DNA from: Candidatus Vogelbacteria bacterium
Lineage (GTDB): Bacteria > Patescibacteriota > Minisyncoccia > Phycocordibacterales > XYD1-FULL-46-19
Assembly: GCA_903864935.1 (NCBI GenBank)
Contig: CAIPHT010000006.1
Coordinates: forward strand, 37,129-101,128
Reading direction: 5' to 3'
Length of the DNA stretch: 64,000 nt
Part shown: positions 1-64,000 of the stretch, in pieces
Layout of the letters: each line of letters starts with the position of its first letter
Position numbering within the stretch: position 1 is the stretch's first letter
Translations under genes and position numbers: made by a program
Notes under the pieces: generated by a model
What the model was told of the DNA's origin: nothing
The model's input: only the letters and a program-made list of their open reading frames with translations
Database searches by the model: none

Positions 1-2
1 AT

Positions 3-509
3 ATCAAGACAGGGGAGCAGTCCGTAGCCGGACAAGCCACTGTCTCAATGATTAATTCGGGACTCTTCCAAATTGAGAGTTATGTCCCCGAAATTTATAT
101 TGCTAATTTAAAGGTGGGTAACCAAGCCGAAGTCACCCTTGATGCCTATGGCCCCGAGACCAAATTCTCAGCTCAAGTTATCTCCATTGATCCGGCCGAA
201 ACTCTTCGTGACGGCATCTCCACCTACAAAGTTAAATTACAGTTTTCTAAAGATGATGCGAGAATCAAACCGGGAATGACAGCCAACTTGCTCATTACCG
301 CCCTCAAGAAGCCTAATACGATATCTGTCCCAGCGGCGGCAATTATCACGCGAGGGAGCCAAAAATTTGTTGAAGTGGCCACCGGCACGGAAGGTAAAAA
401 TGTTGAGAAATTAATTACCACTGGCGAATTGGGTGCTCTCGGTCAAACCGAGATCTTAAGTGGGCTCATCACTGGCGATCAAGTTATTCTTAATCCTCAA
501 ACAAAATAA
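3..509 (+). CDS. Efflux transporter periplasmic adaptor (MacA/HlyD family), 5'-partial
   Basis: Frame is open from the window start. Has VPEIYIANLKVG, IKPGMTA and EILSGL motifs and precedes an ABC permease and ATPase. Confidence 0.85.
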   Translation: MKTGEQSVAGQATVSMINSGLFQIESYVPEIYIANLKVGNQAEVTLDAYGPETKFSAQVISIDPAETLRDGISTYKVKLQFSKDDARIKPGMTANLLITALKKPNTISVPAAAIITRGSQKFVEVATGTEGKNVEKLITTGELGALGQTEILSGLITGDQVILNPQTK

Positions 510-511
510 TC

Positions 512-1768
512 ATGTTTTCGGCTCTTAATTACCGCATCGGCTTCTTCCTCGCTGTGCGTCAGATCAGACGGTCAAGCATTTGGACCAATACCCTTATTGT
601 CTCAGTGATGATTCTTACCTTTCTTAACCTGGTGGTGGTATCGGGCATTTTGGTCGGCTTAATTCAAGGCGCCGTTGACGCAGTGCGACTTCATTACACC
701 AGCGACATCATCATCTCCACTCCGACAAGCAAATCATCAATTGAGAACAGCCCCGCCGTTATCGCGGCTTTGGCGGCCGACCCTCGGATCGACAGTTACT
801 CCTCACGCTATCTAGAGGGAGCAACCGTTGAAGCTGGCTACAAAGAACAACACAAAGATAATGAGAAACCCAATATCGCCTCAGCTGGTGTCTCGGGCAT
901 TAATCCGCAAACTGAAGACCGAGTAACTGGGCTCTCGACTTACCTAGTTGAAGGATCATATCTTCTTCCCACTGATTATGACCAAGTTCTTGTTGGTGCT
1001 TATTTGTTAAAAAAATATCTCCCTATCGACAGCCCTGGTTTCTCAACCCTTGAAGGTGTCGCCCCAGGGACGAAGATACGACTCACGCTAAACGGTGTCC
1101 AACGCGAAGTCACCGTTAAGGGAATTATCAAGAGTAAAATCGATGAGATTAATATGCGTATCTTTATGACTGACTCACAACTCCGAAGTCTGGCCGGGCG
1201 AAGCACTTATAACGTCAACGAGATCGCCGTTAAATTAAAGCCTGGGGTTGATCCCAACGCCGTTCGTGATGCGCTTATCGGTCAGGGCCTCTCTCGTGTG
1301 GCCAAAGTCCAGACTTACGCCGACGCTGAACCAAAATTTATTAAAGATATGATTGCCACCTTTGCTCTCTTGGGCAACATGATTAGCTCAATTGGTTTGG
1401 TTGTCGCTTCGATCACCATCTTTATCGTTATCTTTATCAACGCCATTACTAGACGCAAGTTTATTGGGATTCTGAAGGGTATAGGCATCTCCGGTGAAGC
1501 CATTGAGATTTCTTACATCCTCCAATCTTTCTTCTACGCTATTACTGGTTCAATTATCGGCCTTATCATTGTTTATGCTGTCTTACAACCCTTAATTGCC
1601 GCGCACCCTATCAATTTTCCCTTTAGCGATGGTATCTTGGTAGCCCCCTTATCCTCGACCTTCCTCCGAATGAGTCTATTAATTGTCGCCACCATCTTCG
1701 CCGGCTATATACCAGCACGCATGATTGTACGCAAAAATACTTTAGACTCAATTTTAGGTAGAAATTAG
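512..1768 (+). CDS. ABC transporter permease, MacB/FtsX family
   Basis: N-terminal TM, large extracytoplasmic domain, three C-terminal TMs, RRKFIGILKGIG motif. Confidence 0.9.
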   Translation: MFSALNYRIGFFLAVRQIRRSSIWTNTLIVSVMILTFLNLVVVSGILVGLIQGAVDAVRLHYTSDIIISTPTSKSSIENSPAVIAALAADPRIDSYSSRYLEGATVEAGYKEQHKDNEKPNIASAGVSGINPQTEDRVTGLSTYLVEGSYLLPTDYDQVLVGAYLLKKYLPIDSPGFSTLEGVAPGTKIRLTLNGVQREVTVKGIIKSKIDEINMRIFMTDSQLRSLAGRSTYNVNEIAVKLKPGVDPNAVRDALIGQGLSRVAKVQTYADAEPKFIKDMIATFALLGNMISSIGLVVASITIFIVIFINAITRRKFIGILKGIGISGEAIEISYILQSFFYAITGSIIGLIIVYAVLQPLIAAHPINFPFSDGILVAPLSSTFLRMSLLIVATIFAGYIPARMIVRKNTLDSILGRN

Positions 1769-1772
1769 CATT

Positions 1773-2441
1773 ATGATTGAAACAAAGAATTTAAAAAGAT
1801 CTTTTAAGAATGGTGAGGCCGAGACGCTCGTCCTGAAGGGAGTTGACCTGCGTGTCGAGACGGGTGAGTTTGTGGCCATTATGGGCCGTTCAGGGGCCGG
1901 TAAGAGCACCTTAATGTATCAGATCAGCCTCTTAGATGAACCGACCTCGGGCGAAATCAAAATTGACGACGTTGACACTCATCTAATGAGCCCTGAAGAA
2001 AAAACTCAATTCCGTTTACAGAAGCTCGGCTACGTCTTCCAAGATTACGCTTTAATTCCTGAATTAACTGCTCTAGAGAATGTCGTTCTGCCACTTCTTA
2101 TGAGAGGCATGGGCAAGAAAGAAGCTTACCTCTTAGCTGCCGAGTCATTAGAGAAAGTGGGGCTCAGGGATCATATCAAACAACTTCCCAGTCAACTCTC
2201 AGGTGGAGAGCAACAACGCGCGAGCATTGCTCGAGCCATCGCCCACAAACCAGACATTCTCTTTGCTGATGAACCAACTGCCAATCTTGATAATGAATCC
2301 TCTAAGACGGTTATGTCCCTATTTTTAGAACTTCACAAAGAGGGTCAGACCATTGTGATGGTCACTCACGAAGAACAATACGGCAGAATGGCCGAGAAAA
2401 TTATCCGCATCGACGACGGTCAAATAATTGGTATCGAATAA
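1773..2441 (+). CDS. ABC transporter ATP-binding protein (LolD/MacB-like)
   Basis: Walker A GRSGAGKST, signature LSGGEQQR, Walker B ILFADEPT. Confidence 0.95.
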   Translation: MIETKNLKRSFKNGEAETLVLKGVDLRVETGEFVAIMGRSGAGKSTLMYQISLLDEPTSGEIKIDDVDTHLMSPEEKTQFRLQKLGYVFQDYALIPELTALENVVLPLLMRGMGKKEAYLLAAESLEKVGLRDHIKQLPSQLSGGEQQRASIARAIAHKPDILFADEPTANLDNESSKTVMSLFLELHKEGQTIVMVTHEEQYGRMAEKIIRIDDGQIIGIE

Positions 2442-2442
2442 C

Positions 2443-2477
2443 AAAACCCCTTGCCCGAACGATGTCGAGCAAGAGGT
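2443..2477. terminator. Hairpin between convergent genes
   Basis: aaaaccccttgcccgaacgatgtcgagcaagagg, an imperfect stem with an A-run. Confidence 0.55.
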
Positions 2478-3469
2478 CAGTAAAAGTAATCCTCCTCTTC
2501 GTCATTTCCTTCATCCTCAGGAACCGGAGGCAGACTCTCAGTTGGGACAACGACGACGGGCTTAGCCGGGAGGGGTGGATATATCTCCACAACCAGATGA
2601 CCATTTTTCTCGTGATTGACACGAAGTTGCAGGTCCTTAACACGCTTCTCAACACTACCCAGCTCTAAAGCCTTAGCTGCTCGCCGATGAGCAAGGGTTG
2701 GCAGGTGATCCCAACCGACAATCTTGGCAAGATGCTCCATGTGGGGGTATTTTGTCCCACCCGGTAAACGTAGGAGTGTCTCGACAACAACGTGCAAGGG
2801 CATCCCTGAATCAGCCAATCTGGCTAGTACCGGCTGAGCGCGTTTAAGCCGAGAGAATCTTTCGAGGGAGCGTCCATCTTGTGGGTAAGTCGACAGGCAC
2901 ATATCAATATACCAGGCCAGATCGTTCATCTGCCCCTGCAATTGCTTGTTTCGATTCAACTCGACCCAGCAAGCATCCCTGACGAACTCTTCGTCTCGGA
3001 GGTCAAAGCAGAAGCGAGCCCCACGAGGAAAATCTTGACGCACATCTTTGGTTTGGAGTTCCTGGCGAGTTCGTCGGTAATAATGTTTGTTAACAGTTAT
3101 ACCGAAGGTCCTATTCTTCCAACCAGAGACAGTTTTCTCGGCCAGCTCGTTTAGCTTAGACCAAACAAGCGGTGCGACAATCCGATACTGTGCCTCAGAA
3201 AGTCGAAAGAGTTTGTGCCGAGTATTCGGTCCAGCATTACTCCGCCGGTATGGTCGAGATCGCCAGAAGCCAATCTCACAAAGCAAGGCCTCGTTTGTCC
3301 TCCCAACTCGAGAATCTAGAGATCTTTCGCCTGGGCCAATTATTGCAATAACACTTAAGGCCCCTTTCGGATTTTCGGCTTGAGAGACAGACCCGTTACT
3401 GTAAATCTCCCACACAAAACGAGCGTGCCGTTGAACTTTAACGATGTCGTCAGCAATCTGCTTAAGCAT
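2477..3469 (-). CDS. Hypothetical accessory protein, 330 aa
   Basis: Long ORF with strong SD GAAAGGAGGTGA and an acidic tail. No family recognised. Confidence 0.75.
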   Translation of the reverse strand: MLKQIADDIVKVQRHARFVWEIYSNGSVSQAENPKGALSVIAIIGPGERSLDSRVGRTNEALLCEIGFWRSRPYRRSNAGPNTRHKLFRLSEAQYRIVAPLVWSKLNELAEKTVSGWKNRTFGITVNKHYYRRTRQELQTKDVRQDFPRGARFCFDLRDEEFVRDACWVELNRNKQLQGQMNDLAWYIDMCLSTYPQDGRSLERFSRLKRAQPVLARLADSGMPLHVVVETLLRLPGGTKYPHMEHLAKIVGWDHLPTLAHRRAAKALELGSVEKRVKDLQLRVNHEKNGHLVVEIYPPLPAKPVVVVPTESLPPVPEDEGNDEEEDYFY

Positions 3470-3590
3470 AATTCACCTCCTTTCGAGAGTGTGTTGTAGT
3501 TCACAAAGACCTAATTTTTCCTACCCCCAACTTACCATAAATTCAATTTTTCTGGCAATGGAAAAGCGCCACCCCAAGGGGCGACGCTTG

Positions 3591-4829
3591 TCAAGAGTCC
3601 AAACTCTTCTCGAGGATATCAAGAAGTTTTTGCTCTGTTGATGGAGACAAAGGAGGATTTGCTCTTATCATTACCTTTGCCTTAGTGACAGAAGAACTTT
3701 TCTTTCTCCCTGTGAAAATCAAGGTGTCTTCGAGGCCTGGCAAGACTAGTTGTTTAGGGAGAAGGCAGGGAACCCTTTTTACCCTAACCATCACACCCCA
3801 GCGATAGTACGGGCCAGACGGCGCAACGTAGTGGCAACACTTTTCTACTGGGCAGAACTGGCAAGGGTCACGATAGCCAACCGGCCAGTCTTCCAGTTTG
3901 AATTTTCGCGATGGAGGGGCTTTAGGAATGACTCTGTCCTCGCAAGAATTCTGAAAGTGATCAGCACATAGGGTGCGAGACAATACCCAAAGAGCAGGAT
4001 TTATCGCTAAATGGTCAAAGCCATTTCCAACCATAAACCATTGCGACCAACGGGCAACCAAGTCCGTTATTGTCTCACTGACTCTAAAGGCAATCTGACC
4101 TTTCCAATGATGCATTGCACCCCGTCCGCCAGGTTCATAGGGTTTAGCCAGAGAAAACTTCACAATCTTGGTTCCCTGAAGCAACCGAAGAGCGTGAAAG
4201 TCGATGGGCAATGGAGTAGCAAACACAGGAATCAAGCCAAAAGTCTGAAGCCAAATCGTAAACAACGAGAAAATCTTGCGTCTAATACCTTTCAAACCTT
4301 TAGATTTGCCGACTTCCCTGTAGTCTACTCGAGAAAAGGCTTCTTCAAAATCCTCAACACAGTTGAAGACATTAAGGACATTCCCGTCCCAGACTTCTTG
4401 AATTACTCGAGCGTTGTGTCTCCACGACCGAGCAAAGTCTCGATACTTTGGCCCCATCTTACCTACACCAATTTCTAAGCCGAGAGCCAATAGAATTTCT
4501 CCAGTTACGTCACTGAACAACTCACAAATTCTCTCCTCGGTCCACGACTCAATAATCCTTCGTGGCTCAAAGAGATCGGGATGAACAAGCGCCATTTGGT
4601 CAAGCCAACGAACAGGATCGTCCGAGACCATGCCTCCACGCATTGTTATCGACGCGAAGAACAGGAAATTCGCTCTGGCCCTTGGGTCTTTGGGCAAATT
4701 GACAAAACGGCTTTCGGGCAAGACAACATCATCAAACACCCCCTCCTTCTTTTCCCACGCTTTTTGAAGGGCGGAGAAAACTCGATAAGCACGAGTCTCG
4801 TCAACGACGATACGGTTTTTCTTTTCCAT
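3591..4829 (-). CDS. HhH-GPD/endonuclease III-like protein, divergent
   Basis: GIRRKIFSLF...LPIDFHALRL resembles the HhH plus PvDtH motif; C-terminal CQFCPVEKCC is a possible Fe-S cluster motif; strong SD. Confidence 0.55.
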   Translation of the reverse strand: MEKKNRIVVDETRAYRVFSALQKAWEKKEGVFDDVVLPESRFVNLPKDPRARANFLFFASITMRGGMVSDDPVRWLDQMALVHPDLFEPRRIIESWTEERICELFSDVTGEILLALGLEIGVGKMGPKYRDFARSWRHNARVIQEVWDGNVLNVFNCVEDFEEAFSRVDYREVGKSKGLKGIRRKIFSLFTIWLQTFGLIPVFATPLPIDFHALRLLQGTKIVKFSLAKPYEPGGRGAMHHWKGQIAFRVSETITDLVARWSQWFMVGNGFDHLAINPALWVLSRTLCADHFQNSCEDRVIPKAPPSRKFKLEDWPVGYRDPCQFCPVEKCCHYVAPSGPYYRWGVMVRVKRVPCLLPKQLVLPGLEDTLIFTGRKKSSSVTKAKVMIRANPPLSPSTEQKLLDILEKSLDS

Positions 4830-4929
4830 TTTTCACCTCCTTTCGGGTAGGTTGTTGTGGATCACTTGATCCGATTGTAGAGACCTTTCCTTCCTCAAGC
4901 TAACAGATTGCCTGTTATTGTCAAAAACT

Positions 4930-4971
4930 AAGGTAATAAACCATTCACGACCGTGAATGAATTGCTACCTT
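4930..4971. repeat. Palindromic repeat family A, left flank of PaaX-like gene 1
   Basis: aaggtaataaaccattcacgaccgtgaatgaattgctacctt; other copies at 5556-5595 and 30551-30588. Confidence 0.85.
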
Positions 4972-4990
4972 GATATAAATTATCTATAAT
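4962..4990 (+). promoter_or_regulatory. Sigma70-like promoter overlapping palindrome A
   Basis: TTGCTA-17 nt-TATAAT, ending 7 nt before the ATG at 4998. Confidence 0.6.
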
Positions 4991-4997
4991 TTAAGAA

Positions 4998-5561
4998 ATG
5001 AAAAAGATTTCTAGAATAAATCACAAAGAAGTTATTTTAAGAACTATTGGCCTAGCTGGTTTACTTGCGGTCTCGGCTGTTGCCCCTGGGGTTTTGGTTC
5101 TTTATAAAAAACACAAGAAAATCCAGTATGAAAAACAGTCCAGAAATTATATAAACAGGGCAACGCAAAATCTAATCAAAGATGGTTTTGTCGAAATAAA
5201 AATTAACGAACAGGGAATAAAGTGCCTCCGTCTAACCAATCGTGGTCAAGAAGCCCTAAAGGAATACGCTTTGGCTGGGCTAGAAATCAAAAAACCTTGG
5301 CGTTGGGATCACAAATACCGGGTAATTATCTTCGATATTAAGGAATTTAAACGAGGAACGAGAGACAAACTAAGGCACTGGCTAGAACATCTTGGCTTTG
5401 TTCGCCTACAAAACAGTGTCTGGGTTTATCCCTATGATTGTCGAGAGGTCGTGATCTTACTTAAAGCTAATTTTAAAATAGGGAAAGAAGTCCTATATAT
5501 GACAGTTGATTCTATAGAAAACGATAAGTGGCTCAAGAAAGAATTTGGTCTGGCTAGGTAA
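4998..5561 (+). CDS. PaaX-like wHTH plus Cas2/VapD-like ferredoxin-fold protein
   Basis: LRLTNRG winged helix, then WDHKYRVIIFDI...LGFVRLQNSVWVYPY. Confidence 0.8.
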   Translation: MKKISRINHKEVILRTIGLAGLLAVSAVAPGVLVLYKKHKKIQYEKQSRNYINRATQNLIKDGFVEIKINEQGIKCLRLTNRGQEALKEYALAGLEIKKPWRWDHKYRVIIFDIKEFKRGTRDKLRHWLEHLGFVRLQNSVWVYPYDCREVVILLKANFKIGKEVLYMTVDSIENDKWLKKEFGLAR

Positions 5562-5595
5562 CAAACCGTTCACGGTCGTGAATGGTTTACTACCT
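5556..5595. repeat. Palindromic repeat family A, right flank (inverted)
   Basis: aggtaacaaaccgttcacggtcgtgaatggtttactacct; contains the TAA stop of the gene. Confidence 0.85.
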
Positions 5596-5648
5596 TTCTT
5601 TTTATTAAGAATTGTGATAATTTGCCAACAGAAAGGAGGTGATTAACA

Positions 5649-5984
5649 ATGTTTTTTAAAAGAAAAGCTGTTTCTGTACAACTTAAAGAGGGTGACGAGA
5701 TCCGGGTTCATAACAAGGGGATGTCTTGGGCCGTCTACTTTTATCGCTTTAACCGTCGCATAGGCGTTTGGGAGGAAATACGTTGTAGGAGCTCATTCCT
5801 TCGAATGGAAGTACCTCTCGGGGGGAGTAAGGAGGACCAAATCGCTGCAGCGAAAGGGGTGGTCGAGACCATCGCCGGATTCGCTGGTTATACCCTCTCC
5901 ACAGGGCCTAGCGAAAGGGTTGGGTGTGAAAGCGATGATCCTATTGTTCATGGTTGGGTAGGGGAACCAGTTTACAGGGTCTAA
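5649..5984 (+). CDS. Hypothetical accessory protein
   Basis: SD GAAAGGAGGTGA and a GC hairpin terminator at about 5993-6027. Confidence 0.7.
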   Translation: MFFKRKAVSVQLKEGDEIRVHNKGMSWAVYFYRFNRRIGVWEEIRCRSSFLRMEVPLGGSKEDQIAAAKGVVETIAGFAGYTLSTGPSERVGCESDDPIVHGWVGEPVYRV

Positions 5985-6077
5985 GAGGATGCCTCCGGTG
6001 CGCGCTTGCGTGCACCGGGGGATTTTTGTGAAAAAACGAAAAATTGAAATCTTCTCATTTCGTGGTAGAATTTGGAA

Positions 6078-9056
6078 ATGGAAAAAAAATCTAAATACGA
6101 TCATAAAAAGATCGAGGCCAAGTGGCAAAAGAAATGGGTAAAAGATAAAACTTACGAGACCAAGGACCCTTCGACAGGCTCAGGGCGAGCGGGAAGTAAG
6201 AAGCCCAAGGCCTATGTTCTCGACATGTTCCCATACCCCTCTGGTGACGGACTTCACGTTGGGCATCCTAAGGGCTATATTGCCACTGATATTTACTCCC
6301 GTTTCAAGCGCATGAACGGTTTTAACGTCTTGCACCCGATGGGTTGGGACGCTTTTGGTTTGCCAGCCGAGAATTATGCCATTAAGAACAAGATTAATCC
6401 TGAGGTCGCCGTTAAGAAAAATGTTAAACGCTTTAGAGAACAAATAGACAAAATTGGTTTTGATTATGATTGGTCGCATGAGATTAATACCACTGACCCC
6501 AAGTACTATAAATGGACACAATGGATTTTCTTACAATTATATAAAAAGGGGCTCGCTCATGAGTCTTGGGAGCCAATTAATTGGTGCCCATCGTGCAAGA
6601 CAGGTCTCGCCAATGAAGATCTTGAGAATGGTAAATGTGAGCGCTGTGGCTCTGAAGTAGAGAAGAAGCCCATGCGTCAATGGATTCTTAAGATTACCGA
6701 TTATGCCGAACGTTTGCTCTCCGACTTAGATGCTCTTAATTGGCCCGAATCCGTCAAGGAATCTCAACGCAATTGGATTGGCAAAAGTGAAGGTTCCGAA
6801 ATTTCCTTCCCGATCAAAACAAAATATAAGTATGTCTTACTCCACGGCTGGCGCAGTAGCTCTAAGACCTGCTTCTTCCCTTGGCTTAAGAAAGAGCTCG
6901 AGGCCGAGGGTCATGAGGTTATCGCTCTTGATATGCCTCACCCACTGCTACCTGATGTCGTAGAGCAAGCGGATTATGTTTTGTCGAAGGTCAAATTCGA
7001 TGAGAACACAATTCTTTTGGGCCACTCACTTGGTTCTGTTGTCTCTTATCGCATCTTAGAAAAACTTAAGACACCAATTCATAAATTAATTTTGGTCGCC
7101 GGTTTAATTGAGCCTAAATTCCGCGACCATGACCGCTTGCTTGCCAAGTATTTAATGAGTTGGAAATTTGATTTTGAGAAAATTAAGAAAACTGTTGGCG
7201 AAATTGTCATTCTTGAAGACAATAATGACGTTATCATCCCCGATGGCGAATCGAATGTGATAAAACAGGCCCTTGGTGGTTATAATTACCGCCTAGAGGC
7301 CGAGAAAGCCCATTTCTGCGGGACGGTTGAACCTTTGGTCTTAGAGCACAGCCTCGACAAGATCAAGGTCTTCACCACTCGGGCCGACACCTTGTTTGGT
7401 GCGACTTATTTAGTCGTGGCGCCTGAACATCCGATAATTGAGAGGTTGTCTCCTCAGATTGATAATATCAAAGAAGTTAGAAAATATGTCGCCAAGGCCA
7501 GCAAGCGAACAGAAATTGAGCGAACAGCTGAAGGCAAAGACAAAACAGGAGTTAAACTTGAAGGTCTAACAGCCATTAATCCAGTTAATAACAAAGAAAT
7601 TCCCATTTGGGTCGCCGATTATGTTCTCCCTGATTACGGCACAGGAGCAATTATGGCTGTTCCGGCTCACGACGAACGCGACTATCAGTTTGCGAAGAAA
7701 TTTAATCTGCCGGTTATCCAAGTTATTGGTGAGGACTTGCCAACCAGACTAGAAAATTGGGGGCAAGCCTATGCTGGTTATGGTAAATTAATTAATTCTG
7801 GTAATTTCACCGGGATGGAGAGTACCAAGGCGAAGGGAGCAATTACCAAACTCGCTCGGGGGCAAATGGTCACCAAATACAAACTTCGTGACTGGGTCTT
7901 CTCGCGTCAACGTTATTGGGGCGAACCGATCCCAATTATTCATTGCCCTAAGTGTGGTGTTGTGCCCGTCCCCGAGAAAGAATTACCCGTCGTTCTACCT
8001 AAAGTGAAGAGCTATGAGCCAACTGGCACAGGGGAGTCACCGCTGGCCGCTATCTCTAAGTGGGTCAATGTGAAGTGTCCGATTTGTGGCGAGAAGGCCA
8101 AACGTGAGACCAATACCATGCCTCAGTGGGCCGGGTCATCTTGGTATCATCTGCGTTATATTGATCCGAAGAATAACAAGGCTCTCGTTGATAAAAAGAA
8201 AGAGAAATATTGGTCACCGGTAGACGTGTATGTTGGTGGCACCGAGCACGCCACTCGTCACTTAATCTACGCTCGCTTCTGGCACAAATTCCTCTTCGAT
8301 ATCGGAGCGGTGAGCCAAACCGAACCTTATGCTCGACTTAAAAATCAGGGGATGATCTTGGGTGCCGACAACCGCAAAATGAGTAAGCGTTGGGGTAATG
8401 TTATTAACCCCGATGATATTGTGCGCGATTTTGGCGCTGACACTCTCCGCGTTTATGAGATGTTTATGGGACCCTTCGAGCAAGGCGCGTCATGGAGTAC
8501 TGATAACTTAATGGGCGCGAGACGCTTTGTGGAGAAAGTTTGGAGATTAAGTCAACGACTTCGCACAGCTGGTTCATCAAGTAAAGCCCTTGAGGTCTTA
8601 CTCCACAAAACTATCAAGCAAGTCACTTCAGATATCGATAATTTCAACTACAACACGGCCATCTCGGCGCTCATGATATTAACGAATGAGTGGGAAAAAG
8701 TTGGGGGCGTAACTAAAGAAGATTGGCTAATTTTTCTCAAATTATTCGCACCTTTTGCTCCGCACTTAGCCGAAGAGTTGTGGTCTAATCCGCCAGCTGG
8801 CGGAGGACAAAAAGGTTCTATCCACCTCGCCAAGTGGCCAGAATTTGATGAGAAGAAGCTCGTGAGCGACACCGTCACCCTCGTCATCCAAGTTAACGGC
8901 AAAACCAGAGAATCAATTATTGTAGACAGGGACACCTCACAAGAAGAGGCCGTAAAAATGGCTCTAAATAACGATATTATTAAAAAATGGGTGGGTGAAG
9001 TCGTACCCAAGAAGATAATTTATGTACCCAATCGTTTGCTCAATCTGGTCGTCTAA
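6078..9056 (+). CDS. leuS: Leucine--tRNA ligase with inserted alpha/beta-hydrolase domain
   Basis: MFPYPSGDGLHVGH (HIGH), VFTTRADT, GTGAIMAVPAHD, KMSKR. ATG at 6078 preferred over TTG at 6072. Confidence 0.97.
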   Translation: MEKKSKYDHKKIEAKWQKKWVKDKTYETKDPSTGSGRAGSKKPKAYVLDMFPYPSGDGLHVGHPKGYIATDIYSRFKRMNGFNVLHPMGWDAFGLPAENYAIKNKINPEVAVKKNVKRFREQIDKIGFDYDWSHEINTTDPKYYKWTQWIFLQLYKKGLAHESWEPINWCPSCKTGLANEDLENGKCERCGSEVEKKPMRQWILKITDYAERLLSDLDALNWPESVKESQRNWIGKSEGSEISFPIKTKYKYVLLHGWRSSSKTCFFPWLKKELEAEGHEVIALDMPHPLLPDVVEQADYVLSKVKFDENTILLGHSLGSVVSYRILEKLKTPIHKLILVAGLIEPKFRDHDRLLAKYLMSWKFDFEKIKKTVGEIVILEDNNDVIIPDGESNVIKQALGGYNYRLEAEKAHFCGTVEPLVLEHSLDKIKVFTTRADTLFGATYLVVAPEHPIIERLSPQIDNIKEVRKYVAKASKRTEIERTAEGKDKTGVKLEGLTAINPVNNKEIPIWVADYVLPDYGTGAIMAVPAHDERDYQFAKKFNLPVIQVIGEDLPTRLENWGQAYAGYGKLINSGNFTGMESTKAKGAITKLARGQMVTKYKLRDWVFSRQRYWGEPIPIIHCPKCGVVPVPEKELPVVLPKVKSYEPTGTGESPLAAISKWVNVKCPICGEKAKRETNTMPQWAGSSWYHLRYIDPKNNKALVDKKKEKYWSPVDVYVGGTEHATRHLIYARFWHKFLFDIGAVSQTEPYARLKNQGMILGADNRKMSKRWGNVINPDDIVRDFGADTLRVYEMFMGPFEQGASWSTDNLMGARRFVEKVWRLSQRLRTAGSSSKALEVLLHKTIKQVTSDIDNFNYNTAISALMILTNEWEKVGGVTKEDWLIFLKLFAPFAPHLAEELWSNPPAGGGQKGSIHLAKWPEFDEKKLVSDTVTLVIQVNGKTRESIIVDRDTSQEEAVKMALNNDIIKKWVGEVVPKKIIYVPNRLLNLVV

Positions 9057-9148
9057 TCCACATCAAAGTGGGGCAAGAGCGACCTTTATTAGACCACAGG
9101 TTGACAACATTTGACTTATTGTGGGTTTAATGATACAACTATATCACT

Positions 9149-10180
9149 ATGAATATATTATATAAAGATATAACAAAGAAGCTTCTGGCTGAATTGCCAG
9201 TTCGCAGTCGTGATGTTCTCACCAAACGTTATGGTTTGGGCAAGGTCTCCAAGCGCGAGACACTTGAGGCTATTGGCGGTGAATACAAGATCACCCGCGA
9301 GCGTGTTCGTCAGATCGAAGCCTTTGCTATTAATCTTATTAAGAAATCCAAGTCTTATGCCGGCGCCGAAGCCGCTTTTACCCAACTCAAGAAATCTATG
9401 GACGAGTTTGGAGGTGTCGTTCACGAGCAAATGTTCCTCGAATCTCTCGCCAAGGACAAGACAACTCAGAACCATATTCACTTCATCTTGGTTGTCTCTG
9501 ATGCCTTTACTAAACTCAAAGAGGACGAGAACTTCCATTACCGTTGGACCACCAACCCTGATCTTGCCGTTAAAGTTCATCAATCATTACAAAATCTCTG
9601 CTCCAACTTCTCTGAGGGCGACCTCGTATCCGAACCAGAGCTCGTCAACAAGTTCTTGGTTGAACTCAAGAGTGTCAAAGACACCTCTGATGATCCTAAG
9701 GTTGACCGTTTTGCCAACAAGTGGCTCTCGCTATCCAAACTCTTAGCCAAGAATCCGCTTGGCGAATGGGGTCTCGCTGCTTCGCCTAATATCCGTATGC
9801 GCGGTATCCGCGATTACGCCTACTTGGTTCTCCGTCAGAACAAAGCGCCGATGCATTTTGCTGAGGTTGCCAAAATGATCAACAAAACTTTCCACCGTGA
9901 GGCTCATCCTGCCACCTGTCACAACGAATTGATTAAGGACAACCGTTTTGTTCTCGTTGGTCGTGGTCTCTACGCGCTCACCGAATGGGGTTACTCTAAG
10001 GGCACCGTTATTGAAGTTATCCAACGTCTGATCAAAGAGAATGGCCCCCTAACTCGTGACGAAGTCTTAGCTAAAGTGTTGAAAGAGCGCCAAGTGAAGA
10101 GCAACACTATCCTCGTTAATCTTCAGAATCCTAAATTCTTCAAGAAAAATTCTGACGGCAAGTTTGCTATTGCGAAGTAA
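9149..10180 (+). CDS. Sigma-70 region-4 HTH plus HARE-HTH/RNAP-delta-like DNA-binding protein
   Basis: TLEAIGGEYKITRERVRQIE; C-terminal RFVLVGRGLYALTEWGY. Confidence 0.75.
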   Translation: MNILYKDITKKLLAELPVRSRDVLTKRYGLGKVSKRETLEAIGGEYKITRERVRQIEAFAINLIKKSKSYAGAEAAFTQLKKSMDEFGGVVHEQMFLESLAKDKTTQNHIHFILVVSDAFTKLKEDENFHYRWTTNPDLAVKVHQSLQNLCSNFSEGDLVSEPELVNKFLVELKSVKDTSDDPKVDRFANKWLSLSKLLAKNPLGEWGLAASPNIRMRGIRDYAYLVLRQNKAPMHFAEVAKMINKTFHREAHPATCHNELIKDNRFVLVGRGLYALTEWGYSKGTVIEVIQRLIKENGPLTRDEVLAKVLKERQVKSNTILVNLQNPKFFKKNSDGKFAIAK

Positions 10181-10192
10181 ACCCCTCCTTTC

Positions 10193-10236
10193 TCCCGCCA
10201 GACCTTAAGTGAGCCCAAGGTCTGGCGGGTTTTTTG
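10193..10236 (+). terminator. Intrinsic terminator with AAGTGAGCCC loop
   Basis: cccgccagaccttaagtgagcccaaggtctggcggg followed by a T-run. Confidence 0.8.
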
Positions 10237-10258
10237 TCATTAATGTATAATAAAGTTA

Positions 10259-11461
10259 ATGCAAGTTGTTTTTTGGGCTCTCACTTATTTTGTTTATTTT
10301 CTGCCCTTCGCTTTAGCCTATCTGACGTGGGTATTTTATCTGTACTATATCAGAGAAAAATATATCAACGACGAGCCCCGCATTCTGCTCGAGATCAAAA
10401 TTCCTAAAGAAGTAACTAAGTCGCCCAAAGCGATGGAACTTTTTTATGAAGTGATGGAGCAAGGCTACGAAGGTGAGTTGATCGACCGATACATCAAGGG
10501 GAGCATACGTGGCTGGTTTTCAATGGAGCTAGTCTCGATTGGCGGACAAATTCATTTCTATTTTAATATCCCAAAATTTTTCCAAAATGTGATTGAGGCT
10601 CGACTCTACTCTCAATATCCAGAGGTGGAGATAAGTTTAGTGGAGCAAGATTATACTAAAGAGGTCACCTTCGGCCAGCCCGGCTCACCGTGGGATGTGA
10701 AAATTTGGGAATATGTTTTGGATGAGAAAGATGAGGCTCTGCCTATCAAGACCTATATCGATTACGAGATGGACCGCGACCCTAAAGAAGAATTCAAGAT
10801 CGAACCAATGACTCCAATGTTAGAATTTTTGGCCTCAGTTAAGCCTTTTGAGCGCGTCTGGATCCAGATCATGATTATGGCCGCAAAAAAACGAGTACCA
10901 ATGTATAACGACAAAGACAAGAAAACTGAAATGGTAACTTGGAACAAGAAAGGTAAAGAATTAGTAGAAAAGTTATCCAGACGTGATACCAAAGAAAGCG
11001 ACTTAGCCAAAGCCTGGACCAAAAATGTAAGCACCGATGCCGAGCGAGATGCGCTCAAGTCTGTTCAACGCAATCTAAACAAAATACCATTTGATGTCGG
11101 GATACGCGCCGTCTACGCCTCAAGCCAAGGTTTGAAGCCGGCAACAGGGGTAGGTCTTAATTCATCTTTCAAACAATATGGCTCTAATAATCTAAATCGC
11201 TTCAAGGCTAAGATCCAAACCAGTTATGACAACCCTTGGCAAGATCCTTGGGGTTGGCGGGCCAAGCGTTTGCAACTTAGGCACTTCCAATATTATTGCA
11301 ATCGTTCTTATTTCTATCCTCCAGCAAGTAAAAAACCAATCGGACTCTCCACAGAAGAATTAGCCACCATCTACCACTTCCCAAGTAGCACCGCCAGCAC
11401 CCCAACTCTTGGCCGTATCCCATCCAAGCGTGGCGAACCACCAGAGAATTTGCCAATTTAA
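10259..11461 (+). CDS. Conserved CPR-type membrane-anchored protein resembling the N-terminal region of TraG/VirD4-associated proteins
   Basis: N-terminal TM; LLEIKIP...KSPKAME, WFSMELVS, LYSQYPEVEI, EELATIYHFP motifs. Confidence 0.55.
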   Translation: MQVVFWALTYFVYFLPFALAYLTWVFYLYYIREKYINDEPRILLEIKIPKEVTKSPKAMELFYEVMEQGYEGELIDRYIKGSIRGWFSMELVSIGGQIHFYFNIPKFFQNVIEARLYSQYPEVEISLVEQDYTKEVTFGQPGSPWDVKIWEYVLDEKDEALPIKTYIDYEMDRDPKEEFKIEPMTPMLEFLASVKPFERVWIQIMIMAAKKRVPMYNDKDKKTEMVTWNKKGKELVEKLSRRDTKESDLAKAWTKNVSTDAERDALKSVQRNLNKIPFDVGIRAVYASSQGLKPATGVGLNSSFKQYGSNNLNRFKAKIQTSYDNPWQDPWGWRAKRLQLRHFQYYCNRSYFYPPASKKPIGLSTEELATIYHFPSSTASTPTLGRIPSKRGEPPENLPI

Positions 11462-11465
11462 TTTT

Positions 11466-12440
11466 ATGACTGAAGAAAGAAAACCCCTATCAGCCTGGGC
11501 AAAATTGGGCTTAACCATAATAATCACCGCGACCAGTGCCTTGGCCTTATTTGTTGTCTTGGCCGTTTTCCCGCCACGCAATTTCCCAGCCAACTCCTTC
11601 ATCCATGTTGACCGCGGTAAGACCGTCACCATGATTGGCCAAGAACTTAAAGCGAAGGGGATTATTCGCTCCGTTACCGCCTTTAAATTTTTCACCGTCC
11701 TCTTAGGTGGTGAGAAGCGAATGCAAGTCGGAACATATTTCTTCAGGCAACCAAGCTCGGTTATTAATGTCGCCCTTAAGATTACCAATCGCTTCTTAGG
11801 GATTAAGCCTTATCGAGTAACAGTGACCGAAGGTCTGTCAAATGAAAAAATTGCCAATCTCTTAGCCAAACAAATTCCCCATTTCGATAAAAAAGATTTT
11901 CTCGAGAAAACCAAGGGTTCGGAGGGTAAACTTTTTCCCGACACCTATTTCTTCTCGCCCCTCGACAATGTCGATGACATAATTTTTGAGATGAGCCAGA
12001 GCTGGCAAGAACAGACTAAAGATATTCGCGCCGAGACCCTCTTCTCGGGCAAATCTTTTGACGACATCTTAACCATGGCCTCAATTATTGAGAGAGAAAC
12101 GAGAACGGCCGAAGATCGGCGCCTCGTTAGCGGCATTCTTTGGAAGCGAATGAGTCTGGGTATGCCCCTGCAAGTTGATGCGACTTTCGAATATTACACC
12201 AAATATAATACTTATACGATAACCAAAGCCGAGATGAAGAAAGATTCGCCTTATAATACCTATACCAACAAGGGTCTACCGCCCACACCAATAGCCAACC
12301 CCGGCCTCGATTCGATCATTGCCGCCCTCCATCCAACCCAAACAGATTATCTCTATTATCTTACCGGCCGTGATGGCAAAATGTATTATGCCACCGATTT
12401 TGCTGGACATAAGAAGAATCGTCGCTTATATTTGGACTAA
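11466..12440 (+). CDS. mltG: Endolytic transglycosylase MltG
   Basis: EGKLFPDTY, MASIIERE, LQVDAT, SPYNTY...GLPPTPIANPG. ATG at 11466. Confidence 0.93.
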   Translation: MTEERKPLSAWAKLGLTIIITATSALALFVVLAVFPPRNFPANSFIHVDRGKTVTMIGQELKAKGIIRSVTAFKFFTVLLGGEKRMQVGTYFFRQPSSVINVALKITNRFLGIKPYRVTVTEGLSNEKIANLLAKQIPHFDKKDFLEKTKGSEGKLFPDTYFFSPLDNVDDIIFEMSQSWQEQTKDIRAETLFSGKSFDDILTMASIIERETRTAEDRRLVSGILWKRMSLGMPLQVDATFEYYTKYNTYTITKAEMKKDSPYNTYTNKGLPPTPIANPGLDSIIAALHPTQTDYLYYLTGRDGKMYYATDFAGHKKNRRLYLD

Positions 12441-13636
12441 TGTCCACAAAAAAACAACAACGGGTATTTGTCGGTATGAGTGGCGGAGTAGACAGCTCGG
12501 TCTCGGCCGCTTTGCTTAAGCAGGCCGGTTATGAAGTAATTGGCGTTTTTATCCGTGTCTGGGAACCGGCCGGTTTTGTTTGCAACTGGAAGGAAGAGCG
12601 ACGCTGGGCGAGACGAGTAGCGGCCCACTTAGACATCCCCTTACTTACCCTCGATTTAAGCAGGGAATATAAAAAGAGAGTTGTTGATTATTTTATCTCT
12701 GAATATAAAGCTGGGCGAACACCAAATCCTGACGTGATGTGTAATAAGCATATCAAATTTGGTGTTTTCTATGATTGGGCAATGGCTCACGGTGCCGATT
12801 TTGTGGCAACGGGACACTACTCTCGCGTCGAAAAAACGCGAGAATTATCAATGATCAATTCTCAATTTTCTCAAGCCCCGGTTTCCCGAGGTGAGTCCTC
12901 AAGTGCTGTGCCCCTCGAAGCCCTTGGGCGAAGTGGGGAGCCCGAGGTCTCACCTCAAGAGGGGCTTGTTCTAGAAATTGCCAAAGACTTAAACAAGGAC
13001 CAATCATACTTCCTCTGGAATCTTAAAACCGAGCAACTCTCTAAAATCCTTTTCCCAATTGGCCAATACACCAAACCTGAAGTGCGCAAACTCGCAACAA
13101 AATTCAAACTCCCCACCGCCCTTAAAAAAGACAGTCAGGGTTTATGTTTTGTTGGCAAAATTGATTTCAAAGATTTTTTAAAACGCGAGATTAAAGAAAA
13201 AGAGGGAAATGTCTTAAATGAAAGAGGGGAAGTAATAGGCAAGCATGAAGGGGCCACCTTTTTTACCATTGGCGAAAGACATGGCTTCGAAATTAGCACC
13301 AAATCACCAAGTGAATTGCCTTATTACATCATTGCCAAAGATATTAAGAAAAATACTCTCACTGTCTCAAACAAAAATAATCAAGGGCGTGCCTTGATTA
13401 CGGAAATAAAAATAGAAAAAACAAATTGGATTTCTGATCCCCAAAAGCTACCAACTAAAAGCTACCAACTAAAAGCTAGGGTCCGCTACCGTCAACCCCT
13501 CCAAAAATGCTCACTGTTAATAGTTGATGGTCAATCGTCAATAGTCACTTTCGACCAACCCCAAATCGCCGCCCCCGGCCAATCGCTTATCTTATATCAT
13601 AAGGATATCTGCCTCGGCGGGGGAATTATTGCCTAA
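12440..13636 (+). CDS. mnmA: tRNA 2-thiouridine(34) synthase
   Basis: GMSGGVDSS, TPNPDVMCN, ATGHY, KDQSYFL, DSQGLCF, APGQS. Confidence 0.97.
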   Translation: MSTKKQQRVFVGMSGGVDSSVSAALLKQAGYEVIGVFIRVWEPAGFVCNWKEERRWARRVAAHLDIPLLTLDLSREYKKRVVDYFISEYKAGRTPNPDVMCNKHIKFGVFYDWAMAHGADFVATGHYSRVEKTRELSMINSQFSQAPVSRGESSSAVPLEALGRSGEPEVSPQEGLVLEIAKDLNKDQSYFLWNLKTEQLSKILFPIGQYTKPEVRKLATKFKLPTALKKDSQGLCFVGKIDFKDFLKREIKEKEGNVLNERGEVIGKHEGATFFTIGERHGFEISTKSPSELPYYIIAKDIKKNTLTVSNKNNQGRALITEIKIEKTNWISDPQKLPTKSYQLKARVRYRQPLQKCSLLIVDGQSSIVTFDQPQIAAPGQSLILYHKDICLGGGIIA

Positions 13637-13729
13637 ATTTGACGAAAAGAAATTAAGAGAGTTTACTTAAATCAGACAGCGAGGTGTTCTCGCGCAAAAG
13701 AAAAGGGCTCAAAAAGGGAGGAAAAACCC

Positions 13730-13966
13730 ATGAGCAACGATGATAACTTTACCCCGCCGTTCATCCCGTTCGGGGAAACAAATTCGGCTGACCCAAAAGG
13801 GGAGACCGATATCCTCAGACCCGGCAGTGTATTTGGCCCTCCGGGGTCAACAATCGGCCAGCTTCAAGCTGACAGGTTCCAGCGGATTCTCGGTGGAGAT
13901 CTTTCCCGAGAAGAATTAAAGGGAACGGACATCGAGAGATTCCGGAGGGCGAAGCATGGATTGTGA
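13730..13966 (+). CDS. Small hypothetical protein, cassette 1
   Basis: TTGACG promoter, SD GGGAGG, terminator at 13983-14023. Confidence 0.65.
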   Translation: MSNDDNFTPPFIPFGETNSADPKGETDILRPGSVFGPPGSTIGQLQADRFQRILGGDLSREELKGTDIERFRRAKHGL

Positions 13967-13982
13967 TGCTTTGTCTTTCCCG

Positions 13983-14023
13983 GCCCCCGACACGCACCAG
14001 CGTTGTCGGGGGCAGTTTTGTTT
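13983..14023 (+). terminator. Duplicated terminator, copy 1
   Basis: gcccccgacacgcaccagcgttgtcgggggcagttttgttt; 40/41 identical to 14502-14542. Confidence 0.85.
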
Positions 14024-14112
14024 GACTATTTTCATTACTAAGCGTTTAATCAATTTAGAAGCGAGGTGTTCTCGCGAAACAAAAAAGCTCAAACAAGGGA
14101 GGAAAACAACCC

Positions 14113-14484
14113 ATGAGCAATAGTATGAAAGTAGTTACGTTCGGAAGGAGTATCCTTTCCGGCGTCATCTTTTGCGAGATAGGAGGAACAGTTGCTTTCG
14201 CCAAAAAAGCGGGCCCCCAACCTAAGGAGGGAGAAACCTGGGAGGTAATACCTCACCGGAACGGGGATGACGGAACTTACTTCCTCCTTGAACTCCTTAA
14301 GAAAATTGAGGAGGGCCCTAAGTCCCCCTCTGTCGAAGAGATCCTTGGGACCATCAACTTCGACGGCAATGGCCCCGGTCCCGAAGGGCCACCTGAACTG
14401 CCGGAGGACTTCGACGCCGGTGGCGTTATCGAACCGAGTGACCGCCCCTGGGATGGTGGAGTTCACCGACGCTTACCAATCTGA
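14113..14484 (+). CDS. Small hypothetical protein, cassette 2
   Basis: Same leader, SD and terminator as cassette 1. Confidence 0.65.
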   Translation: MSNSMKVVTFGRSILSGVIFCEIGGTVAFAKKAGPQPKEGETWEVIPHRNGDDGTYFLLELLKKIEEGPKSPSVEEILGTINFDGNGPGPEGPPELPEDFDAGGVIEPSDRPWDGGVHRRLPI

Positions 14485-14501
14485 ACCCGGTTTCTTTCGT
14501 T

Positions 14502-14542
14502 GCCCCCGACACGCATCAGCGTTGTCGGGGGCAGTTTTGTTT
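14502..14542 (+). terminator. Duplicated terminator, copy 2
   Basis: gcccccgacacgcatcagcgttgtcgggggcagttttgttt. Confidence 0.85.
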
Positions 14543-14650
14543 ATTCAAAAAACCCTTATTTGTCGAAGTCCAACTTCGTAAACTATACAAAACTGTTAAT
14601 AAGTGACAAATATTTTTATTTTTGGCTATTTTTTGTTACTATATTAGACA

Positions 14651-16480
14651 ATGACATCTGAAGAAATCCGGCAAAAGTTCTTAGACTTTTTCGAACAAAG
14701 GGGGCACAAGATAGTGCCTTCGGCTTCGCTTATCCCTAGTACTTACGGCGACGAGGGGACTCTCTTCACCACGGCGGGGATGCAACCCATGATTCCTTAC
14801 TTACTAGGCAAAGCCCACCCCGAAGGTGTAAGAATTGCCGACGTGCAGAAATGTCTGCGCACAATTGACATCGATGACGTGGGTGACAACAGGCATAATA
14901 CTTTTTTCGAAATGTTGGGTAATTGGTCACTTGGTGATTATTTTAAAGCTGAGTCCATCCCTTGGAGTTTCGATTTTCTCACTAACAAAGAATATGGCTT
15001 GGGTCTCGACCCGGCTAGATTTTACGTTACCGTCTTTAAAGGTCAAGAGGCCACCGCCGAAGGCGGGGCAAGCATCCCGCGCGACGAAGAATCAATCAAA
15101 ATCTGGCAAGAAGTTTTTGCTAAATATAATATTTCTAATGAAGTGGCGGGCGAAGACGGAGTTGTTAAAGAAGGAGTAAGAATAATCCCACTTGGTGTTG
15201 ATGACAACTTCTGGATTGCCGGTAATTCTGGCCCCTGCGGTGGAGATACTGAGATTTTTTATGATGTCTACCCGAACGACAAAGTCGGGCGGGCCAACCC
15301 AGAAGGTAATTTTAATGACCTCGTAGACTCCTTCAGATTAATTGAGGTGTGGAATAACGTCTTCATGGAGTACAACAAGACCACAGAGGGCAAATATGAG
15401 CCTCTAGCGGCCAAAAATGTAGACACCGGCATGGGCTTAGAACGCACAACGGCCGTCGTTAATGGCAAGGACAATATTTTTGAGACAGATCTCTTTGCCC
15501 CTATTCTCAGCGAGATTAAACAACAGGTGGCCAATTTTGATGTTAAAGCTTCACGTATTGTTGCCGACCATGTGCGTACCGCTGTCTTTATGATTGCCGA
15601 CGGGGTGACTCCATCAAACACTGACCGAGGCTATATCTTAAGACGAATTATCCGTCGCGCGGTGCGTTATGCTGACAGTATGCAGGCTGACAATGAGGTC
15701 TTAAGCAAAGTGGCCTATATTGTGATTGAAAAATATAAAAAAGTTTATCCCGAACTTGAGCAAAACCGTGAGCAAATTTTTACTGAGCTAAATAAAGAGG
15801 AAGAAAAATTTAGAAAGACACTCGAGCAAGGCCTTAAAGAATTCGAGCGAGGTCAGGACCCCTTCGATCTCTACCAAACTTTTGGCTTCCCGATTGAATT
15901 AACCGAGGAATTGGCTCAAGAAAGAGGGATAACAATAGACAGAAAGAAGTTTGATGAGCAAATGATTGAGCATCAAGCTATTTCTAAGGCTGGCTCTGAG
16001 CAGAAGTTCAAAGGCGGGCTTGCCGAGCACTCCGAGCAGACGATTAAATATCATACCGCTACCCACCTCTTACACTCCGCCTTGCGACAAGTCTTGGGGA
16101 AAGAAGTTGGACAGAAGGGGAGCAACATCACCGACGAGCGTCTGCGCTTCGACTTCGCTTGGCCAAATAAATTGACCGATGCACAAAAGATTGAGGTAGA
16201 AAAAATTGTGAACGATAGCATCTCCGCCAATTTGCCCGTCTGTCGCATTGAGCTCTCTAAAGAAGAGGCCGAGAAAACCGGCGCCCTGCACTTCTTCGGT
16301 GAGAAATATGGCGACACTGTCTCGGTTTATTATATTGGTGATGGTATCGACGATGCCGTATCTAAAGAATTCTGCGGTGGCCCTCATGTCAAGAATACCG
16401 GCGCCCTCGGCCACTTCAAAATCACTAAGGAAGAGGCCTCCTCGGCCGGAGTCAGACGCATTAAAGCCATTTTGGAATAA
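14651..16480 (+). CDS. alaS: Alanine--tRNA ligase, short form lacking the C-Ala domain
   Basis: LFTTAGMQP, HNTFFEMLGNWS, DTGMGLER, HTATHLL, EFCGGPHV; ends at GVRRIKAILE. Confidence 0.97.
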   Translation: MTSEEIRQKFLDFFEQRGHKIVPSASLIPSTYGDEGTLFTTAGMQPMIPYLLGKAHPEGVRIADVQKCLRTIDIDDVGDNRHNTFFEMLGNWSLGDYFKAESIPWSFDFLTNKEYGLGLDPARFYVTVFKGQEATAEGGASIPRDEESIKIWQEVFAKYNISNEVAGEDGVVKEGVRIIPLGVDDNFWIAGNSGPCGGDTEIFYDVYPNDKVGRANPEGNFNDLVDSFRLIEVWNNVFMEYNKTTEGKYEPLAAKNVDTGMGLERTTAVVNGKDNIFETDLFAPILSEIKQQVANFDVKASRIVADHVRTAVFMIADGVTPSNTDRGYILRRIIRRAVRYADSMQADNEVLSKVAYIVIEKYKKVYPELEQNREQIFTELNKEEEKFRKTLEQGLKEFERGQDPFDLYQTFGFPIELTEELAQERGITIDRKKFDEQMIEHQAISKAGSEQKFKGGLAEHSEQTIKYHTATHLLHSALRQVLGKEVGQKGSNITDERLRFDFAWPNKLTDAQKIEVEKIVNDSISANLPVCRIELSKEEAEKTGALHFFGEKYGDTVSVYYIGDGIDDAVSKEFCGGPHVKNTGALGHFKITKEEASSAGVRRIKAILE

Positions 16481-16484
16481 TAAA

Positions 16485-17009
16485 ATGAAAGAATCTTGGG
16501 AAGGAGAATTTCAACATTTTATCAGAAACGAAGACGAAGCTGATTTGCTTTGGTTTACAGTAGAAATGGTAATAAAAGAAGCTGGCAAAAAAGAATTACT
16601 GGCTAACCCAAAAATATTAGATATTGGCGGAAGACAAGGAGAATTTTCTAAATTTTTAAATAGTAAAGGAATAAAAGCTGTTAGTATTGATTTACTAAAA
16701 GTCGACCATAACCAAGGAGCAGAACAGGTCCAGGCCAATATTCATAAATTACCTTTTCAAAACGAGAGTTTTAATATTATTGTTGCTAATAGCGTCTTTG
16801 ATGATTTGCTTTATAAATTTAATTATTCAACCGTAATCAAAGAGATTGCTAGGGTTTTGGAACCCAATGGTATTTTTATTATGCTAGCTAGTGCTATTAA
16901 TAGCCACAAAGTCCCAGAATTAAGCGAGTATTTTTCTAGAATTGACACTCCTTTTACAAAAAATTTGGCTTTTAGCGAAGAAGAAGCAATCCTCTGGCAG
17001 AAAAAATAA
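16485..17009 (+). CDS. Class I SAM-dependent methyltransferase
   Basis: ILDIGGRQG, LPFQNESF, EIARVLEPNG. ATG at 16485. Confidence 0.85.
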   Translation: MKESWEGEFQHFIRNEDEADLLWFTVEMVIKEAGKKELLANPKILDIGGRQGEFSKFLNSKGIKAVSIDLLKVDHNQGAEQVQANIHKLPFQNESFNIIVANSVFDDLLYKFNYSTVIKEIARVLEPNGIFIMLASAINSHKVPELSEYFSRIDTPFTKNLAFSEEEAILWQKK

Positions 17010-17018
17010 ATTTTATAA

Positions 17019-17519
17019 ATGATGGAAAAAATAGAAGAACAAAAAGTTGGCCCTAAAGAGGGGAAAGAAAACGTTTTGGAAGGATTTAAGATTGGGGTTT
17101 TTGGAATAATCAGGGACGAACAAAATCGAGTTCTACTTTGTCTACGAACAGATTACGACATGTGGAATTTGCCCGGTGGCGGTTTAGAAAAAGGAGAATC
17201 ACCCTGGGACGGGACAATTCGCGAAGTCAAAGAGGAAACTGGTTTTGATGTTGAAATTGTCAGACTGGCTGGGGTTTACAGCAAACCAGATAAAAATGAA
17301 GTAATTTTTAACTTTGAGTGTCAAATTACTGGAGGAGAAGCAACGTTAAACGACGAAGCAAGAGATATCAAATGGTTTGCTTTTGATGAAATCCCTCATA
17401 ATACTTCACCCAAGCATATTGAAAGAATCAAGGACTTGCTCGAAAATAAACCTGAAACAATAATGAAAGTTCAGAGTGGCAAATCTTCAATCGAATTGAT
17501 AAAAGAAGGAAAGCTATAA
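17019..17519 (+). CDS. NUDIX hydrolase
   Basis: Nudix box GGGLEKGESPWDGTIREVKEETG. Confidence 0.92.
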   Translation: MMEKIEEQKVGPKEGKENVLEGFKIGVFGIIRDEQNRVLLCLRTDYDMWNLPGGGLEKGESPWDGTIREVKEETGFDVEIVRLAGVYSKPDKNEVIFNFECQITGGEATLNDEARDIKWFAFDEIPHNTSPKHIERIKDLLENKPETIMKVQSGKSSIELIKEGKL

Positions 17520-17560
17520 TAAAATGCCCCCGATTGAAGAATTACAACAATAAATAATCT

Positions 17561-17926
17561 ATGGAAAATCCAACTCAAAAGCTTAACGCAGAGGGAAAAG
17601 AGACATTAAAGCAAGAATATTTAGCTGATTTTATTGATTTTCGCAACAATTATCTCGACGACTTGCCAAGAGAAATTGTGGAGCAAGATGATCCCAATTT
17701 AGAGAGATATAAGTGTCGAGGAAATTTCTGGTTTGGACTTTCAAGTCGAATCATCGATCTGATAACTGAGGGAATTATTACTAGCCCTGAAGCGATAGAA
17801 AAATACCAAGAATTTTATGCTTATCAAAAAAGCCTGAAGTGGGACGGAGAAAATTTTAGGACTCAAGCTGACATCGACTATATTAATGAAATCTTAGATT
17901 TTTTTATAAAAGAATTGAGTAGCTAA
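17561..17926 (+). CDS. Hypothetical protein
   Basis: 121-aa ORF in a co-oriented AT-rich run. Confidence 0.7.
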   Translation: MENPTQKLNAEGKETLKQEYLADFIDFRNNYLDDLPREIVEQDDPNLERYKCRGNFWFGLSSRIIDLITEGIITSPEAIEKYQEFYAYQKSLKWDGENFRTQADIDYINEILDFFIKELSS

Positions 17927-17931
17927 ATAAA

Positions 17932-18804
17932 ATGACAAATTTTGATGAATTCAAGAAGCCGTTACCAAAAGATCCCAAGGAAATAAGCGATGGGATTGAC
18001 GGACTTTTGAGGCCAGCCGAATTTTTTGAGCCCAGAGACGAGGAGGATAGAGATGAAATTGATAAAAAAATAAGAGAAATTGGTTCAAAAAAGAAAGAAC
18101 CTTTTAAATTACCGACCCTTGAGGAGGCTGTGGGGATGACACCAGAGCAGGAAGAAGCTTTCCACGAACTGAGACGAGAACAAGGCAAAGAAGAGGCCCC
18201 CAATATTTTTCCTGAGCCATTTGGTGATTTAGAAGGAGATTCTCCGGCCCAAAAGAAATTCAACCGGATAATGAGAGAAAATCGAGAACAAAACACGGCG
18301 ACGAGTAAAAAAGAAGAAACAGGGGAACCTATCGAAGATAAAAGATATTCTCAAACAATAGACCCAAAGAAAGATGTTCAAGATCTTGTCGACCCAGATT
18401 TCTTGGGTGGCAGAATGATTTCTAGTGGCATCATTATTTTTTGGCCAACAATGTCTGAAGAAAATTTTCAGTCCCTAGGCTCAAACGCCCTCTCGGCTTT
18501 TGTTCACCCAATGTCTCATTACCGACAAAATTTTGAAGAAAAGCGGGACGAGTTTTTAAACATTAACGATAAAAAAGAGGTGCTATTATATTACGGAGCC
18601 GATAATTACCAAAAGATGGTTGATTTTCAGAACGGTTACGTTAAACGAATAATGGAGCTAAGCGACCCCAACCAAATAAGAAAATATGATAAGTTGGTGG
18701 ACGAATTCAATGCTGACCGAGAAAGAATTATAAAAGAAAGGGATTATGAAGGTTTACAAAAATATATTGCCAAAGTAAAGGCACTGATTAGGGAGACGAA
18801 ATAA
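17932..18804 (+). CDS. Hypothetical charged protein
   Basis: 290-aa ORF rich in E, K and D. Confidence 0.7.
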   Translation: MTNFDEFKKPLPKDPKEISDGIDGLLRPAEFFEPRDEEDRDEIDKKIREIGSKKKEPFKLPTLEEAVGMTPEQEEAFHELRREQGKEEAPNIFPEPFGDLEGDSPAQKKFNRIMRENREQNTATSKKEETGEPIEDKRYSQTIDPKKDVQDLVDPDFLGGRMISSGIIIFWPTMSEENFQSLGSNALSAFVHPMSHYRQNFEEKRDEFLNINDKKEVLLYYGADNYQKMVDFQNGYVKRIMELSDPNQIRKYDKLVDEFNADRERIIKERDYEGLQKYIAKVKALIRETK

Positions 18805-18857
18805 CTTTTGCACAGGATTTACTTAACACTTAATCTTATTCGGTGTTATAATAATAA

Positions 18858-21320
18858 GTGATGTTCGCCTCTAAGAAAAAAGTGGGGAGTAATGTTATTG
18901 GTGTTATCGATATTGGTAGCGCGCGGGTTAGCGGTGCCTTAATGACTGACTGGCCCAAGATAACAGGGGAGACAAGCGAGAGTGTCAATTGGCAAGAATT
19001 GCCCGATTGGGACAGATTCCAAGCGGGAATTGAGCAATCACTCGAGCGCGTTCTTAAGAAATTAGCCAAGGGCAAACACGCTAAACCAACGGAGTTATTT
19101 GTTTTCCTCTCGGCCCCCTTTTTTATCGGTAGCACCAAGATTGTACGTACCAAAGATAAAGCCCCTTTTGAGATTACTCCACCTTATCTCGCTGGCTTGG
19201 TAAAAAAAGATATTCTAAGCTTTGATCGTGGACAGAAGGGCGATCTCGTTCGACTCGAGAACGAGATTATGCAAATTAAGCTCAACGGCTATTCAGTTAC
19301 CGAACCGCTCGGCCAGATGGCCACCGAGATAGAACTCTCTCACTGGCAAAGCGAGAGTCACATTTCCTTAATTGAGAAATTCAAAGAGATTATTAAGGGA
19401 GAATTTCCCGAAGCACGAATAACTTTCCATTCCTTCGCCTATGCCTCTTACGCCGTTTTTAGCGAATTATTGCCCGAGAAGGATCTGATTATCATCGACA
19501 CCGGCAACGAATTGACCGATGTCATCGTTATTAAAGATGGTTATCTTGCCGAACACTTATCCTTCCCTTTGGGTAAGAATTATCTTATTCGTTCTGTCAC
19601 CAAGTCTCTCCAGACTGTGCCCGTTGACACTGAGGGTATTCTTAATCGTTACGCGAGCAGTAAGACAAACAATCAACTAAAGAATCGTCTCGAACCAGCT
19701 CTCGTTAAGCCCGCCGAAGAATGGTTGGGAAATCTTGGCGAATCTCTAACCCGCGCCCTAAAGACAACAATACTGCCCGAAGATATTTATATTTTTGGTG
19801 ACGAACCAAGCGACAAAGTCTTCGCTGATTTTATAAAAAAGGCCGATTTTTCATCCATTTCTATCGGTCACAAACCTTTTAGAGTCTATTATTCAGAGAA
19901 ACCGCTCGGTCAAGCACTTGAGCACTTGTCAGGCAAAATTTCTCCACCCGTTGGCAATAATTTCCTTTTGGCAGAGGCCCTCTTTTGTGCTATGCTGAAG
20001 GGTAGCAAATTGAATCTTTGGCCATTTAATCAATTAATAACAACTATGCATGATATAACTAAAAACAAAAAAAGTTTGCGTGATATCTTCCCCGAGAACA
20101 AAGTCGGGACGGGGACTATTAATAATTCTATGAATGAAGAGCCTAATTTCAAAACTTCGAGCTACACCCCTCAGAGACCAGTACGGTCTAGCACCGGCTT
20201 GAGCCTAAAGATCAAAATCTTTGCCGGAGTTCTCGTCTTAGCCATCATTATCGCCGGCGGTTTTGCCCTCTCATCACAATTTGCCAAGATTACCGTTAAG
20301 GTTACTCCCAAACAAGGTCGCCTGATGGTCAGCAATACCTATGAGGCCAACAAGTTGGCCGGTGAAGGGCTCAAGTTTTCTCTGGCCTCCAATATTTCGG
20401 TTGAAGATAGTGCCAACGTTCCAGCCAGCGGCGTAGTTGCCGTTAAGAACAAGACTCGAGGCAAAATTGTCATCTCTAATACAAGCAACACTAGTCAGAA
20501 CCTAATCGCTACCACCCGCTTCCAAACTCAAACTGGTTTAATCTATCGGATTGAGAAAAATATCAGCGTACCAGTCGGTCAGTCAGAGGTCACCGTTGTC
20601 GCTGATCAGCCCGGCCCAGATTACAATCTAGCCAGTGCCGATTTTACTATCCCTGGCTTTAAGGGGACGCCCAAATTCACTCAATTCTCCGCCAAGACAA
20701 AGGAGGCTCTCACCGGTGGGGCAATTGGCAATCAACCAAAAGTCTCGGACGAAGATCTTGCCAAGGCAACCGCTGGCCTCAAAGCCAAACTTCTGGCTGC
20801 CGCCGTGGCCAAACTTAAGCCCCAAATTCCCGACGGTTTTATCCTTTTTGACGGAGCAGTTATTGCCAATTTCACCCCAGAGATTAGTAGCGACCCCAGC
20901 AAGCCTGGCGAAGCGATCCTTAAGCTTAAGGCGGATGCCACCGGTATCCTCTTCAACGAGAGAGAGCTGGCAGGATTTCTAGCCAAGCAACAAGTTCCCG
21001 ATTACAAGGACGAACCGGTTGATGTCACCAATTGGTCAAGTTTCAAATTTAGCTTGATAAATAACGATAATTCTGACCTAAGCAGTGTCGACAAAGTCAG
21101 TTTCAAACTTGAGGGGACCGGCCAATTAGTCTGGGCCTTCGACCCCGCAATGCTTAAACAGAAGCTCCAATCTGCCGGAGCAAACAATTATAAGACGGTC
21201 TTCACCCAAGATTTTCCTATGATCCAAGTGGCCAACATTGTCTTCACCCCACCCTGGGTGAGGAGTATCCCAAGTGACCCCAACCGGATCTCGGTCGAGA
21301 CAAGCATTAGCAAGCCTTGA
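18858..21320 (+). CDS. FtsA/actin-like ATPase-fold domain in frame with a TM plus baseplate-J-like domain (possibly two proteins)
   Basis: VIDIGSARV and IIDTGNELTD actin-fold motifs. Second half has a TM and TTRFQT...V.ADQPGPDYN...FTIPG. Internal Met at 20046. Confidence 0.6.
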   Translation: MMFASKKKVGSNVIGVIDIGSARVSGALMTDWPKITGETSESVNWQELPDWDRFQAGIEQSLERVLKKLAKGKHAKPTELFVFLSAPFFIGSTKIVRTKDKAPFEITPPYLAGLVKKDILSFDRGQKGDLVRLENEIMQIKLNGYSVTEPLGQMATEIELSHWQSESHISLIEKFKEIIKGEFPEARITFHSFAYASYAVFSELLPEKDLIIIDTGNELTDVIVIKDGYLAEHLSFPLGKNYLIRSVTKSLQTVPVDTEGILNRYASSKTNNQLKNRLEPALVKPAEEWLGNLGESLTRALKTTILPEDIYIFGDEPSDKVFADFIKKADFSSISIGHKPFRVYYSEKPLGQALEHLSGKISPPVGNNFLLAEALFCAMLKGSKLNLWPFNQLITTMHDITKNKKSLRDIFPENKVGTGTINNSMNEEPNFKTSSYTPQRPVRSSTGLSLKIKIFAGVLVLAIIIAGGFALSSQFAKITVKVTPKQGRLMVSNTYEANKLAGEGLKFSLASNISVEDSANVPASGVVAVKNKTRGKIVISNTSNTSQNLIATTRFQTQTGLIYRIEKNISVPVGQSEVTVVADQPGPDYNLASADFTIPGFKGTPKFTQFSAKTKEALTGGAIGNQPKVSDEDLAKATAGLKAKLLAAAVAKLKPQIPDGFILFDGAVIANFTPEISSDPSKPGEAILKLKADATGILFNERELAGFLAKQQVPDYKDEPVDVTNWSSFKFSLINNDNSDLSSVDKVSFKLEGTGQLVWAFDPAMLKQKLQSAGANNYKTVFTQDFPMIQVANIVFTPPWVRSIPSDPNRISVETSISKP

Positions 21321-21364
21321 CGATTAGCCTATTAATTTGCTAAGATAAGCAGGTCATTTTGAGA

Positions 21365-21580
21365 ATGGATAAAGACGAAAAAAACCAAACGGTTTCCGGT
21401 GTTGTCACCGAGGCTTTGCCCAACACTCAATTCAAAGTGAAGATTGGCCCCGACCAAGAGGTTCTAGCCTATTTGGCCGGCCGTATGCGTCTACATCGGA
21501 TTAGAGTTCTGATTGGCGATAAGGTCGAGCTCGTGCTAGATGACTATGGTGGGAGAGGCCGAATCACCCGACGCTTTTAA
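21365..21580 (+). CDS. infA: Translation initiation factor IF-1
   Basis: GVVTEALPNTQFKV...GRMRLHRIRVLIGDKV. Confidence 0.95.
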   Translation: MDKDEKNQTVSGVVTEALPNTQFKVKIGPDQEVLAYLAGRMRLHRIRVLIGDKVELVLDDYGGRGRITRRF

Positions 21581-21585
21581 ATAAA

Positions 21586-21702
21586 ATGAAAATTAAGTCG
21601 ACAATCAAAAAGAGATGTGCCCAATGCAAAATGGTTAAACGCCGAAGCCATCTTTATATTATTTGCCCTAATAAGCCTCGCCACAAGCAAAAGCAAGCCT
21701 AA
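21586..21702 (+). CDS. rpmJ: 50S ribosomal protein L36 (not in ORF track)
   Basis: Hand translation MKIKSTIKKRCAQCKMVKRRSHLYIICPNKPRHKQKQA; lies between infA and rpsM. Confidence 0.95.
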   Translation: MKIKSTIKKRCAQCKMVKRRSHLYIICPNKPRHKQKQA

Positions 21703-21705
21703 ACT

Positions 21706-22086
21706 ATGCGTATCTCTGGTATTACCATCCCCGATAATAAGCGGTTAGAATATGCCTTGACGGCCATTTATGGTATTGGCTTGGCTCGTTCCCGCAAAAT
21801 TCTAGACGCGGCCAAAGTTTCTCATGCCAAAAAAGGTCCTGAAATTTCCCCTGAAGAAGAGAATCAGATTCGTAAAGCCGTTGAAAGTTTCAAGATTGAA
21901 GGAGATCTTAAACGAGAAGTTTCTGCTAATATCAAACGTTTGAAGGATATCAAGTGCTACCGTGGGACCCGTCACTTGAAGGGTTTGCCAAGTCGAGGTC
22001 AGCGCACCAAAACCAATTCCCGTACCCGTCGAGGCAACGTCAGAAAGACTATGGCCTCCGGTAGGAGAAAAGCTGATAAGAAATAA
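21706..22086 (+). CDS. rpsM: 30S ribosomal protein S13
   Basis: ALTAIYGIG, RGQRTKTNSRTR. Confidence 0.97.
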   Translation: MRISGITIPDNKRLEYALTAIYGIGLARSRKILDAAKVSHAKKGPEISPEEENQIRKAVESFKIEGDLKREVSANIKRLKDIKCYRGTRHLKGLPSRGQRTKTNSRTRRGNVRKTMASGRRKADKK

Positions 22087-22107
22087 AAAGTAATAAATTA
22101 TTGAGTT

Positions 22108-22533
22108 ATGGGAAAGAAAAGAATAATTAAAAAAGGAGGTCAAGATAGTGGCAAAACCGCTAGTGGCGCTCGTGTACCTAAGAAAAAATTAGATCACGGC
22201 GTTTTGAATATCGAGGCAACTTACAACAACACCAAGGTTTCTCTCGCAGACACCAAAGGCAATCTCTTTGTCTGGTCTTCGAGTGGCTCGCTCGGTTTTT
22301 CTGGTTCCAAGAAAGGCACACCTTTTGCCGCTGGCAAGGTTGGTGATTTAATTGCCGATAAGGGAATTGCCATGGGTCTTAAGGATGTAGACGTGGTTAT
22401 CAAGGGCGTTGGTGCTGGTCGCGAATCAGCCATGCGCGCCTTTGCCGCTAAAGGTATCAACATTTTATCAATTAAAGACCGCACCCCAGTGCCATTTAAT
22501 GGCCCCAAGGCGCCTAAGCCCCGCCGAGTATAA
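22108..22533 (+). CDS. rpsK: 30S ribosomal protein S11
   Basis: ATYNNT, KKGTPFAA, GVGAGRESA, TPVPFNG. Confidence 0.97.
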   Translation: MGKKRIIKKGGQDSGKTASGARVPKKKLDHGVLNIEATYNNTKVSLADTKGNLFVWSSSGSLGFSGSKKGTPFAAGKVGDLIADKGIAMGLKDVDVVIKGVGAGRESAMRAFAAKGINILSIKDRTPVPFNGPKAPKPRRV

Positions 22534-22536
22534 TAT

Positions 22537-23151
22537 ATGAAATTAGGACCAAAATTTAAAATTTGTCGTCGAGTTGGAGACCGTGTTTTCGGTAAGTGCG
22601 AAGGCACCAAGTTTACTGTCTCTGGTACCGAACGTATCCGCCGTGGTGGCAAGCACCCTAAGGGCGCTCCGTCCGAATACGCCTTACAGTTAACCGAGAA
22701 GCAGAAGGCTCGTTTTACCTATGGGATGACCGAGCGACAATTTTCTAATTACGTTAATGAAGCTAAGAAGAAGCAGGGTGGCGACCCCGGAGTTGAGCTC
22801 TACAAGCGTTTGGAGTCTCGTATCGACAATGTTATCTACCGCCTCGGTATCACCAGCTCCCGCCAAGCTTCTCGTCAGCTCGTTTCTCACGGCCACATTA
22901 CCGTTAATGGCAAGAAAATTCGTGTCCCTTCCTACTTAGTTAAGATTGGAGACAAAATTGGCATTCGTGAGGGTAGCAAGAACAAAGGTCCTTTTACTGG
23001 TCTCGCCGAGAAATTAGCTGGCAAGAGTGTCCCCGAATGGCTTAGCTTCGATCTGCAGAAGGGCGAAGTAACCATTAAGGGCGAGCCTGTCTTTGGGCAA
23101 GCTGAAGGAACTATAAACTACGGAGTCATTCTTGAGTTCTATAGTCGTTAA
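22537..23151 (+). CDS. rpsD: 30S ribosomal protein S4
   Basis: LESRIDNVIYRLG, RQLVSHGHITVNG. Confidence 0.97.
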   Translation: MKLGPKFKICRRVGDRVFGKCEGTKFTVSGTERIRRGGKHPKGAPSEYALQLTEKQKARFTYGMTERQFSNYVNEAKKKQGGDPGVELYKRLESRIDNVIYRLGITSSRQASRQLVSHGHITVNGKKIRVPSYLVKIGDKIGIREGSKNKGPFTGLAEKLAGKSVPEWLSFDLQKGEVTIKGEPVFGQAEGTINYGVILEFYSR

Positions 23152-23185
23152 AATATAACTTATTATTAATAGCTTTTAAAAAAAT

Positions 23186-24148
23186 ATGCCGGATTTTAAT
23201 ATAATTTTACCTTCCAAGCCTCGTATCGCCAGCGAAAAGGAATTCGTCGGTGTCTATGAGATTGAAGGGCTCTACCCAGGCTACGGCCACACTCTCGGTA
23301 ATTCGCTTCGTCGAATTATTTTGTCGTCCCTTCCCGGTTTTGCGATTACCTCCCTCAAGATTGATGGGGTTAATCATGAGTTCTCAACAATGGCTGGTGT
23401 TAAGGAGGATGTTATCAACATCATTCTTAATCTCAAGCGTGTCCGCTTCCAAGTTATTGGTGACGAGGCTCAGACCGTCAAATTACTGGTTAAGGGTGCC
23501 AAGGATGTCACCGCCAAGGATTTAATTCTCCCTGGTCAGGTTACGGTTATTAATCCTGAGCAACCAATTGCCACTATTACCGACAAGAATGTTACGCTCG
23601 AGGCTGAAGTTGTCTTAGAGAAGGGCCTTGGTTATGTCTCAAGTGATGTACTTAAGAAAGACCGCGTTGAAGTTGGCAATATTGCTCTTGATGCCGCCTT
23701 CACTCCAATCAAGAAAGTTAGTTATGAGGTAGAGAATATGCGTGTTGGCAATCGCACCGATTTCAACAAACTCATTATCCATGTTGAGACTGATGGTACT
23801 ATTACTCCCCGCGAAGCTCTTGAGCAGAGTATCAAAATTATGATCAATCAGCTCAAAGCGATTGTTGATTTCAAAGAGGAAGAGGAGGAAGAGAAAATGC
23901 CTTCACTCAAGGATATTAAGAATGAGGCCAATACCAGCGATGGCGAAGAAGATGCCTTGAAGACGAAGATTGAGGACTTGGGCCTCTCTGTTCGCACCCA
24001 AAAAGCGCTCACCAATGCCAGTGTCCGCACCATCGGTGGTCTCTCTCGCAAGAAGGAGGCTGATGTTAAAGAAATTGAGGGTCTCGGCGATAAAGGTTTA
24101 CAAGAAATCAAAAAAGTGTTAGAAGATTATGGTCTAAGCCTTAAATAA
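23186..24148 (+). CDS. rpoA: RNA polymerase alpha subunit
   Basis: GYGHTLGNSLRRIILSS, VNHEFST, CTD LGLSVRT. Confidence 0.98.
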   Translation: MPDFNIILPSKPRIASEKEFVGVYEIEGLYPGYGHTLGNSLRRIILSSLPGFAITSLKIDGVNHEFSTMAGVKEDVINIILNLKRVRFQVIGDEAQTVKLLVKGAKDVTAKDLILPGQVTVINPEQPIATITDKNVTLEAEVVLEKGLGYVSSDVLKKDRVEVGNIALDAAFTPIKKVSYEVENMRVGNRTDFNKLIIHVETDGTITPREALEQSIKIMINQLKAIVDFKEEEEEEKMPSLKDIKNEANTSDGEEDALKTKIEDLGLSVRTQKALTNASVRTIGGLSRKKEADVKEIEGLGDKGLQEIKKVLEDYGLSLK

Positions 24149-24153
24149 TTAAT

Positions 24154-24507
24154 ATGCAACACCAAGCCAAAGGCCGAAAATTCAGTCGAGTTAAGAAAGT
24201 CAGAGTCGCTCTCTTGCGCTCTTTGGCAAGCAATTTAATTTTGCGCGAGAAAATGACCACGACTGAACCAAAGGCTAAAGAAATCCGTCCTTACGTTGAG
24301 AAACTCGTTACGAAAGCCAAGAAAGATACTCTGGCCAACCGCCGCTTGGTGATTGAAGAGATCGGTCAAGATAAGAAGGTTCTTGCTAAATTGTTCGGTG
24401 AGTTAGGCCCCCGCTTCAACGAACGACGCGGTGGTTATACCCGCATTATGAAGCTTGGTCGTCGTATTAGTGATGGTAGCCCAATGGCGATAATTGAATT
24501 TGTATAA
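24154..24507 (+). CDS. rplQ: 50S ribosomal protein L17
   Basis: TTEPKAKE, GGYTRIMK. Confidence 0.97.
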   Translation: MQHQAKGRKFSRVKKVRVALLRSLASNLILREKMTTTEPKAKEIRPYVEKLVTKAKKDTLANRRLVIEEIGQDKKVLAKLFGELGPRFNERRGGYTRIMKLGRRISDGSPMAIIEFV

Positions 24508-24511
24508 TCAT

Positions 24512-24877
24512 ATGGAAAAGCAAACTGTAAAAAAAGAATATGTCATTGATGCTACAGGGCAAGCCTTGGGACGCATTGCGAGTGAAGCCGCTAAGGTTTT
24601 GCGTGGCAAAGATACTGTTGAATTCATCAACAACATCGCTCCTAAAGTTACCGTTAAAGTTATCAATGCTAGCCATATTGATGCCAGCCAGAAGAAGCTT
24701 AGGGAAAAGATTTATACCCATTATACTGGTCATCCCGGTGGCTTGCGCAAAACCTCTCTCGCTCGTATGATTGAGAAGAAGGGTTGGGAAGAGCCCATCA
24801 AGAAGGCCGTTTATGGTATGCTCCCAGCCAATCGTTTGCGCGCGGTCATGATGAAGAATTTAATAATCACCGAATAG
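24512..24877 (+). CDS. rplM: 50S ribosomal protein L13 (short form)
   Basis: IDATGQALGRIAS, HYTGHPGGL, AVYGMLP. ATG at 24512. Confidence 0.95.
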   Translation: MEKQTVKKEYVIDATGQALGRIASEAAKVLRGKDTVEFINNIAPKVTVKVINASHIDASQKKLREKIYTHYTGHPGGLRKTSLARMIEKKGWEEPIKKAVYGMLPANRLRAVMMKNLIITE

Positions 24878-24901
24878 TTCAATATATTCACTATAAATAA
24901 T

Positions 24902-25315
24902 ATGGCAACTACTACCACAACCAAAGAAAGATATGTCGAGGCAATCGGCCGTCGCAAGACGGCAACCGCCAGAGTCCGTCTCACCAAGGCGAGCAAGGAC
25001 AGCGTCGTTGTTAACAACAAGACCTTAGACGCCTACTTCCCAACCATTGAGATGCGTGAGCGTGTTAAGAAGGCTCTGGCTAAGATTGGCGAACACGGTG
25101 CCTTTGCTATCTCCGCTCAGATTACTGGTGGGGGAGTAAGCGCCCATACCGATGCCATGATTATGGGTCTTGGACGTGCCATCATCAAGATCAAGCCTGA
25201 GATCAAACCTGAGATCAAGAAAGAAAAGATGTTAACCCGTGATGCCCGCGAGAAAGAACGCCGCAAGTTCGGCCTCAAGAAGGCTCGCAAGAGTCCTCAG
25301 TGGAGCAAGCGTTAG
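24902..25315 (+). CDS. rpsI: 30S ribosomal protein S9
   Basis: GRRKTATARV, KKARKSPQWSKR. Confidence 0.97.
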   Translation: MATTTTTKERYVEAIGRRKTATARVRLTKASKDSVVVNNKTLDAYFPTIEMRERVKKALAKIGEHGAFAISAQITGGGVSAHTDAMIMGLGRAIIKIKPEIKPEIKKEKMLTRDAREKERRKFGLKKARKSPQWSKR

Positions 25316-25416
25316 TCTCAAATCCTACCAATCAGCCCAGTTGACAAACTGGGCTGATTTAGTGTTCAATAGAAAAAGAAAATACACTCGTGCCAAAGGC
25401 ACAGGAAAGGAAGAAT

Positions 25417-25557
25417 ATGAGCTGCATAGATCAAGTCGGTATTGTTGTCTTTGCTGCGGGAGTGGCCTTGGTTGTCTTTTCCATGTATAGACTCATGGCA
25501 GAGGCCCTGAGTTCAACCGAAAAAGACAAGGAGCCCTTTGGGATTGAATGGTTTTGA
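25417..25557 (+). CDS. Small single-TM peptide, 46 aa (not in ORF track)
   Basis: MSCIDQVGIVVFAAGVALVVFSMYRLMAEALSSTEKDKEPFGIEWF. TTGACA at about 25341, SD GAAAGGA, terminator at 25573-25610. Confidence 0.6.
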   Translation: MSCIDQVGIVVFAAGVALVVFSMYRLMAEALSSTEKDKEPFGIEWF

Positions 25558-25643
25558 CCTACCGATAACTACACCCGGCGCGCCCCAAGCGCGCCGGGTG
25601 GTTTCTTTTTATTTTTCTTAATTTATGCCATAGTAAAACTACA

Positions 25644-25868
25644 CAGCTTAAGGGCTCACTTGCCACAAGTTCTAGGACAGAAACTTAATCTTGTGCAAAG
25701 GAGGAGAAGACGGAGGGAAGACCTCTGAGATGAAAAAGGTCTTACATTGGGCAAGACGGTAGGTATGACAGATGGGAAGACTGCGGTTGTTCCCCGCACC
25801 CCTGTCACTGGCAAGCTGAATGGGCCGAGCTGGATAGGGGTGTCACAATAGTGGCATCCCGCCTTTTT
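25644..25868 (+). ncRNA. Candidate structured non-coding RNA with terminator
   Basis: The 5' and 3' ends pair and enclose three hairpins; terminator at 25837-25868; no plausible ORF. Confidence 0.5.
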
Positions 25869-25898
25869 ATTTAAACTTATCCCCATTTTTGTATACTA

Positions 25899-25925
25899 TG
25901 CGAGATTGGATATCGCACAATAAGG
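25899..25925. repeat. REP-like palindrome family E, upstream of RAYT
   Basis: tgcgagattggatatcgcacaataagg; copies at 26104-26126, 26634-26662, 30882-30912, variant at 49453-49480. Confidence 0.9.
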
Positions 25926-25949
25926 GTTTTTATGATAATATAATGACCA

Positions 25950-26624
25950 ATGAGGGAGAAGCCCACGGAAGACTACATTTATCACATTTTTAATCGCGGA
26001 GTAGACAAGCGAGAAATTTTTTCTGATGACAGTGATCGTCAACGTTTTTTGGCCTGTCTTTATCATTTTAATGACACAGCTCAAGTGAGAAATATCGATC
26101 GCGTGTGCGATATCCAATCTCGCACAAATGACGACCGGGATAAATTAGTGGAGATACTAGCCTTTACCCTGATGCCTAACCACTTCCATCTCTTAGTAAA
26201 ACCTCTGATTGAAGACGGTGTTTCTGAATTTATGAAAAAAATTGGTATTGGCTACACTCATTACTTTAATATAAAAAACGAACGATCAGGAAGTCTCTTT
26301 CAAGGTAAATATAAATTTGTAAGGATAGAAGACGATGAGCAGCTAAACTATATACCTTATTACATCCACTTTAATCCAGCCGAACTCGTTGATTCGGGAT
26401 GGAAAGAAAAAAAAGTTCAGGATAGTCAAAAGGTTTTTGATTTTTTAAAATCTTATAGATGGTCAAGTCTTCGAGATTATCTCGGCCAAGACAATTTCTC
26501 TCAAATTATAGACAAAGGGGTCCTGACAGACTACCTAGGGAGCCCCGAAGAATTTGAGAAGGAAATCTCTGCTTGGCTCAAAGAAATGGGCTCAATAGAC
26601 CATACAAATCTGTGGATAGAGTAG
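25950..26624 (+). mobile_element. REP-associated tyrosine transposase (RAYT, IS200/IS605 Y1 HUH superfamily)
   Basis: YHIFNRGVDKREIF, LMPNHFHLL (HUH), GSLFQGKY, YIHFNP, YRWSS; flanked by palindromes. Confidence 0.92.
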
Positions 26625-26633
26625 CCAAAATAT

Positions 26634-26662
26634 CCTTATTGTGCGAGATTGGATATCGCACA
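26634..26662. repeat. REP-like palindrome family E, downstream of RAYT
   Basis: ccttattgtgcgagattggatatcgcaca. Confidence 0.9.
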
Positions 26663-26746
26663 TATTGCATAAAATGGCTATTTTGATAGAATTAAGGTCA
26701 AGATAGTTAAGAATAAGAGAAAATTAGCTAAAATAGCTTATAAATT

Positions 26747-27319
26747 ATGACTAAAAACATAGACGAAAACGAGGAGGATTTTGAGTTCGTGGAGAATACC
26801 GAAGATAGGGCGCCAGAGGCAGCCGAGATGGGCGGGAAATTGAAGAAAGTTAAAGAAGAACTCAAAGCCTGCCAGACCGAACGCTCTGAATACCTTGATG
26901 GCTGGCAACGCGCCAAGGCAGACTACCTGAATCTTAAAAAGGAGGGGGAAGCAGGGAAAAGCGAGCTGGCCAAATGGGCCAAAGAAGGAGTACTTGCAGA
27001 TCTCTTCGTTCTCGCCGACAGCTTCGAGATGGCCTTCATCAACAAAGAAGCTTGGGAGCAGGCACCAGAGAATTGGCGGAAGGGGGTGGAATATATTTAT
27101 AACCAATTGCAAAACATTTTCCGCGACCACGGAGTAGAAGAGATAGAACCCAAGGTGGGCGACAAATTCAATCATGCGGAACAGGAACCCATCGCGACAA
27201 TTGAAACTGATAACAAAGAAGAAGATGATGAAATTGTTGAAATAATTAAGAAAGGTTACCGTCTACATGGGAAGATAGCGAGACCGGCGAGTGTAAAAGT
27301 TAAGCATTATCAAAATTAA
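26747..27319 (+). CDS. grpE: Nucleotide exchange factor GrpE
   Basis: WQRAKADYLN, KKGYRLHGKIARPASV; upstream of dnaK. Confidence 0.95.
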   Translation: MTKNIDENEEDFEFVENTEDRAPEAAEMGGKLKKVKEELKACQTERSEYLDGWQRAKADYLNLKKEGEAGKSELAKWAKEGVLADLFVLADSFEMAFINKEAWEQAPENWRKGVEYIYNQLQNIFRDHGVEEIEPKVGDKFNHAEQEPIATIETDNKEEDDEIVEIIKKGYRLHGKIARPASVKVKHYQN

Positions 27320-27410
27320 TTTCCAATTATCAATTCTCAATTTTCAATCAAGTCTCCAATGTTTCAATTTTAAAATTTACTGAAAATTGAGAACTGAAAA
27401 TTGATCATTA
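27320..27410. repeat. Heptamer tandem repeats with inverted complement
   Basis: tt(a/c/t)tcaa-type 7-mers followed by ctgaaaattgagaactgaaaattgatcatt. Confidence 0.7.
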
Positions 27411-27438
27411 TTAGATTAAAAAACAGATAAAAATAAAC

Positions 27439-29415
27439 ATGAGCAAGATATTAGGCATAGACTTAGGTACTACAAATTCAGCAATGGCGGTCGTTGAGGG
27501 CGGTTCTCCACGAATCGTTGAGAACGTTGAAGGTATGCGCACCACCCCGTCTATCGTGGCCGTTTCTAAAGCTGGCGAGCGACTGGTGGGACAATTAGCT
27601 AAGCGCCAAGCCATCACCAACCCAAAAAACACTATCTTCGGGGTGAAGCGCTTGATGGGTCATAAATTTAACGATCCCAATATCCAAAAAGACAAAGGGC
27701 TCGTCTCCTTCACTATGGAGCAATCCACTGATGGTGGCGTGCAAGTGAAGTTGGGAGATAAGGCCATGCGTCCTGAGGAAGTCTCCGCTCAAATTCTCCA
27801 GAAATTAAAGCATGATGCCGAAGCTAAACTTGGCGAGAAGATTGAAGAAGCAGTGATTACTGTCCCGGCCTACTTCGACGACTCTCAACGTAAGGCCACC
27901 AAGGATGCTGGCGAGATTGCCGGCTTCAAGGTTCGTCGTATCATCAACGAGCCAACAGCCGCCGCGCTCGCTTATGGCCTTGATAAGAAGAAGGATGAGA
28001 AAGTGGTGGTCTACGACTTCGGCGGTGGAACCTTCGACGTCTCGGTCCTCGAAATTATCGGTGGGGAAGAAGAGCAGAGTATCTCCGTTAAGTCCACCGA
28101 TGGTGACTCCCATATGGGCGGTGAAGATATTGATCAGAAGATTATCGAATGGATTGGTGGCGAATTTAAAAAACAAAATGGTATTGATATCACCAAGGAT
28201 GAGCTCGCTCTCCAACGTTTGAAAGAAGCCGCCGAGAAAGCCAAACATGAGCTCTCGACAATGAACCAAACCGAGATTAATATCCCATTCATCACCTCTG
28301 ATGCCAATGGCCCCGTGCACCTCAACATGAGCATGACGCGCGCCACCTTGGAGGACCTCTCACGTGAGTTCGTCGACAAGTCTATCGAGATTACTAAACG
28401 CGCCATGGAGGCCTCTGGACTGGCTATGAGCGATATCAACGAGATTATTATGGTAGGAGGTCAGACCCGTATGCCAGCCATCCAAGAGGCGGTGAAGGCC
28501 CTCTTCGGCAAAGAGCCGAACCGTTCAATTAACCCAGACGAAGTGGTCGCTATCGGCGCCGCTATCCAAGGAGGGATATTTGCCGGTGATGTGAAAGATG
28601 TCTTGCTTCTTGATGTCACCCCACTTTCCCTTGGTATCGAAACCATGGGGGGAATTGCCACCAAGATTATTGAGCGCAATACCACTATCCCAACATCGCG
28701 CTCCCAAGTTTTCTCAACCGCCGCCGACAATCAACCCTCCGTTGAGATTCATATTGTCCAAGGTGAACGCGAGCTCGTTGGTGACAACAAAACTCTGGGT
28801 CGCTTTATCTTAGATGGTATCCCACCAGCCCCACGTGGCCTGCCCCAAGTCGAGGTCACCTTCGATCTTGATGCCAATGGTATTTTGTCGGTCAAAGCAA
28901 AAGAAAAGACGACAAACAAAGAACAATCAATTCGCATTGAGGCTAAAACAAGTTTGAGTAAAGAAGATATCGAAAGAATGAAAAAAGATGCTGAACTTCA
29001 TGCCGAAGAAGATAAGAAAAAGCGTGAAGTTATCGAGACTCGGAATATGGCGGACCAACTTATCTATCAAGCTGAGAAAGCAATCAAAGATGTCGGAGGC
29101 ACCTCAGGTGCCGGAGATACTGTAAGTACAAATAAGATCCCCGAAGATATTAAGAGGGGAGTTGAAGACAAAATTACTGCTCTCAAAGGTGTGAAAGATG
29201 GCGAAGATCTCACTGCGATAAAAACCGCGACCGAAGCCCTCTCCACCGAAATGCAAAAAATTGGTGAAGCGATGATGTCCTCCTCCGCTAAAGCTACGGA
29301 AGGACAAGAAGGCGCTAACCCCGCCTCGGATGCATCCTCGGCGGGCGACACCGACGACACCAACCCTTCCTCCGATTCCCCCGAAGGCAACGTCCGCGAC
29401 GCTGAGACCAAGTAG
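27439..29415 (+). CDS. dnaK: Chaperone DnaK
   Basis: [38 protein letters not shown]. Confidence 0.99.
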
Positions 29416-29481
29416 GTTTTAGAAGTTGGCACTTCGCGTAGCCAAGTCCAACTTCGAAAACTTTAATTTATTCAAAAGGAA

Positions 29482-29529
29482 AACCCACCGTGTGTCAGAC
29501 GGAGGGTTCTCCGAATTCACACGGCGGGT
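29482..29529 (-). repeat. Shared long 3' hairpin family, copy after gene 29535-30338
   Basis: Reverse complement aligns with 32693-32740; related copy at 49507-49558. Confidence 0.75.
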
Positions 29530-29534
29530 GGGGA

Positions 29535-30338
29535 TCAATACGCCTTAGTTTCCAGGCAGTGACGAACACCGTAGTCTGCCTCTTTCGAGTGGGTCTCCCC
29601 AAGGCTAATGGCGATCGCCAGGGCACGCTCAGGATCTTTTTTGGCTAGTCTCAACAGCATTTTCGCCAAGTTGGGGCTCTGGTGCGGACATGCGAACATG
29701 ACTGTGCCAAGAGTGTCAGCCATAAGCTCTGGCGCCAAAAACCAGAAAACCTCAGGAAGATTTAGAAAGTGTTCATTCGTCTTGGGATTACATGTCGCTG
29801 AAATACCCGCCTTGGTGAGAAGAGCAAGGGCCTCCGCTAAATTAAGGCCCTTGGCCGCATGGGCAATTCGCGTAAGCTCCACCGCCTGATTTGCCATTTC
29901 TTGGCGGGCCATCGCTTCCTTCTCTCTCTCATTCTTTCCCTTAATATACCAATAAATGGGGAGGGCCATAAAGTAGAGAACGAGCACCTCTGTGACAGAG
30001 AACAGGGCAACCCACAGCGGAGTCGGAAGGTTCGTGATCCCGAAGAAATAGATAAACGGGACAAGAACAACCCCAGTAAAGGCCAAGATCGCTTCTCCAC
30101 GAAAAATAAAATTCTTCGCGTCGGGGTCAAGCGCATTCCAAAACCCTTTCAACTCTTTCCGCACCGTTGCCCACTTCTGGCTCAACTTCTTGCCGTAAGC
30201 AAGGTTGACCATAGAAGCAAGGGCGATCAAGGCACACGGCAGCATGACCTTAAAGGGTTGGGACATCATCGCCGAGGCCAACATGGACAGGAGAAGGCAG
30301 ATGGCCAAAACCACAACTTCAAGTCTCTTCGCGTTCAT
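29535..30338 (-). CDS. Hypothetical membrane protein (about 4 TM plus soluble C-terminus)
   Basis: Hydrophobic segments. Start at 30338 follows AAGGA; the track start at 30359 is an alternative. Promoter at 30517-30545. Confidence 0.7.
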   Translation of the reverse strand: MNAKRLEVVVLAICLLLSMLASAMMSQPFKVMLPCALIALASMVNLAYGKKLSQKWATVRKELKGFWNALDPDAKNFIFRGEAILAFTGVVLVPFIYFFGITNLPTPLWVALFSVTEVLVLYFMALPIYWYIKGKNEREKEAMARQEMANQAVELTRIAHAAKGLNLAEALALLTKAGISATCNPKTNEHFLNLPEVFWFLAPELMADTLGTVMFACPHQSPNLAKMLLRLAKKDPERALAIAISLGETHSKEADYGVRHCLETKAY

Positions 30339-30550
30339 GACAATGTTCCTTTTCTTCATCCGCGGGGAATGCTCAGGGCCGATTTCTACGCAGGGTAGAC
30401 CTAAGTCACCTTCGCCTGCAACAGAGCAAGCTACGGCGAACCAAGGAGGGGGTTGCCCTAATCAGCTGATTTCAAGAGTGCCTTACTGAATTTCAGACAC
30501 TCACTTTCTGCTTCTAATTATACTCTCATTTTACTGCCCTGTCAAGCCAT

Positions 30551-30588
30551 GGTAATCATCCATTCACGACCGTGAACGATTTGTTACC
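30551..30588. repeat. Palindromic repeat family A, orphan copy
   Basis: ggtaatcatccattcacgaccgtgaacgatttgttacc. Confidence 0.8.
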
Positions 30589-30677
30589 TTGTTCGAAACC
30601 TTTCCCCCAACAAAAGAGCCCGCCATACGGAGGCGAGCTCCATTGGCGGACTAGCGGTTTGGCAGTGTCCTTTCCGT

Positions 30678-30794
30678 TCAACAAAAGGCCTTAACCAGAA
30701 AGTACAGCACCATCCCTCCGACGACGAGCACCATCAACCACTGTGGCGGACCAATCGGAACAGGGTCGTCATCCCAATATCTTTTCTCACTCAT
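30678..30794 (-). CDS. Small single-TM peptide, 38 aa (not in ORF track)
   Basis: MSEKRYWDDDPVPIGPPQWLMVLVVGGMVLYFLVKAFC. SD AGAGGAG, perfect TTGACA-17-TATAAT at 30832-30860, terminator at 30609-30649. Confidence 0.65.
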   Translation of the reverse strand: MSEKRYWDDDPVPIGPPQWLMVLVVGGMVLYFLVKAFC

Positions 30795-30881
30795 GGCGAA
30801 TCTCCTCTAAGTTGCCATCGTTCTGCTTTCTATTATACACCTTTCTATTCTCTCTGTCAAGCCCAACTCTTGTCTAAAAAA

Positions 30882-30912
30882 CCTTAGTGTGCGAGATTGG
30901 ATATCGCACACT
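30882..30912. repeat. REP-like palindrome family E, orphan copy
   Basis: ccttagtgtgcgagattggatatcgcacact. Confidence 0.85.
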
Positions 30913-30995
30913 TTAGTAAAATGTAGATAAAAATATAAACAAAAGATCCCGCCAACAGAGACGAACTCCATTGGCGGGGGAATAAGCTGATTATC

Positions 30996-31211
30996 TTATC
31001 TCCTGGATCTCTCCCACTCCTCTCTGGTAAAGCCAAAAGGTATGTAGGCCGGAGCAAGAGATGAGGAAGTGCTTCTTGAGGGCCCGTGGGGTAAAATCAG
31101 ACGGGCACACCTCTCAGCGTCACCCTGTGGTTGGCGGGGTGTCTCCACCCTGATCTTGACGGATCCATCGTCTGGAACACAGCAATTATATCCACCGTTT
31201 AGGTCAGCCAT
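30996..31211 (-). CDS. Small hypothetical protein, 71 aa
   Basis: SD GGGAG, TTGACA at about 31276-31281, terminator at 30938-30977. Confidence 0.55.
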   Translation of the reverse strand: MADLNGGYNCCVPDDGSVKIRVETPRQPQGDAERCARLILPHGPSRSTSSSLAPAYIPFGFTREEWERSRR

Positions 31212-31327
31212 GATAAAATTCTCCCTAGGGTTAGATGTTCACACTCTGTCTGTACGATAGCATTTTTTATATTATTGTCAACCCGACCCTTGTTCATCCT
31301 TAAAAACATAGTATAATCAACATCATT

Positions 31328-32449
31328 ATGCCCAAAGATTATTACAAAACTCTAGGTGTGGAGAAGGGGGCCTCGAAGGAGGAGCTCAAGAAAGCCTTCC
31401 ATAAACTCGCCCACAAACATCATCCTGACAAACAGGGTGGCGATGAAGCGAAGTTCAAAGAAATTAACGAGGCCTATCAAATTCTCTCAGACGACAATAA
31501 GCGCGCGCAATATGACCGCTTCGGCGAAGCGGGAACTAATGGCGGATTTGGTGGAGGACAACCAGGGGGCGGGCAAGGTGGAGGCTTCGGCGGATTTGAT
31601 TTCTCGGGCTTTCAAAATGCTAATGGCGGACAAGGTTTTGAATTTGATCTCGGTGATATCTTCGGCGAAATGTTTGGTGGCGGCGGCGGACGCGGTCAGG
31701 TACGACGTGGACGCGATATCTCTGTCGATATTCAGATTAGCTTCAAAGAGGCGGTCTTTGGTGTAGAGCGCAATATTTTAATCAATAAAATTAGCGAATG
31801 TGATACTTGTCATGGCTCTGGTGCGGAGGCTGGCTCACAAATGAAAAAATGTGCCACTTGTGGCGGCAAGGGTAAGGTCAACGAAACCCGTCGTTCCATC
31901 TTCGGCACCTTCCAATCTTCCCACGAATGCCCCGACTGTCATGGCAAAGGCGAAGTCCCAGACAAGAAATGCAAGACCTGCCGTGGCGAAGGTGTCTATA
32001 ACAAGCAAACAAATATTAAAGTTGCTGTTCCCGCTGGCATGGATGCCGGCGAGATGATACGTCTCACTGGACAAGGCGAAGCGGTTGCCGGTGGACAAGC
32101 CGGAGATCTTTATGTGAAAGTTCATATCGAGAAAGATAATATTTGGAAGCGAGTGGGTAATGACCTCACAACCGAAATTAAAATTAAATTAACAGATGCG
32201 CTCTTAGGTTCTGACTACAATCTCGAAACACTCGATGGCCCATTAACGCTTAAAGTCCCGGCCGGCCTCACCTATGGCGAAATATTGCGTGTGAAGGCGA
32301 AGGGGGTACCGGCACGTTCCGCCTCCGCCAGAGGCTTCGGCGAGACAAAGCGAGGAGACCTACTTATCCGCGTCACTTTTCCAACACCAGCCAAACTCTC
32401 CAAGACGGCTCGCAAAGCTATTGAGGATCTTCAGTCTGAGGGCCTCTAG
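31328..32449 (+). CDS. dnaJ: Chaperone DnaJ
   Basis: J-domain HPD, G/F-rich region, four CxxCxGxG repeats. Confidence 0.98.
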   Translation: MPKDYYKTLGVEKGASKEELKKAFHKLAHKHHPDKQGGDEAKFKEINEAYQILSDDNKRAQYDRFGEAGTNGGFGGGQPGGGQGGGFGGFDFSGFQNANGGQGFEFDLGDIFGEMFGGGGGRGQVRRGRDISVDIQISFKEAVFGVERNILINKISECDTCHGSGAEAGSQMKKCATCGGKGKVNETRRSIFGTFQSSHECPDCHGKGEVPDKKCKTCRGEGVYNKQTNIKVAVPAGMDAGEMIRLTGQGEAVAGGQAGDLYVKVHIEKDNIWKRVGNDLTTEIKIKLTDALLGSDYNLETLDGPLTLKVPAGLTYGEILRVKAKGVPARSASARGFGETKRGDLLIRVTFPTPAKLSKTARKAIEDLQSEGL

Positions 32450-32521
32450 ACATAAGCTCCCAATTATGATATAAGATGGAGAGAGGAGCTATCCTGACAA
32501 CAGGAGAAAGGAAACCCAACC

Positions 32522-32680
32522 ATGCTTCTGACTGTTGTGGAATTGTTGGCAATTGTTTTCTTGTCCCTAGGAATCTATGTTCTGCTCTGCTGGATAAGAA
32601 AGGACAGCAAGGAAAAGAGGGAACAGAAAAGGCAAGAACAGCTCCACAGAGGAGCAAGTATGCCAAAGACTTACGACTAA
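32522..32680 (+). CDS. Small single-TM peptide, 52 aa (not in ORF track)
   Basis: MLLTVVELLAIVFLSLGIYVLLCWIRKDSKEKREQKRQEQLHRGASMPKTYD. SD GAAAGGA, hairpin at 32693-32750. Confidence 0.65.
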   Translation: MLLTVVELLAIVFLSLGIYVLLCWIRKDSKEKREQKRQEQLHRGASMPKTYD

Positions 32681-32790
32681 CCTTAGCCACACCACCCGCC
32701 GGCGCCAAACGGAGACCCTCCGTCTGGCACACGGCGGGTTTTCTGTTTTTTCAAAATTACCCCGACCTATTTCCCATACTTATAATTATA

Positions 32791-32836
32791 ACCTTATGTA
32801 CAAAATCAGACGGCCGTCCAAAAGTGTACATAAGGT
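32791..32836. repeat. Palindromic repeat family B, downstream flank of PaaX-like gene 2
   Basis: accttatgtacaaaatcagacggccgtccaaaagtgtacataaggt. Confidence 0.85.
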
Positions 32837-32850
32837 TCTTTATAAAATAT

Positions 32851-33372
32851 TTAGATAATATCTGTTTCTTTAACTTCAAAAAATTTCAGAAAAGGCGTAA
32901 TCTTCGCTACTTTCAAAAACTCAATAAATTCTGGGGGTAACGGGGCGGGGCCAAGCCAGACACTCTGTTGCATTTTTTTGAAACCGAGGGTTACCAATTC
33001 TATCCTCAACCAGTTTCTGTCTTTACGTCTCGCTTCGGGAATGTCAAAAGCTATAATAATCTTGCGGTCTGATTTTTTCTGTTTATTTTCTACTCTGGCA
33101 TATTTTTTAGAAAACTTACTTTTACCAAATTTATTCTTACCGAAAACTGTGATTTTCCAAAGACCATCTTTATTTTCAACCAAACCCTGCTTTTTCAGGC
33201 GAGACAGGGCAACCCTAAGAGAATTATCAAAAACTTTATCCTCCTTTATTTTAGAACCCTCCCCCAGATCATCAAAGCCAGGACCAACACGCCGAAGCAT
33301 CCGTTCTCTCAAACGGCTATAATTTCCGGGACTATTCGATAAGAAAAATAACAATTCTTCACCAATACTCAT
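32851..33372 (-). CDS. PaaX-like wHTH plus Cas2/VapD-like protein 2
   Basis: SLRVALSRLKKQGLVE...WKITVFG (PaaX N-terminus); IIAFDIPEARRKDRNWLR...GFKKMQQSVW. Start uncertain (33372, 33390 or 33426). Confidence 0.8.
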   Translation of the reverse strand: MSIGEELLFFLSNSPGNYSRLRERMLRRVGPGFDDLGEGSKIKEDKVFDNSLRVALSRLKKQGLVENKDGLWKITVFGKNKFGKSKFSKKYARVENKQKKSDRKIIIAFDIPEARRKDRNWLRIELVTLGFKKMQQSVWLGPAPLPPEFIEFLKVAKITPFLKFFEVKETDII

Positions 33373-33400
33373 TTTTTTATTTATCACCATATTATCATAT

Positions 33401-33429
33401 TTGGACGGCCGTCCAAAAGTGTACATAAG
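33401..33429. repeat. Palindromic repeat family B, upstream flank
   Basis: ttggacggccgtccaaaagtgtacataag; 26 nt identical to the downstream copy. Confidence 0.85.
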
Positions 33430-33513
33430 ATAAATTAGACAGCTCTAGGCAAAACGAAGAGAAAAGAGTAACATTAAATCGGAAAGCAACTTCAACTCAT
33501 GGAGGACAGTGCG

Positions 33514-33741
33514 ATGCAACAGGAATATCGTTGCGACCGTTGGCTCCACGGTATTGGAGTCTTCCTTGTTTTTGTCAGTTTGGCCTTGTTGGCCTGGTCA
33601 ATCAATGAGGAAAGTCTTGGGATTTTTGTCTCCTTTATTTTCTTTCTAATTGTCGGTTTTGCCCTAAGCTACGAACCCGGCAAGATAGAGGAGAAACTAA
33701 GGAAATTCCGAGATTGGCGAGAAAAAACTAATCGTGAATAA
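33514..33741 (+). CDS. Small 2-TM membrane protein
   Basis: SD GGAGG at 33501-33505, two hydrophobic helices, terminator at 33741-33776. Confidence 0.65.
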   Translation: MQQEYRCDRWLHGIGVFLVFVSLALLAWSINEESLGIFVSFIFFLIVGFALSYEPGKIEEKLRKFRDWREKTNRE

Positions 33742-33795
33742 CCCGCCCAGCAGAGCTGGGCGGGTTTCCTCTTTTTATGCTATCATAAGGCAAAT

Positions 33796-35130
33796 ATGGA
33801 AAGCTGGATCAAAACTAGGAACAAAATTATTGGTTGGAATTATCGAAATATTCTCAAACCAATTCTCTTCAAATTCGATCCTGAAGATATCCACGACTTA
33901 TTTATTAAAGTAGGGAATCTCCTTGGCCAAACATCCGCCACTCGATATTTAACAAGAGTTCTTTTTGATTATGAGAACCCAGTGCTTGAACAAGAAATTT
34001 TGGGCATCAAATTTAAAAATCCAGTTGGCCTCTCGGCTGGCTTCGACAAGAATGCAAGACTAACAAAAATCTTACCAGCTGTTGGCTTTGGTTTTGCTGA
34101 AGCGGGTTCAGTCACTGGCCGACCCTGCAAGGGCAATGAGGGGCGACATTTATGGCGCTTGCCTAAGTCTAAGAGTTTGATTGTTTATTATGGTTTGACG
34201 AATGATGGGGCAGAGGCCATCGCCAGGCGATTGTTAGAAGTCCAACTTCAAGTGAGCCCGAAGTTGGACTTCGAACAAGAAGCCAAGGGTCCGGAAGTTG
34301 GACTTCGGGCTCACTTGAAGTCCAACTTCCTACACAAGTCCAACTTCGTTCTGGGCATCAGTCTCGCCAAAACAAACGACCAAAAAACCATCACGACCGA
34401 AGCGGGGACTGCTGATTATATTAAAGCCTATGAAGCCTTCCTCAAGACCGACGTTGGCGACTACTTCACCATCAACATCAGTTGCCCCAACACCTTTGGT
34501 GGCGAACCTTTTGTTGAACCAGAACGTCTTGATTTGTTACTCTCCGCTTTTGCTAAAATAAGAGACGAAGAATCTGCCCGAGGACTACCCTCGGTCAAAG
34601 CGAAAGAAGTCCAACTTCAAGTGAGCCCGAAGTTGGACTTCGTGAGCGTCAACCGTCCACTTTTTATAAAACTCCCACCAGACCTAAGTGAAGAAAAACT
34701 AGACGCCATTATTGAACTGGTCAAGAAATATAAAATCAATGGCTTCGTCTCGACAAATCTCACCAAGGACCGAAACAATCCACTAATTAAAGATAAAATA
34801 AAGGATCCTTTGCCCACAGACAAAGGGGGATTGTCAGGTAAGATTGTTGAGGAGCTCGCAACCAAGCAAATTGAATATATTTATAAAAAAATAAAAGATC
34901 TCCCTCAGACCGAGAGACCTATCATCATTGGTTGCGGAGGCATCTTCACAGCCCAAGACGCCTACAACAAAATCAAAGCTGGCGCCTCACTCCTCCAACT
35001 CATCACCGGGATGATTTTCGAAGGCCCTCAAGTCATTAGCGAGATCAATCAAGGCCTGGTCACCCTGCTCCAAAAAGATGGGTATAAAAATATAAGTGAG
35101 GCGGTAGGGAAGTCTACTTGCCAACCATAA
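33796..35130 (+). CDS. pyrD: Quinone-dependent dihydroorotate dehydrogenase with in-frame repeat insertions
   Basis: NPVGLSAGFDKN, INISCPNT, KLPPDL, GGLSG, IIGCGGI, AGASLLQL. Confidence 0.93.
   Translation: MESWIKTRNKIIGWNYRNILKPILFKFDPEDIHDLFIKVGNLLGQTSATRYLTRVLFDYENPVLEQEILGIKFKNPVGLSAGFDKNARLTKILPAVGFGFAEAGSVTGRPCKGNEGRHLWRLPKSKSLIVYYGLTNDGAEAIARRLLEVQLQVSPKLDFEQEAKGPEVGLRAHLKSNFLHKSNFVLGISLAKTNDQKTITTEAGTADYIKAYEAFLKTDVGDYFTINISCPNTFGGEPFVEPERLDLLLSAFAKIRDEESARGLPSVKAKEVQLQVSPKLDFVSVNRPLFIKLPPDLSEEKLDAIIELVKKYKINGFVSTNLTKDRNNPLIKDKIKDPLPTDKGGLSGKIVEELATKQIEYIYKKIKDLPQTERPIIIGCGGIFTAQDAYNKIKAGASLLQLITGMIFEGPQVISEINQGLVTLLQKDGYKNISEAVGKSTCQP
34237..34348. repeat. Palindrome family D cluster inside pyrD
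   Basis: gaagtccaacttcaagtgagcccgaagttggacttc plus rearranged copies; identical 36-mer at 34606-34641. Confidence 0.9.
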
Positions 35131-35154
35131 CCTTATTTTGTTAATATTATCGTT

Positions 35155-35526
35155 ATGGAGAACTTAGATCCAAAAAACACAAAAAAGGAAACCATAGCAA
35201 TGATAGAGAGATTGCCCGATGAAACCCTCTCACAATTGGCAATAGCCGGCTTCGTACATGTTACGGGTCTGGGAACTCAAATTTTGCGAGTAGAGGATGT
35301 TATCAAGGCTAATGAAAGGGATCTTGGACGTTGGAATACGTATAACGGTAAGACCGTCTTGGTAACCGTCGATGGCCAAGTCTGGCTTGGCAAAGGCCTT
35401 CTGTCCAACGAGCTGGTTGCCGAACTCTGCCCAAATGGTCAGGGAGCGAACATCCCCTGCTCTTATGGAGAGATGATCTATGTCGACAGACTCCTTGACC
35501 GCTTTGCTCACCCCTACGGCATATAG
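35155..35526 (+). CDS. Hypothetical protein
   Basis: 123-aa ORF followed by a long GC hairpin and T-run at 35541-35600. Confidence 0.65.
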   Translation: MENLDPKNTKKETIAMIERLPDETLSQLAIAGFVHVTGLGTQILRVEDVIKANERDLGRWNTYNGKTVLVTVDGQVWLGKGLLSNELVAELCPNGQGANIPCSYGEMIYVDRLLDRFAHPYGI

Positions 35527-35608
35527 CCGGCCCCCATTACTCCCGCCCGTACGGCGGCAACGAATCCCGTTGCTAGCAGTACGTGGCGGGATTTTTTGTT
35601 TAAGAAAA

Positions 35609-35732
35609 GGAAGTTAGAAGTCGGATCTGGCTACGCGAGATACGACTTCAGAACTTCCTAACAAAAGAAGTCCAACTTCAAGTGCCTGCCCCTCGAAGCC
35701 TTGGCGAAGTGGGGAGCCCGAAGTTGGACTTC
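35609..35732. repeat. Intergenic palindrome cluster including a nested family D element
   Basis: ggaagttagaagtcg...cgacttcagaacttcc, then gaagtccaacttcaagtg[30 nt]agcccgaagttggacttc. Confidence 0.85.
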
Positions 35733-35747
35733 GCGAGTGATTAGAAT

Positions 35748-36962
35748 TTATTTAAAAATAATTTTCTTGTAGGTTTTTTTACCAGTCCGAAGAAGAACAA
35801 AATCTCGCCCATCTTTAGTTATAGAAACAAGACTATTGGAAACAGGGACATCGTCAACATAAACTCCACCACCATCCACAAGCCGACGCGCCTGCGTTTT
35901 AGACATTGCCATTTGTGCCAACATCAATAAATCCGCAATATTAATACCAACTTCATTAATTTCTACTTCCAAACTCGGTATTGCCTCCGAATCAGCTCCA
36001 GCTCCAGAGAAAAGCTCAAGCGCCGCTTGTTTGGCCTTCTCCGCCTCAGCCTCGCCATGGATAAACTTAGTCACTTCATAAGCCAAAACTTCTTTGGCCT
36101 GCTTTATCTCCGCGCCTTCTAATTTTTCTAAATTGGCGATTTCTTCGAGGGAAAGGAAGGTAAAAATCTTCAAGAATTTACCCACATCACGGTCGTCAAC
36201 ATTAATCCAGTATTGATAAAAATCGAAGGGGGAGTATTTGCTCGCCTCAAGCCAGACAGCGCCCCCCACACTCTTGCCCATCTTCTTGCCATCGCTGGTC
36301 GTGATAAGGGGAATAGTGAAAGCATAAACTTCTTGCTCACGCTTGCGACGGATCAAATCCACACCGGCCAAGATATTGCCCCACTGATCGCTCCCTCCGA
36401 TCTGCAATTTGCAAGCAAACTCATCATGAAGATGAAGATAATCGACAGCCTGTAGCAAAAGATAATTAAACTCAAAAAAAGTTAGGCCTTGTTCACTCTC
36501 TAAGCGGTCACGATAGGTCTCATTCTTAATCATCTCGTTGACCTTAAAATAGGAGCCATATTCTTGCAAGAATCCAAGATAATTAACATCACGGAACCAA
36601 TCAAGATTATTCACAAACTCCACTTCATAACCTTTTAGAAGTTTGCGCACCTGAGCCGAGAGAGAAGCGTAATTGTGGTCTAAGGTCTCAGTGCTCATCA
36701 TCTGACGCATCTCAGTGCGACCAGAGGGATCTCCCACCATACCAGTGGCACCACCGACGAGACACACGGGCTTATGGCCAGCCGCGGCCAAACGGGCCAT
36801 GGTAATGATCAAAGCCAAACTCCCTACATGCAAACTGTCGGCGGTCGGATCAAACCCAGCATAAAAGGAAATTTTCTCTTTCCCCAAGACTTCACCAAGC
36901 TTGCCCTCGTGTGACTCTTGGGCGAGTAACCCACGCGCCTTTAATTCTTCGATAATATTCAT
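35748..36962 (-). CDS. tyrS: Tyrosine--tRNA ligase
   Basis: YAGFDPTADSLHVG, QIGGSDQWGNI, KMGKS, C-terminal S4 domain. Confidence 0.97.
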   Translation of the reverse strand: MNIIEELKARGLLAQESHEGKLGEVLGKEKISFYAGFDPTADSLHVGSLALIITMARLAAAGHKPVCLVGGATGMVGDPSGRTEMRQMMSTETLDHNYASLSAQVRKLLKGYEVEFVNNLDWFRDVNYLGFLQEYGSYFKVNEMIKNETYRDRLESEQGLTFFEFNYLLLQAVDYLHLHDEFACKLQIGGSDQWGNILAGVDLIRRKREQEVYAFTIPLITTSDGKKMGKSVGGAVWLEASKYSPFDFYQYWINVDDRDVGKFLKIFTFLSLEEIANLEKLEGAEIKQAKEVLAYEVTKFIHGEAEAEKAKQAALELFSGAGADSEAIPSLEVEINEVGINIADLLMLAQMAMSKTQARRLVDGGGVYVDDVPVSNSLVSITKDGRDFVLLRTGKKTYKKIIFK

Positions 36963-36974
36963 AGTAACTCAATT

Positions 36975-37922
36975 CTAGCGATTTTTAAGGAATTTAACAA
37001 CAACCCGAGCCGCCTGCTCTAAGTGACTTTCGGACAACTGATCGACAGTATCGCCAGCACTATGATAAATCTCGTAAAGTTTCTTGAGATCAGCGCAAGC
37101 CACGAGAATCTTCTTCCGAAATTTCTTAATATTTTTTATCGGGAAACATTCGCTAACAAATTCTTCGTCGGTACTAAGTTTAGTCTCGCCATTACCCACG
37201 CAATCAATAACTAAAATTCTCTCGGCTTCCTTGAAGAGGCGCGGATGGCGCTTTTCTAAAATTCTGAAACCTCGGCCCCAATATTGTGGTCGGTCATAAG
37301 AAATTTCTTCATTACCGCTAAAAATAAACAAGCAATTTTCTAATAACTCCTGATGGTTAATAATTACTCCCATCATAGTAGACACACCCGAGGCATTGTC
37401 GGTCGCCCCGGTCTCGAGACAATCATAATGAGCAAAAACTAAATACTGGGGATTATTCTTATTCCCAACCAAGATATTCTTAGACAAGAAGCCTGTTCGC
37501 TCGACGTCAATCGAGCCCTCAATCTCTTCGCCTGACATTAATTGAACCAAATCTTTTTTATTTATCGCCAAAGAAGGGAAGTGATAATGTTGGGCCAAGG
37601 AGAGGTCGTCGGACTTAGGATTAAAATTAATATTCGCTCCACCCTCATAATCAAGCAGAGAATTTATGACCTTCGATTTCCTAGTAATCTTACCGTCAAC
37701 AAAAGAGGTCGGACGACAATCAATTTCTTTATCATCTACCACAAGACAGGTCTTAATATTCTTAGGATATGAGGTGTGGAATTTCTCAACAATAAAAGGT
37801 ATCCCTTGTTCCTTCAGATAAGCTTCGAGAAACTTCGCCGTCTTTTGTTCGTTCTTACCCAGTCGCGGAGAAAACTTTATTAATTCCTTAACAAAGTGGA
37901 GATAGAAGTCTTTGTTTGACAT
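36975..37922 (-). CDS. M28 family metallopeptidase
   Basis: AHYD, GATDNASG, GNEE, IDCVG, YHSAGDT. Confidence 0.88.
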   Translation of the reverse strand: MSNKDFYLHFVKELIKFSPRLGKNEQKTAKFLEAYLKEQGIPFIVEKFHTSYPKNIKTCLVVDDKEIDCRPTSFVDGKITRKSKVINSLLDYEGGANINFNPKSDDLSLAQHYHFPSLAINKKDLVQLMSGEEIEGSIDVERTGFLSKNILVGNKNNPQYLVFAHYDCLETGATDNASGVSTMMGVIINHQELLENCLFIFSGNEEISYDRPQYWGRGFRILEKRHPRLFKEAERILVIDCVGNGETKLSTDEEFVSECFPIKNIKKFRKKILVACADLKKLYEIYHSAGDTVDQLSESHLEQAARVVVKFLKNR

Positions 37923-38043
37923 AATTACATTATAAGCTATCAGCTCATGGCGTAAACTTGACAGAAGAGGTGCTCTGTGCTATCATTAAGGCAGACATTG
38001 AAATAACAAGGTTCGAAAACAACAGGGAAAAGGAGGTCCAATC

Positions 38044-38529
38044 GTGGACATTCAGAAAGTTGCCGAACGTGTGGCCGGTTACTCGACCGCGACGGCCGTG
38101 TCGGTTGTCATTGACGACCTGCTGTGGCCGGTTGTGATGTTGTGGCAAGGGTCAGTATGGGGTGGGGTCATCATGTTTTTGATCGCTCTCCTGGCCAACC
38201 TCGTAATGATCTGGGCTTACGACAAGATCAAGAAGGACCTCTTCTGTTTCGAGGACCTCCGAGCCCTGGCCGAGAACGAGCAGGCCACCAGAGGGATGCG
38301 CCTCCTGGCTTGGTTTGTCCGAGCCGGCAAGGTGCCAGCCTTTCTGGCCATCTCGTTCTACGACCCCTTCATCTCCGTGCTTTACATGCGAAGGGGGGCG
38401 GGTAAGTACCAGATGGAGAATCGTGACTGGGGCTACTTCATGCTGGCGATGTTCATCGCCTGCACAGGGTGGACCGCTTGCTGGGGAGGAGCCATCCTCA
38501 CCGGCAAAACTATTTGGGGGCTGCTCTAA
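38044..38529 (+). CDS. Hypothetical membrane protein
   Basis: SD AAGGAGG, GTG start, TTGACA at 37958, several TMs, terminator at 38548-38580. Confidence 0.75.
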   Translation: MDIQKVAERVAGYSTATAVSVVIDDLLWPVVMLWQGSVWGGVIMFLIALLANLVMIWAYDKIKKDLFCFEDLRALAENEQATRGMRLLAWFVRAGKVPAFLAISFYDPFISVLYMRRGAGKYQMENRDWGYFMLAMFIACTGWTACWGGAILTGKTIWGLL

Positions 38530-38653
38530 GCCTCTCCGCGTACGTCAGGGCCGGCTCGAGCTTCTCGAGCCGGCCCTTTTACTACCTGCTCGAAGCCTTA
38601 AACCAATTGAATACTTTTAACCGTAAGCATATAATAAAAATAGAGAAAATATC

Positions 38654-39832
38654 ATGACCATTGAAGATCTATATACTCCGCTAGAGGAGGCAAAGAAAGA
38701 AATACGTAGACGTTGGGCCGACAAAGATTTAGAAAAAAAAGTGGCCAAATTTTTAAAAGGGAATATTCCCGATGTTTTTTTGCATGAACCACTCGCTATC
38801 TCCACGACTCACGTCGCCACGCCCAATTGGGCGCTCTTAGAATTCAGAAAGGAGGCGCAAGAGATTGGTCTTAAACCATTAATTTTTGAATACCTAGAAG
38901 ATGCCTTTATCACCACCAACTTCGACAAGGCCTCACTCGCGCGAATGGTCTTCTATCACGGGCGTGATGATCATGGCGATATGATGACGACCAGTCGCCA
39001 TGTTATCGACCTTACTGGCAAAGAGGAGAAGAAGAAGATCAAAGACATCGAGACACTCTGGGGAAGCAACTTAGTTGAGTTTCATCATGGCGTCTTCATG
39101 TCTTATTGCCCGGGCGTCGACGTGACCGACGGCTCCAGTTTCTACAAGGCGATGGGCAATTGCGCCAAAGAATATTATCCTTATATCCTCGCTCTCTATA
39201 TTAGAAACGGTGTTCTCTTCGAGAATTATATTGCCAACCGACACGAACAAAAATTCCTCGACGAAATTCTCTTTCCCGCTTTTGAAATCGTCCAAAAAGA
39301 ATTCGGCCTCAAACCTCTGATTGTAACCATCGCGCCCCAGAATGAAGCCGATAATAAATATTGGTGGTGTTATCCCGAATTTATTAAAACTCTAATTCCT
39401 AAGAACAAAGAGGAGGAGGAACGAGAGACTGTCCACAATGTCAACAAAGCCAGTGGCCTAAGTGTCGAGGAGCTCAAGGAATTAATGAGCAAGTGGCAAG
39501 TTAAACTCAAGATGGAGGATTGGAATCTCTCGCTCGAGATTGTGAAATTCTATCGCAAAAATGGTTACCATCAGAGCGGCGACTTTATTGCTGATCCGCT
39601 TAAAAAAGAAGCGATTATCCTCCTCACTCACAATCCTTGGCGCGGCGATGAAGAATATACCTTGGTGCATGAGATGCTCCACGTTCTTCTCTATGATTAT
39701 GATAAATATAGCGAAGATTTAATTTTGAAAAATTTCCAAAAATCCAGCCTCGAACACGACGCCTATATGGAGAAACTAGAGGAGACCACTCACAACCTCA
39801 CAAGGATAATTCTGGGGAGGAGTGATAGATAA
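38654..39832 (+). CDS. Uncharacterised ~250-aa domain fused to an HExxH zincin-like domain
   Basis: N-domain has HVATPN, FHHG, LFENY, FGLKPLIV; charged linker; C-domain has TLVHEMLH. Confidence 0.7.
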   Translation: MTIEDLYTPLEEAKKEIRRRWADKDLEKKVAKFLKGNIPDVFLHEPLAISTTHVATPNWALLEFRKEAQEIGLKPLIFEYLEDAFITTNFDKASLARMVFYHGRDDHGDMMTTSRHVIDLTGKEEKKKIKDIETLWGSNLVEFHHGVFMSYCPGVDVTDGSSFYKAMGNCAKEYYPYILALYIRNGVLFENYIANRHEQKFLDEILFPAFEIVQKEFGLKPLIVTIAPQNEADNKYWWCYPEFIKTLIPKNKEEEERETVHNVNKASGLSVEELKELMSKWQVKLKMEDWNLSLEIVKFYRKNGYHQSGDFIADPLKKEAIILLTHNPWRGDEEYTLVHEMLHVLLYDYDKYSEDLILKNFQKSSLEHDAYMEKLEETTHNLTRIILGRSDR

Positions 39833-39876
39833 GGGAATTTTCTTTTGTCTAAAAGTTTTTATGCTATAATATCGAC

Positions 39877-40212
39877 ATGGACAAAAAGTCTAAAATTCTA
39901 CTCTTCATTGTGGGCTTGGGAATTCTCGCTTCAATTGGTGTTTCTTTTTATAAATACGTTGTCTTGCGCGATTATCAAATTTTCGCCGAGATGCCTTGCG
40001 ACCCGGCAATCGATAATTGTTTTGTTCGCACCGCCGAAGATAATTCAACCTCCACTTACAAATTACTTAGCCGTCAGGCTTCGAATATCCCGCTTTGTGA
40101 CCCAACAAATATTAATTGCCAAGCTCTCACTTGCCAGCCAAATGAGAAAAATTGCGTTATCACTACTTGCTCAGAGAAAGATCTCCCTGAGGGTGAGGCT
40201 TGTTCGAGATAG
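39877..40212 (+). CDS. Membrane-anchored Cys-rich exported protein
   Basis: N-terminal TM and 8 Cys (CDPAIDNC, CDPTNINC...). Confidence 0.75.
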   Translation: MDKKSKILLFIVGLGILASIGVSFYKYVVLRDYQIFAEMPCDPAIDNCFVRTAEDNSTSTYKLLSRQASNIPLCDPTNINCQALTCQPNEKNCVITTCSEKDLPEGEACSR

Positions 40213-40330
40213 AGAAATTAAACTTTTGACTTTCTAAAAATCAAAAGGGGGTCGGACCGAAGTCCAACCCCCTTATTTGGGATAACTTTCCTGTTTGAGA
40301 GGAATCATGAGCTGTCCTCCGAGAGCGCGG

Positions 40331-41560
40331 CTAAATGCCTCGTTGGGCGCGGTAAGCCACAAAGGCCTCTTCTCCGTATGGGTCCGGTTTGGTAACATCA
40401 CCGCAAAAGATGTGTGATCGCGCCTGACAACCACGTAGGCCGTTCCGACGGAACTCGGTGAAGACCGGATGATTTCTCCATGTCTCGACAAAGTTTTCGT
40501 CGAAGAGGGGCAACTCGTCACCTTTGTAGTAACCAGAGAAAAGCAGTGACGGGCAGGGCAGCATCCGGCCGCCAGCGTCAATGACCACTCCCGACTGAGC
40601 CGCTCGGCATTCATTGCGGGGCGCTAATCCCAGAAGCTGAGAGATAATCGCCGAATTGGAGAGACCGACATCGTAGTTACCATCGACTCTCTTGTGAAAG
40701 AGGTCGACGATTGACTCGAAGAAGGCTTCCGGAGTTGGTGTCAACTCTTGATGGGCGGGTCGGAACGGCTTAAACAGGCTGAAGTTGCAAGGGATGCCGA
40801 TTCCGCGACCGTAGTCGAGGACGGCCTGATACCGGCCGATGTTAGTAGCCATCAGGGTGAAGATGAGCTCCACCCGGATTCCGGCCTCGACCATTTTCCG
40901 AATGGCCCAGTCTGCCTTGGCGAAAACTCCGGCACCGCGATTTGCGTCGTGGTCTCCGTTCAGCCCTTCCAGGCTGACAAACATCGCCAGATTTCTCATC
41001 GCTGCCAATTCCTGGATCATCTCTTCGTTCAGCAGTGTGCCGTTGGTGACAATGTTCACGGCAAACTCATGGTGAGCGCAAAGCCGGAGAATTGAACGAA
41101 TATCAGGGTGAACGAATGGCTCACCGCCGATAACGCTAACCTCGAACACTCCGGTTTTGGCCAGGATGTTGAGCGCCTTCTCGACTTCGGCGAAGGGCAT
41201 CTGATACCCGTAGCCGTCTTGCAGACAGTGTAGGCAGTGCAGATTGCACTTTCCGGTAATCCCGAGCTCCACACCCCAAGGGAAAGGAGTCTGGATCTGC
41301 GGCGTGACGTTGAAGACCTCCGGCGACAGCTCCACTTCTACGCTGAACAGGAAAGCTTTCGTGTCGGCCTTAACCTGTTCAAGTGGCAACTGATACTCCG
41401 TGGCCAATTCTTGAACAATCTGCTCAACGCCTTGTCCTTGGTTGAGCATCTTGTCCAGGATCATTCTTCCGGTTTGGTTCACTCCAATGACCCGCCGCGA
41501 ATCAATGAAGTAAGCCCAACTTTCCCCGTTCTTTCCGGGACTGAATCTTACTTTCGTCAT
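40331..41560 (-). CDS. PqqD/RRE-fused radical SAM SPASM/twitch-type peptide maturase
   Basis: N-terminal RRE-like VNQTGRMIL...IVQELATEY...VKADTKAFL; CNLHCLHC; GGEP; CRAA...IDAGGRMLPC...GCQAR. ATG at 41560 after SD AGGAG. Confidence 0.88.
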   Translation of the reverse strand: MTKVRFSPGKNGESWAYFIDSRRVIGVNQTGRMILDKMLNQGQGVEQIVQELATEYQLPLEQVKADTKAFLFSVEVELSPEVFNVTPQIQTPFPWGVELGITGKCNLHCLHCLQDGYGYQMPFAEVEKALNILAKTGVFEVSVIGGEPFVHPDIRSILRLCAHHEFAVNIVTNGTLLNEEMIQELAAMRNLAMFVSLEGLNGDHDANRGAGVFAKADWAIRKMVEAGIRVELIFTLMATNIGRYQAVLDYGRGIGIPCNFSLFKPFRPAHQELTPTPEAFFESIVDLFHKRVDGNYDVGLSNSAIISQLLGLAPRNECRAAQSGVVIDAGGRMLPCPSLLFSGYYKGDELPLFDENFVETWRNHPVFTEFRRNGLRGCQARSHIFCGDVTKPDPYGEEAFVAYRAQRGI

Positions 41561-41585
41561 GTTGGCTTCTCCTGTTGAAATGGGC

Positions 41586-41630
41586 GGTCCGAGAGGAGGG
41601 GATAACACGAGTTAATCCTCCTCCCGGACC
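41586..41630 (-). promoter_or_regulatory. Stem-loop between precursor and maturase
   Basis: ggtccgagaggagg...cctcctcccggacc with no U-tract. Confidence 0.65.
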
Positions 41631-41638
41631 ACGAATCA

Positions 41639-41815
41639 TCAGAGCTGGGACGCGGCGACCGCTACCTCCTGGGCAACGGGCGTTTGGTTCCTCGGCGTGT
41701 GCGTCGGTCCGGGGGACCCACCACAGCTTTGCAGGCAACAGCCCGCTTCCACCGGCTCGGGGTTCGCCCCCTTGCAGGTGACTTCCGGCTTCTGGTACTG
41801 CTTGTGCTTGTCCAT
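41639..41815 (-). CDS. Putative RiPP precursor peptide, 58 aa (not in ORF track)
   Basis: MDKHKQYQKPEVTCKGANPEPVEAGCCLQSCGGSPGPTHTPRNQTPVAQEVAVAASQL. SD GAAAGGAG, YxxP leader motif, CCxxxCGG core. Confidence 0.75.
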   Translation of the reverse strand: MDKHKQYQKPEVTCKGANPEPVEAGCCLQSCGGSPGPTHTPRNQTPVAQEVAVAASQL

Positions 41816-42054
41816 AGGTATCTCACTCCTTTCAAAGGACAGTTGTGACCCAAAACAATATTGGGTACATCTATTTTTACGCTACCATAATTTTTATATC
41901 TTGTAAACAGGCCCTAGACTATAATACTATTTAGTTTTATAGTATTTACATTACCATCATTTAGAGTAGAATCACTTTAGAGTGTTCTTCGTAAATGCTA
42001 TAATTCTAAGCACTTAACCCCCCATAAACCATGGGAGAAAGGAGATAGACGGCC

Positions 42055-43734
42055 ATGTTAAAAGTCAAGAACATCAGCAAAAGCTACGGTACTAAAGTCG
42101 TTTTCTCCGACGTCTCCTTTGGTTTGGAGAAGGGTCAAAGAGCGGCTTTGGTTGGTAGCAACGGAGTGGGGAAAACAACCCTACTCAAGATTGTCGCGGG
42201 GCTAGACGAAACAGAGACGGGCCAAGTAGAAATTAGCCGGGGCACCTGCCTGGGCTATATGCCTCAAGATACCAGCCTGACTGGACCTGAGACAATTTGG
42301 CAATATCTGCAACGAGTGACCGGCATCGCTTCGCTTGAAAAAGAGCTGGGCGAACTGGAAGCGGCTGACCTAAGCGACAAAACGATGAGCGATCGTTACG
42401 CCAGTGTCCGCGAGCGTTATGACCATCTTGATGGCTACACGCTCAAGCATCGAGCCGAAGTGATGATGTCTGGTTTCAGTATGGACGATGTTGGGCTGGA
42501 TCGGCCGTTATCCGATCTGTCCAGTGGCCAAAAGAGCAAAGTTGCTCTGATTGGCATCCTGCTGGCCGGTATTGATCTACTTCTGCTTGATGAGCCGACG
42601 AATAACTTGGATTTACCGGCCCTGATCTGGCTGGAAGATTACCTGTTGAAGTCTGAAGCGGCGTGCATCATTGTCTCGCACGATCGACGTTTTCTTGACA
42701 GAGTTGCCGACCGAGTCTTTGAGTTGAATCGACAGACCCACTCGCTCAATGTGAGCAACGGGTCATACAGCGAGTACCTTGCCCGTAAGCTGAAAGATCG
42801 GGTCCAGCAGAAAGAGCAGTATCGTCAACAACAGGAAGAGATCGGGCGCTTGACCGAACAGGCGAGAGAGAAGAAAGCCTCCGCCTTGCGTGGTTCGAGT
42901 TGGCAAGGAAGTGACAGTGACAAGTACCTTCGGGGATTTAAACGAGACCGAGCCTCAAAGTCAGGGAAGGTTGCCAAAGTTCTTGAGAAGAGGATTGATC
43001 AAATGGACAAGATCGATCGACCAATCGAACGTGAGCCACTCTCCATCTCACTTGAGGCTGAGAGCAATGGTCGTCCTCTGGATATCTCGCTCGACAATGT
43101 CGTCACTGGGTACCCTGGCCAATTTGAGTTAGGACCAATAAGCTTTGCTATTGGTTATGGCAATCGCATTGGGTTCCTCGGCCTTAACGGCAGTGGCAAG
43201 TCAACGCTCCTGAAAACAATCACTGGTCAACTTCCCGCCATCTCGGGCCAAGTGTCCCTTGGCTATGGTCTCAAGATTGGCAATATGATGCAGGAGCACG
43301 AGACTCTTCCTCGCGAAGAGACTCTGCTCAACTTCATCAAAGATCAAACTGGCCAACCTGACCAAGACGTCTTCTCTACCCTCGTGAAGTTTGGTTTCGG
43401 AGAGAAAGACATTCGGGGCAAGATCTCCGAGATCAGTCCCGGTGGTCGCGCTCGTCTTCTGCTGAGCTTGTTTTCCCTGCTGTCCGTTAACGCTCTGGTC
43501 CTCGATGAGCCCACCAATCATCTTGATGCCGAAGCAGTGGACGCGTTGGAAGAAGTCTTGGCCAGCTACAAGGGAACCGTGATTCTGGTCTCTCATGATC
43601 GTGATTTCCTTGAGAAAGCCAAGATCGACTCTGCCTACCTCATTACCGACGGACAATTGACCAAGGTGGACGACTTCCACGAATATGTCACCATGGCTGA
43701 ACAGAAAGCGAGAAAATTGCTTAGAACTATTTAA
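42055..43734 (+). CDS. ABC-F family ribosome-associated ATPase
   Basis: Two ABC domains (GSNGVGKT, GLNGSGKST, LDEPTN twice, VSHDR twice) and no TM. Confidence 0.93.
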   Translation: MLKVKNISKSYGTKVVFSDVSFGLEKGQRAALVGSNGVGKTTLLKIVAGLDETETGQVEISRGTCLGYMPQDTSLTGPETIWQYLQRVTGIASLEKELGELEAADLSDKTMSDRYASVRERYDHLDGYTLKHRAEVMMSGFSMDDVGLDRPLSDLSSGQKSKVALIGILLAGIDLLLLDEPTNNLDLPALIWLEDYLLKSEAACIIVSHDRRFLDRVADRVFELNRQTHSLNVSNGSYSEYLARKLKDRVQQKEQYRQQQEEIGRLTEQAREKKASALRGSSWQGSDSDKYLRGFKRDRASKSGKVAKVLEKRIDQMDKIDRPIEREPLSISLEAESNGRPLDISLDNVVTGYPGQFELGPISFAIGYGNRIGFLGLNGSGKSTLLKTITGQLPAISGQVSLGYGLKIGNMMQEHETLPREETLLNFIKDQTGQPDQDVFSTLVKFGFGEKDIRGKISEISPGGRARLLLSLFSLLSVNALVLDEPTNHLDAEAVDALEEVLASYKGTVILVSHDRDFLEKAKIDSAYLITDGQLTKVDDFHEYVTMAEQKARKLLRTI

Positions 43735-43819
43735 CATGGGGTCGACTAGATTTTTTCTAGTCGGCCCTTTTGCAATTCACTCTTTTACTCCAAACCTTTT
43801 ATTGGTATAATAATTATCA

Positions 43820-44377
43820 ATGGGTGCAAAGTTTAAAATTCAAGACACAGGTAAGTACGGTTTAGGAGTTTTTGCTGATGAAGATATTAAAAAAGGGGAG
43901 ACGATAAAAGTTTTTGATGGTGAAGTAATTGATTTTGCCGAGACCGAGGAGAGAATAAAAGAGGGGAGCGAGAACAGAACAGATACCTTTCAGGTCGGTT
44001 TAGAATTAGATATGGACCTCGATGAAGAATCTCGATCATTCAACCATAGTTGCAACCCTAATGCCGGATTCAGAGGAATAAGCGAACTTATCGCCATTAG
44101 GGATATCAAGAAGGGCGAAGAGATGACTTATGATTACTCGGCCACAGTTGGCCCAAACGTCCCCGCTTCTCTCTGGGAGATGTCTTGTGATTGCGGAGCA
44201 ACCAATTGCCGTAAGATTATTGGCAATGTCCTCACTATCCCCAAAGAACAACTTAATAAATACCGTCAAGCCGGAGCACTCCAAGACTACATACTAAAAG
44301 AACTCGATATTATAGAAAAAAATAACGGGATTTCCCCTAAATACAAACCAATCCCAGGTCACGAAGAATTATCATAA
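43820..44377 (+). CDS. SET domain protein-lysine methyltransferase-like protein
   Basis: GLGVFA, FNHSCNPN, EEMTYDY, post-SET CDCGATNCR. Confidence 0.9.
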   Translation: MGAKFKIQDTGKYGLGVFADEDIKKGETIKVFDGEVIDFAETEERIKEGSENRTDTFQVGLELDMDLDEESRSFNHSCNPNAGFRGISELIAIRDIKKGEEMTYDYSATVGPNVPASLWEMSCDCGATNCRKIIGNVLTIPKEQLNKYRQAGALQDYILKELDIIEKNNGISPKYKPIPGHEELS

Positions 44378-44392
44378 TCAACAAATATTATC

Positions 44393-46162
44393 GTGAGTGA
44401 AAATCTAGTTACAAATATTGGGCATTGTCTAACTTCAGCTTCCGAAATGGTTGGGGGCAACATGAGTCTTGTTTATTATTCTCATATCCCCACCGCTATC
44501 ATTACACTACTAATGGGCTTTTTTGTTCTCCGAGCCGGCAAAAACAGTTTGTCTTCGAAAATTTTGTTTGCTTTTTGCTTAACTTTCTCGATTTATATTT
44601 TTGCCAATCTTATGTCGTGGATTGGGACAAGTAGTGTCTGGATTACTTTCTTCTGGTCACTTCTCGGCTTAACGGATATCCTCTTTTATCTTCTTGGATT
44701 ATACTTTTTCTATGTCTTCGTTGACGGCAAAGACATCAGCTTCCGTCTCAAATTGGTCTTGGTGGCTATCTTCGTCCCATTTTTAATAATGTCCCCCACA
44801 CGCTTGAATATCCCCGGTTTTGACTATATTAATTGCACAGCCCTGGACACTAATTTCTTAAACTATTTATTTTATGCCAAGATATTCATTGCCATATGGT
44901 TGGCAATTTTAGCTATTTATAAATATTTAAAAGCCAAGAGCGAAGACCGTCAGCGCATTGTCATTCTTTCTCTCGGCCTTGGTCTCTTCTTGTTCTCTTT
45001 TTTTGCAACCAGTTATCTTTCTGATATTTATCAAAGATACGACATCGAACTCTACGGTCTCTACGCCATGACGGCCTTTATGGGTATCTTGGCTTACCTG
45101 ATTGTTAAATTTAAAGCTTTTAACATCAAGCTTATCGGCTCGCAAGCTCTCGTCTATGCCTTAATTATCCTGATTGGGTCACAATTCTTCTTTATCAAAA
45201 CAACCATCAATATGTTCCTGACCGGCATAACTTTTGTTATGGCCCTCATCTTCGGCGGACTCTTAATCCGTAGTGTGCAACGTGAAGTGACCCAGCGCGA
45301 AGAAATTGAGAAATTGGCCGAGAACTTGGCCAAATCTAACGACAGCCTCTATGTCGCTAATGAGAAATTGAAGGAACTCGATCGCCAGAAGACGGAGTTC
45401 GTCTCGATTGCTTCCCATCAACTCCGAAGCCCTCTCACCGCCATCAAGGGTTATTCGTCAATGCTCTTAGAAGGTTCTTTTGGTCCCGTTGAAGACAAGG
45501 CCAAGGGAGCGATTGATGTTATCTACCAATCTAGTCAACGTCTGATGACCGTGATCGAAGACTTCTTGAACATCACCCGTATCGAACTCGGCCGAATGAA
45601 GTATGAGTTATCCGTCTTTGACCTTGGTCAGATTGCTCAGACTGTTATTAAAAATCAGGAACCCAACGTATTAAAAAGAGGGCTTAAAATTGAATTCGTT
45701 GATGGCACTAATAATCATCAAATTTCGGCTGATAGCGGTAAAGTCACTCAGGTGGTCTCTAATATTGTTGACAATAGTATCAAATACACGCCAAGTGGCT
45801 GGATCAAGGTTAGTGTAGAAAACAGGCCGATGGGCAAAAGCAAATCTAAAGAAACAGTACGCTTAACCGTCTCAGACAGTGGGGTGGGTATCAACAAAGA
45901 AACCCTGCCCAAACTCTTCGATAAGTTTGTGCGCGCTGATGATGCGGGCAAAACAAATATCTCGGGTACAGGTCTTGGTCTCTATGTTGCCAAGCAAATT
46001 GTGGAGGGCTTAGGTGGCAAAATCTGGGCCGAATCCGAAGGCAAGGGTAAGGGTGCTCAGTTTATTGTTGAATTCCCGCGTTCGACCGGCGAAGTCACCC
46101 AATCCAAAAGCAAAATTGAGTCTTACACCAAAGCGGACCTTGATAAACTGAAGAAAAAATAG
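44393..46162 (+). CDS. Membrane sensor histidine kinase (multi-TM N-terminus)
   Basis: H-box SHQLRSPL, N-box NSIKYT, DSGVG, GTGLGL; about 8 TMs. Confidence 0.95.
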   Translation: MSENLVTNIGHCLTSASEMVGGNMSLVYYSHIPTAIITLLMGFFVLRAGKNSLSSKILFAFCLTFSIYIFANLMSWIGTSSVWITFFWSLLGLTDILFYLLGLYFFYVFVDGKDISFRLKLVLVAIFVPFLIMSPTRLNIPGFDYINCTALDTNFLNYLFYAKIFIAIWLAILAIYKYLKAKSEDRQRIVILSLGLGLFLFSFFATSYLSDIYQRYDIELYGLYAMTAFMGILAYLIVKFKAFNIKLIGSQALVYALIILIGSQFFFIKTTINMFLTGITFVMALIFGGLLIRSVQREVTQREEIEKLAENLAKSNDSLYVANEKLKELDRQKTEFVSIASHQLRSPLTAIKGYSSMLLEGSFGPVEDKAKGAIDVIYQSSQRLMTVIEDFLNITRIELGRMKYELSVFDLGQIAQTVIKNQEPNVLKRGLKIEFVDGTNNHQISADSGKVTQVVSNIVDNSIKYTPSGWIKVSVENRPMGKSKSKETVRLTVSDSGVGINKETLPKLFDKFVRADDAGKTNISGTGLGLYVAKQIVEGLGGKIWAESEGKGKGAQFIVEFPRSTGEVTQSKSKIESYTKADLDKLKKK

Positions 46163-46202
46163 TCAACTTCACCTCTGGCCCCTTTTCTGTTACCATTAGA
46201 CC

Positions 46203-47207
46203 ATGACAGAAAATAACAAAAAAATCTTATTATCCGGTGTTAAGCCAACGGGCCGTCCCCATATCGGCAATTATTTTGGGGCAATGAAACAATTCGTCGA
46301 TCTCCAAGATGAGTATCAAGGCTATGTCTTTATTGCCGATCTTCACTCTCTCACTACCACTCGTGACCCCAAACAACTCAAGCAAGACACCTTAGACCTC
46401 GTCATTGATTATCTCGCGATTGGCCTCGATCCTGACAAAGTTATTTTCTATAAACAATCAGAGGTTTTAGAGCATGCCAACCTCGCTTGGATCTTCAATT
46501 GTCTAACCACTATGCCTTATCTTGCTCGCGCACATGCTTACAAGGCAGCCGAGGCCAAAAATAAGGAGGCTAACCCCGCTGACAGCGGGGTGAATGTTGG
46601 CCTCTTCGATTATCCCATCCTGATGGCGGCCGACATCCTTCTCTACGACGCCGATGTTGTACCAGTCGGGGCGGATCAGAAACAGCATGTCGAAATTGCT
46701 CGTGATACTGCCGAGAAATTTAATTATCATTATGGCGAAACTTTCAAATTGCCGGAGCCTCTTATTATGGAAGGGGTTAAGACTATTGTCGGACTCGACG
46801 GCCAAAAGATGAGTAAGAGCTACAACAATACCATCCCGCTCTTTGCCGAAGAAAAAGAATTAAAGGACTTGGTGATGAGTATTAAGACCGACTCTCTTGG
46901 GGTCGAAGATCCAAAAAATCCCGAGGAGTGCAATGTCTTTGCTTTGCACAAACTCTTCACTCCCGCCGACCAGCTCGCCGAGATTAAGAAGCGTTATGTC
47001 GAAGGGGGGATTGGGTATAAAGAATCTAAAGACTTGCTCTTCGAGAGTATTAATAATTATCTCAAACCCTTACGCGAGAAGAGAAAAGAAATTGCTAAGG
47101 ACCCCGCTCGCGTTATCGACATTCTCAAAAAAGGCGCCGAGCTCGCTCGTGGCCGTGCCCAAGCCAAAATGGCTGACGTGAATACCAAAGTGGGGATTGA
47201 TTTATAA
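46203..47207 (+). CDS. trpS: Tryptophan--tRNA ligase
   Basis: PTGRPHIGNY, YPILMAADIL, VPVGADQKQH, KMSKS. Confidence 0.97.
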   Translation: MTENNKKILLSGVKPTGRPHIGNYFGAMKQFVDLQDEYQGYVFIADLHSLTTTRDPKQLKQDTLDLVIDYLAIGLDPDKVIFYKQSEVLEHANLAWIFNCLTTMPYLARAHAYKAAEAKNKEANPADSGVNVGLFDYPILMAADILLYDADVVPVGADQKQHVEIARDTAEKFNYHYGETFKLPEPLIMEGVKTIVGLDGQKMSKSYNNTIPLFAEEKELKDLVMSIKTDSLGVEDPKNPEECNVFALHKLFTPADQLAEIKKRYVEGGIGYKESKDLLFESINNYLKPLREKRKEIAKDPARVIDILKKGAELARGRAQAKMADVNTKVGIDL

Positions 47208-47208
47208 A

Positions 47209-47240
47209 TTACCAATTTAGACGACCGTCAAAATTGGTAA
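47209..47240. repeat. Family-B-like palindrome
   Basis: ttaccaatttagacgaccgtcaaaattggtaa; half copy at 47263-47278. Confidence 0.65.
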
Positions 47241-47307
47241 CATTTTTTGCAATTGTAAATTTTGTTACCAATTTTTGATAACGTTTTTTAGAAAAAAGAA
47301 AGCCGCC

Positions 47308-47592
47308 CTAGCTTTCGTCAGGGCGGTTGTGGTTCATGACCTCACGGATGGTGTAACATCCGCAAACAATCAGCAACATCTGGACACAACCCAGATGGCG
47401 ACCGGTTTCCCCCACTTGCTCAGGGTTCTCAACATACTCGACAATCCCGTCAAGCAGGTAATGAGCATGAGCGAGCATGTCCCAACGGGAACAGAATTTG
47501 TCATCGAGACCTAATCGGATTTTGGGGATCTCCTCGGCCTCAAACCGCTCCCGATACAGCTCGACGACAGCTAGAATTTTCTTCTTCGTCAT
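47308..47592 (-). CDS. Hypothetical accessory protein
   Basis: ATG at 47592 after SD AAGGAG; hairpin at about 47295-47328. Confidence 0.65.
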   Translation of the reverse strand: MTKKKILAVVELYRERFEAEEIPKIRLGLDDKFCSRWDMLAHAHYLLDGIVEYVENPEQVGETGRHLGCVQMLLIVCGCYTIREVMNHNRPDES

Positions 47593-47695
47593 GACTTTTC
47601 TCCTTTGTTTAAGACCCAAACCTAGCCTAATTATGCACAAATAATATTCCAAGACAAACATTTGCCAAAAGATTAATTAGTGTTATCATGTAAAT

Positions 47696-47811
47696 AAGCT
47701 CTTGAGCCGATTAACAACCGGGCGAAACCTCAAGGCAAATGAGTTACAAATCAGGGTGGCACCGCGGAATTATCCGCCCCTGGGACTAGAAGTCCTTGGG
47801 GTGTTTTCTTT
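47696..47811 (+). promoter_or_regulatory. T-box riboswitch (very short) upstream of aspS
   Basis: T-box consensus AATCAGGGTGGCACCGCG at 47749-47766, antiterminator 3' side CGCCCCT, terminator with U-tract, promoter TTGCCA/TATCAT at 47662-47689. Confidence 0.8.
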
Positions 47812-47877
47812 GTCTCGCCGAAGTCTTACCTAGACGAAGGCGGATAATTACAAAATTATTTATTAACAAACAAATTT

Positions 47878-49209
47878 ATGATAAACAGAATAAAAATTAG
47901 TGAGTTAGGTCAGCATATTGGTGAGGAGGTGAGTATCGCCGGATGGGTCGACGTGCGTCGTGACCATGGCAAATTAATCTTCATTGATTTGCGCGATGCT
48001 TCAAGCAAAGTTCAAATGGTCGTTCTTCCCGCCCATGAAGGAGCCGTCGAGACCGCTCAGAAATTAAGACCAGAGTGGGTTATTCGCGTTACTGGTGCTG
48101 TAAACAAGCGCCCTGACAAAATGATTAAAGAAGGACAAGAAAATGGCGATGTGGAAATTGAAGTTAAAGAAATCGAAATCTTAGCCGAAGCTAAAGAGTT
48201 ACCATTTGATAAAGACAGCGAATTAAACTTCGACACTTATCTTGATTATCTTCCTCTTACCCTTCGTCGAGAGAAAGCTCGAGCGATCTTCCGTGTCCAA
48301 GCGCAAATTCTCAAATCCTTCCGCGAATTCTTAACCGGTGAAGGCTTCGTCGAATTCCAAGCCCCTAAACTTATCGGTGATGACGCCGAAGGGGGAGCGA
48401 ACTCCTTCGATGTGGAGTACTTCGGCCACACTGCTCACTTGGCTCAGAGTCCTCAACTCTATAAGCAAATCATGGTGGGCATCTTCGAGCGTGTCTTTGC
48501 CGCCGGCAACGTCTATCGCGCCGAGAAGCACAGCACCACCAGACACTTAAATGAATACACTAGTCTCGATATCGAGATAGGCTTCATTACTGACCACACA
48601 GACGTGGTAAAAATGGAAATGAGATTCCTCGCCAAAATTATGGAGGACCTCAAGGCTAATTGCGCCAAAGAATTTGCCCTCTTCGATGCCGATATTCCTA
48701 ATGTCCCGCTTGAAGTCCCGATGATGAAATTGCGCGCTGCCCAGCAGGTGATTAAAGAAGAATTCGGCGAAGATTGCTCGAGCGAACCAGACCTCGAACC
48801 CCAACACGAACGTTGGCTCTGTGAGTATTCGAAAAAGAAATTTGATTCAGATTTTATTTTCATCTCACACTTCCCAATCACCAAGCGTCCATTCTACACC
48901 ATGGAGGACCAGACTGACCCCGGTTATGCCATGGGCGGGGACTTACTTTTCCGCGGTGTTGAGATTACCACTCTCGCGCAACGTATTCACGATTACGATA
49001 TGCTCGTGGCCTCAATGGAGAAGAAAGGGCTTAACCCCGAGAAATTTAGTTATTATCTCCAAGCCTTCAAATACGGCATGCCTCCTCACGGCGGACTAGG
49101 CTTAGGTCTTGAGCGCCTCACCGCCAAGCTCCTTGGTATTGAGAATGTGAAAGAAGCAACCCTCTTCCCTCGTGACCTAAACCGCATCGACAATCTTCTC
49201 TCAAAATAG
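47878..49209 (+). CDS. aspS: Aspartate--tRNA ligase, short archaeal-type (likely non-discriminating)
   Basis: GWVDVRRDHG, LAQSPQLYKQ, YRAEKHSTTRHLNE, GMPPHGGLGLGLER, LFPRD. Confidence 0.9.
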   Translation: MINRIKISELGQHIGEEVSIAGWVDVRRDHGKLIFIDLRDASSKVQMVVLPAHEGAVETAQKLRPEWVIRVTGAVNKRPDKMIKEGQENGDVEIEVKEIEILAEAKELPFDKDSELNFDTYLDYLPLTLRREKARAIFRVQAQILKSFREFLTGEGFVEFQAPKLIGDDAEGGANSFDVEYFGHTAHLAQSPQLYKQIMVGIFERVFAAGNVYRAEKHSTTRHLNEYTSLDIEIGFITDHTDVVKMEMRFLAKIMEDLKANCAKEFALFDADIPNVPLEVPMMKLRAAQQVIKEEFGEDCSSEPDLEPQHERWLCEYSKKKFDSDFIFISHFPITKRPFYTMEDQTDPGYAMGGDLLFRGVEITTLAQRIHDYDMLVASMEKKGLNPEKFSYYLQAFKYGMPPHGGLGLGLERLTAKLLGIENVKEATLFPRDLNRIDNLLSK

Positions 49210-49575
49210 AAACATAACAAAAGCCGAGAGTTTCCTCTCAGCTTTCCGAGGCGTCACTCTCGGGTTATGACACTAAATTCGATAACGATGACGTCGCATG
49301 ACGTACTCCTTCCGCGGCTAGGCCGCTAGTGATGGCCGACCCCTGACGTAGGCAAGCGGGGTAACCCTGGCGTGGACCGCTAAAACAACCAAAAGATCAA
49401 TAATTATAGTGTAGCATACCATTAATCTTTTGTCAAGCCCATCCCAAGAAAGCCTTATTTTTCGATATCCAATCTCGAAACATTATAAAAATGTGGACAA
49501 AAGAAAAACCCGCCGTGTGCCCGACACGGAAGGCTTTTCCGTGGGGCACGCGACGGGAGATAAGGAGAGAAAATA

Positions 49576-49797
49576 CTAGGCAGAGAACAACTTCCTCCAA
49601 AAAGAAGAGGCGAACTCCGCCAAGACAATAGCCATAAAGACAACCGCCGTATTAATGAGAGCTGCCACCACCATGGCTACGAGGGCGGTGGCCTCATTAT
49701 TAGGCATTCCCAGACTTTGCGCCGTCAGGGCCGTCAACACATAAATAATCAGACCAGACACCATCCACACGATCAAATCCCAAGGCACATAAAACAT
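49576..49797 (-). CDS. Small 2-TM membrane protein
   Basis: ATG at 49797 after GAAGGAG, TTGACA-17-TATAAT at 49864-49892, hairpin at 49507-49558. Confidence 0.65.
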   Translation of the reverse strand: MFYVPWDLIVWMVSGLIIYVLTALTAQSLGMPNNEATALVAMVVAALINTAVVFMAIVLAEFASSFWRKLFSA

Positions 49798-49957
49798 GAC
49801 TTTCTCCTTCTCAAAAGCTTGCGAGATTAACTCGTAGCCGTTCATTACTCTATTCTGTTTTTTATTATACACCCATTGGAGCCTCTTGTCAAGAGCAGAA
49901 AAACAGCCCAAAAATCTGAAAAATTGGGAGAATTTGGTATAATAGAAAATAAGTTTT

Positions 49958-50686
49958 ATGGATAATGACTTCAAAGTAAAAGTAGGGGAATTCGAGGGAC
50001 CTTTGGACCTCTTGTTAAACCTGATAGAGAAGAGAAAATTGCATATCTCGCAGGTGTCTCTGGCGCAAGTGGCCGATGATTATATTGGTTATCTCAAGAG
50101 CGAAGACGATGGGCAATCAATGGAGGCGATGGCGAATTTTATTATGGTGGCCTCAACACTGATGTTGATTAAGTCGCTCGCGCTCTTGCCCGGTCTCCAA
50201 CTTAACGAAGAAGAGAAAAGTGATATCTCAAATCTCGAAGACCGGCTTAAACAATTGCAGAGAGTGAGAGAATTAAGTTTGCATGTGAAAGAGAGGTTTG
50301 GGAAGGAGGTGATTTTTACGCAAACTGAGAGAGCAAAGAAGGTTACAGTCTTCGCTCCCACTAACGAGATAATCATTCCCAACTTACTAACCGCAATCAA
50401 AGAGCTCATCAAGAATCTTCCTAAAGTTGAAGTGATTCCCGAGAAAATTATTCGGAAAGTAATTAGTCTAGAAGAAGTAATTAGTGACTTGGCTAAGCGC
50501 GTGGGGCAAGCAATGAAAATGTCTTTTAAAGACTTTGTGAAGGATAAAGCCGACAAGGTGAATATTATTGTGAGTTTCTTGGGTATGCTTGAGCTCGTTA
50601 AACAAGGTGCGATTAATATTGAGCAAAAGGCCCATTTCGAGGATATTGGGATGGAGTCAACAACGGTTGGAATTCCGCGTTATTAA
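49958..50686 (+). CDS. scpA: Segregation/condensation protein A
   Basis: FEGPLDLLLNLI, FLGMLELVK. Confidence 0.93.
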   Translation: MDNDFKVKVGEFEGPLDLLLNLIEKRKLHISQVSLAQVADDYIGYLKSEDDGQSMEAMANFIMVASTLMLIKSLALLPGLQLNEEEKSDISNLEDRLKQLQRVRELSLHVKERFGKEVIFTQTERAKKVTVFAPTNEIIIPNLLTAIKELIKNLPKVEVIPEKIIRKVISLEEVISDLAKRVGQAMKMSFKDFVKDKADKVNIIVSFLGMLELVKQGAINIEQKAHFEDIGMESTTVGIPRY

Positions 50687-50718
50687 ATTATTTAAAAATA
50701 TTATTAATTTTTGTTGAT

Positions 50719-51498
50719 ATGCAAGAAAATTTAGGCAACATAGCTCCGGCACCAGATGACAAGAAAGAGGAAAGGTTAGCCGTCGCCATTGTCCCAGTAG
50801 AAGAATTAATCCCAGACATAAAACCACAAACTAAAGCTGATAATTCATTTAGAGAACGAGAGGCAACTAATCATTTTACGGATGTTTTTAGTGACAGTCT
50901 CTTCCAATTTCAAAAAGCCTTAGGCACAAGATTAAGCTTTGAATTAACCAAGGCAGGCGATGGGGAGGGACTAAAAAATTTAGATTACGGTGAAGGTGGC
51001 TGGGGTAGGATATTTAAAGATAAAATCGTCGTAGATCTCTGTGCTGGCTGGACACCTTATGGTTACATTTTTGCAGCACTTTATGGAGCAAAGGGGTATG
51101 TTGGAGTTGATAAATATGACTCTGAAGCTTTGCTTGAGCAACTAGACGAAATAGATAAAGCGCTGAAAAAACTTAAAAATAAATCAAACGGGTATATTAA
51201 TATTTCAAAGGAACAATTAAGACCGACACCAGCAGCTATTGTAAATGAGGATGTCTTGTCTTTTCTAGAGAGGCTACCTAAAGACTCCGTAAGTTTTCTT
51301 AGTTCGGGGAACATTGGAGTTTTTACAGACTCAGACGGTAAATATGTCAGGTCGTGCAATGAGCAAATATCACGAGCATTAAACCCAAACGGAATAATTG
51401 TTGCAAATGAAAGTCTTTTTGATGGTGAGGATACTGAAAAATTAGTCAACGAAAGTGGATATTTAATAGCTCGAAAAAAGAAGAAAAACTTGTTATAA
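50719..51498 (+). CDS. Hypothetical protein with SAM-methyltransferase-like motifs
   Basis: VVDLCAG, YVGVD, EDVLSFL, RALNPNG. Confidence 0.55.
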   Translation: MQENLGNIAPAPDDKKEERLAVAIVPVEELIPDIKPQTKADNSFREREATNHFTDVFSDSLFQFQKALGTRLSFELTKAGDGEGLKNLDYGEGGWGRIFKDKIVVDLCAGWTPYGYIFAALYGAKGYVGVDKYDSEALLEQLDEIDKALKKLKNKSNGYINISKEQLRPTPAAIVNEDVLSFLERLPKDSVSFLSSGNIGVFTDSDGKYVRSCNEQISRALNPNGIIVANESLFDGEDTEKLVNESGYLIARKKKKNLL

Positions 51499-51506
51499 TA
51501 AGATTA

Positions 51507-52061
51507 ATGACTCTAGAAGCAAAGATTGAGGCAGTTTTGTTCTATCGTGCCGAACCGGTCAAGAAAGCCGAGCTGGCTAAATTGCTGAATACCGACCAAG
51601 AAGCCCTCTCTGAGGCAATAAACGGCCTTAAAACAAGGCTAGAGGGCCAAGGCTTATGTTTGCTTGAATTAGGCGAGGAACTCGAATTGGGGACCGCTCC
51701 AGAGGCTTCAGAATTAATCGAGCAAATGGCTAAAGAGGAGCTCTCCAAAGAGCTCGGCAAAGCGGCTCTTGAGACCCTCACCCTTATCGCTTACCAAGGG
51801 CCAATTAGTCGTCCCGAGATTGATCAAGTACGAGGAGTGAACTCCAGTTTTATCCTACGCAATCTAATGGTCCGCGGTTTGGTCGAGAGAGTTACTGACA
51901 GCAAAGATTCGCGTCGCTTCCTCTATCAACCGACACTCGAACTCTTGCGCCACCTAGGTTTAGAAAAAATTGGGGACCTACCTGAGTATGAAATTGTTCA
52001 ACAAGAGATTAATAAATTTTTAGAGACCAACGAAGAAGAGAATGGAGGAGGAATTAACTAA
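51507..52061 (+). CDS. scpB: SMC-Scp complex subunit ScpB
   Basis: AALETLTLIAYQGPISRPEIDQVRGVNS. Confidence 0.95.
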   Translation: MTLEAKIEAVLFYRAEPVKKAELAKLLNTDQEALSEAINGLKTRLEGQGLCLLELGEELELGTAPEASELIEQMAKEELSKELGKAALETLTLIAYQGPISRPEIDQVRGVNSSFILRNLMVRGLVERVTDSKDSRRFLYQPTLELLRHLGLEKIGDLPEYEIVQQEINKFLETNEEENGGGIN

Positions 52062-52995
52062 AAAAAATCGCCATCGAGAAGTGCTCATCACCCTTCTTAT
52101 ATCCTTTTTATTTATGGGGGTTGGCTTTTTCTTAACTTACCAGACGGACCCACTTAACCTCTCAACTCAAAATGAGAAGAAGGAACGAGAGGCTGTAGCT
52201 GAGCAAGCAAGAATCAGTGGTCTCAAGCAAAACTTTTTTGGCCATCTCAAGCTCGAGGCCAAGGCTTATATCATCTATAATTCTGAAACAGGCGAAATCG
52301 TCGCGGGTCGTAATGAGAAAAAAATTTTACCTCTCGCCTCTTTAACAAAAGTAATGACTGTCCTCGCCACCAGTGAACAAATTGGCCCCAATACGAATAT
52401 AACAATTGGCAATAATATTGACGAGAATGCCACAACCCTAAGAAAAGGGGAGCGGTGGCAAATGGCTAATTTGGCCGCCTTGACCCTTGTCAGTTCCTCG
52501 AATGAGGGAGCCGAGGCTCTGGCCGAAGCAGCAGCGACAAGCAGTGCCGCCTTAGTCGAAATAATGAACCAAAAAGCAAAATCCCTTAATTTAAATTCAT
52601 TTCATTTTATCAACCCGACCGGTCTTGATGAGAACTATCTTCCGGGCGGAGTGGGCACCGCTCTTGATGTGGCCAAACTTTTCTCTTACGTTCTAAAAAA
52701 TAAGCCTGAGTTACTCTCAGCAACAAAAGAAAGTTCAGTCTCTGAGCAAGACTCTTCGGGCCTAACGCACAATGTTCTCAATACCAATACCGCTGTTAAC
52801 GAGATCCCCGGCCTCTTCGCCGGAAAGACTGGTTATACTGATCTCGCCGGAGGCAACTTGGCCGTGGCGGCAAATATCGGTCTGCATCGTCCGCTCATCT
52901 TTGTCGTTCTTGGCTCAAGCAAAGAAGGCCGTTTCTCTGATACCAAGAAATTGACTGAGGCCACTTTCAAATATTACGCCCAAATTAATAAATAA
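52042..52995 (+). CDS. D-alanyl-D-alanine carboxypeptidase (peptidase S11)
   Basis: SxxK (ASLTK), SxN (SSN), KTG; N-terminal TM. Confidence 0.92.
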   Translation: MEEELTKKNRHREVLITLLISFLFMGVGFFLTYQTDPLNLSTQNEKKEREAVAEQARISGLKQNFFGHLKLEAKAYIIYNSETGEIVAGRNEKKILPLASLTKVMTVLATSEQIGPNTNITIGNNIDENATTLRKGERWQMANLAALTLVSSSNEGAEALAEAAATSSAALVEIMNQKAKSLNLNSFHFINPTGLDENYLPGGVGTALDVAKLFSYVLKNKPELLSATKESSVSEQDSSGLTHNVLNTNTAVNEIPGLFAGKTGYTDLAGGNLAVAANIGLHRPLIFVVLGSSKEGRFSDTKKLTEATFKYYAQINK

Positions 52996-53008
52996 TTTTT
53001 AATAAACT

Positions 53009-54073
53009 ATGTTATACCCAAGCCTTATTAAAGTTTTCCTCGCCTCGGCCGGTGCCTTCTTTATCGGGATGGCGATTACTCCGATCCTTACCAATTGGCT
53101 CTACAATAACAAAATGTGGAAGAAGAAGGCGGGCAAAATTTCGCCCGATGGTTGCGCGACCCCCATTTTTAACGAACTACACAAAGATAAGGAGGTGGGA
53201 ACTCCCCGTATGGGCGGGATTGTTATTTGGGGGAGTGTACTTCTGGTCACCATTCTTTTTTGGCTCTTAAGCCTTCTTTGGCCCGACCATAGTCGACTTA
53301 ATTTTCTCAGTCGCAATCAAACCTGGTTACCACTCTTCACCCTCCTCGTCGGAGCAATCGTCGGCTTCATTGATGATTGGCGTCAAGTTAAAGCCGAGCA
53401 AGATTGCCATAAGGCTGGCTTGCCCTTCTCTCAGCGACTCTTGGTTGTTGTTGTCCTTGGATTAATTGGCGGTTATTGGTTTTATTTCAAATTGGGAATG
53501 GTGGCCATTGCCATTCCCTTTGTCGGCAGTCTCTATCTTGGTTGGTTGATAGTCCCTCTGTTTATCTTAGTTATGATTGCCCTTTTCTCAAGCGGGGTGA
53601 TTGACGGCCTCGACGGTCTCTCCGGCGGAGTGATGGCCATTATTTTTTCGTCCTACACTATCATCGCCTTTGCCCAAGGGCAATTCGACTTAGCCGCTTT
53701 TTGTGGGGCAGTCGCCGGCGGGCTCTTGGCCTTCCTTTGGTTTAATATCCCTCCCGCTCGCTTCTATATGTCTGAGACGGGCATCTTAGGACTCACTACC
53801 GCTCTCACTGTTGTCGCTTTCCTCACCAACTCAGTCGCCACCTTACCAATTATCGCCCTGCCCCTCGTCGCCACTGTTCTCTCGGTTGTTATTCAACTCG
53901 CCTCCAAAAAATTAAGACAAGGCAAAAAGGTTTTCTTAGTCGCACCACTTCATCACCACTTCGAAGCTTTAGGTTGGCCCGCTTATAAAGTAGTTATGCG
54001 CTACTGGGTTATCGGGATTATCTTCGCCATTATTGGTCTTATTATTACACTCTTCGGAGGACCAAAATTATAA
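53009..54073 (+). CDS. mraY: Phospho-MurNAc-pentapeptide transferase
   Basis: TPRMGG, GFIDD, DGLDGL, APLHHHFE. Confidence 0.95.
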   Translation: MLYPSLIKVFLASAGAFFIGMAITPILTNWLYNNKMWKKKAGKISPDGCATPIFNELHKDKEVGTPRMGGIVIWGSVLLVTILFWLLSLLWPDHSRLNFLSRNQTWLPLFTLLVGAIVGFIDDWRQVKAEQDCHKAGLPFSQRLLVVVVLGLIGGYWFYFKLGMVAIAIPFVGSLYLGWLIVPLFILVMIALFSSGVIDGLDGLSGGVMAIIFSSYTIIAFAQGQFDLAAFCGAVAGGLLAFLWFNIPPARFYMSETGILGLTTALTVVAFLTNSVATLPIIALPLVATVLSVVIQLASKKLRQGKKVFLVAPLHHHFEALGWPAYKVVMRYWVIGIIFAIIGLIITLFGGPKL

Positions 54074-54083
54074 TTTTTTTATT

Positions 54084-54659
54084 ATGTCACCCTTTGAAGG
54101 AAGAGATAGTATCCCGCTTAGCCCAGCTGAGAGAATTAAGAACGGGCTCGAATTTCTAAAAGAAAACGAAGAAGGTTTTCAAATTAACTTGCAGAATGGC
54201 GAATTCATAATGAGTGCCGGACCAGGAAAAAGACTGCAAGAAATTCTGGGGCTAGAGGGTTATGATTTTAACACTACGGTTGCTCAATTAATCGGCGACG
54301 CCGAAGATCTTGGTTATAAAATTAAACAAGAACTAGTTGCCAAGGGGAGTATTATTTTTACTTTGACCAAAACAATTAAACCAAAAGGGGAGACAATCAT
54401 CGATAAGGGCTATAACCAAGGTTTGGAATTTTTAACAAACAATCACGACGATATTGTTATTCGTCTCGGGTTCATCCCCAAAATGGAAACGGTGGCCGCT
54501 GAAGCGTTCGAGAGATCGATCGAAGCCGGACTGGATTTCTCTGGGTCAACATTTAATTTAGTTTTATCTTCCCTCATCAAGAAATCCTCCGAACTTGGTT
54601 ATCTTGTCACCAAGACTCAAGAAGGGGGTAATGACATTATTAAGTTAACTCGTTTATAA
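54084..54659 (+). CDS. Hypothetical protein with internal duplication
   Basis: Two halves each with GLEFL...LGY. ATG at 54084. Confidence 0.65.
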   Translation: MSPFEGRDSIPLSPAERIKNGLEFLKENEEGFQINLQNGEFIMSAGPGKRLQEILGLEGYDFNTTVAQLIGDAEDLGYKIKQELVAKGSIIFTLTKTIKPKGETIIDKGYNQGLEFLTNNHDDIVIRLGFIPKMETVAAEAFERSIEAGLDFSGSTFNLVLSSLIKKSSELGYLVTKTQEGGNDIIKLTRL

Positions 54660-54666
54660 TAGGGTA

Positions 54667-55764
54667 GTGAAAACAAAGAAACCAGATCGAATTTTTTTCT
54701 TCCTCACCTTGATTTTAGTCTTGGTGGGCGTCGCCATTTTTTCTTCGGCGGCCATGGGTCAAGTGGGCAAAGATAGTGCCAGCTTCACCACGATTGTGGT
54801 TAAGCAAGTGGCTATCCTCTTGGCTGGTTTGGTCTTGATGGTGATAAGTGCCAATTTACCTTACCAAAATCTTAAGAAATGGTCACCCTTTATTCTGCTT
54901 GGCGGGCTCGCCTTATCGGCCCTCGTCTTCGTCCCCGGTCTTGGCTTCATGTACAACGGCGCTACGCGTTGGATCAACGTTGGCTTTATCACTATCCAAC
55001 CAGCCGAATTCCTCAAACTCGCTTTTATTATTTTCTTGGCCGCTTGGGCCGGCGCGCGCAAAGAAAAAATTAAGAGTCTCACTGAAGGCTTCCTACCTTT
55101 CCTTATTTTCTTAGCTTTAGTCGTAGCGGTAATGTTCTTCCAAAAGGATACCGGGACTCTCATGGTCATGGTGGCCGGAGCTATCGGGATCTTTATCGCG
55201 GCAGGAGGGAGAATCTGGCACCTTCTGGCCCTAGGTTTGATTGGGGTTATTGCCTTCGGGGCCTTGGTCGTCGTGCGCCCTCACGTTCGAGACCGCGTGA
55301 CCACCTTCCTTGATCCAAGTCGTGACGAGCAAGGCTCTTCTTATCAAATTAATCAATCACTCATTGCTATCGGTTCAGGCGGTTTAATGGGACGAGGCTT
55401 CGGTCAGAGTATCCAAAAATTTAATTTCCTACCCGAGCCAATCGGTGACTCTATCTTTGCCGTAGCCAGTGAAGAGTTCGGGATTGTCGGCTCAAGTCTC
55501 CTGGTCCTTCTTTTCCTTGCCTTTGCCCTCTATGGCTATCGCTTAGCCAACAAAACGAGTGATAGTTTTGGCCGCCTCCTAACCGTTGGACTAGTCACGC
55601 TTATTGCGGCCCAAGCTTTTATTAATATCGGGGCAATGCTTGGGCTCCTCCCTCTAACCGGCGTACCCCTGCCATTTATCAGTCATGGCGGAACGGCCCT
55701 CCTCTTGGTTTTAATCGAGGTCGGTATTATACTTAGCATATCGCGCCATCATGGCGCCAAATAA
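54667..55764 (+). CDS. ftsW: SEDS peptidoglycan polymerase FtsW
   Basis: GATRWI, IQPAEFLK, YQINQS, GGLMGRG, LPEPIGD, TGVPLPFISHGG; precedes murG. Confidence 0.92.
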   Translation: MKTKKPDRIFFFLTLILVLVGVAIFSSAAMGQVGKDSASFTTIVVKQVAILLAGLVLMVISANLPYQNLKKWSPFILLGGLALSALVFVPGLGFMYNGATRWINVGFITIQPAEFLKLAFIIFLAAWAGARKEKIKSLTEGFLPFLIFLALVVAVMFFQKDTGTLMVMVAGAIGIFIAAGGRIWHLLALGLIGVIAFGALVVVRPHVRDRVTTFLDPSRDEQGSSYQINQSLIAIGSGGLMGRGFGQSIQKFNFLPEPIGDSIFAVASEEFGIVGSSLLVLLFLAFALYGYRLANKTSDSFGRLLTVGLVTLIAAQAFINIGAMLGLLPLTGVPLPFISHGGTALLLVLIEVGIILSISRHHGAK

Positions 55765-55770
55765 TTAATT

Positions 55771-56910
55771 ATGAAGATATTATTCACCGGTGGGGGGAGC
55801 GGGGGACACTTTTACCCCATTATCGCTATTGCCGAAGAGATAAGAAATTATGCCACGAGAGAACATTTGGTTCAGCCAAGTCTCTCCTTTATGTCTGACG
55901 CACCCTACAACGAGCGGGTCCTCTTCGAGAATGAAATAAAATTTATTAAAGTTCGAGCCGGCAAATTACGTCGCGACATCTCACCAATAAGCGTCATTAA
56001 GAATTTCTTTGATTTGTTCAGAACCTTGTTTGGTGTGATTGAAGCCATTTTCAAAGTTTTTAGCCTCTACCCCGATGTAGTAGTGGGCAAGGGCGGTTAT
56101 GCCAGTTTCCCTGCCTTACTCGCCGCAAGGATCTTCCGCATCCCAGTCTTTATTCATGATTCTGATTCTCACCCTGGGCTCGTCAATCGTTGGGCCGGCA
56201 AATTTGCCACTAGGGTCGCCCTGTCTTACCCTGAGGCCATAAAATTCTTCCAAGCTGATAAGGTCGCCGTGACCGGCAATCCTCTACGCCAAGAAATTAT
56301 CACACCGACTCAGAGTGGTGCTTATGAGTATCTGCGTTTAGACAAGAATCTGCCGGTCATCTTTGTCACCGGGGGATCACAAGGAGCCAGTAAAATTAAC
56401 GAGATTATTGTCGATGTTTTACCTCAATTAATTGAAAAGTATCAAATCATTCACCAAGTGGGGAAGTTGAAGTATGCCGATCTTGCCGGCCGCGCCAAGT
56501 TTGTTCTCAAGGGGAACCCCTTTGCCGATCATTACAAAATTTTTGATTATCTTGATGTCGCCGCTCTTCGCATGACCGCCGGTGTCGCCTCGCTGGTTAT
56601 CACTCGCGCTGGCTCCTCCTTATTCGAGATTGCCAATTGGGGTCTACCCTCAATCGTGATCCCTATTCCCGAAGAGATAAGTCACGACCAACGCACCAAC
56701 GCCTTCACCTATGCTCGAAGTGGGGGGGCGGTCGTCATCGAAGAAAAAAATCTCACCCCATCAATTCTCCTCTTTGAAATTGATAAAATAATGACGGACG
56801 AGAAAATGCGCGAAGACATGATTAAGGGAGCCAAGTCATTTGCCCGTCCAGATGCCGCCTTTGTTATTGCCGGCGAAATTTTAAAAATCGCTTTAAGTCA
56901 TGAAGAATAA
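55771..56910 (+). CDS. murG: MurG glycosyltransferase
   Basis: TGGGSGGH, GGYAS, TGNP, GGSQG, TRAG. Confidence 0.95.
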   Translation: MKILFTGGGSGGHFYPIIAIAEEIRNYATREHLVQPSLSFMSDAPYNERVLFENEIKFIKVRAGKLRRDISPISVIKNFFDLFRTLFGVIEAIFKVFSLYPDVVVGKGGYASFPALLAARIFRIPVFIHDSDSHPGLVNRWAGKFATRVALSYPEAIKFFQADKVAVTGNPLRQEIITPTQSGAYEYLRLDKNLPVIFVTGGSQGASKINEIIVDVLPQLIEKYQIIHQVGKLKYADLAGRAKFVLKGNPFADHYKIFDYLDVAALRMTAGVASLVITRAGSSLFEIANWGLPSIVIPIPEEISHDQRTNAFTYARSGGAVVIEEKNLTPSILLFEIDKIMTDEKMREDMIKGAKSFARPDAAFVIAGEILKIALSHEE

Positions 56911-58219
56911 TATCATCACCAGATTTGCTCCCAGCCCGACCGGCTTATTGCACGCGGGTAATTACCGCACAGCGGTTTTTAGCTATCTTCAAGCAAGACA
57001 AAATGGTGGCAAATTTATTTTGCGTATCGAAGATACCGACCGCGAACGCTCAAAAAAAGAATACGCCGACAATATTATTGAGAGCTTGGCTTGGCTTAAC
57101 TTAGACTATGACGAAACCTTCTATCAATCAGAACAGGCGTCTAAACATCGAGAATATTTAGAAAAACTGATTGCTGAAGGCAAGGCTTATGTTTCTCAAG
57201 AAGAGATAAAGAAAGAAGGTGATCGAGCTGAGGTCATTCGCTTCAAGAACCCCGGCAAAAAAGTTAGCTTCCGTGACTTAATCCGTGGCGAAGTGGTCAT
57301 GGATACTAGCGACTTGGGTGACTTCGTTATTGCTAAGAGTCTCGACGAGCCCGTCTTCCACCTAGCTGTCGTTGTTGATGATTATGAGATGGGTATCACT
57401 CAAGTTATTCGCGGTGAGGACCACATCTCTAATACCCCCAGACAAATTCTAATTCAAGAAGCAATTGGTGCGCCAACACCCGAGTATGCTCATTTGCCAT
57501 TAGTCCTTTCGGCTGATCGCTCTAAACTGTCAAAACGTCGTGGCGCTTTAGCAATTACAGAGTATCGCGATCGAGGCTATTTGCCTGAAGCTGTTCTCAA
57601 CTATATGGCCATGCTTGGCTGGAATCCCGGCACAGAACAAGAAATTTTTTCTAAAGAAGAACTAGTAAAAGTTTTTGATTTATCTAAAGTTCAAAAAGGG
57701 GGAGCCTTCTTTGACCAAACCAAACTTGATTGGTTCAATCGTGAATTTATAAAAAGACAAACCCAAGACAAAAAAGTAAAAGAGGTTCTTGGACGATGCC
57801 CAACCAGAGTAAAAGAATTACCTCTTTATTCTGACGACAAACTCGCTTCTATCTCCCATCTCCTAACCGAGAGGATCAATAATTATAGCGAAGTGGCCGA
57901 CATGCTTGGTCGAGGCGATTTCGATTTCTTCTTCACCACACCTCATCCTAGCCAAGAGCTCCTACGTGGCGGAACTTACTTAAGCCAAACCCTAGATATT
58001 GTTAAAAATCTTCCCGCGGATAATTTTTCTAATTCAGAGGATATTAAGAAGGCTCTCTGGGATTTTGCCACCGAGAAGGGCCGGACCGAGGTCCTCTGGC
58101 CCATGCGCGTTGCCTTAACCGGGCAAGAGAAATCTTCCGACCCCTTCACGGTGGCCGCGATTCTCGGCAAAGAAGAGACAATAAAAAGACTCACTCATGC
58201 TGAGCAAATTTTACGTTAA
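56900..58219 (+). CDS. gltX: Glutamate--tRNA ligase
   Basis: RFAPSPTG, LRIEDTD, RGEDH, KLSKR. Confidence 0.96.
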   Translation: MKNNIITRFAPSPTGLLHAGNYRTAVFSYLQARQNGGKFILRIEDTDRERSKKEYADNIIESLAWLNLDYDETFYQSEQASKHREYLEKLIAEGKAYVSQEEIKKEGDRAEVIRFKNPGKKVSFRDLIRGEVVMDTSDLGDFVIAKSLDEPVFHLAVVVDDYEMGITQVIRGEDHISNTPRQILIQEAIGAPTPEYAHLPLVLSADRSKLSKRRGALAITEYRDRGYLPEAVLNYMAMLGWNPGTEQEIFSKEELVKVFDLSKVQKGGAFFDQTKLDWFNREFIKRQTQDKKVKEVLGRCPTRVKELPLYSDDKLASISHLLTERINNYSEVADMLGRGDFDFFFTTPHPSQELLRGGTYLSQTLDIVKNLPADNFSNSEDIKKALWDFATEKGRTEVLWPMRVALTGQEKSSDPFTVAAILGKEETIKRLTHAEQILR

Positions 58220-59486
58220 GTTTTTAATTTTATTTTTTACCCTAACAACTTCTTTAATAGTTGGTGGGCAGTATTTAAGCGCCGCCACAACAGAAGATCT
58301 CCAAGCGAAGATCACAACCCAACAAGCACAGATCAAGCAACTAGATATCGAGATTGCCAGTTATCAAAAACAACTCACTCAAACCGGAGCGCAAAAAGCT
58401 TCGTTGAATAAAGAACTCGCGACGCTCGAATTAACTAGGAAAAAACTCCAGGCCGATATCGCCGTTACCCAAAATAAAATTTCGATCACTAATAGTAATA
58501 TCCAAAATTTGAACCAGGGGATCAAGACCACAGCCGAGAAGATTGACGATAATCAAAAAGCTCTCGGCCTGTCTCTCCGTCTCGTTAATGAAGCTGAACA
58601 AAGCAGTCTGGTTGAAGTCATGGTAAGTGACCAAAGCACAACCGAACTCTGGGACAATCTCGCTCGCTATCAGAGTCTTGGTCAACAAGTTGATACTCTC
58701 ATCAGCACCTTAAGACAAGACAAAAAACAATTAGAGGGAACTAAGATCCAAAAAGAGGCGGAGAAAAAAACTCTGACCACTCTCCAAAGCCAATTGACCG
58801 ATCAGAAAGTAATTACCGATCAGACCAAACAAGCCAAGAATACTTTATTGGTCGAAACAAAAAACAAGGAATCAAATTATCAGACCCTCCTCGCTGACCG
58901 CTTAAAAAAGAAACAACAAGTTGAGAGCGAGATGCTCGCGGCCGAAGCGGCTCTCCATTACACCGCGACACCCGGACAATTACCTCACCCTGGCTCTGGC
59001 GTGCTCGCTTGGCCACTTGATAAAGTGGTTATTACCCAAGGTTTTGGTAATACCGATTTTGCGAAAAGTAATCAAGCGATTTATAATGGTAAAGGTCATA
59101 ATGGTATCGACTTAGGTACGCCAACCGGGACAACTCTTAAGTCGGCCGTTGATGGGGTAGTCATGGGAACAGGGGACACCGATCTCACTTGCAAGGGGGC
59201 CTCCTACGGACGTTGGATTCTAATCGGCGGAGATAATGGCCTCGCCACCCTCTTCGGCCACTTGTCAGTAATTAAGGTAACCGAGGGTCAGAGAGTAGCA
59301 ACCGGACAGATGGTGGGCTACACCGGCAGTACCGGTTATGCTACTGGTCCGCATCTCCACTTCTCAGTTGTGGCTAAAGATGCCGTCCAAGTTGGTTCAC
59401 TTAAGAGCAAGGTGGCTGGCTGTGGCACATACCGCTTGCCCTTGGCCGCCTTCAGCGCCTATCTCAACCCTTTAAATTATTTATGA
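58197..59486 (+). CDS. Coiled-coil M23 family peptidase (EnvC/CwlO-like)
   Basis: Signal peptide, long coiled coil, HNGID, GHL, TGPHLHF. Confidence 0.9.
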   Translation: MLSKFYVKFLILFFTLTTSLIVGGQYLSAATTEDLQAKITTQQAQIKQLDIEIASYQKQLTQTGAQKASLNKELATLELTRKKLQADIAVTQNKISITNSNIQNLNQGIKTTAEKIDDNQKALGLSLRLVNEAEQSSLVEVMVSDQSTTELWDNLARYQSLGQQVDTLISTLRQDKKQLEGTKIQKEAEKKTLTTLQSQLTDQKVITDQTKQAKNTLLVETKNKESNYQTLLADRLKKKQQVESEMLAAEAALHYTATPGQLPHPGSGVLAWPLDKVVITQGFGNTDFAKSNQAIYNGKGHNGIDLGTPTGTTLKSAVDGVVMGTGDTDLTCKGASYGRWILIGGDNGLATLFGHLSVIKVTEGQRVATGQMVGYTGSTGYATGPHLHFSVVAKDAVQVGSLKSKVAGCGTYRLPLAAFSAYLNPLNYL

Positions 59487-59510
59487 TCAATAAAACTTTT
59501 TTAATAAAAT

Positions 59511-59759
59511 ATGGCAAATAACAAAGAAGCTGGTCTGGTTAAATTAATCGTCTTAATTGTCGTCGTGATCATCATCTTAAGCTATCTTGGTATCAATATT
59601 CAGAAGGTAGCTGAGTCTGATGCCGGCAAAGCCAATTTTGGCTATGTTTGGCACATTATCCAACAAATAGGGGGTTGGCTAGCTGGTTTATATCAAAAGT
59701 ATCTCGCTAATTACCTAAATCCGGCTCTCAGACGATTGCCATTTAACCTTGCAAAATAA
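59511..59759 (+). CDS. Small membrane protein
   Basis: GLVKLIVLIVVVIIILSYLG hydrophobic N-terminus. Confidence 0.75.
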   Translation: MANNKEAGLVKLIVLIVVVIIILSYLGINIQKVAESDAGKANFGYVWHIIQQIGGWLAGLYQKYLANYLNPALRRLPFNLAK

Positions 59760-60010
59760 GGGTTTTTTAACTAGAAGGGGAGCTAAAAAGAGGCTTTTAG
59801 GGTTGACTTTTTTAGCCTCTTATGCTATGATATAAATACCTACAGATGTCAAGAGTGACAGCGAACGCTTAATCCTTGTAGGCCGTCGAAATTAATAATA
59901 TCGGCTCCCTTAATTAGCTATTTATTATTAAAGCTGACCTCGTTTACACCAAGGCCAGAAGGTAATAGATAGTTTTAAATTGACTTATTTTACAAACCCT
60001 ACAAATAGGC

Positions 60011-60478
60011 TTGGCAAGCCTTATTATCACTGCAAGCTCCACCGGTCCCGCTCTGGCTATTAATCCGCTCGTTACGAGCAAGATAAATGGTCAAGAAGTA
60101 GCTCAGGTTGAGACTTACAGTATCGAACGTCCAACTAGTACCGCCTCAGGCGCCATCTACGACAAGATTGTCGCCTCTAGCGCCAAGTATGGCATCCACA
60201 CCGACACCGCCCTCCGTATCGCTAAGTGTGAAAGTGATTTCGCTCAATACGATAACGCTGGTGAGGTCAAGCGTGGTAAAGTGAACCCTCAAGATGTTGG
60301 AGTCTTCCAAATCAACGAGAAGTGGCACTTAGACCAAAGTCAGGCCGAGGGCCTCGACATTCATACAACCGCCGGCAATATTGAATATGCCATGCAGTTG
60401 ATGAAGAAAGAGGGTAATCGTCACTGGAATTGGAGCAAGCCATGTTGGGGCGCTGAAGGCCCCGTCAAAAAAGCCTAA
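60011..60478 (+). CDS. Secreted lysozyme-like/lytic transglycosylase
   Basis: IAKCES, GVFQIN, GNIEYA, W..S..CW. Start uncertain (frame is open back to 59984). Confidence 0.8.
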   Translation: MASLIITASSTGPALAINPLVTSKINGQEVAQVETYSIERPTSTASGAIYDKIVASSAKYGIHTDTALRIAKCESDFAQYDNAGEVKRGKVNPQDVGVFQINEKWHLDQSQAEGLDIHTTAGNIEYAMQLMKKEGNRHWNWSKPCWGAEGPVKKA

Positions 60479-60485
60479 TAAAAAA

Positions 60486-60520
60486 AGAAACCCTGGGTTA
60501 AATCCTGGGGTTTCTTTTTT
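60486..60520 (+). terminator. Bidirectional intrinsic terminator
   Basis: agaaaccctgggttaaatcctggggtttct flanked by A and T runs. Confidence 0.75.
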
Positions 60521-60593
60521 AGATTTTTATGTTATAAATATAATTAGATGAAACATGTGCCCCGTTGCTCAAACCAAGGGAGGGTTTAAACCC

Positions 60594-60773
60594 ATGAACG
60601 AGCATAACCACGTATCAGAAGACGAAATGGCTGCCCTGTGTGGCGCCACCGTCGAAGACGCAGAGGCCGAAGCCATCTGCGACAGAATCAAGGAATGCCT
60701 TGATTGTCGTCGTGCCTGGATGGCTTATGTCAGCACGCACGAATGCACAGGCACCTGCCAGTGCGCCGAATGA
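60594..60773 (+). CDS. Small Cys/His-rich protein, zf-HC2-like
   Basis: SD GGAGG; HVSEDEMAAL...IKECLDCR...CTGTCQC. Confidence 0.6.
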   Translation: MNEHNHVSEDEMAALCGATVEDAEAEAICDRIKECLDCRRAWMAYVSTHECTGTCQCAE

Positions 60774-60936
60774 ACCCAACCCGCCCGTCTGTTAAGCCAC
60801 CGGCAAGCCCGTCGTCTTGATGAGACGGGCTTTGCTATTACTTTAAATTATAAATAAGCGATTTTTAAGGCGAAAAGTGAAAAAAATCGAAAAATGACCA
60901 AATTTGGCTTTTTGAGGATCTTTAAGAAAATAGCGA

Positions 60937-60977
60937 TATTAACACTTTTTGACGGCCGTCAGGAAATGTTAATAAGG
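60937..60977. repeat. Family-B-like palindrome, orphan
   Basis: tattaacactttttgacggccgtcaggaaatgttaataagg. Confidence 0.7.
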
Positions 60978-61311
60978 GTTCGGGGTCAGAAATTTAGCGA
61001 TAAGTTGACAGAGAAGTGAAGAAAATATTTTTGGAAAATAATTTTTAGACGGCAGGGTAGGGGGTTTTAATATCGCAAAATGCATTGTCCGACGTCAAGG
61101 CACACATCGGACAATGCCCTTCGATTTTGCAACATTAAGCCTACGGCTTATGTCGCAAAATCTATGTTGTGCGACATATACCATAGTTATCCACAGCTAG
61201 CTAAAAGCCCTCCCCCTTTACAAGATTGACAATTTGTTTCACATTTGATAATCTATCTTTCAGACAAAGTGGTGAGCAACTAGTGCTTACCCAAACAAAA
61301 AGGAGAAGTCC

Positions 61312-61527
61312 ATGCCCCACGTACCAGACCCGAACCCCATCATAGGGAAAGCTCATGAAGATGCCCTCTCCCCCGCCCTGGAGGAAGAGGGTGGGCAAGC
61401 CGCATTCAGGCCGGACCCGACACCTTTCCACCGGGCAGTCCTCAAAAGCATGCAGAGGCAGGAAAGAAACCTGCCCCCGAGCCTGAGGCGGGTAAACGGC
61501 CACATGGTGGCCAGCTACAGCGACTAG
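61312..61527 (+). CDS. Small hypothetical protein
   Basis: TTGACA at 61226, SD AAGGAG, terminator at about 61553-61595. Confidence 0.55.
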   Translation: MPHVPDPNPIIGKAHEDALSPALEEEGGQAAFRPDPTPFHRAVLKSMQRQERNLPPSLRRVNGHMVASYSD

Positions 61528-61713
61528 CCCCCGGGAGGGGCAAAAGAGATTCCCCCGGCGCGACTGCAACAAGCAGAGCGCCGGGGCTTTTTTATTATTT
61601 TTTATAATTTGACTGAGTACTATTTTAATAGTATAAATAAACACAGAAAGTTCGCCGGTGCCGTGTGGCACTGACTGTCAAAAAAGTTGCAAACAGAACA
61701 GAGGAGAGAGGTC

Positions 61714-62262
61714 ATGAAGAAACTGGTTTTTGTCTTTCTTGCGCTCGTAATGTTTATTCCCCAGGCCACAGTTCAAGCCGACTCACGGCCCTTCGTGCCA
61801 TACTTATGGGCAAGGGAGATGTCTATTCCCTACTTCGCGTTCGGCGTCCCCGACAAAGAAGCCGGGAAGTTTGTGGAGGGGGTAATGTTAAATCCACCCA
61901 CCATCAGCCTGGAGAAAGGCGAGGTGGGGAGGGTCTTCTTCCTGTACAAGGACAAGTTAACGGGAGAAGAAAGTCATTGTTTCTTCCGTCTCAGCGACCT
62001 AACGGGAGACCCACGGGAGACCGAGTGGTGGCAGAAGACCATCTATCGCTTCCCGGCCGACAATCTTCGCAAGATGGTCGATGAGGCAGCGAGTGTAAAG
62101 ACTTGTCCCGAAGGAGAAAAGGTCACCGATCTTATCCTCGCCGACATGGTAGCCCGTGGCTATGCCACCAAAGACGAGATTGGCAAGGAACGCCTACCTC
62201 TAACTCGCACCCGTGAGATTATGCGCAATTACACAGGGGAAATAGAGATCGCCATCTTCTGA
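61714..62262 (+). CDS. Secreted hypothetical protein
   Basis: MKKLVFVFLALVMFIPQATVQA signal peptide, SD GAGGAG, terminator at 62284-62318. Confidence 0.75.
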   Translation: MKKLVFVFLALVMFIPQATVQADSRPFVPYLWAREMSIPYFAFGVPDKEAGKFVEGVMLNPPTISLEKGEVGRVFFLYKDKLTGEESHCFFRLSDLTGDPRETEWWQKTIYRFPADNLRKMVDEAASVKTCPEGEKVTDLILADMVARGYATKDEIGKERLPLTRTREIMRNYTGEIEIAIF

Positions 62263-62316
62263 CCAACCCCCCCCAGACAGTAAAAGCCCCGTCTCGCCTA
62301 GTGCGAGGCCGGGGCT

Positions 62317-62508
62317 TTAGTTTTGAACCATATCGGCCCCCTCGATCTGCACCGGCATTTTGTCGCCCTCAAGGCGTGATAAGCGCCCCAAGCCAAAGGC
62401 CAAGACAGCCACCAGGATAACAAGCAAGGCCACGAAGAGCTCTTTCTCATAATCTCTTAGCTTCCCCAGTTTGCCCTTGATTTTTTCCCCTATTTGATTT
62501 ATACTCAT
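62317..62508 (-). CDS. Small single-TM protein divergent from rpmA (possibly truncated)
   Basis: MSINQIGEKIK...LFVALLVILVAVLAFGLGRLS. Confidence 0.6.
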   Translation of the reverse strand: MSINQIGEKIKGKLGKLRDYEKELFVALLVILVAVLAFGLGRLSRLEGDKMPVQIEGADMVQN

Positions 62509-62537
62509 ATGGTTAATATTATACCAATTATAGCAAT

Positions 62538-62816
62538 ATGGCACATAGAAAAGCAGGTGGTACTGCCAAAAACTTAAGAGACTCTAATCCTAAGTACCTA
62601 GGAACCAAATTATATGACGGTGAGGCCACTCAGTCTGGTAGCATTATTATTCGTCAGCGTGGCACCAAGATTATGGCTGGTAAGAATACTGCTGTTGGTA
62701 AGGACCACACTATCTACGCCAAGACCGCCGGTACCGTTAAGTTTGGCACCAAGCGCAAGCTCGGCTTCAATGGCAAGACTAAGATTATGCGTTCAGTCTC
62801 AGTCGAGGCTAAATAG
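62538..62816 (+). CDS. rpmA: 50S ribosomal protein L27
   Basis: [24 protein letters not shown]. Confidence 0.97.
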
Positions 62817-63252
62817 CCTCCACCAAAATAAGAATATCTTTACGAGAGTCGCCCGCTTTGAGGGCGATTTTTGTTTCCCCTACTTCCTTGATTGGTTTGT
62901 CGAGAATAATAAGATCAGCGGGCAATTCTACCCCCACAGTCTTCTTTATCGCTTCGGCAATATCTTTAGCATGGAGAGAAGCAAATAAGTGGCCAGCACC
63001 ATTGGCCTTAACCTTGATAACCAGGGGACTCTCCCCTACTCTCATCAAAAATTGATCGACGAGAGAAATTGTTTTTTTCACCTGCTCCACTTGTCCCTGC
63101 TTAAGACCCAAAACTCGCGAGAGGTTCGCTGGGCTAGCCAAAATAGCTTTATTATTGCCTAATAAGAAATTTCGCGCGAAGCCATCGTTGACCTCCTTCA
63201 CCTCATGCTTGCGTCCCACCTTAGCGACGTCTTGTAATAAGATAATCTTCAT
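62809..63252 (-). CDS. rplI: 50S ribosomal protein L9
   Basis: [13 protein letters not shown]...[16 protein letters not shown]. Confidence 0.96.
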
Positions 63253-63264
63253 TCTTCTGTTGTA

Positions 63265-63999
63265 CTACTTCTTCAGTAAAATTTCAACCGCTTTGTCCAT
63301 CTGAGGATCTTTGCCTGCCTTGGCATCATCGATAGTGAACGGGACGACGACATCTGGCTTGAGGCCATTAAGAGAGATCGAGTGATTCTTTGGTGTATAC
63401 CACTTAGCAATAGTGACTTTAATTGAGCTATCACCAAGCGGAATTAATTCCTGTACTGAGCCTTTGCCAAAGGTCTGCTCGCCCACCAACTTGGCTTTAC
63501 CATATTCAGACAAAGCACCGGCCAGAATTTCGGAGGCTGAGGCACTCCCCTTGTCGACAAGAATAACCATCTTAAGTTTGTCGCTGAAGATGTCGTAACC
63601 CTGACTGCGATAAACCTTATCGGGAACTTTACCACCATGCTTCTCTACCACCACCGGTTTACCTGAGGGCAAGAACCAGCTGGCCATATCTACGGCCGCA
63701 TCCAAGAAGCCTCCGGGATTACCTCTTAAATCAAGAATTAACTTGTCAGACTTTGTGTCAACAAATTGTTTCAAAGCATCACGGAAGAGGCCCGGCGAAA
63801 CTGCCGAGAAATTGTAGAGGCGTATAACAAAGACGCCGTTATCCATCTTCTTAGTATCAATGGTCGGGATAGTAATAACCTCGCGCTTGATAGATACATC
63901 GAACGGTTTGTCTTTGTCCGTCATCTTCGTTGAAGAAGCCAAACGCAATACGCTCAATTTAACAACCGTTCCCTCTGGCCCACGAATCAGGTTGACTGC
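63265..63999 (-). CDS. Carboxyl-terminal processing protease (S41), 5'-partial
   Basis: LDLRGNPGG, SASASEI, TFGKGSVQ, KPDV; frame is open to the window end. Confidence 0.93.
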   Translation of the reverse strand, partial: AVNLIRGPEGTVVKLSVLRLASSTKMTDKDKPFDVSIKREVITIPTIDTKKMDNGVFVIRLYNFSAVSPGLFRDALKQFVDTKSDKLILDLRGNPGGFLDAAVDMASWFLPSGKPVVVEKHGGKVPDKVYRSQGYDIFSDKLKMVILVDKGSASASEILAGALSEYGKAKLVGEQTFGKGSVQELIPLGDSSIKVTIAKWYTPKNHSISLNGLKPDVVVPFTIDDAKAGKDPQMDKAVEILLKK

Positions 64000-64000
64000 T

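Follow-up and report, generated by a model that had tools for sequence, protein, structure and literature searches.

RNA-guided targeting of REP sequences is known for IS110/IS621, and according to the account given in PMC11208160 the guides of the IS110 bridge RNA sit in loops. According to PMC3479197, Y1/HUH transposases read DNA hairpins directly. A further class of relevance here, the accessory small RNA genes encoded by mobile genetic elements or prophages, is that set out in bioRxiv 10.64898/2026.05.13.724894. The locus described below resembles the IS110/IS621 bridge RNA (PMC11208160) and the ISPpu9 small RNAs Asr9 and Ssr9 (PMC8450116), in that a structured non-coding RNA of approximately 180-190 nt is predicted upstream of a transposase-type gene. 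Its resemblance to IS621, which is reported in PMC11208160 to target REP elements, goes one step further, in that palindromic repeats of the genome are complementary to part of the RNA. The first-pass annotation had accordingly suggested a transposase-associated RNA that might guide or regulate targeting, with a 6S-like RNA or a protein-sponge RNA as fallbacks. Our own reading, which we hold tentatively, is that the module is a 267-bp, single-copy, strain-specific non-coding insertion that may well be a stand-alone accessory small RNA gene unrelated to the neighboring RAYT.

The window, by which we mean the whole 64,000-nucleotide stretch of DNA analyzed here, covers positions 37129-101128 of contig C6 in a genome of 825 kb (20 contigs, estimated completeness 98.8%; designated G000). 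The genes rpsK, rpsD, rpoA, rplQ, and rpsI lie upstream of the locus, and rpsI ends at 25315. On the 3' side of rpsI there follow a small ORF, a terminator, the module, the RAYT gene, and then grpE and dnaK. The small ORF (25417-25557, plus strand) reads as a hydrophobic, membrane-type protein of 46 aa and forms a cassette separate from the RNA. When it is compared with a contig from run X6 that is 93% alike, 8 of the 12 differences listed fall at third codon positions, and codon reading shows three of the other 4 to be I>V or A>V changes. Judged by this substitution pattern, the 46-aa ORF is apparently a real gene. It has no Pfam match, none of 30 other loci has a relative of it downstream of rpsI, and its use as an anchor for metagenome contigs produced 596 pattern matches, none of which was confirmed. 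The intrinsic terminator of the small ORF (25572-25610, plus strand) consists of a 12-pair stem at 25572-25600 followed by GTTTCTTTTT, and this T tract constitutes the left border of the module. Beyond the module, a genus-conserved RAYT upstream block (25878-25949, plus strand) contains TATCCCCA, TATACT, and a palindrome at 25899-25919. The same block also precedes the RAYT orthologues of five genomes of the genus (G008, G007, G004, G002, and G003). The gene for the RAYT-like Y1 transposase (25950-26624, plus strand; 224 aa; Pfam Y1_Tnp, E 5.9e-9) is bracketed by copies of the palindrome TGCGAGATTGGATATCGCACA, and its start codon lies 82 nt downstream of the module.

The insertion module itself (25611-25877, plus strand) is composed of an AT-rich leader, an RNA body, and a terminator. 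The body is enclosed by a closing helix that is found in both the minimum free energy (MFE) and the centroid folds. Its 5' arm (25644-25665, plus strand) contains GGGCTCACTT at 25652-25661, where the first-pass annotation had placed it, and its 3' arm (25809-25832, plus strand) is interrupted by a 5-nt internal loop at 25816-25820. The claim that this helix has three parts is borne out, with CAGCUU/GAGCUG, GGCUCA/UGGGCC, and CUUGCCA/UGGCAAG paired in the MFE and centroid folds and having pair probabilities of 0.78-1.0. The dedicated terminator that had been claimed is also present (25837-25872, plus strand). Its 10-pair stem (25837-25860) begins 4 nt past the end of the closing helix, carries an AAUA loop, and runs into the T tract GCCTTTTTAT at the 3' end of the conserved unit. 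The interior of the body is another matter. Three inner hairpins had been proposed, and the one at 25766-25807 (plus strand) is robust, being found in the MFE fold, the centroid fold, and the earlier model, with a free energy of -15.9 kcal/mol when folded alone. The best fold has different pairings where those at 25664-25695 and 25718-25743 were proposed, and the full fold model of the first-pass annotation, at -51.3 kcal/mol, is 12 kcal/mol worse than the MFE of -63.3 kcal/mol. The predicted inner structure is ambiguous, with competing folds. The motif AAGAC does occur four times as claimed (25707, 25718, 25753, and 25777), but this carries no significance, as 6.55% of 2,000 shuffles reach at least four copies of some 5-mer. 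Two of the copies belong to AAAGGAGGAGAAGACGGAGGGAAGACC, a purine-rich stretch resembling a Shine-Dalgarno (SD) sequence (25696-25722, plus strand) that is predicted to be partly unpaired in the ensemble.

We compared these features with several chance expectations. The closing duplex, formed by arms of 22 nt and 24 nt, has a free energy of -24.5 kcal/mol, and only 7 of 18,232 equally spaced segment pairs from both strands of the window are as strong. The fold that includes the terminator yields z = -2.99, with 2 of 200 shuffles as good, and the fold of the 189-nt body yields z = -2.08, with 5 of 200 shuffles as good. Against a GC-adjusted background, 12% of 3,192 genomic windows of 189 nt fold as well as the body does. 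The closing helix is therefore the only feature of the fold that is clearly beyond chance, and the stability of the fold as a whole is modest, ordinary for a hairpin-rich genome. The two strands differ, with the plus strand folding at -81.8 kcal/mol and the minus strand at -66.1 kcal/mol, a difference of 15.7 kcal/mol in favor of the plus strand. The GC content of the module is 51.9%, compared to 43.9 ± 7.2% for non-ORF windows, 13.5% of which have a GC content as high.

The module is present as a single copy in its own genome. A contig from run X5 (peat metagenome) matches positions 25494-25610 with 2 differences and then jumps to RAYT-upstream sequence, its continuation agreeing in 29 of 30 letters with the block that precedes the RAYT in G008. 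Since this contig joins 25610 to the RAYT-upstream block, a near relative has the small-ORF cassette without 25611-25877. The corresponding slots in the same genus lack the module as well. Four genomes (G008, G007, G004, and G002) have rpsI, a gap of 124-145 nt, a RAYT orthologue that is 69-76% identical, and grpE. Nothing but a terminator and the conserved block, comprising TATCCCCA, the palindrome, and AATAAGGGTTTT, lies in that gap. The RAYT of G003 lies 944 nt downstream of rpsI, is 80% identical to that of G000, and has the same type of palindrome. G006 has an inverted RAYT copy that is 51% identical, G005 passes from the rpsI side straight to grpE, and the locus of G001 ends at a contig edge. 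Both the small ORF and the RNA are absent from all 8 same-genus genomes (G001-G008).

Searches farther afield gave a similar result. BLAST with the module detected no relative in 60 relatives, 42 other genomes of the family, 400 genomes of the order, and 400 genomes of the phylum, approximately 900 genomes in all. The matches it returned are only 21-34 nt in length, which is chance level, the best being 25 nt in G030; that match coincides with the beginning of a small ORF that is unrelated and read in a different frame, and we rejected it as a relative. A covariance model built from the single sequence (R1) had no hit in 40 relatives at E <= 1, and blastn of the module against phage and plasmid collections found none. 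None of the exact patterns had a match, neither the three searched in viral contigs nor the two searched in genome contigs. An 18-mer searched in metagenome contigs gave 3 matches, all of them chance matches inside coding DNA.

The sole relative found is a 151-nt contig from freshwater run X7 of another study (lake metagenome), which represents the 3' half of the module. It covers 25744-25872 and is approximately 92% alike, with 10 differences and a 1-nt insertion. Directly past the T tract of the terminator the two sequences become unlike, and the downstream DNA of the X7 contig is unrelated. Because the match ends after the T tract, the conserved unit takes in the terminator, and in that sample it does not lie beside the RAYT block. 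In a second X7 contig, the RAYT-upstream block is preceded by a different terminator, and the two contigs may come from different organisms. Of the five X7 changes listed, three lie in the internal loop of the closing helix (25816-25820), one breaks a pair of that helix (25813), and one breaks a terminator pair, unless these are compensated elsewhere in the sequence. The first-pass annotation had proposed that homologues be collected for an analysis of covariation. No other relative was found by BLAST or the covariance model, and the alignment for this purpose comes to one partial homologue of approximately 92% identity, limited to the 3' half.

In G003, the same slot holds a different gene cassette followed by a non-coding module of approximately 205 nt, located upstream of the RAYT (L010:660-902, minus strand). 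This module likewise has an element in front of it (TGtTATACT), a closing helix around a multibranched core, and a terminator of its own. Its fold has z = -3.68, and 0 of 200 shuffles are as good. No relatives of the G003 module were found in 60 genomes. The bodies of the G003 and G000 modules are not similar to one another (alignment score of 13, compared to null means of 13.5-15.3), and RNAalifold finds no fold common to them. A semi-global alignment signal that had seemed to relate the two modules came with the flanks and vanished for the bodies alone, so homology was rejected. The stretch from the rpsI-side terminators to the RAYT block is a slot that collects unrelated structured cassettes, each with its own terminator. 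Elsewhere in the window, G000 has species-specific small-gene cassettes at 13678-14541, which share no signals with the module. An Rfam search of the same-genus loci and the other RAYT loci returned only a tRNA and sub-threshold noise.

With regard to transcription, a possible weak extended -10 element, TGcCATAGT, can be read by eye at 25626-25634 (plus strand) and would place the start at approximately 25641-25644. A promoter scan upstream of the module found no sigma-70-type site. Of 17 occurrences of the variant TGNCATAGT, 2 lie in non-ORF DNA, which is barely an enrichment, whereas TGNTATAAT (34 of 103) and TGNTATACT (9 of 25) are enriched approximately five-fold, and for this reason we consider the match at 25626-25634 to be weak. 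The 7 sequencing runs listed as containing the sequence include no RNA run, and the contigs compared here are all of DNA. With regard to translation, the module contains no plus-strand ORF of at least 50 aa, and a 76-aa minus-strand ORF that lies over it has no Pfam match. An SD-like GGAGGG is found 11 nt before an ATG, and the ORF that this ATG opens is only 10 codons in length (25730-25762). The X7 variant has its 1-nt insertion after 25819, and by codon reading its A25813>T change introduces a stop into a 28-aa plus-strand ORF. Taken together, the insertion and the new stop argue that the 3' half is probably non-coding. We also predicted RNA duplexes between the module and the small-ORF mRNA, the RAYT leader, and the grpE leader, for which 22, 110, and 179 of 200 shuffles, respectively, are as good. 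Since these duplexes are no better than those of shuffles, there is no sign of a type I antitoxin or of a cis-target relation.

Since the first-pass annotation had linked the RNA to the transposase, we tested for this linkage at orthologous and paralogous RAYT loci. Orthologues of the RAYT at this locus are 69-80% identical in five same-genus genomes, with the inverted 51% copy in a sixth, and these 6 of the 8 same-genus genomes have the rpsI-RAYT locus without the RNA. G000 has seven Y1_Tnp paralogues, at least six of which are each bracketed by a private palindrome, and the RNA is absent beside all 6 of the other RAYT paralogues. Upstream of the paralogue located on contig C18 there is another non-coding stretch, which is rich in hairpins (z = -3.99) but differs from the module. 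The X7 relative does not lie beside a RAYT, and the X5 contig has the RAYT-upstream block without the module. Given that the relatives of the RAYT lack the RNA and that the relative of the RNA is unlinked to a RAYT, the idea of a transposase guide or regulator fails. Among the papers listed by our literature search on RAYTs and REPINs in connection with small or guide RNAs, none ties an RNA to a RAYT.

The 10-mer fares no better as a targeting sequence. Its counterpart, the loop motif AAGTGAGCCC, does occur in 35 copies in G000, compared to 1.19 expected from composition, and 30 of these form hairpin loops on several different stems, with the other 5 outside hairpins. Hairpins with this loop are also found in all 8 same-genus genomes, each of which lacks the RNA, at 3-20 copies per genome, G000 having the most in the genus. 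Beyond the genus, the motif occurs once in one other genus and is absent from 31 further genomes. The presence of the loop hairpins in 8 of 8 genomes without the RNA indicates that this hairpin family thrives independently of it. Within the predicted fold, the 10-mer is buried in the closing helix, and at 9 of its 10 positions the probability of being unpaired is at most 0.06. The chance that a given 267-nt stretch contains a copy of the 10-mer by composition is approximately 4e-4, a figure that was calculated post hoc, and the match may have arisen by chance or be left over from a repeat.

Turning to known RNA classes, the Rfam scan that the first-pass annotation had proposed matched no known family, either for the whole window at the gathering threshold or for 25400-26000 (601 bases) at E <= 10. 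Neither 6S RNA (RF00013) nor SRP RNA (RF00169 / RF01854) has a match anywhere in the genome. RNase P RNA was found in the genome at 97.7 bits, indicating that Rfam models work on this genome. The genome also lacks Ffh and FtsY (PF02978, PF00448), and SRP RNA is therefore not expected in it; our literature search found no statement that CPR bacteria lack SRP. An IS110-type recombinase (PF01548) is not encoded in the genome. As for the two fallbacks, a 6S-like RNA is contradicted by the lack of any 6S match at E <= 10 and of any conservation, and a protein sponge has lost the obvious partner of GGA-rich RNAs, as CsrA (PF02599) is absent from the genome.

These observations can be weighed against the explanations that have to be considered. 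That the module specifies a RAYT-associated guide or regulator, with GGGCUCACUU pairing with the AAGUGAGCCC loops that hairpin repeats in the genome carry, would accord with an exact 10-mer complement of a loop present in 35 copies, with the proximity of the module to the RAYT start codon (82 nt), with the rank of G000 as the genome with the most loop copies (30, compared to 3-20), and with the RNA-guided REP targeting that PMC11208160 describes for another transposase class, IS110/IS621. We nevertheless consider it highly improbable in view of the 6 of 8 orthologue loci and 6 of 6 paralogues without the RNA, the uncoupling of the module from the RAYT-upstream region in X5 and X7, and the loop hairpins of 8 of 8 genomes that lack the RNA. 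Moreover, the 10-mer is paired instead of being exposed in a loop, the one X7 change listed for the helix (25813) affects the base that pairs with the last base of the 10-mer, and the enzymes of this class, in the account of PMC3479197, read DNA hairpins directly. We hold out just as little prospect for the idea that the RNA acts in trans and that its 5' arm, after opening or processing of the closing helix, would pair with the AAGUGAGCCC loops of the approximately 30 REPIN-like hairpins, many of which lie inside mRNAs and terminators. The explanation to which we give the least credence is that of a divergent housekeeping RNA, such as 6S or SRP RNA, missed by the Rfam models in a CPR lineage. 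The size (approximately 190 nt) and the pairing of the 5' end with the 3' end do recall 6S RNA, and neither 6S nor SRP RNA was detected in the genome. Against this, no Rfam match appears in the 601 bases even at E <= 10, BLAST does not find the sequence in the 8 same-genus genomes or in 52 other relatives, nor does the covariance model find it in 40 relatives, the near strain seen in X5 does without it, SRP RNA is not expected in a genome without Ffh and FtsY, and the predicted structure is multibranched instead of a rod with a central bubble. We consider it very unlikely that one of the short plus-strand frames encodes a small protein, be it as a plain gene or as part of a dual-function RNA. 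The SD-like GGAGGG before the ATG at 25730 would fit such a gene, as would an open frame of approximately 46 codons (25734-25874) to which a slip of 1 nt in the A5 run downstream of this ATG would give access. That frame, however, offers its first start codon only at 25848, close to its 3' end, and it crosses the terminator, so that its stop codon would fall past the end of the transcript. The X7 variant has a 1-nt insertion within the frame, and the long minus-strand ORF has no Pfam match.

Two further explanations place the module at the level of DNA. According to one, which we regard as unlikely, it is a non-autonomous mobile element (a MITE, or a PATE/REPIN-like derivative) and the closing helix represents terminal inverted repeats. 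The significant imperfect inverted repeat of 22 and 24 nt around a 143-nt core, the presence/absence polymorphism seen with X5, the second genomic context in X7, and the abundance of palindromic mobile repeats in a genome with 7 Y1 transposase genes are all consistent with this. Such an element would hardly be expected to be single-copy, to lack a target-site duplication flanking its repeats, and to contain no copy of the RAYT-flanking palindrome. The borders of the indel (25611 and 25877) and of the X7 unit (to 25872) lie 33-45 nt beyond the repeats and include the terminator, and one G-U pair, together with the strand asymmetry of 15.7 kcal/mol, favors a helix at the level of RNA. A more serious contender, doubtful but by no means negligible, is inert inserted DNA that specifies no functional RNA, either debris of recombination or a small-gene cassette that has decayed or is very young. 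Its hairpins and terminator would then be mere remnants. The module is an orphan in a single copy without a clear promoter, its fold energy is ordinary against the genomic background, and its GGAGGG and ATG opening a 10-codon ORF are what a truncated small gene would leave. In addition, species-specific small-gene cassettes exist elsewhere in the genome (13678-14541), and the rpsI-RAYT slot is variable across the genus. Inert DNA accounts poorly, however, for a closing helix that is far above chance and sits exactly between leader and terminator, for a unit that together with its terminator is approximately 92% identical in a different context in X7, and for an unrelated gene-like module with z = -3.68 in the same slot of G003. 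Because of its architecture, its strand asymmetry, the non-coding character of its variation, and the terminator-bounded extent of the conserved unit, a small accessory RNA gene is the reading of the module that we consider most likely.

If the module is such an accessory RNA gene, transcription would start near 25641-25644 from the weak extended -10-like element, at the first base of the closing helix, and would stop at the U tract at approximately 25868, yielding an RNA of approximately 225 nt. It would owe its stability to the paired ends and the terminator hairpin. It could act in trans through exposed purine-rich stretches and through a loop and a bulge that contain GAAGA, possibly by titrating a protein or a pyrimidine-rich RNA. 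Modules of this kind may insert behind terminators, in an intergenic hot spot that tolerates them, and may be turned over quickly.

An accessory, fast-turnover cassette with a predicted RNA is thus our best reading of the module. To our knowledge, no small RNA has been characterized in CPR bacteria, and this RNA, if expressed, would be among the first candidate regulatory small RNAs in an ultra-small bacterium of this group. The occurrence of unrelated modules in the same slot in two species suggests that in very small genomes small RNA genes arise, are exchanged, and disappear rapidly. Were the 5' arm to pair with the loops after all, a strain-specific RNA would control or guide a genome-wide hairpin family, adding an RNA-guided layer to the Y1/RAYT system. 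Given that there is no set of homologues, that the guide idea fails the linkage test, and that the RNA is a prediction, the value of the locus would seem to lie mainly in its being a catalogued case and a negative result on a transposase guide.

The comparison with known systems leads to the same assessment. Unlike IS110, the neighbor of the module is a Y1/HUH RAYT and not a DEDD/serine recombinase (PF01548/PF02371), and unlike the IS110 bridge RNA, the module has its 10-mer in a helix instead of an internal loop and shows no linkage across orthologues or paralogues. With 6S RNA (RF00013) it shares a similar length and 5' and 3' ends that are paired in a long, interrupted closing stem, whereas its core is multibranched, without a central bubble and terminal stem, and it is not conserved within the genus. 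The locus is REPtron-like in the sense in which PMC3479197 introduces REP/REPIN and RAYT combinations, and one arm of the helix has the REPIN-like loop motif reversed. Unlike a REPIN, the module is single-copy, far longer, and without the RAYT-flanking palindrome, and its unit includes a terminator. It differs from the accessory small RNA genes in having no clear promoter and in residing in a genome without a CsrA-type partner. Like them, it has no protein product and no homologues beyond close relatives, it is present or absent at the level of the strain, and it forms a self-contained, intergenic unit made up of a structured body and a Rho-independent terminator. Overall, the module is a fairly ordinary orphan of the strain-specific, stand-alone kind of small RNA cassette.

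Neither the source genome, G000, nor 60 relatives of its order show any sign of the SRP pathway in the sequence searches made here. When all of G000, the completeness of which is 98.8%, was searched with Pfam, neither PF00448 (the Ffh/FtsY GTPase) nor PF02978 (the Ffh M domain) was found. No match to SRP RNA was obtained in this genome even at E ≤ 10, and RF00169 was detected in 0 of 41 genomes of the order. A six-frame scan for the motifs DTAGR and GxGKTT...DTAG likewise returned no occurrence within any G000 ORF. Across the 61 genomes of the order, PF00448 yields only partial matches of 30-80 residues, which are at the level of the P-loop. Our literature search found no paper reporting the absence of SRP.

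RNase P RNA is located at positions 4626-5087 of contig C1 of G000, with a score of 97.7 bits, which is slightly below the gathering score of 100 bits. Given that the match is 462 nt in length and the model has 367 positions, this score and length suggest that the RNase P RNA of G000 carries lineage-specific insertions.

The hairpins that carry the 10-nt loop AAGTGAGCCC form a family in which, throughout G000, the loop is constant and the surrounding stems vary. At least five stem types are represented, including terminator-like CCCGCCAGACCTC stems, and some of the hairpins have their arms in swapped order. G000 contains 30 copies, compared to 3-20 in each of eight genomes of the same genus. 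Within the window, the loop occurs at 10207, 34250, 34307 (minus strand), and 34619.

The slot between rpsI and the RAYT gene includes an unannotated 46-aa ORF of the single-helix membrane type (25417-25557). Purifying selection seems to act on it, since 8 of the 12 listed differences from a metagenome contig that is 93% alike fall at third codon positions. It belongs to no Pfam family, and the scans that we ran revealed no relatives. In the same-genus genome G003, the slot upstream of the RAYT orthologue holds an orphan non-coding module of approximately 205 nt that is unrelated to the G000 module. It lies on the minus strand (660-902 of locus extract L010) behind a TGtTATACT element; its multibranch core is enclosed by a closing helix, it ends in its own terminator, and its fold z is -3.68.

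Seven Y1_Tnp/RAYT-like paralogues are present in the 825-kb G000 genome: the window copy (25950-26624), three loci on C17, and one copy each at C7:106639-107313, C15:16553-17227, and C18:408-1067. At least six of the seven are flanked on both sides by a private palindrome, each having its own type. On C18, two long hairpins make up a GC-rich stretch of approximately 150 nt (165-330 of locus extract L048; z = -3.99; no Rfam match), which separates the RAYT paralogue of that contig from a gene for a small protein rich in lysine and alanine. In the upstream regions of several RAYT genes, among them the window copy (25878-25886) and C17 loci, the palindrome is preceded by TTATCC(C/A)CA, which resembles the DnaA-box consensus.

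Follow-up and report, generated by a model that had tools for sequence, protein, structure and literature searches.

A real, uncharacterised family of radical-SAM RiPPs with an unusual ribosome-factor partner is described here from a member found in Candidatus Vogelbacteria (assembly GCA_903864935.1, contig CAIPHT010000006.1). The stretch of DNA analysed, referred to below as the window, is 64,000 nucleotides long, and within it a gene for a 58-residue precursor peptide is followed by the gene for its maturase, with a divergent gene for an ABC-F ATPase starting 240 nt from the precursor. The features of the locus are as follows.

41826..41831, reverse strand: Shine-Dalgarno-like AAGGAG of the precursor (sequence match)
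41639..41815, reverse strand: precursor peptide gene, 58 aa (translation exactly as quoted in the original prediction)
41711..41749, reverse strand: conserved core codons E23 to P35 (codon-level conservation across the family)
41584..41632, reverse strand: stem of the hairpin between precursor and maturase (fold energy against shuffles)
40331..41560, reverse strand: maturase, 409 aa, with an RRE (residues 20-71), a radical SAM domain and a Twitch-like domain
40245..40274, reverse strand: hairpin resembling an intrinsic terminator at the end of the precursor-maturase operon (13 pairs and a T tail; consensus match only)
41945..42004, forward strand: sigma-70-like promoter matches 5′ of the ABC-F gene (consensus matches only)
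42055..43734, forward strand: ABC-F ATPase, 559 aa, divergent from the precursor, with two nucleotide-binding domains and no membrane domain

The original prediction, read from the letters of this DNA, had proposed a short reading frame led by a Shine-Dalgarno sequence upstream of the maturase, and both elements are present. The peptide consists of a leader carrying the motif YQKP (residues 7-10), a core (residues 23-35) and a helical follower (residues ~44-58). Throughout the family the core reads E-x-G-C-C-x-x-S-C-G-G-x-P, with E23, G25, C26, C27, S30, C31, G32, G33, and P35 invariant in 44 aligned precursors, an alignment that omits L022, the stop-interrupted L004, truncated copies and some near-duplicates. 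Among 50 distinct core sequences these invariant positions vary synonymously, even between the two Ser codon boxes, and such a number of synonymous codons indicates selection on the peptide. A chance reading frame was considered and rejected, given the linkage of the peptide to the maturase across the family and the codon-level conservation of the core. None of the 44 members has a convincing match to the Pfam and NCBIfam precursor models, including PqqA and MftA. The conserved cysteines are three in number and have no Asp or Glu at i+4. An atlas search with the precursor returned an unnamed best match of 0.87, which serves as a lead only.

The maturase most likely starts at the ATG at 41560, where its homologues begin. 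It had been announced as a PqqD/RRE, radical SAM and SPASM-like protein, and the first two parts of this description hold: Pfam recognizes PqqD at residues 20-71 (34.3 bits, cut-off 23.4) and Radical_SAM at residues 101-235 (71.7 bits), the CxxxCxxC motif being C105/C109/C112. The third does not, as SPASM scores 13.6 bits, below its cut-off of 21.5. Beyond the barrel, C318 (38/38), C336 (38/38), and C378 (37/38) are the only conserved cysteines of the C-terminal domain, which is thus Twitch-like rather than a full SPASM, and from their pattern the three likely hold one auxiliary cluster with an open site. One additional cysteine, C258, is invariant (38/38). No other reading frame of at least 150 aa in this 825-kb genome (98.8% complete) contains CxxxCxxC. 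By sequence the closest solved protein is SkfB (E 7.6e-29), a sactisynthase of RRE, radical SAM and Twitch type. The AlphaFold model (pLDDT 92) has SkfB (Z 29.4, rmsd 4.5, 341 residues aligned) and SuiB (Z 29.1, rmsd 4.3, 370 aligned) as its structural neighbours, effectively tied. Longer fused forms were absent among 3726 candidates, which is weak evidence.

The intergenic stem-loop seen in the original prediction is a strong one, folding at -40.7 kcal/mol (z -5.4) with none of 200 shuffles equally stable. Folds with z of -2 or lower occur in 30 of 40 intergenic regions of the family, and the hairpin likely sets a high ratio of precursor to enzyme. The block had also appeared richer in GC than its surroundings. 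Its values are 0.545 for the maturase, 0.661 for the precursor and 0.51 for the ABC-F gene, against a genome mean of 0.448 (sd 0.041, 366 long reading frames), and only 2.2% of those 366 frames reach the level of the maturase.

How far does the pair extend beyond this genome? A protein search with the maturase gave 40 matches at E ≤ 1e-20 among 3285 candidates (39-100% identity), and when 1.84 billion representatives were searched with a profile, some 13 full-length clusters scored above 390 bits before the scores dropped. The loci examined, 80 from genomes and 79 from metagenomes (the best 80 of 141 and the best 80 of 244 confirmed matches), were split into 85 family members and 74 unrelated radical-SAM loci used as controls. 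With the window, the 85 form 55 groups at 90% maturase identity and 32 at 70%. Homologous maturases had been proposed as the place to look for a similar upstream peptide, and they do possess one: a peptide with the core motif was found in all 48 assessable groups (the other 7 of the 55 being short of upstream sequence) and in none of 45 outgroup radical-SAM groups, using a pattern that was composed after viewing the matches and widened for L022, a single degenerate lineage whose core is missing two cysteines. Precursor and maturase almost certainly form a genuine pair.

A co-fold of the two proteins with SAM and two clusters, which extends the co-folding of RRE and leader proposed at the outset, scored 0.74 against 0.12 for the best control, with the conserved YxxP-like leader placed on the RRE. 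In calibration this mark is reached by 116 of 157 solved pairs and 2 of 215 mismatched pairs, but the present job included ligands, unlike the calibration, and structures of similar RRE-leader complexes exist already; likeness to them may account for the pass. The runs share at least 70% of contacts, with a partner pLDDT of 60-70. The best run places P10 and V12 of the leader on the RRE (residues 25-34 and 66-73), packs the follower helix 47-55 against the same domain, and has the peptide touch E140, S142, F194, E231, N259, and S261 of the barrel as well as the Twitch region, including C336 and C378. This model supports binding of the precursor by the maturase, and the predicted clamping of leader and follower on one RRE would be unusual.

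What the enzyme does to the bound core is suggested by comparison. Streptosactin has rings between Cys25 and Ser28 and between Cys31 and Gly34 (PMC8172795), that is, from Cys to i+3 (PMC9389541). By analogy, the present core may acquire alpha-thioethers from C27 to S30 and from C31 to position 34, for which unnested rings are the best fit. Position 34 accepts S, K, M, or V, whereas S30 is invariant, and tolerance at position 34 is expected of a backbone acceptor. The maturase probably makes thioether links to cysteine. Other chemistry, such as epimerisation, a C-C or C-O cross-link or an MftC-like decarboxylation, with the core cysteines serving disulfides or metal, seems quite improbable, even though several observations lean that way: the mycofactocin maturase is the top NCBIfam match, SuiB ties with SkfB by structure, and the residues near the active site, which by our own mapping read L/F-I-V-S-P-S, match none of the sactisynthases quoted in one survey, neither CteB (F-F-T-S-H-Q) nor StsB (Y-T-I-S-K-L) (PMC10288494). 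The invariant C258 could likewise be a hydrogen donor. Epimerases use a cysteine in that capacity. Against this, C258 lies outside the modelled interface, which takes in its close neighbours N259 and S261 (an absence that is weak evidence), the core has no conserved aromatic residue for a C-C link, and the putative three-cysteine cluster would leave an open site, as in thioether formers.

None of the known families tested accommodates the pair. Among the 25 best of the maturase's 72 NCBIfam matches, not one reaches its cut-off, with the mycofactocin maturase (TIGR03962) at 84 bits against 265 and subtilosin AlbA (NF012164) at 57.2 against 850. The expectation that SCIFF, PqqA, mycofactocin, and subtilosin would not match was correct, every NCBIfam and Pfam family tested excluding the pair. 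SkfB of the sporulation killing factor (Bacillus subtilis; PDB 6EFN) has the same RRE, radical SAM and Twitch architecture, but structural identity is 16%, the precursors differ, and skf encodes a protease and an exporter of its own, whereas the window's cassette has neither of these but has a follower and an ABC-F. The type 2 sactipeptides (streptosactin GggA/GggB, QmpB) share the short core with a cysteine three residues before a Ser/Gly-type acceptor. GggB, compared here by its description, carries a SPASM domain, is accompanied by a dedicated protease and has been likened to ranthisynthases, whereas the window's system differs from streptosactin in its Twitch-like domain, CC pair, long follower, and ABC-F. 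The SCIFF/PapB ranthipeptides have a full SPASM domain with a second auxiliary cluster, compared with only three auxiliary cysteines here, and their precursors carry six-Cys or CxxxD motifs. Mycofactocin depends on an MftA precursor, none of which was found by model search in the 44 members, and PQQ on PqqA with pqqB/C neighbours, none of which is conserved in the 86 family loci. The proposal of a new RiPP class stands in so far as the pair lies outside the families tested, but three of its precursors had already been listed: the supplement of Precord et al. (2023) contains peptides identical to those of L018, L089, and L016 as “Other Uncharacterized,” in SSN group 64 and one singleton (PMC10288494). 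That listing is a spreadsheet entry giving no class, chemistry or neighbourhood, and the family now comprises 55 groups with a link to ABC-F and Erm genes.

Clustering of neighbouring genes identifies the ABC-F as the dominant conserved partner. Of the 28 well-flanked groups, whose sequence extends at least 1.5 kb to either side, 24 have the ABC-F no more than 300 nt from the cassette, against none of 31 well-flanked control groups. Over all groups the count is 38/55, and at the 70% identity level 20/24. It follows the cassette in tandem in 14 groups and convergently in 9, precedes it divergently in 7 and in tandem in 5, and lies between precursor and maturase in 3. It is encoded on the other strand from the cassette in 16 of these 38 groups, the window's included, and is thus often not co-transcribed. 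An exporter role for this ABC protein was rejected, as it has no membrane domain. The original prediction rightly noted that no dedicated exporter is adjacent, but missed this conserved gene so close to the precursor. Four well-flanked groups are without an adjacent ABC-F, three with an intact core (L008, L096, and L131/L132) and the degenerate L022.

The partner resembles the antibiotic-resistance ABC-F proteins. Its linker is long, with the tip D-x-D-K-Y-x-R-G, and in all but one of the 34 partners that could be measured it spans 163-171 aa (167 in the window), against 147 aa in the genome's other ABC-F and 141 aa in YheS. In ARE1-5 the linkers are about 30 aa longer than in EttA, although not all AREs are extended (PMC6723617). 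With the ARE-ABCF proteins (VmlR, Msr, Vga, Lsa, TlrC/CarA/OleB) it has in common the two-domain, membrane-free form, the long linker and a patchy spread. It differs in keeping the Arm, in scoring below the named cut-offs, and in being paired with a peptide of ribosomal origin, not with a pathway for polyketides or lincosamides. It passes NF000355 (398.9 bits, cut-off 380), a broad “ribosomal protection-like” model also passed in 8 of 14 control genomes, while no cut-off of the named resistance families (Vga, Msr, Lsa, Sal, CplR, OptrA, TlrC/CarA) is reached, the best being 289 against 800. Self-protection of producers is known for ARE4 and ARE5 (PMC6723617).

A second kind of 50S-protection gene, for an Erm-type 23S methylase, occurs within two genes of the cassette in 7/55 groups (3/32 lineages). 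Of the seven tested, five score above the Erm cut-off (L009, L087, L089, L090, and L106), L014 falls just below it and L105 is truncated. For L099 the Erm-type assignment comes from a profile, the sequence being a fragment of 80 aa. In L009, L105, and L106/L128 the gene directly follows the maturase. Erm genes above the cut-off are present in 15 of 401 genomes of the phylum, the window's own genome having none. The methylase of L016 was set aside as KsgA.

Both gene kinds could also be ordinary resistance genes, directed at antibiotics of the environment, gathered at shared insertion hot spots and functionally unlinked to the peptide, a reading that fits the frequent solitary occurrence of the ABC-F clade (G298, G389, G376, and G396), its variable orientation, and the 1 in 20 background Erm loci that have an ABC-F alongside and no peptide genes. 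We consider this very unlikely, since adjacency within 300 nt persists through five arrangements, including insertion between the two genes (3 groups), holds in Firmicutes, Actinomycetota and an archaeal-labelled record, and is absent from all 31 control loci, and since the trees are congruent. In 34 pairs, the ABC-F (FastTree) and maturase trees have 17 of 31 splits in common (shuffled mean 0.2, maximum 2) and the distances correlate (Mantel rho 0.62), a congruence partly expected from kinship alone. The partner ABC-Fs are not monophyletic, with 12 label changes on the tree.

The same clade of ABC-F (at least 470 bits) is found in 12 of the 401 phylum genomes, two of them with the window-type cassette. 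Three more (G324, G075, and G086) carry it with an unrelated Cys-rich precursor and radical-SAM enzyme: the precursor has L-C-x4/5-C-C-P and a folded-looking tail, the enzyme is 21% identical to the window's maturase, and two of the three have a phosphorylase too. In G324, of the same genus, the ABC-F is last in the operon and its DNA is 78% identical to the window's. A profile of these three precursors found no further copy in the 401 genomes. In the remaining 7/12, of which one has it on a 3.5-kb contig, the ABC-F has no peptide/radical-SAM pair next to it. The clade is therefore repeatedly tied to Cys-peptide cassettes and is not exclusive to the window's family.

This recurrence with two unrelated peptides would also suit a more generic function, in which the ABC-F assists biosynthesis or acts as a sensor: it would free ribosomes stalled on the precursor, or couple expression of the cassette to the state of the ribosome, and the modified peptide's role would be non-ribosomal. 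The precursor is rich in Pro, Cys, and Gly or basic, a proposed cause of stalling, and there is no exporter. Even with no antibiotic present, housekeeping ABC-Fs come to the rescue when a peptide is hard to translate, and those of E. coli each relieve stalling at specific nascent sequences, with the linker setting specificity (PMC11162784). Yet such a helper leaves the Erm neighbours unaccounted for, the genome already has a second, short-linker ABC-F whereas the partner's linker is long and of resistance type, and three intact cassettes do without one. We regard this explanation as unlikely, though worth keeping in view.

The family loci share neither an exporter nor a peptidase. The peptidases vary, with DUF2268 (L012, L084, L096, and L097), M16 (L005, L111, L120, and L129), M3 (L008), and M28 (the window). 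The M28 and HExxH peptidases had been pointed to as possible parts of the system, and neither survives: no homologue of the M28 gene (36975-37922) is present in any of the 85 remaining loci of the family, and the HExxH-bearing frame of 392 aa (38654-39832) is not a conserved part, its homologues in three other loci measuring 277-279 aa, too short for the HExxH tail. An atlas search with this 392-aa neighbour gave no usable match.

The distribution is wide and sparse. Among 23 genome-collection loci, labelled as deposited, 14 are Patescibacteria, 2 unclassified, 2 Gammaproteobacteria and one each Methanosarcinales, Woesearchaeota, Eggerthellaceae, Clostridiales, and Clostridium. The placement in a CPR lineage thus describes most records but not all. 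The cassette is present in 2 of 401 phylum genomes and in none of 60 relatives, 8 of which are of the same genus. No family member was detected in at least 44 screened viral loci (best E 1e-17, short matches) or among PLSDB plasmids at E 1e-30. A sporadic, GC-atypical cassette looks more like a mobile trait for competition than like a part of core physiology, which tells against the modified peptide being an intracellular regulator that parks the cell's own ribosomes, for example in dormancy between hosts, with the ABC-F releasing them. An Erm would moreover block such regulation permanently. The absent exporter and the tightly linked ABC-F agree with the idea nonetheless, and for streptosactin, tryglysin, and epipeptide the organism inhibited is mainly the producer itself (PMC9389541). 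On balance it appears improbable.

The best explanation, which we hold tentatively and somewhat on the side of doubt, is a thioether RiPP that acts on the 50S ribosome, with the ABC-F as self-protection. Its central element, a ribosomal target with the ABC-F as protection, comes close to an even call. The RRE/radical-SAM/Twitch enzyme would grip the 58-aa peptide by leader and follower on the RRE, as in the co-fold, with the core in the barrel beside C336 and C378. If SkfB and streptosactin are a guide, a 5′-deoxyadenosyl radical would then take an alpha-hydrogen, the peptide cysteine might bind the open iron of the three-cysteine cluster, and unnested rings from i to i+3 (C27-S30 and C31-S34) could yield a small bicyclic peptide. 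Judging by the neighbouring genes, the core may be trimmed by non-dedicated metallopeptidases, the bicyclic peptide might jam the 50S ribosome, and the ABC-F (sometimes Erm) would shield the producer's own ribosomes. The presence beside the cassette of two independent kinds of 50S-protection gene suggests the peptidyl-transferase centre or the exit tunnel as the target, and the core-degenerate L022 group, which also lacks the ABC-F, counts in favour. On the other side stand the intact-core groups without an ABC-F, the 7/12 clade genomes without an adjacent pair together with the non-monophyletic partners, and SuiB, a C-C cross-linker as near structurally as SkfB. The family loci also lack an exporter and share no peptidase, so this reading does not explain how the peptide would reach a target cell. 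Klebsazolicin, phazolicin, and bottromycin have the kind of target proposed here, but are YcaO/azole products, with bottromycin having a follower peptide in common with the window's precursor.

A literature search that lay mostly outside subscription journals returned no description of the family, of its core motif or of an ABC-F-linked radical-SAM RiPP. ABC-F genes are mentioned in lasso-peptide clusters. In the accessible text of a 2020 review of translation-targeting RiPPs, neither “ABC” nor “radical SAM” occurs (PMC7136475).

The furthest-reaching form of the preferred reading is that CPR bacteria make a thioether peptide that inhibits the 50S ribosomes of their hosts or competitors behind a dedicated ABC-F shield, forming a class of sactipeptides aimed at the ribosome, and that the ABC-F clade marks several unrelated peptide antibiotics, the product of the second Cys-peptide/radical-SAM cassette among them. 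This is a doubtful proposition at present. If it were true, bacteria usually deemed biosynthetically bare would own a ribosome-aimed chemical weapon or regulator, the ribosome would be added to the targets of radical-SAM thioether peptides, and a neighbouring ABC-F would serve, as a sign of self-resistance, to guide mining for new translation inhibitors. Even if the ABC-F were a helper, it would be tied to RiPP biosynthesis, in an easily testable system of two proteins and one peptide.

The cassette of the window, which comprises the 58-aa Cys precursor, the 409-aa RRE/radical SAM maturase and the gene for an ABC-F ATPase, lies between the following genes:

Genes flanking the cassette
window 38654-39832 and 43820-46162: an unknown ORF of 392 aa with HExxH in its tail, a gene with a SET domain, and a histidine kinase of the membrane type

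Since homologues of all three also flank the cassette in the relatives L090/L091, these cassettes appear to belong to a common larger island.

Within the maturase, C258 (window about 40787-40789) is an additional invariant cysteine, located in a CNFxLFKP strand (38/38). At four loci (L018, L125-L127) the enzyme is in two pieces, a 94-aa RRE ORF and a 292-aa remainder, while the near-identical L124 has it unsplit; the split is a frameshift or an assembly error. The precursor also varies. In L022 (7779-7931), as well as L114-L116 and L123, it is degenerate, with two of the three core cysteines, the serine and the proline gone; the maturase is of intact length there, and the ABC-F gene does not adjoin. 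In L004 (7779-7781), and likewise L086, an in-frame TAG falls within the leader where relatives have Glu, the remaining cassette being intact in appearance. A full three-gene cassette is also found in a record labelled Woesearchaeota (L019 1052-4167); PMC6723617 reports almost all archaea to be without ABC-Fs.

The same ABC-F clade (relatives of the window's ABC-F, 470 bits or more) is used by a second cassette, unrelated to the main one:

Second cassettes paired with the ABC-F clade
L236 7649-11949: second cassette, genome G324
L238 5742-11492: second cassette, genome G075
L245 6890-10835: second cassette, genome G086

Its 58-64-aa precursor, for which no Pfam family was found, carries the motif L-C-x4/5-C-C-P and a conserved tail, and its radical SAM enzyme differs from the main-cassette maturase. 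A phosphorylase-family gene is present in G324 and G075, the latter with an extra gene that is likely a B12-type radical SAM, while G086 has a TrpD-like gene.

At L016 (11849-14738), 1 kb from the main cassette, there is a second radical SAM gene, which is RRE-less; ahead of it come a basic ORF of 28 aa with Cys and Trp and a gene of GNAT-like type, and after it another ABC-F. Finally, in genome G266 (L247 929-5256), a more distant ABC-F closes a run of YcaO, nitroreductase (SagB-like) and C39-like peptidase genes, another RiPP-like cluster.
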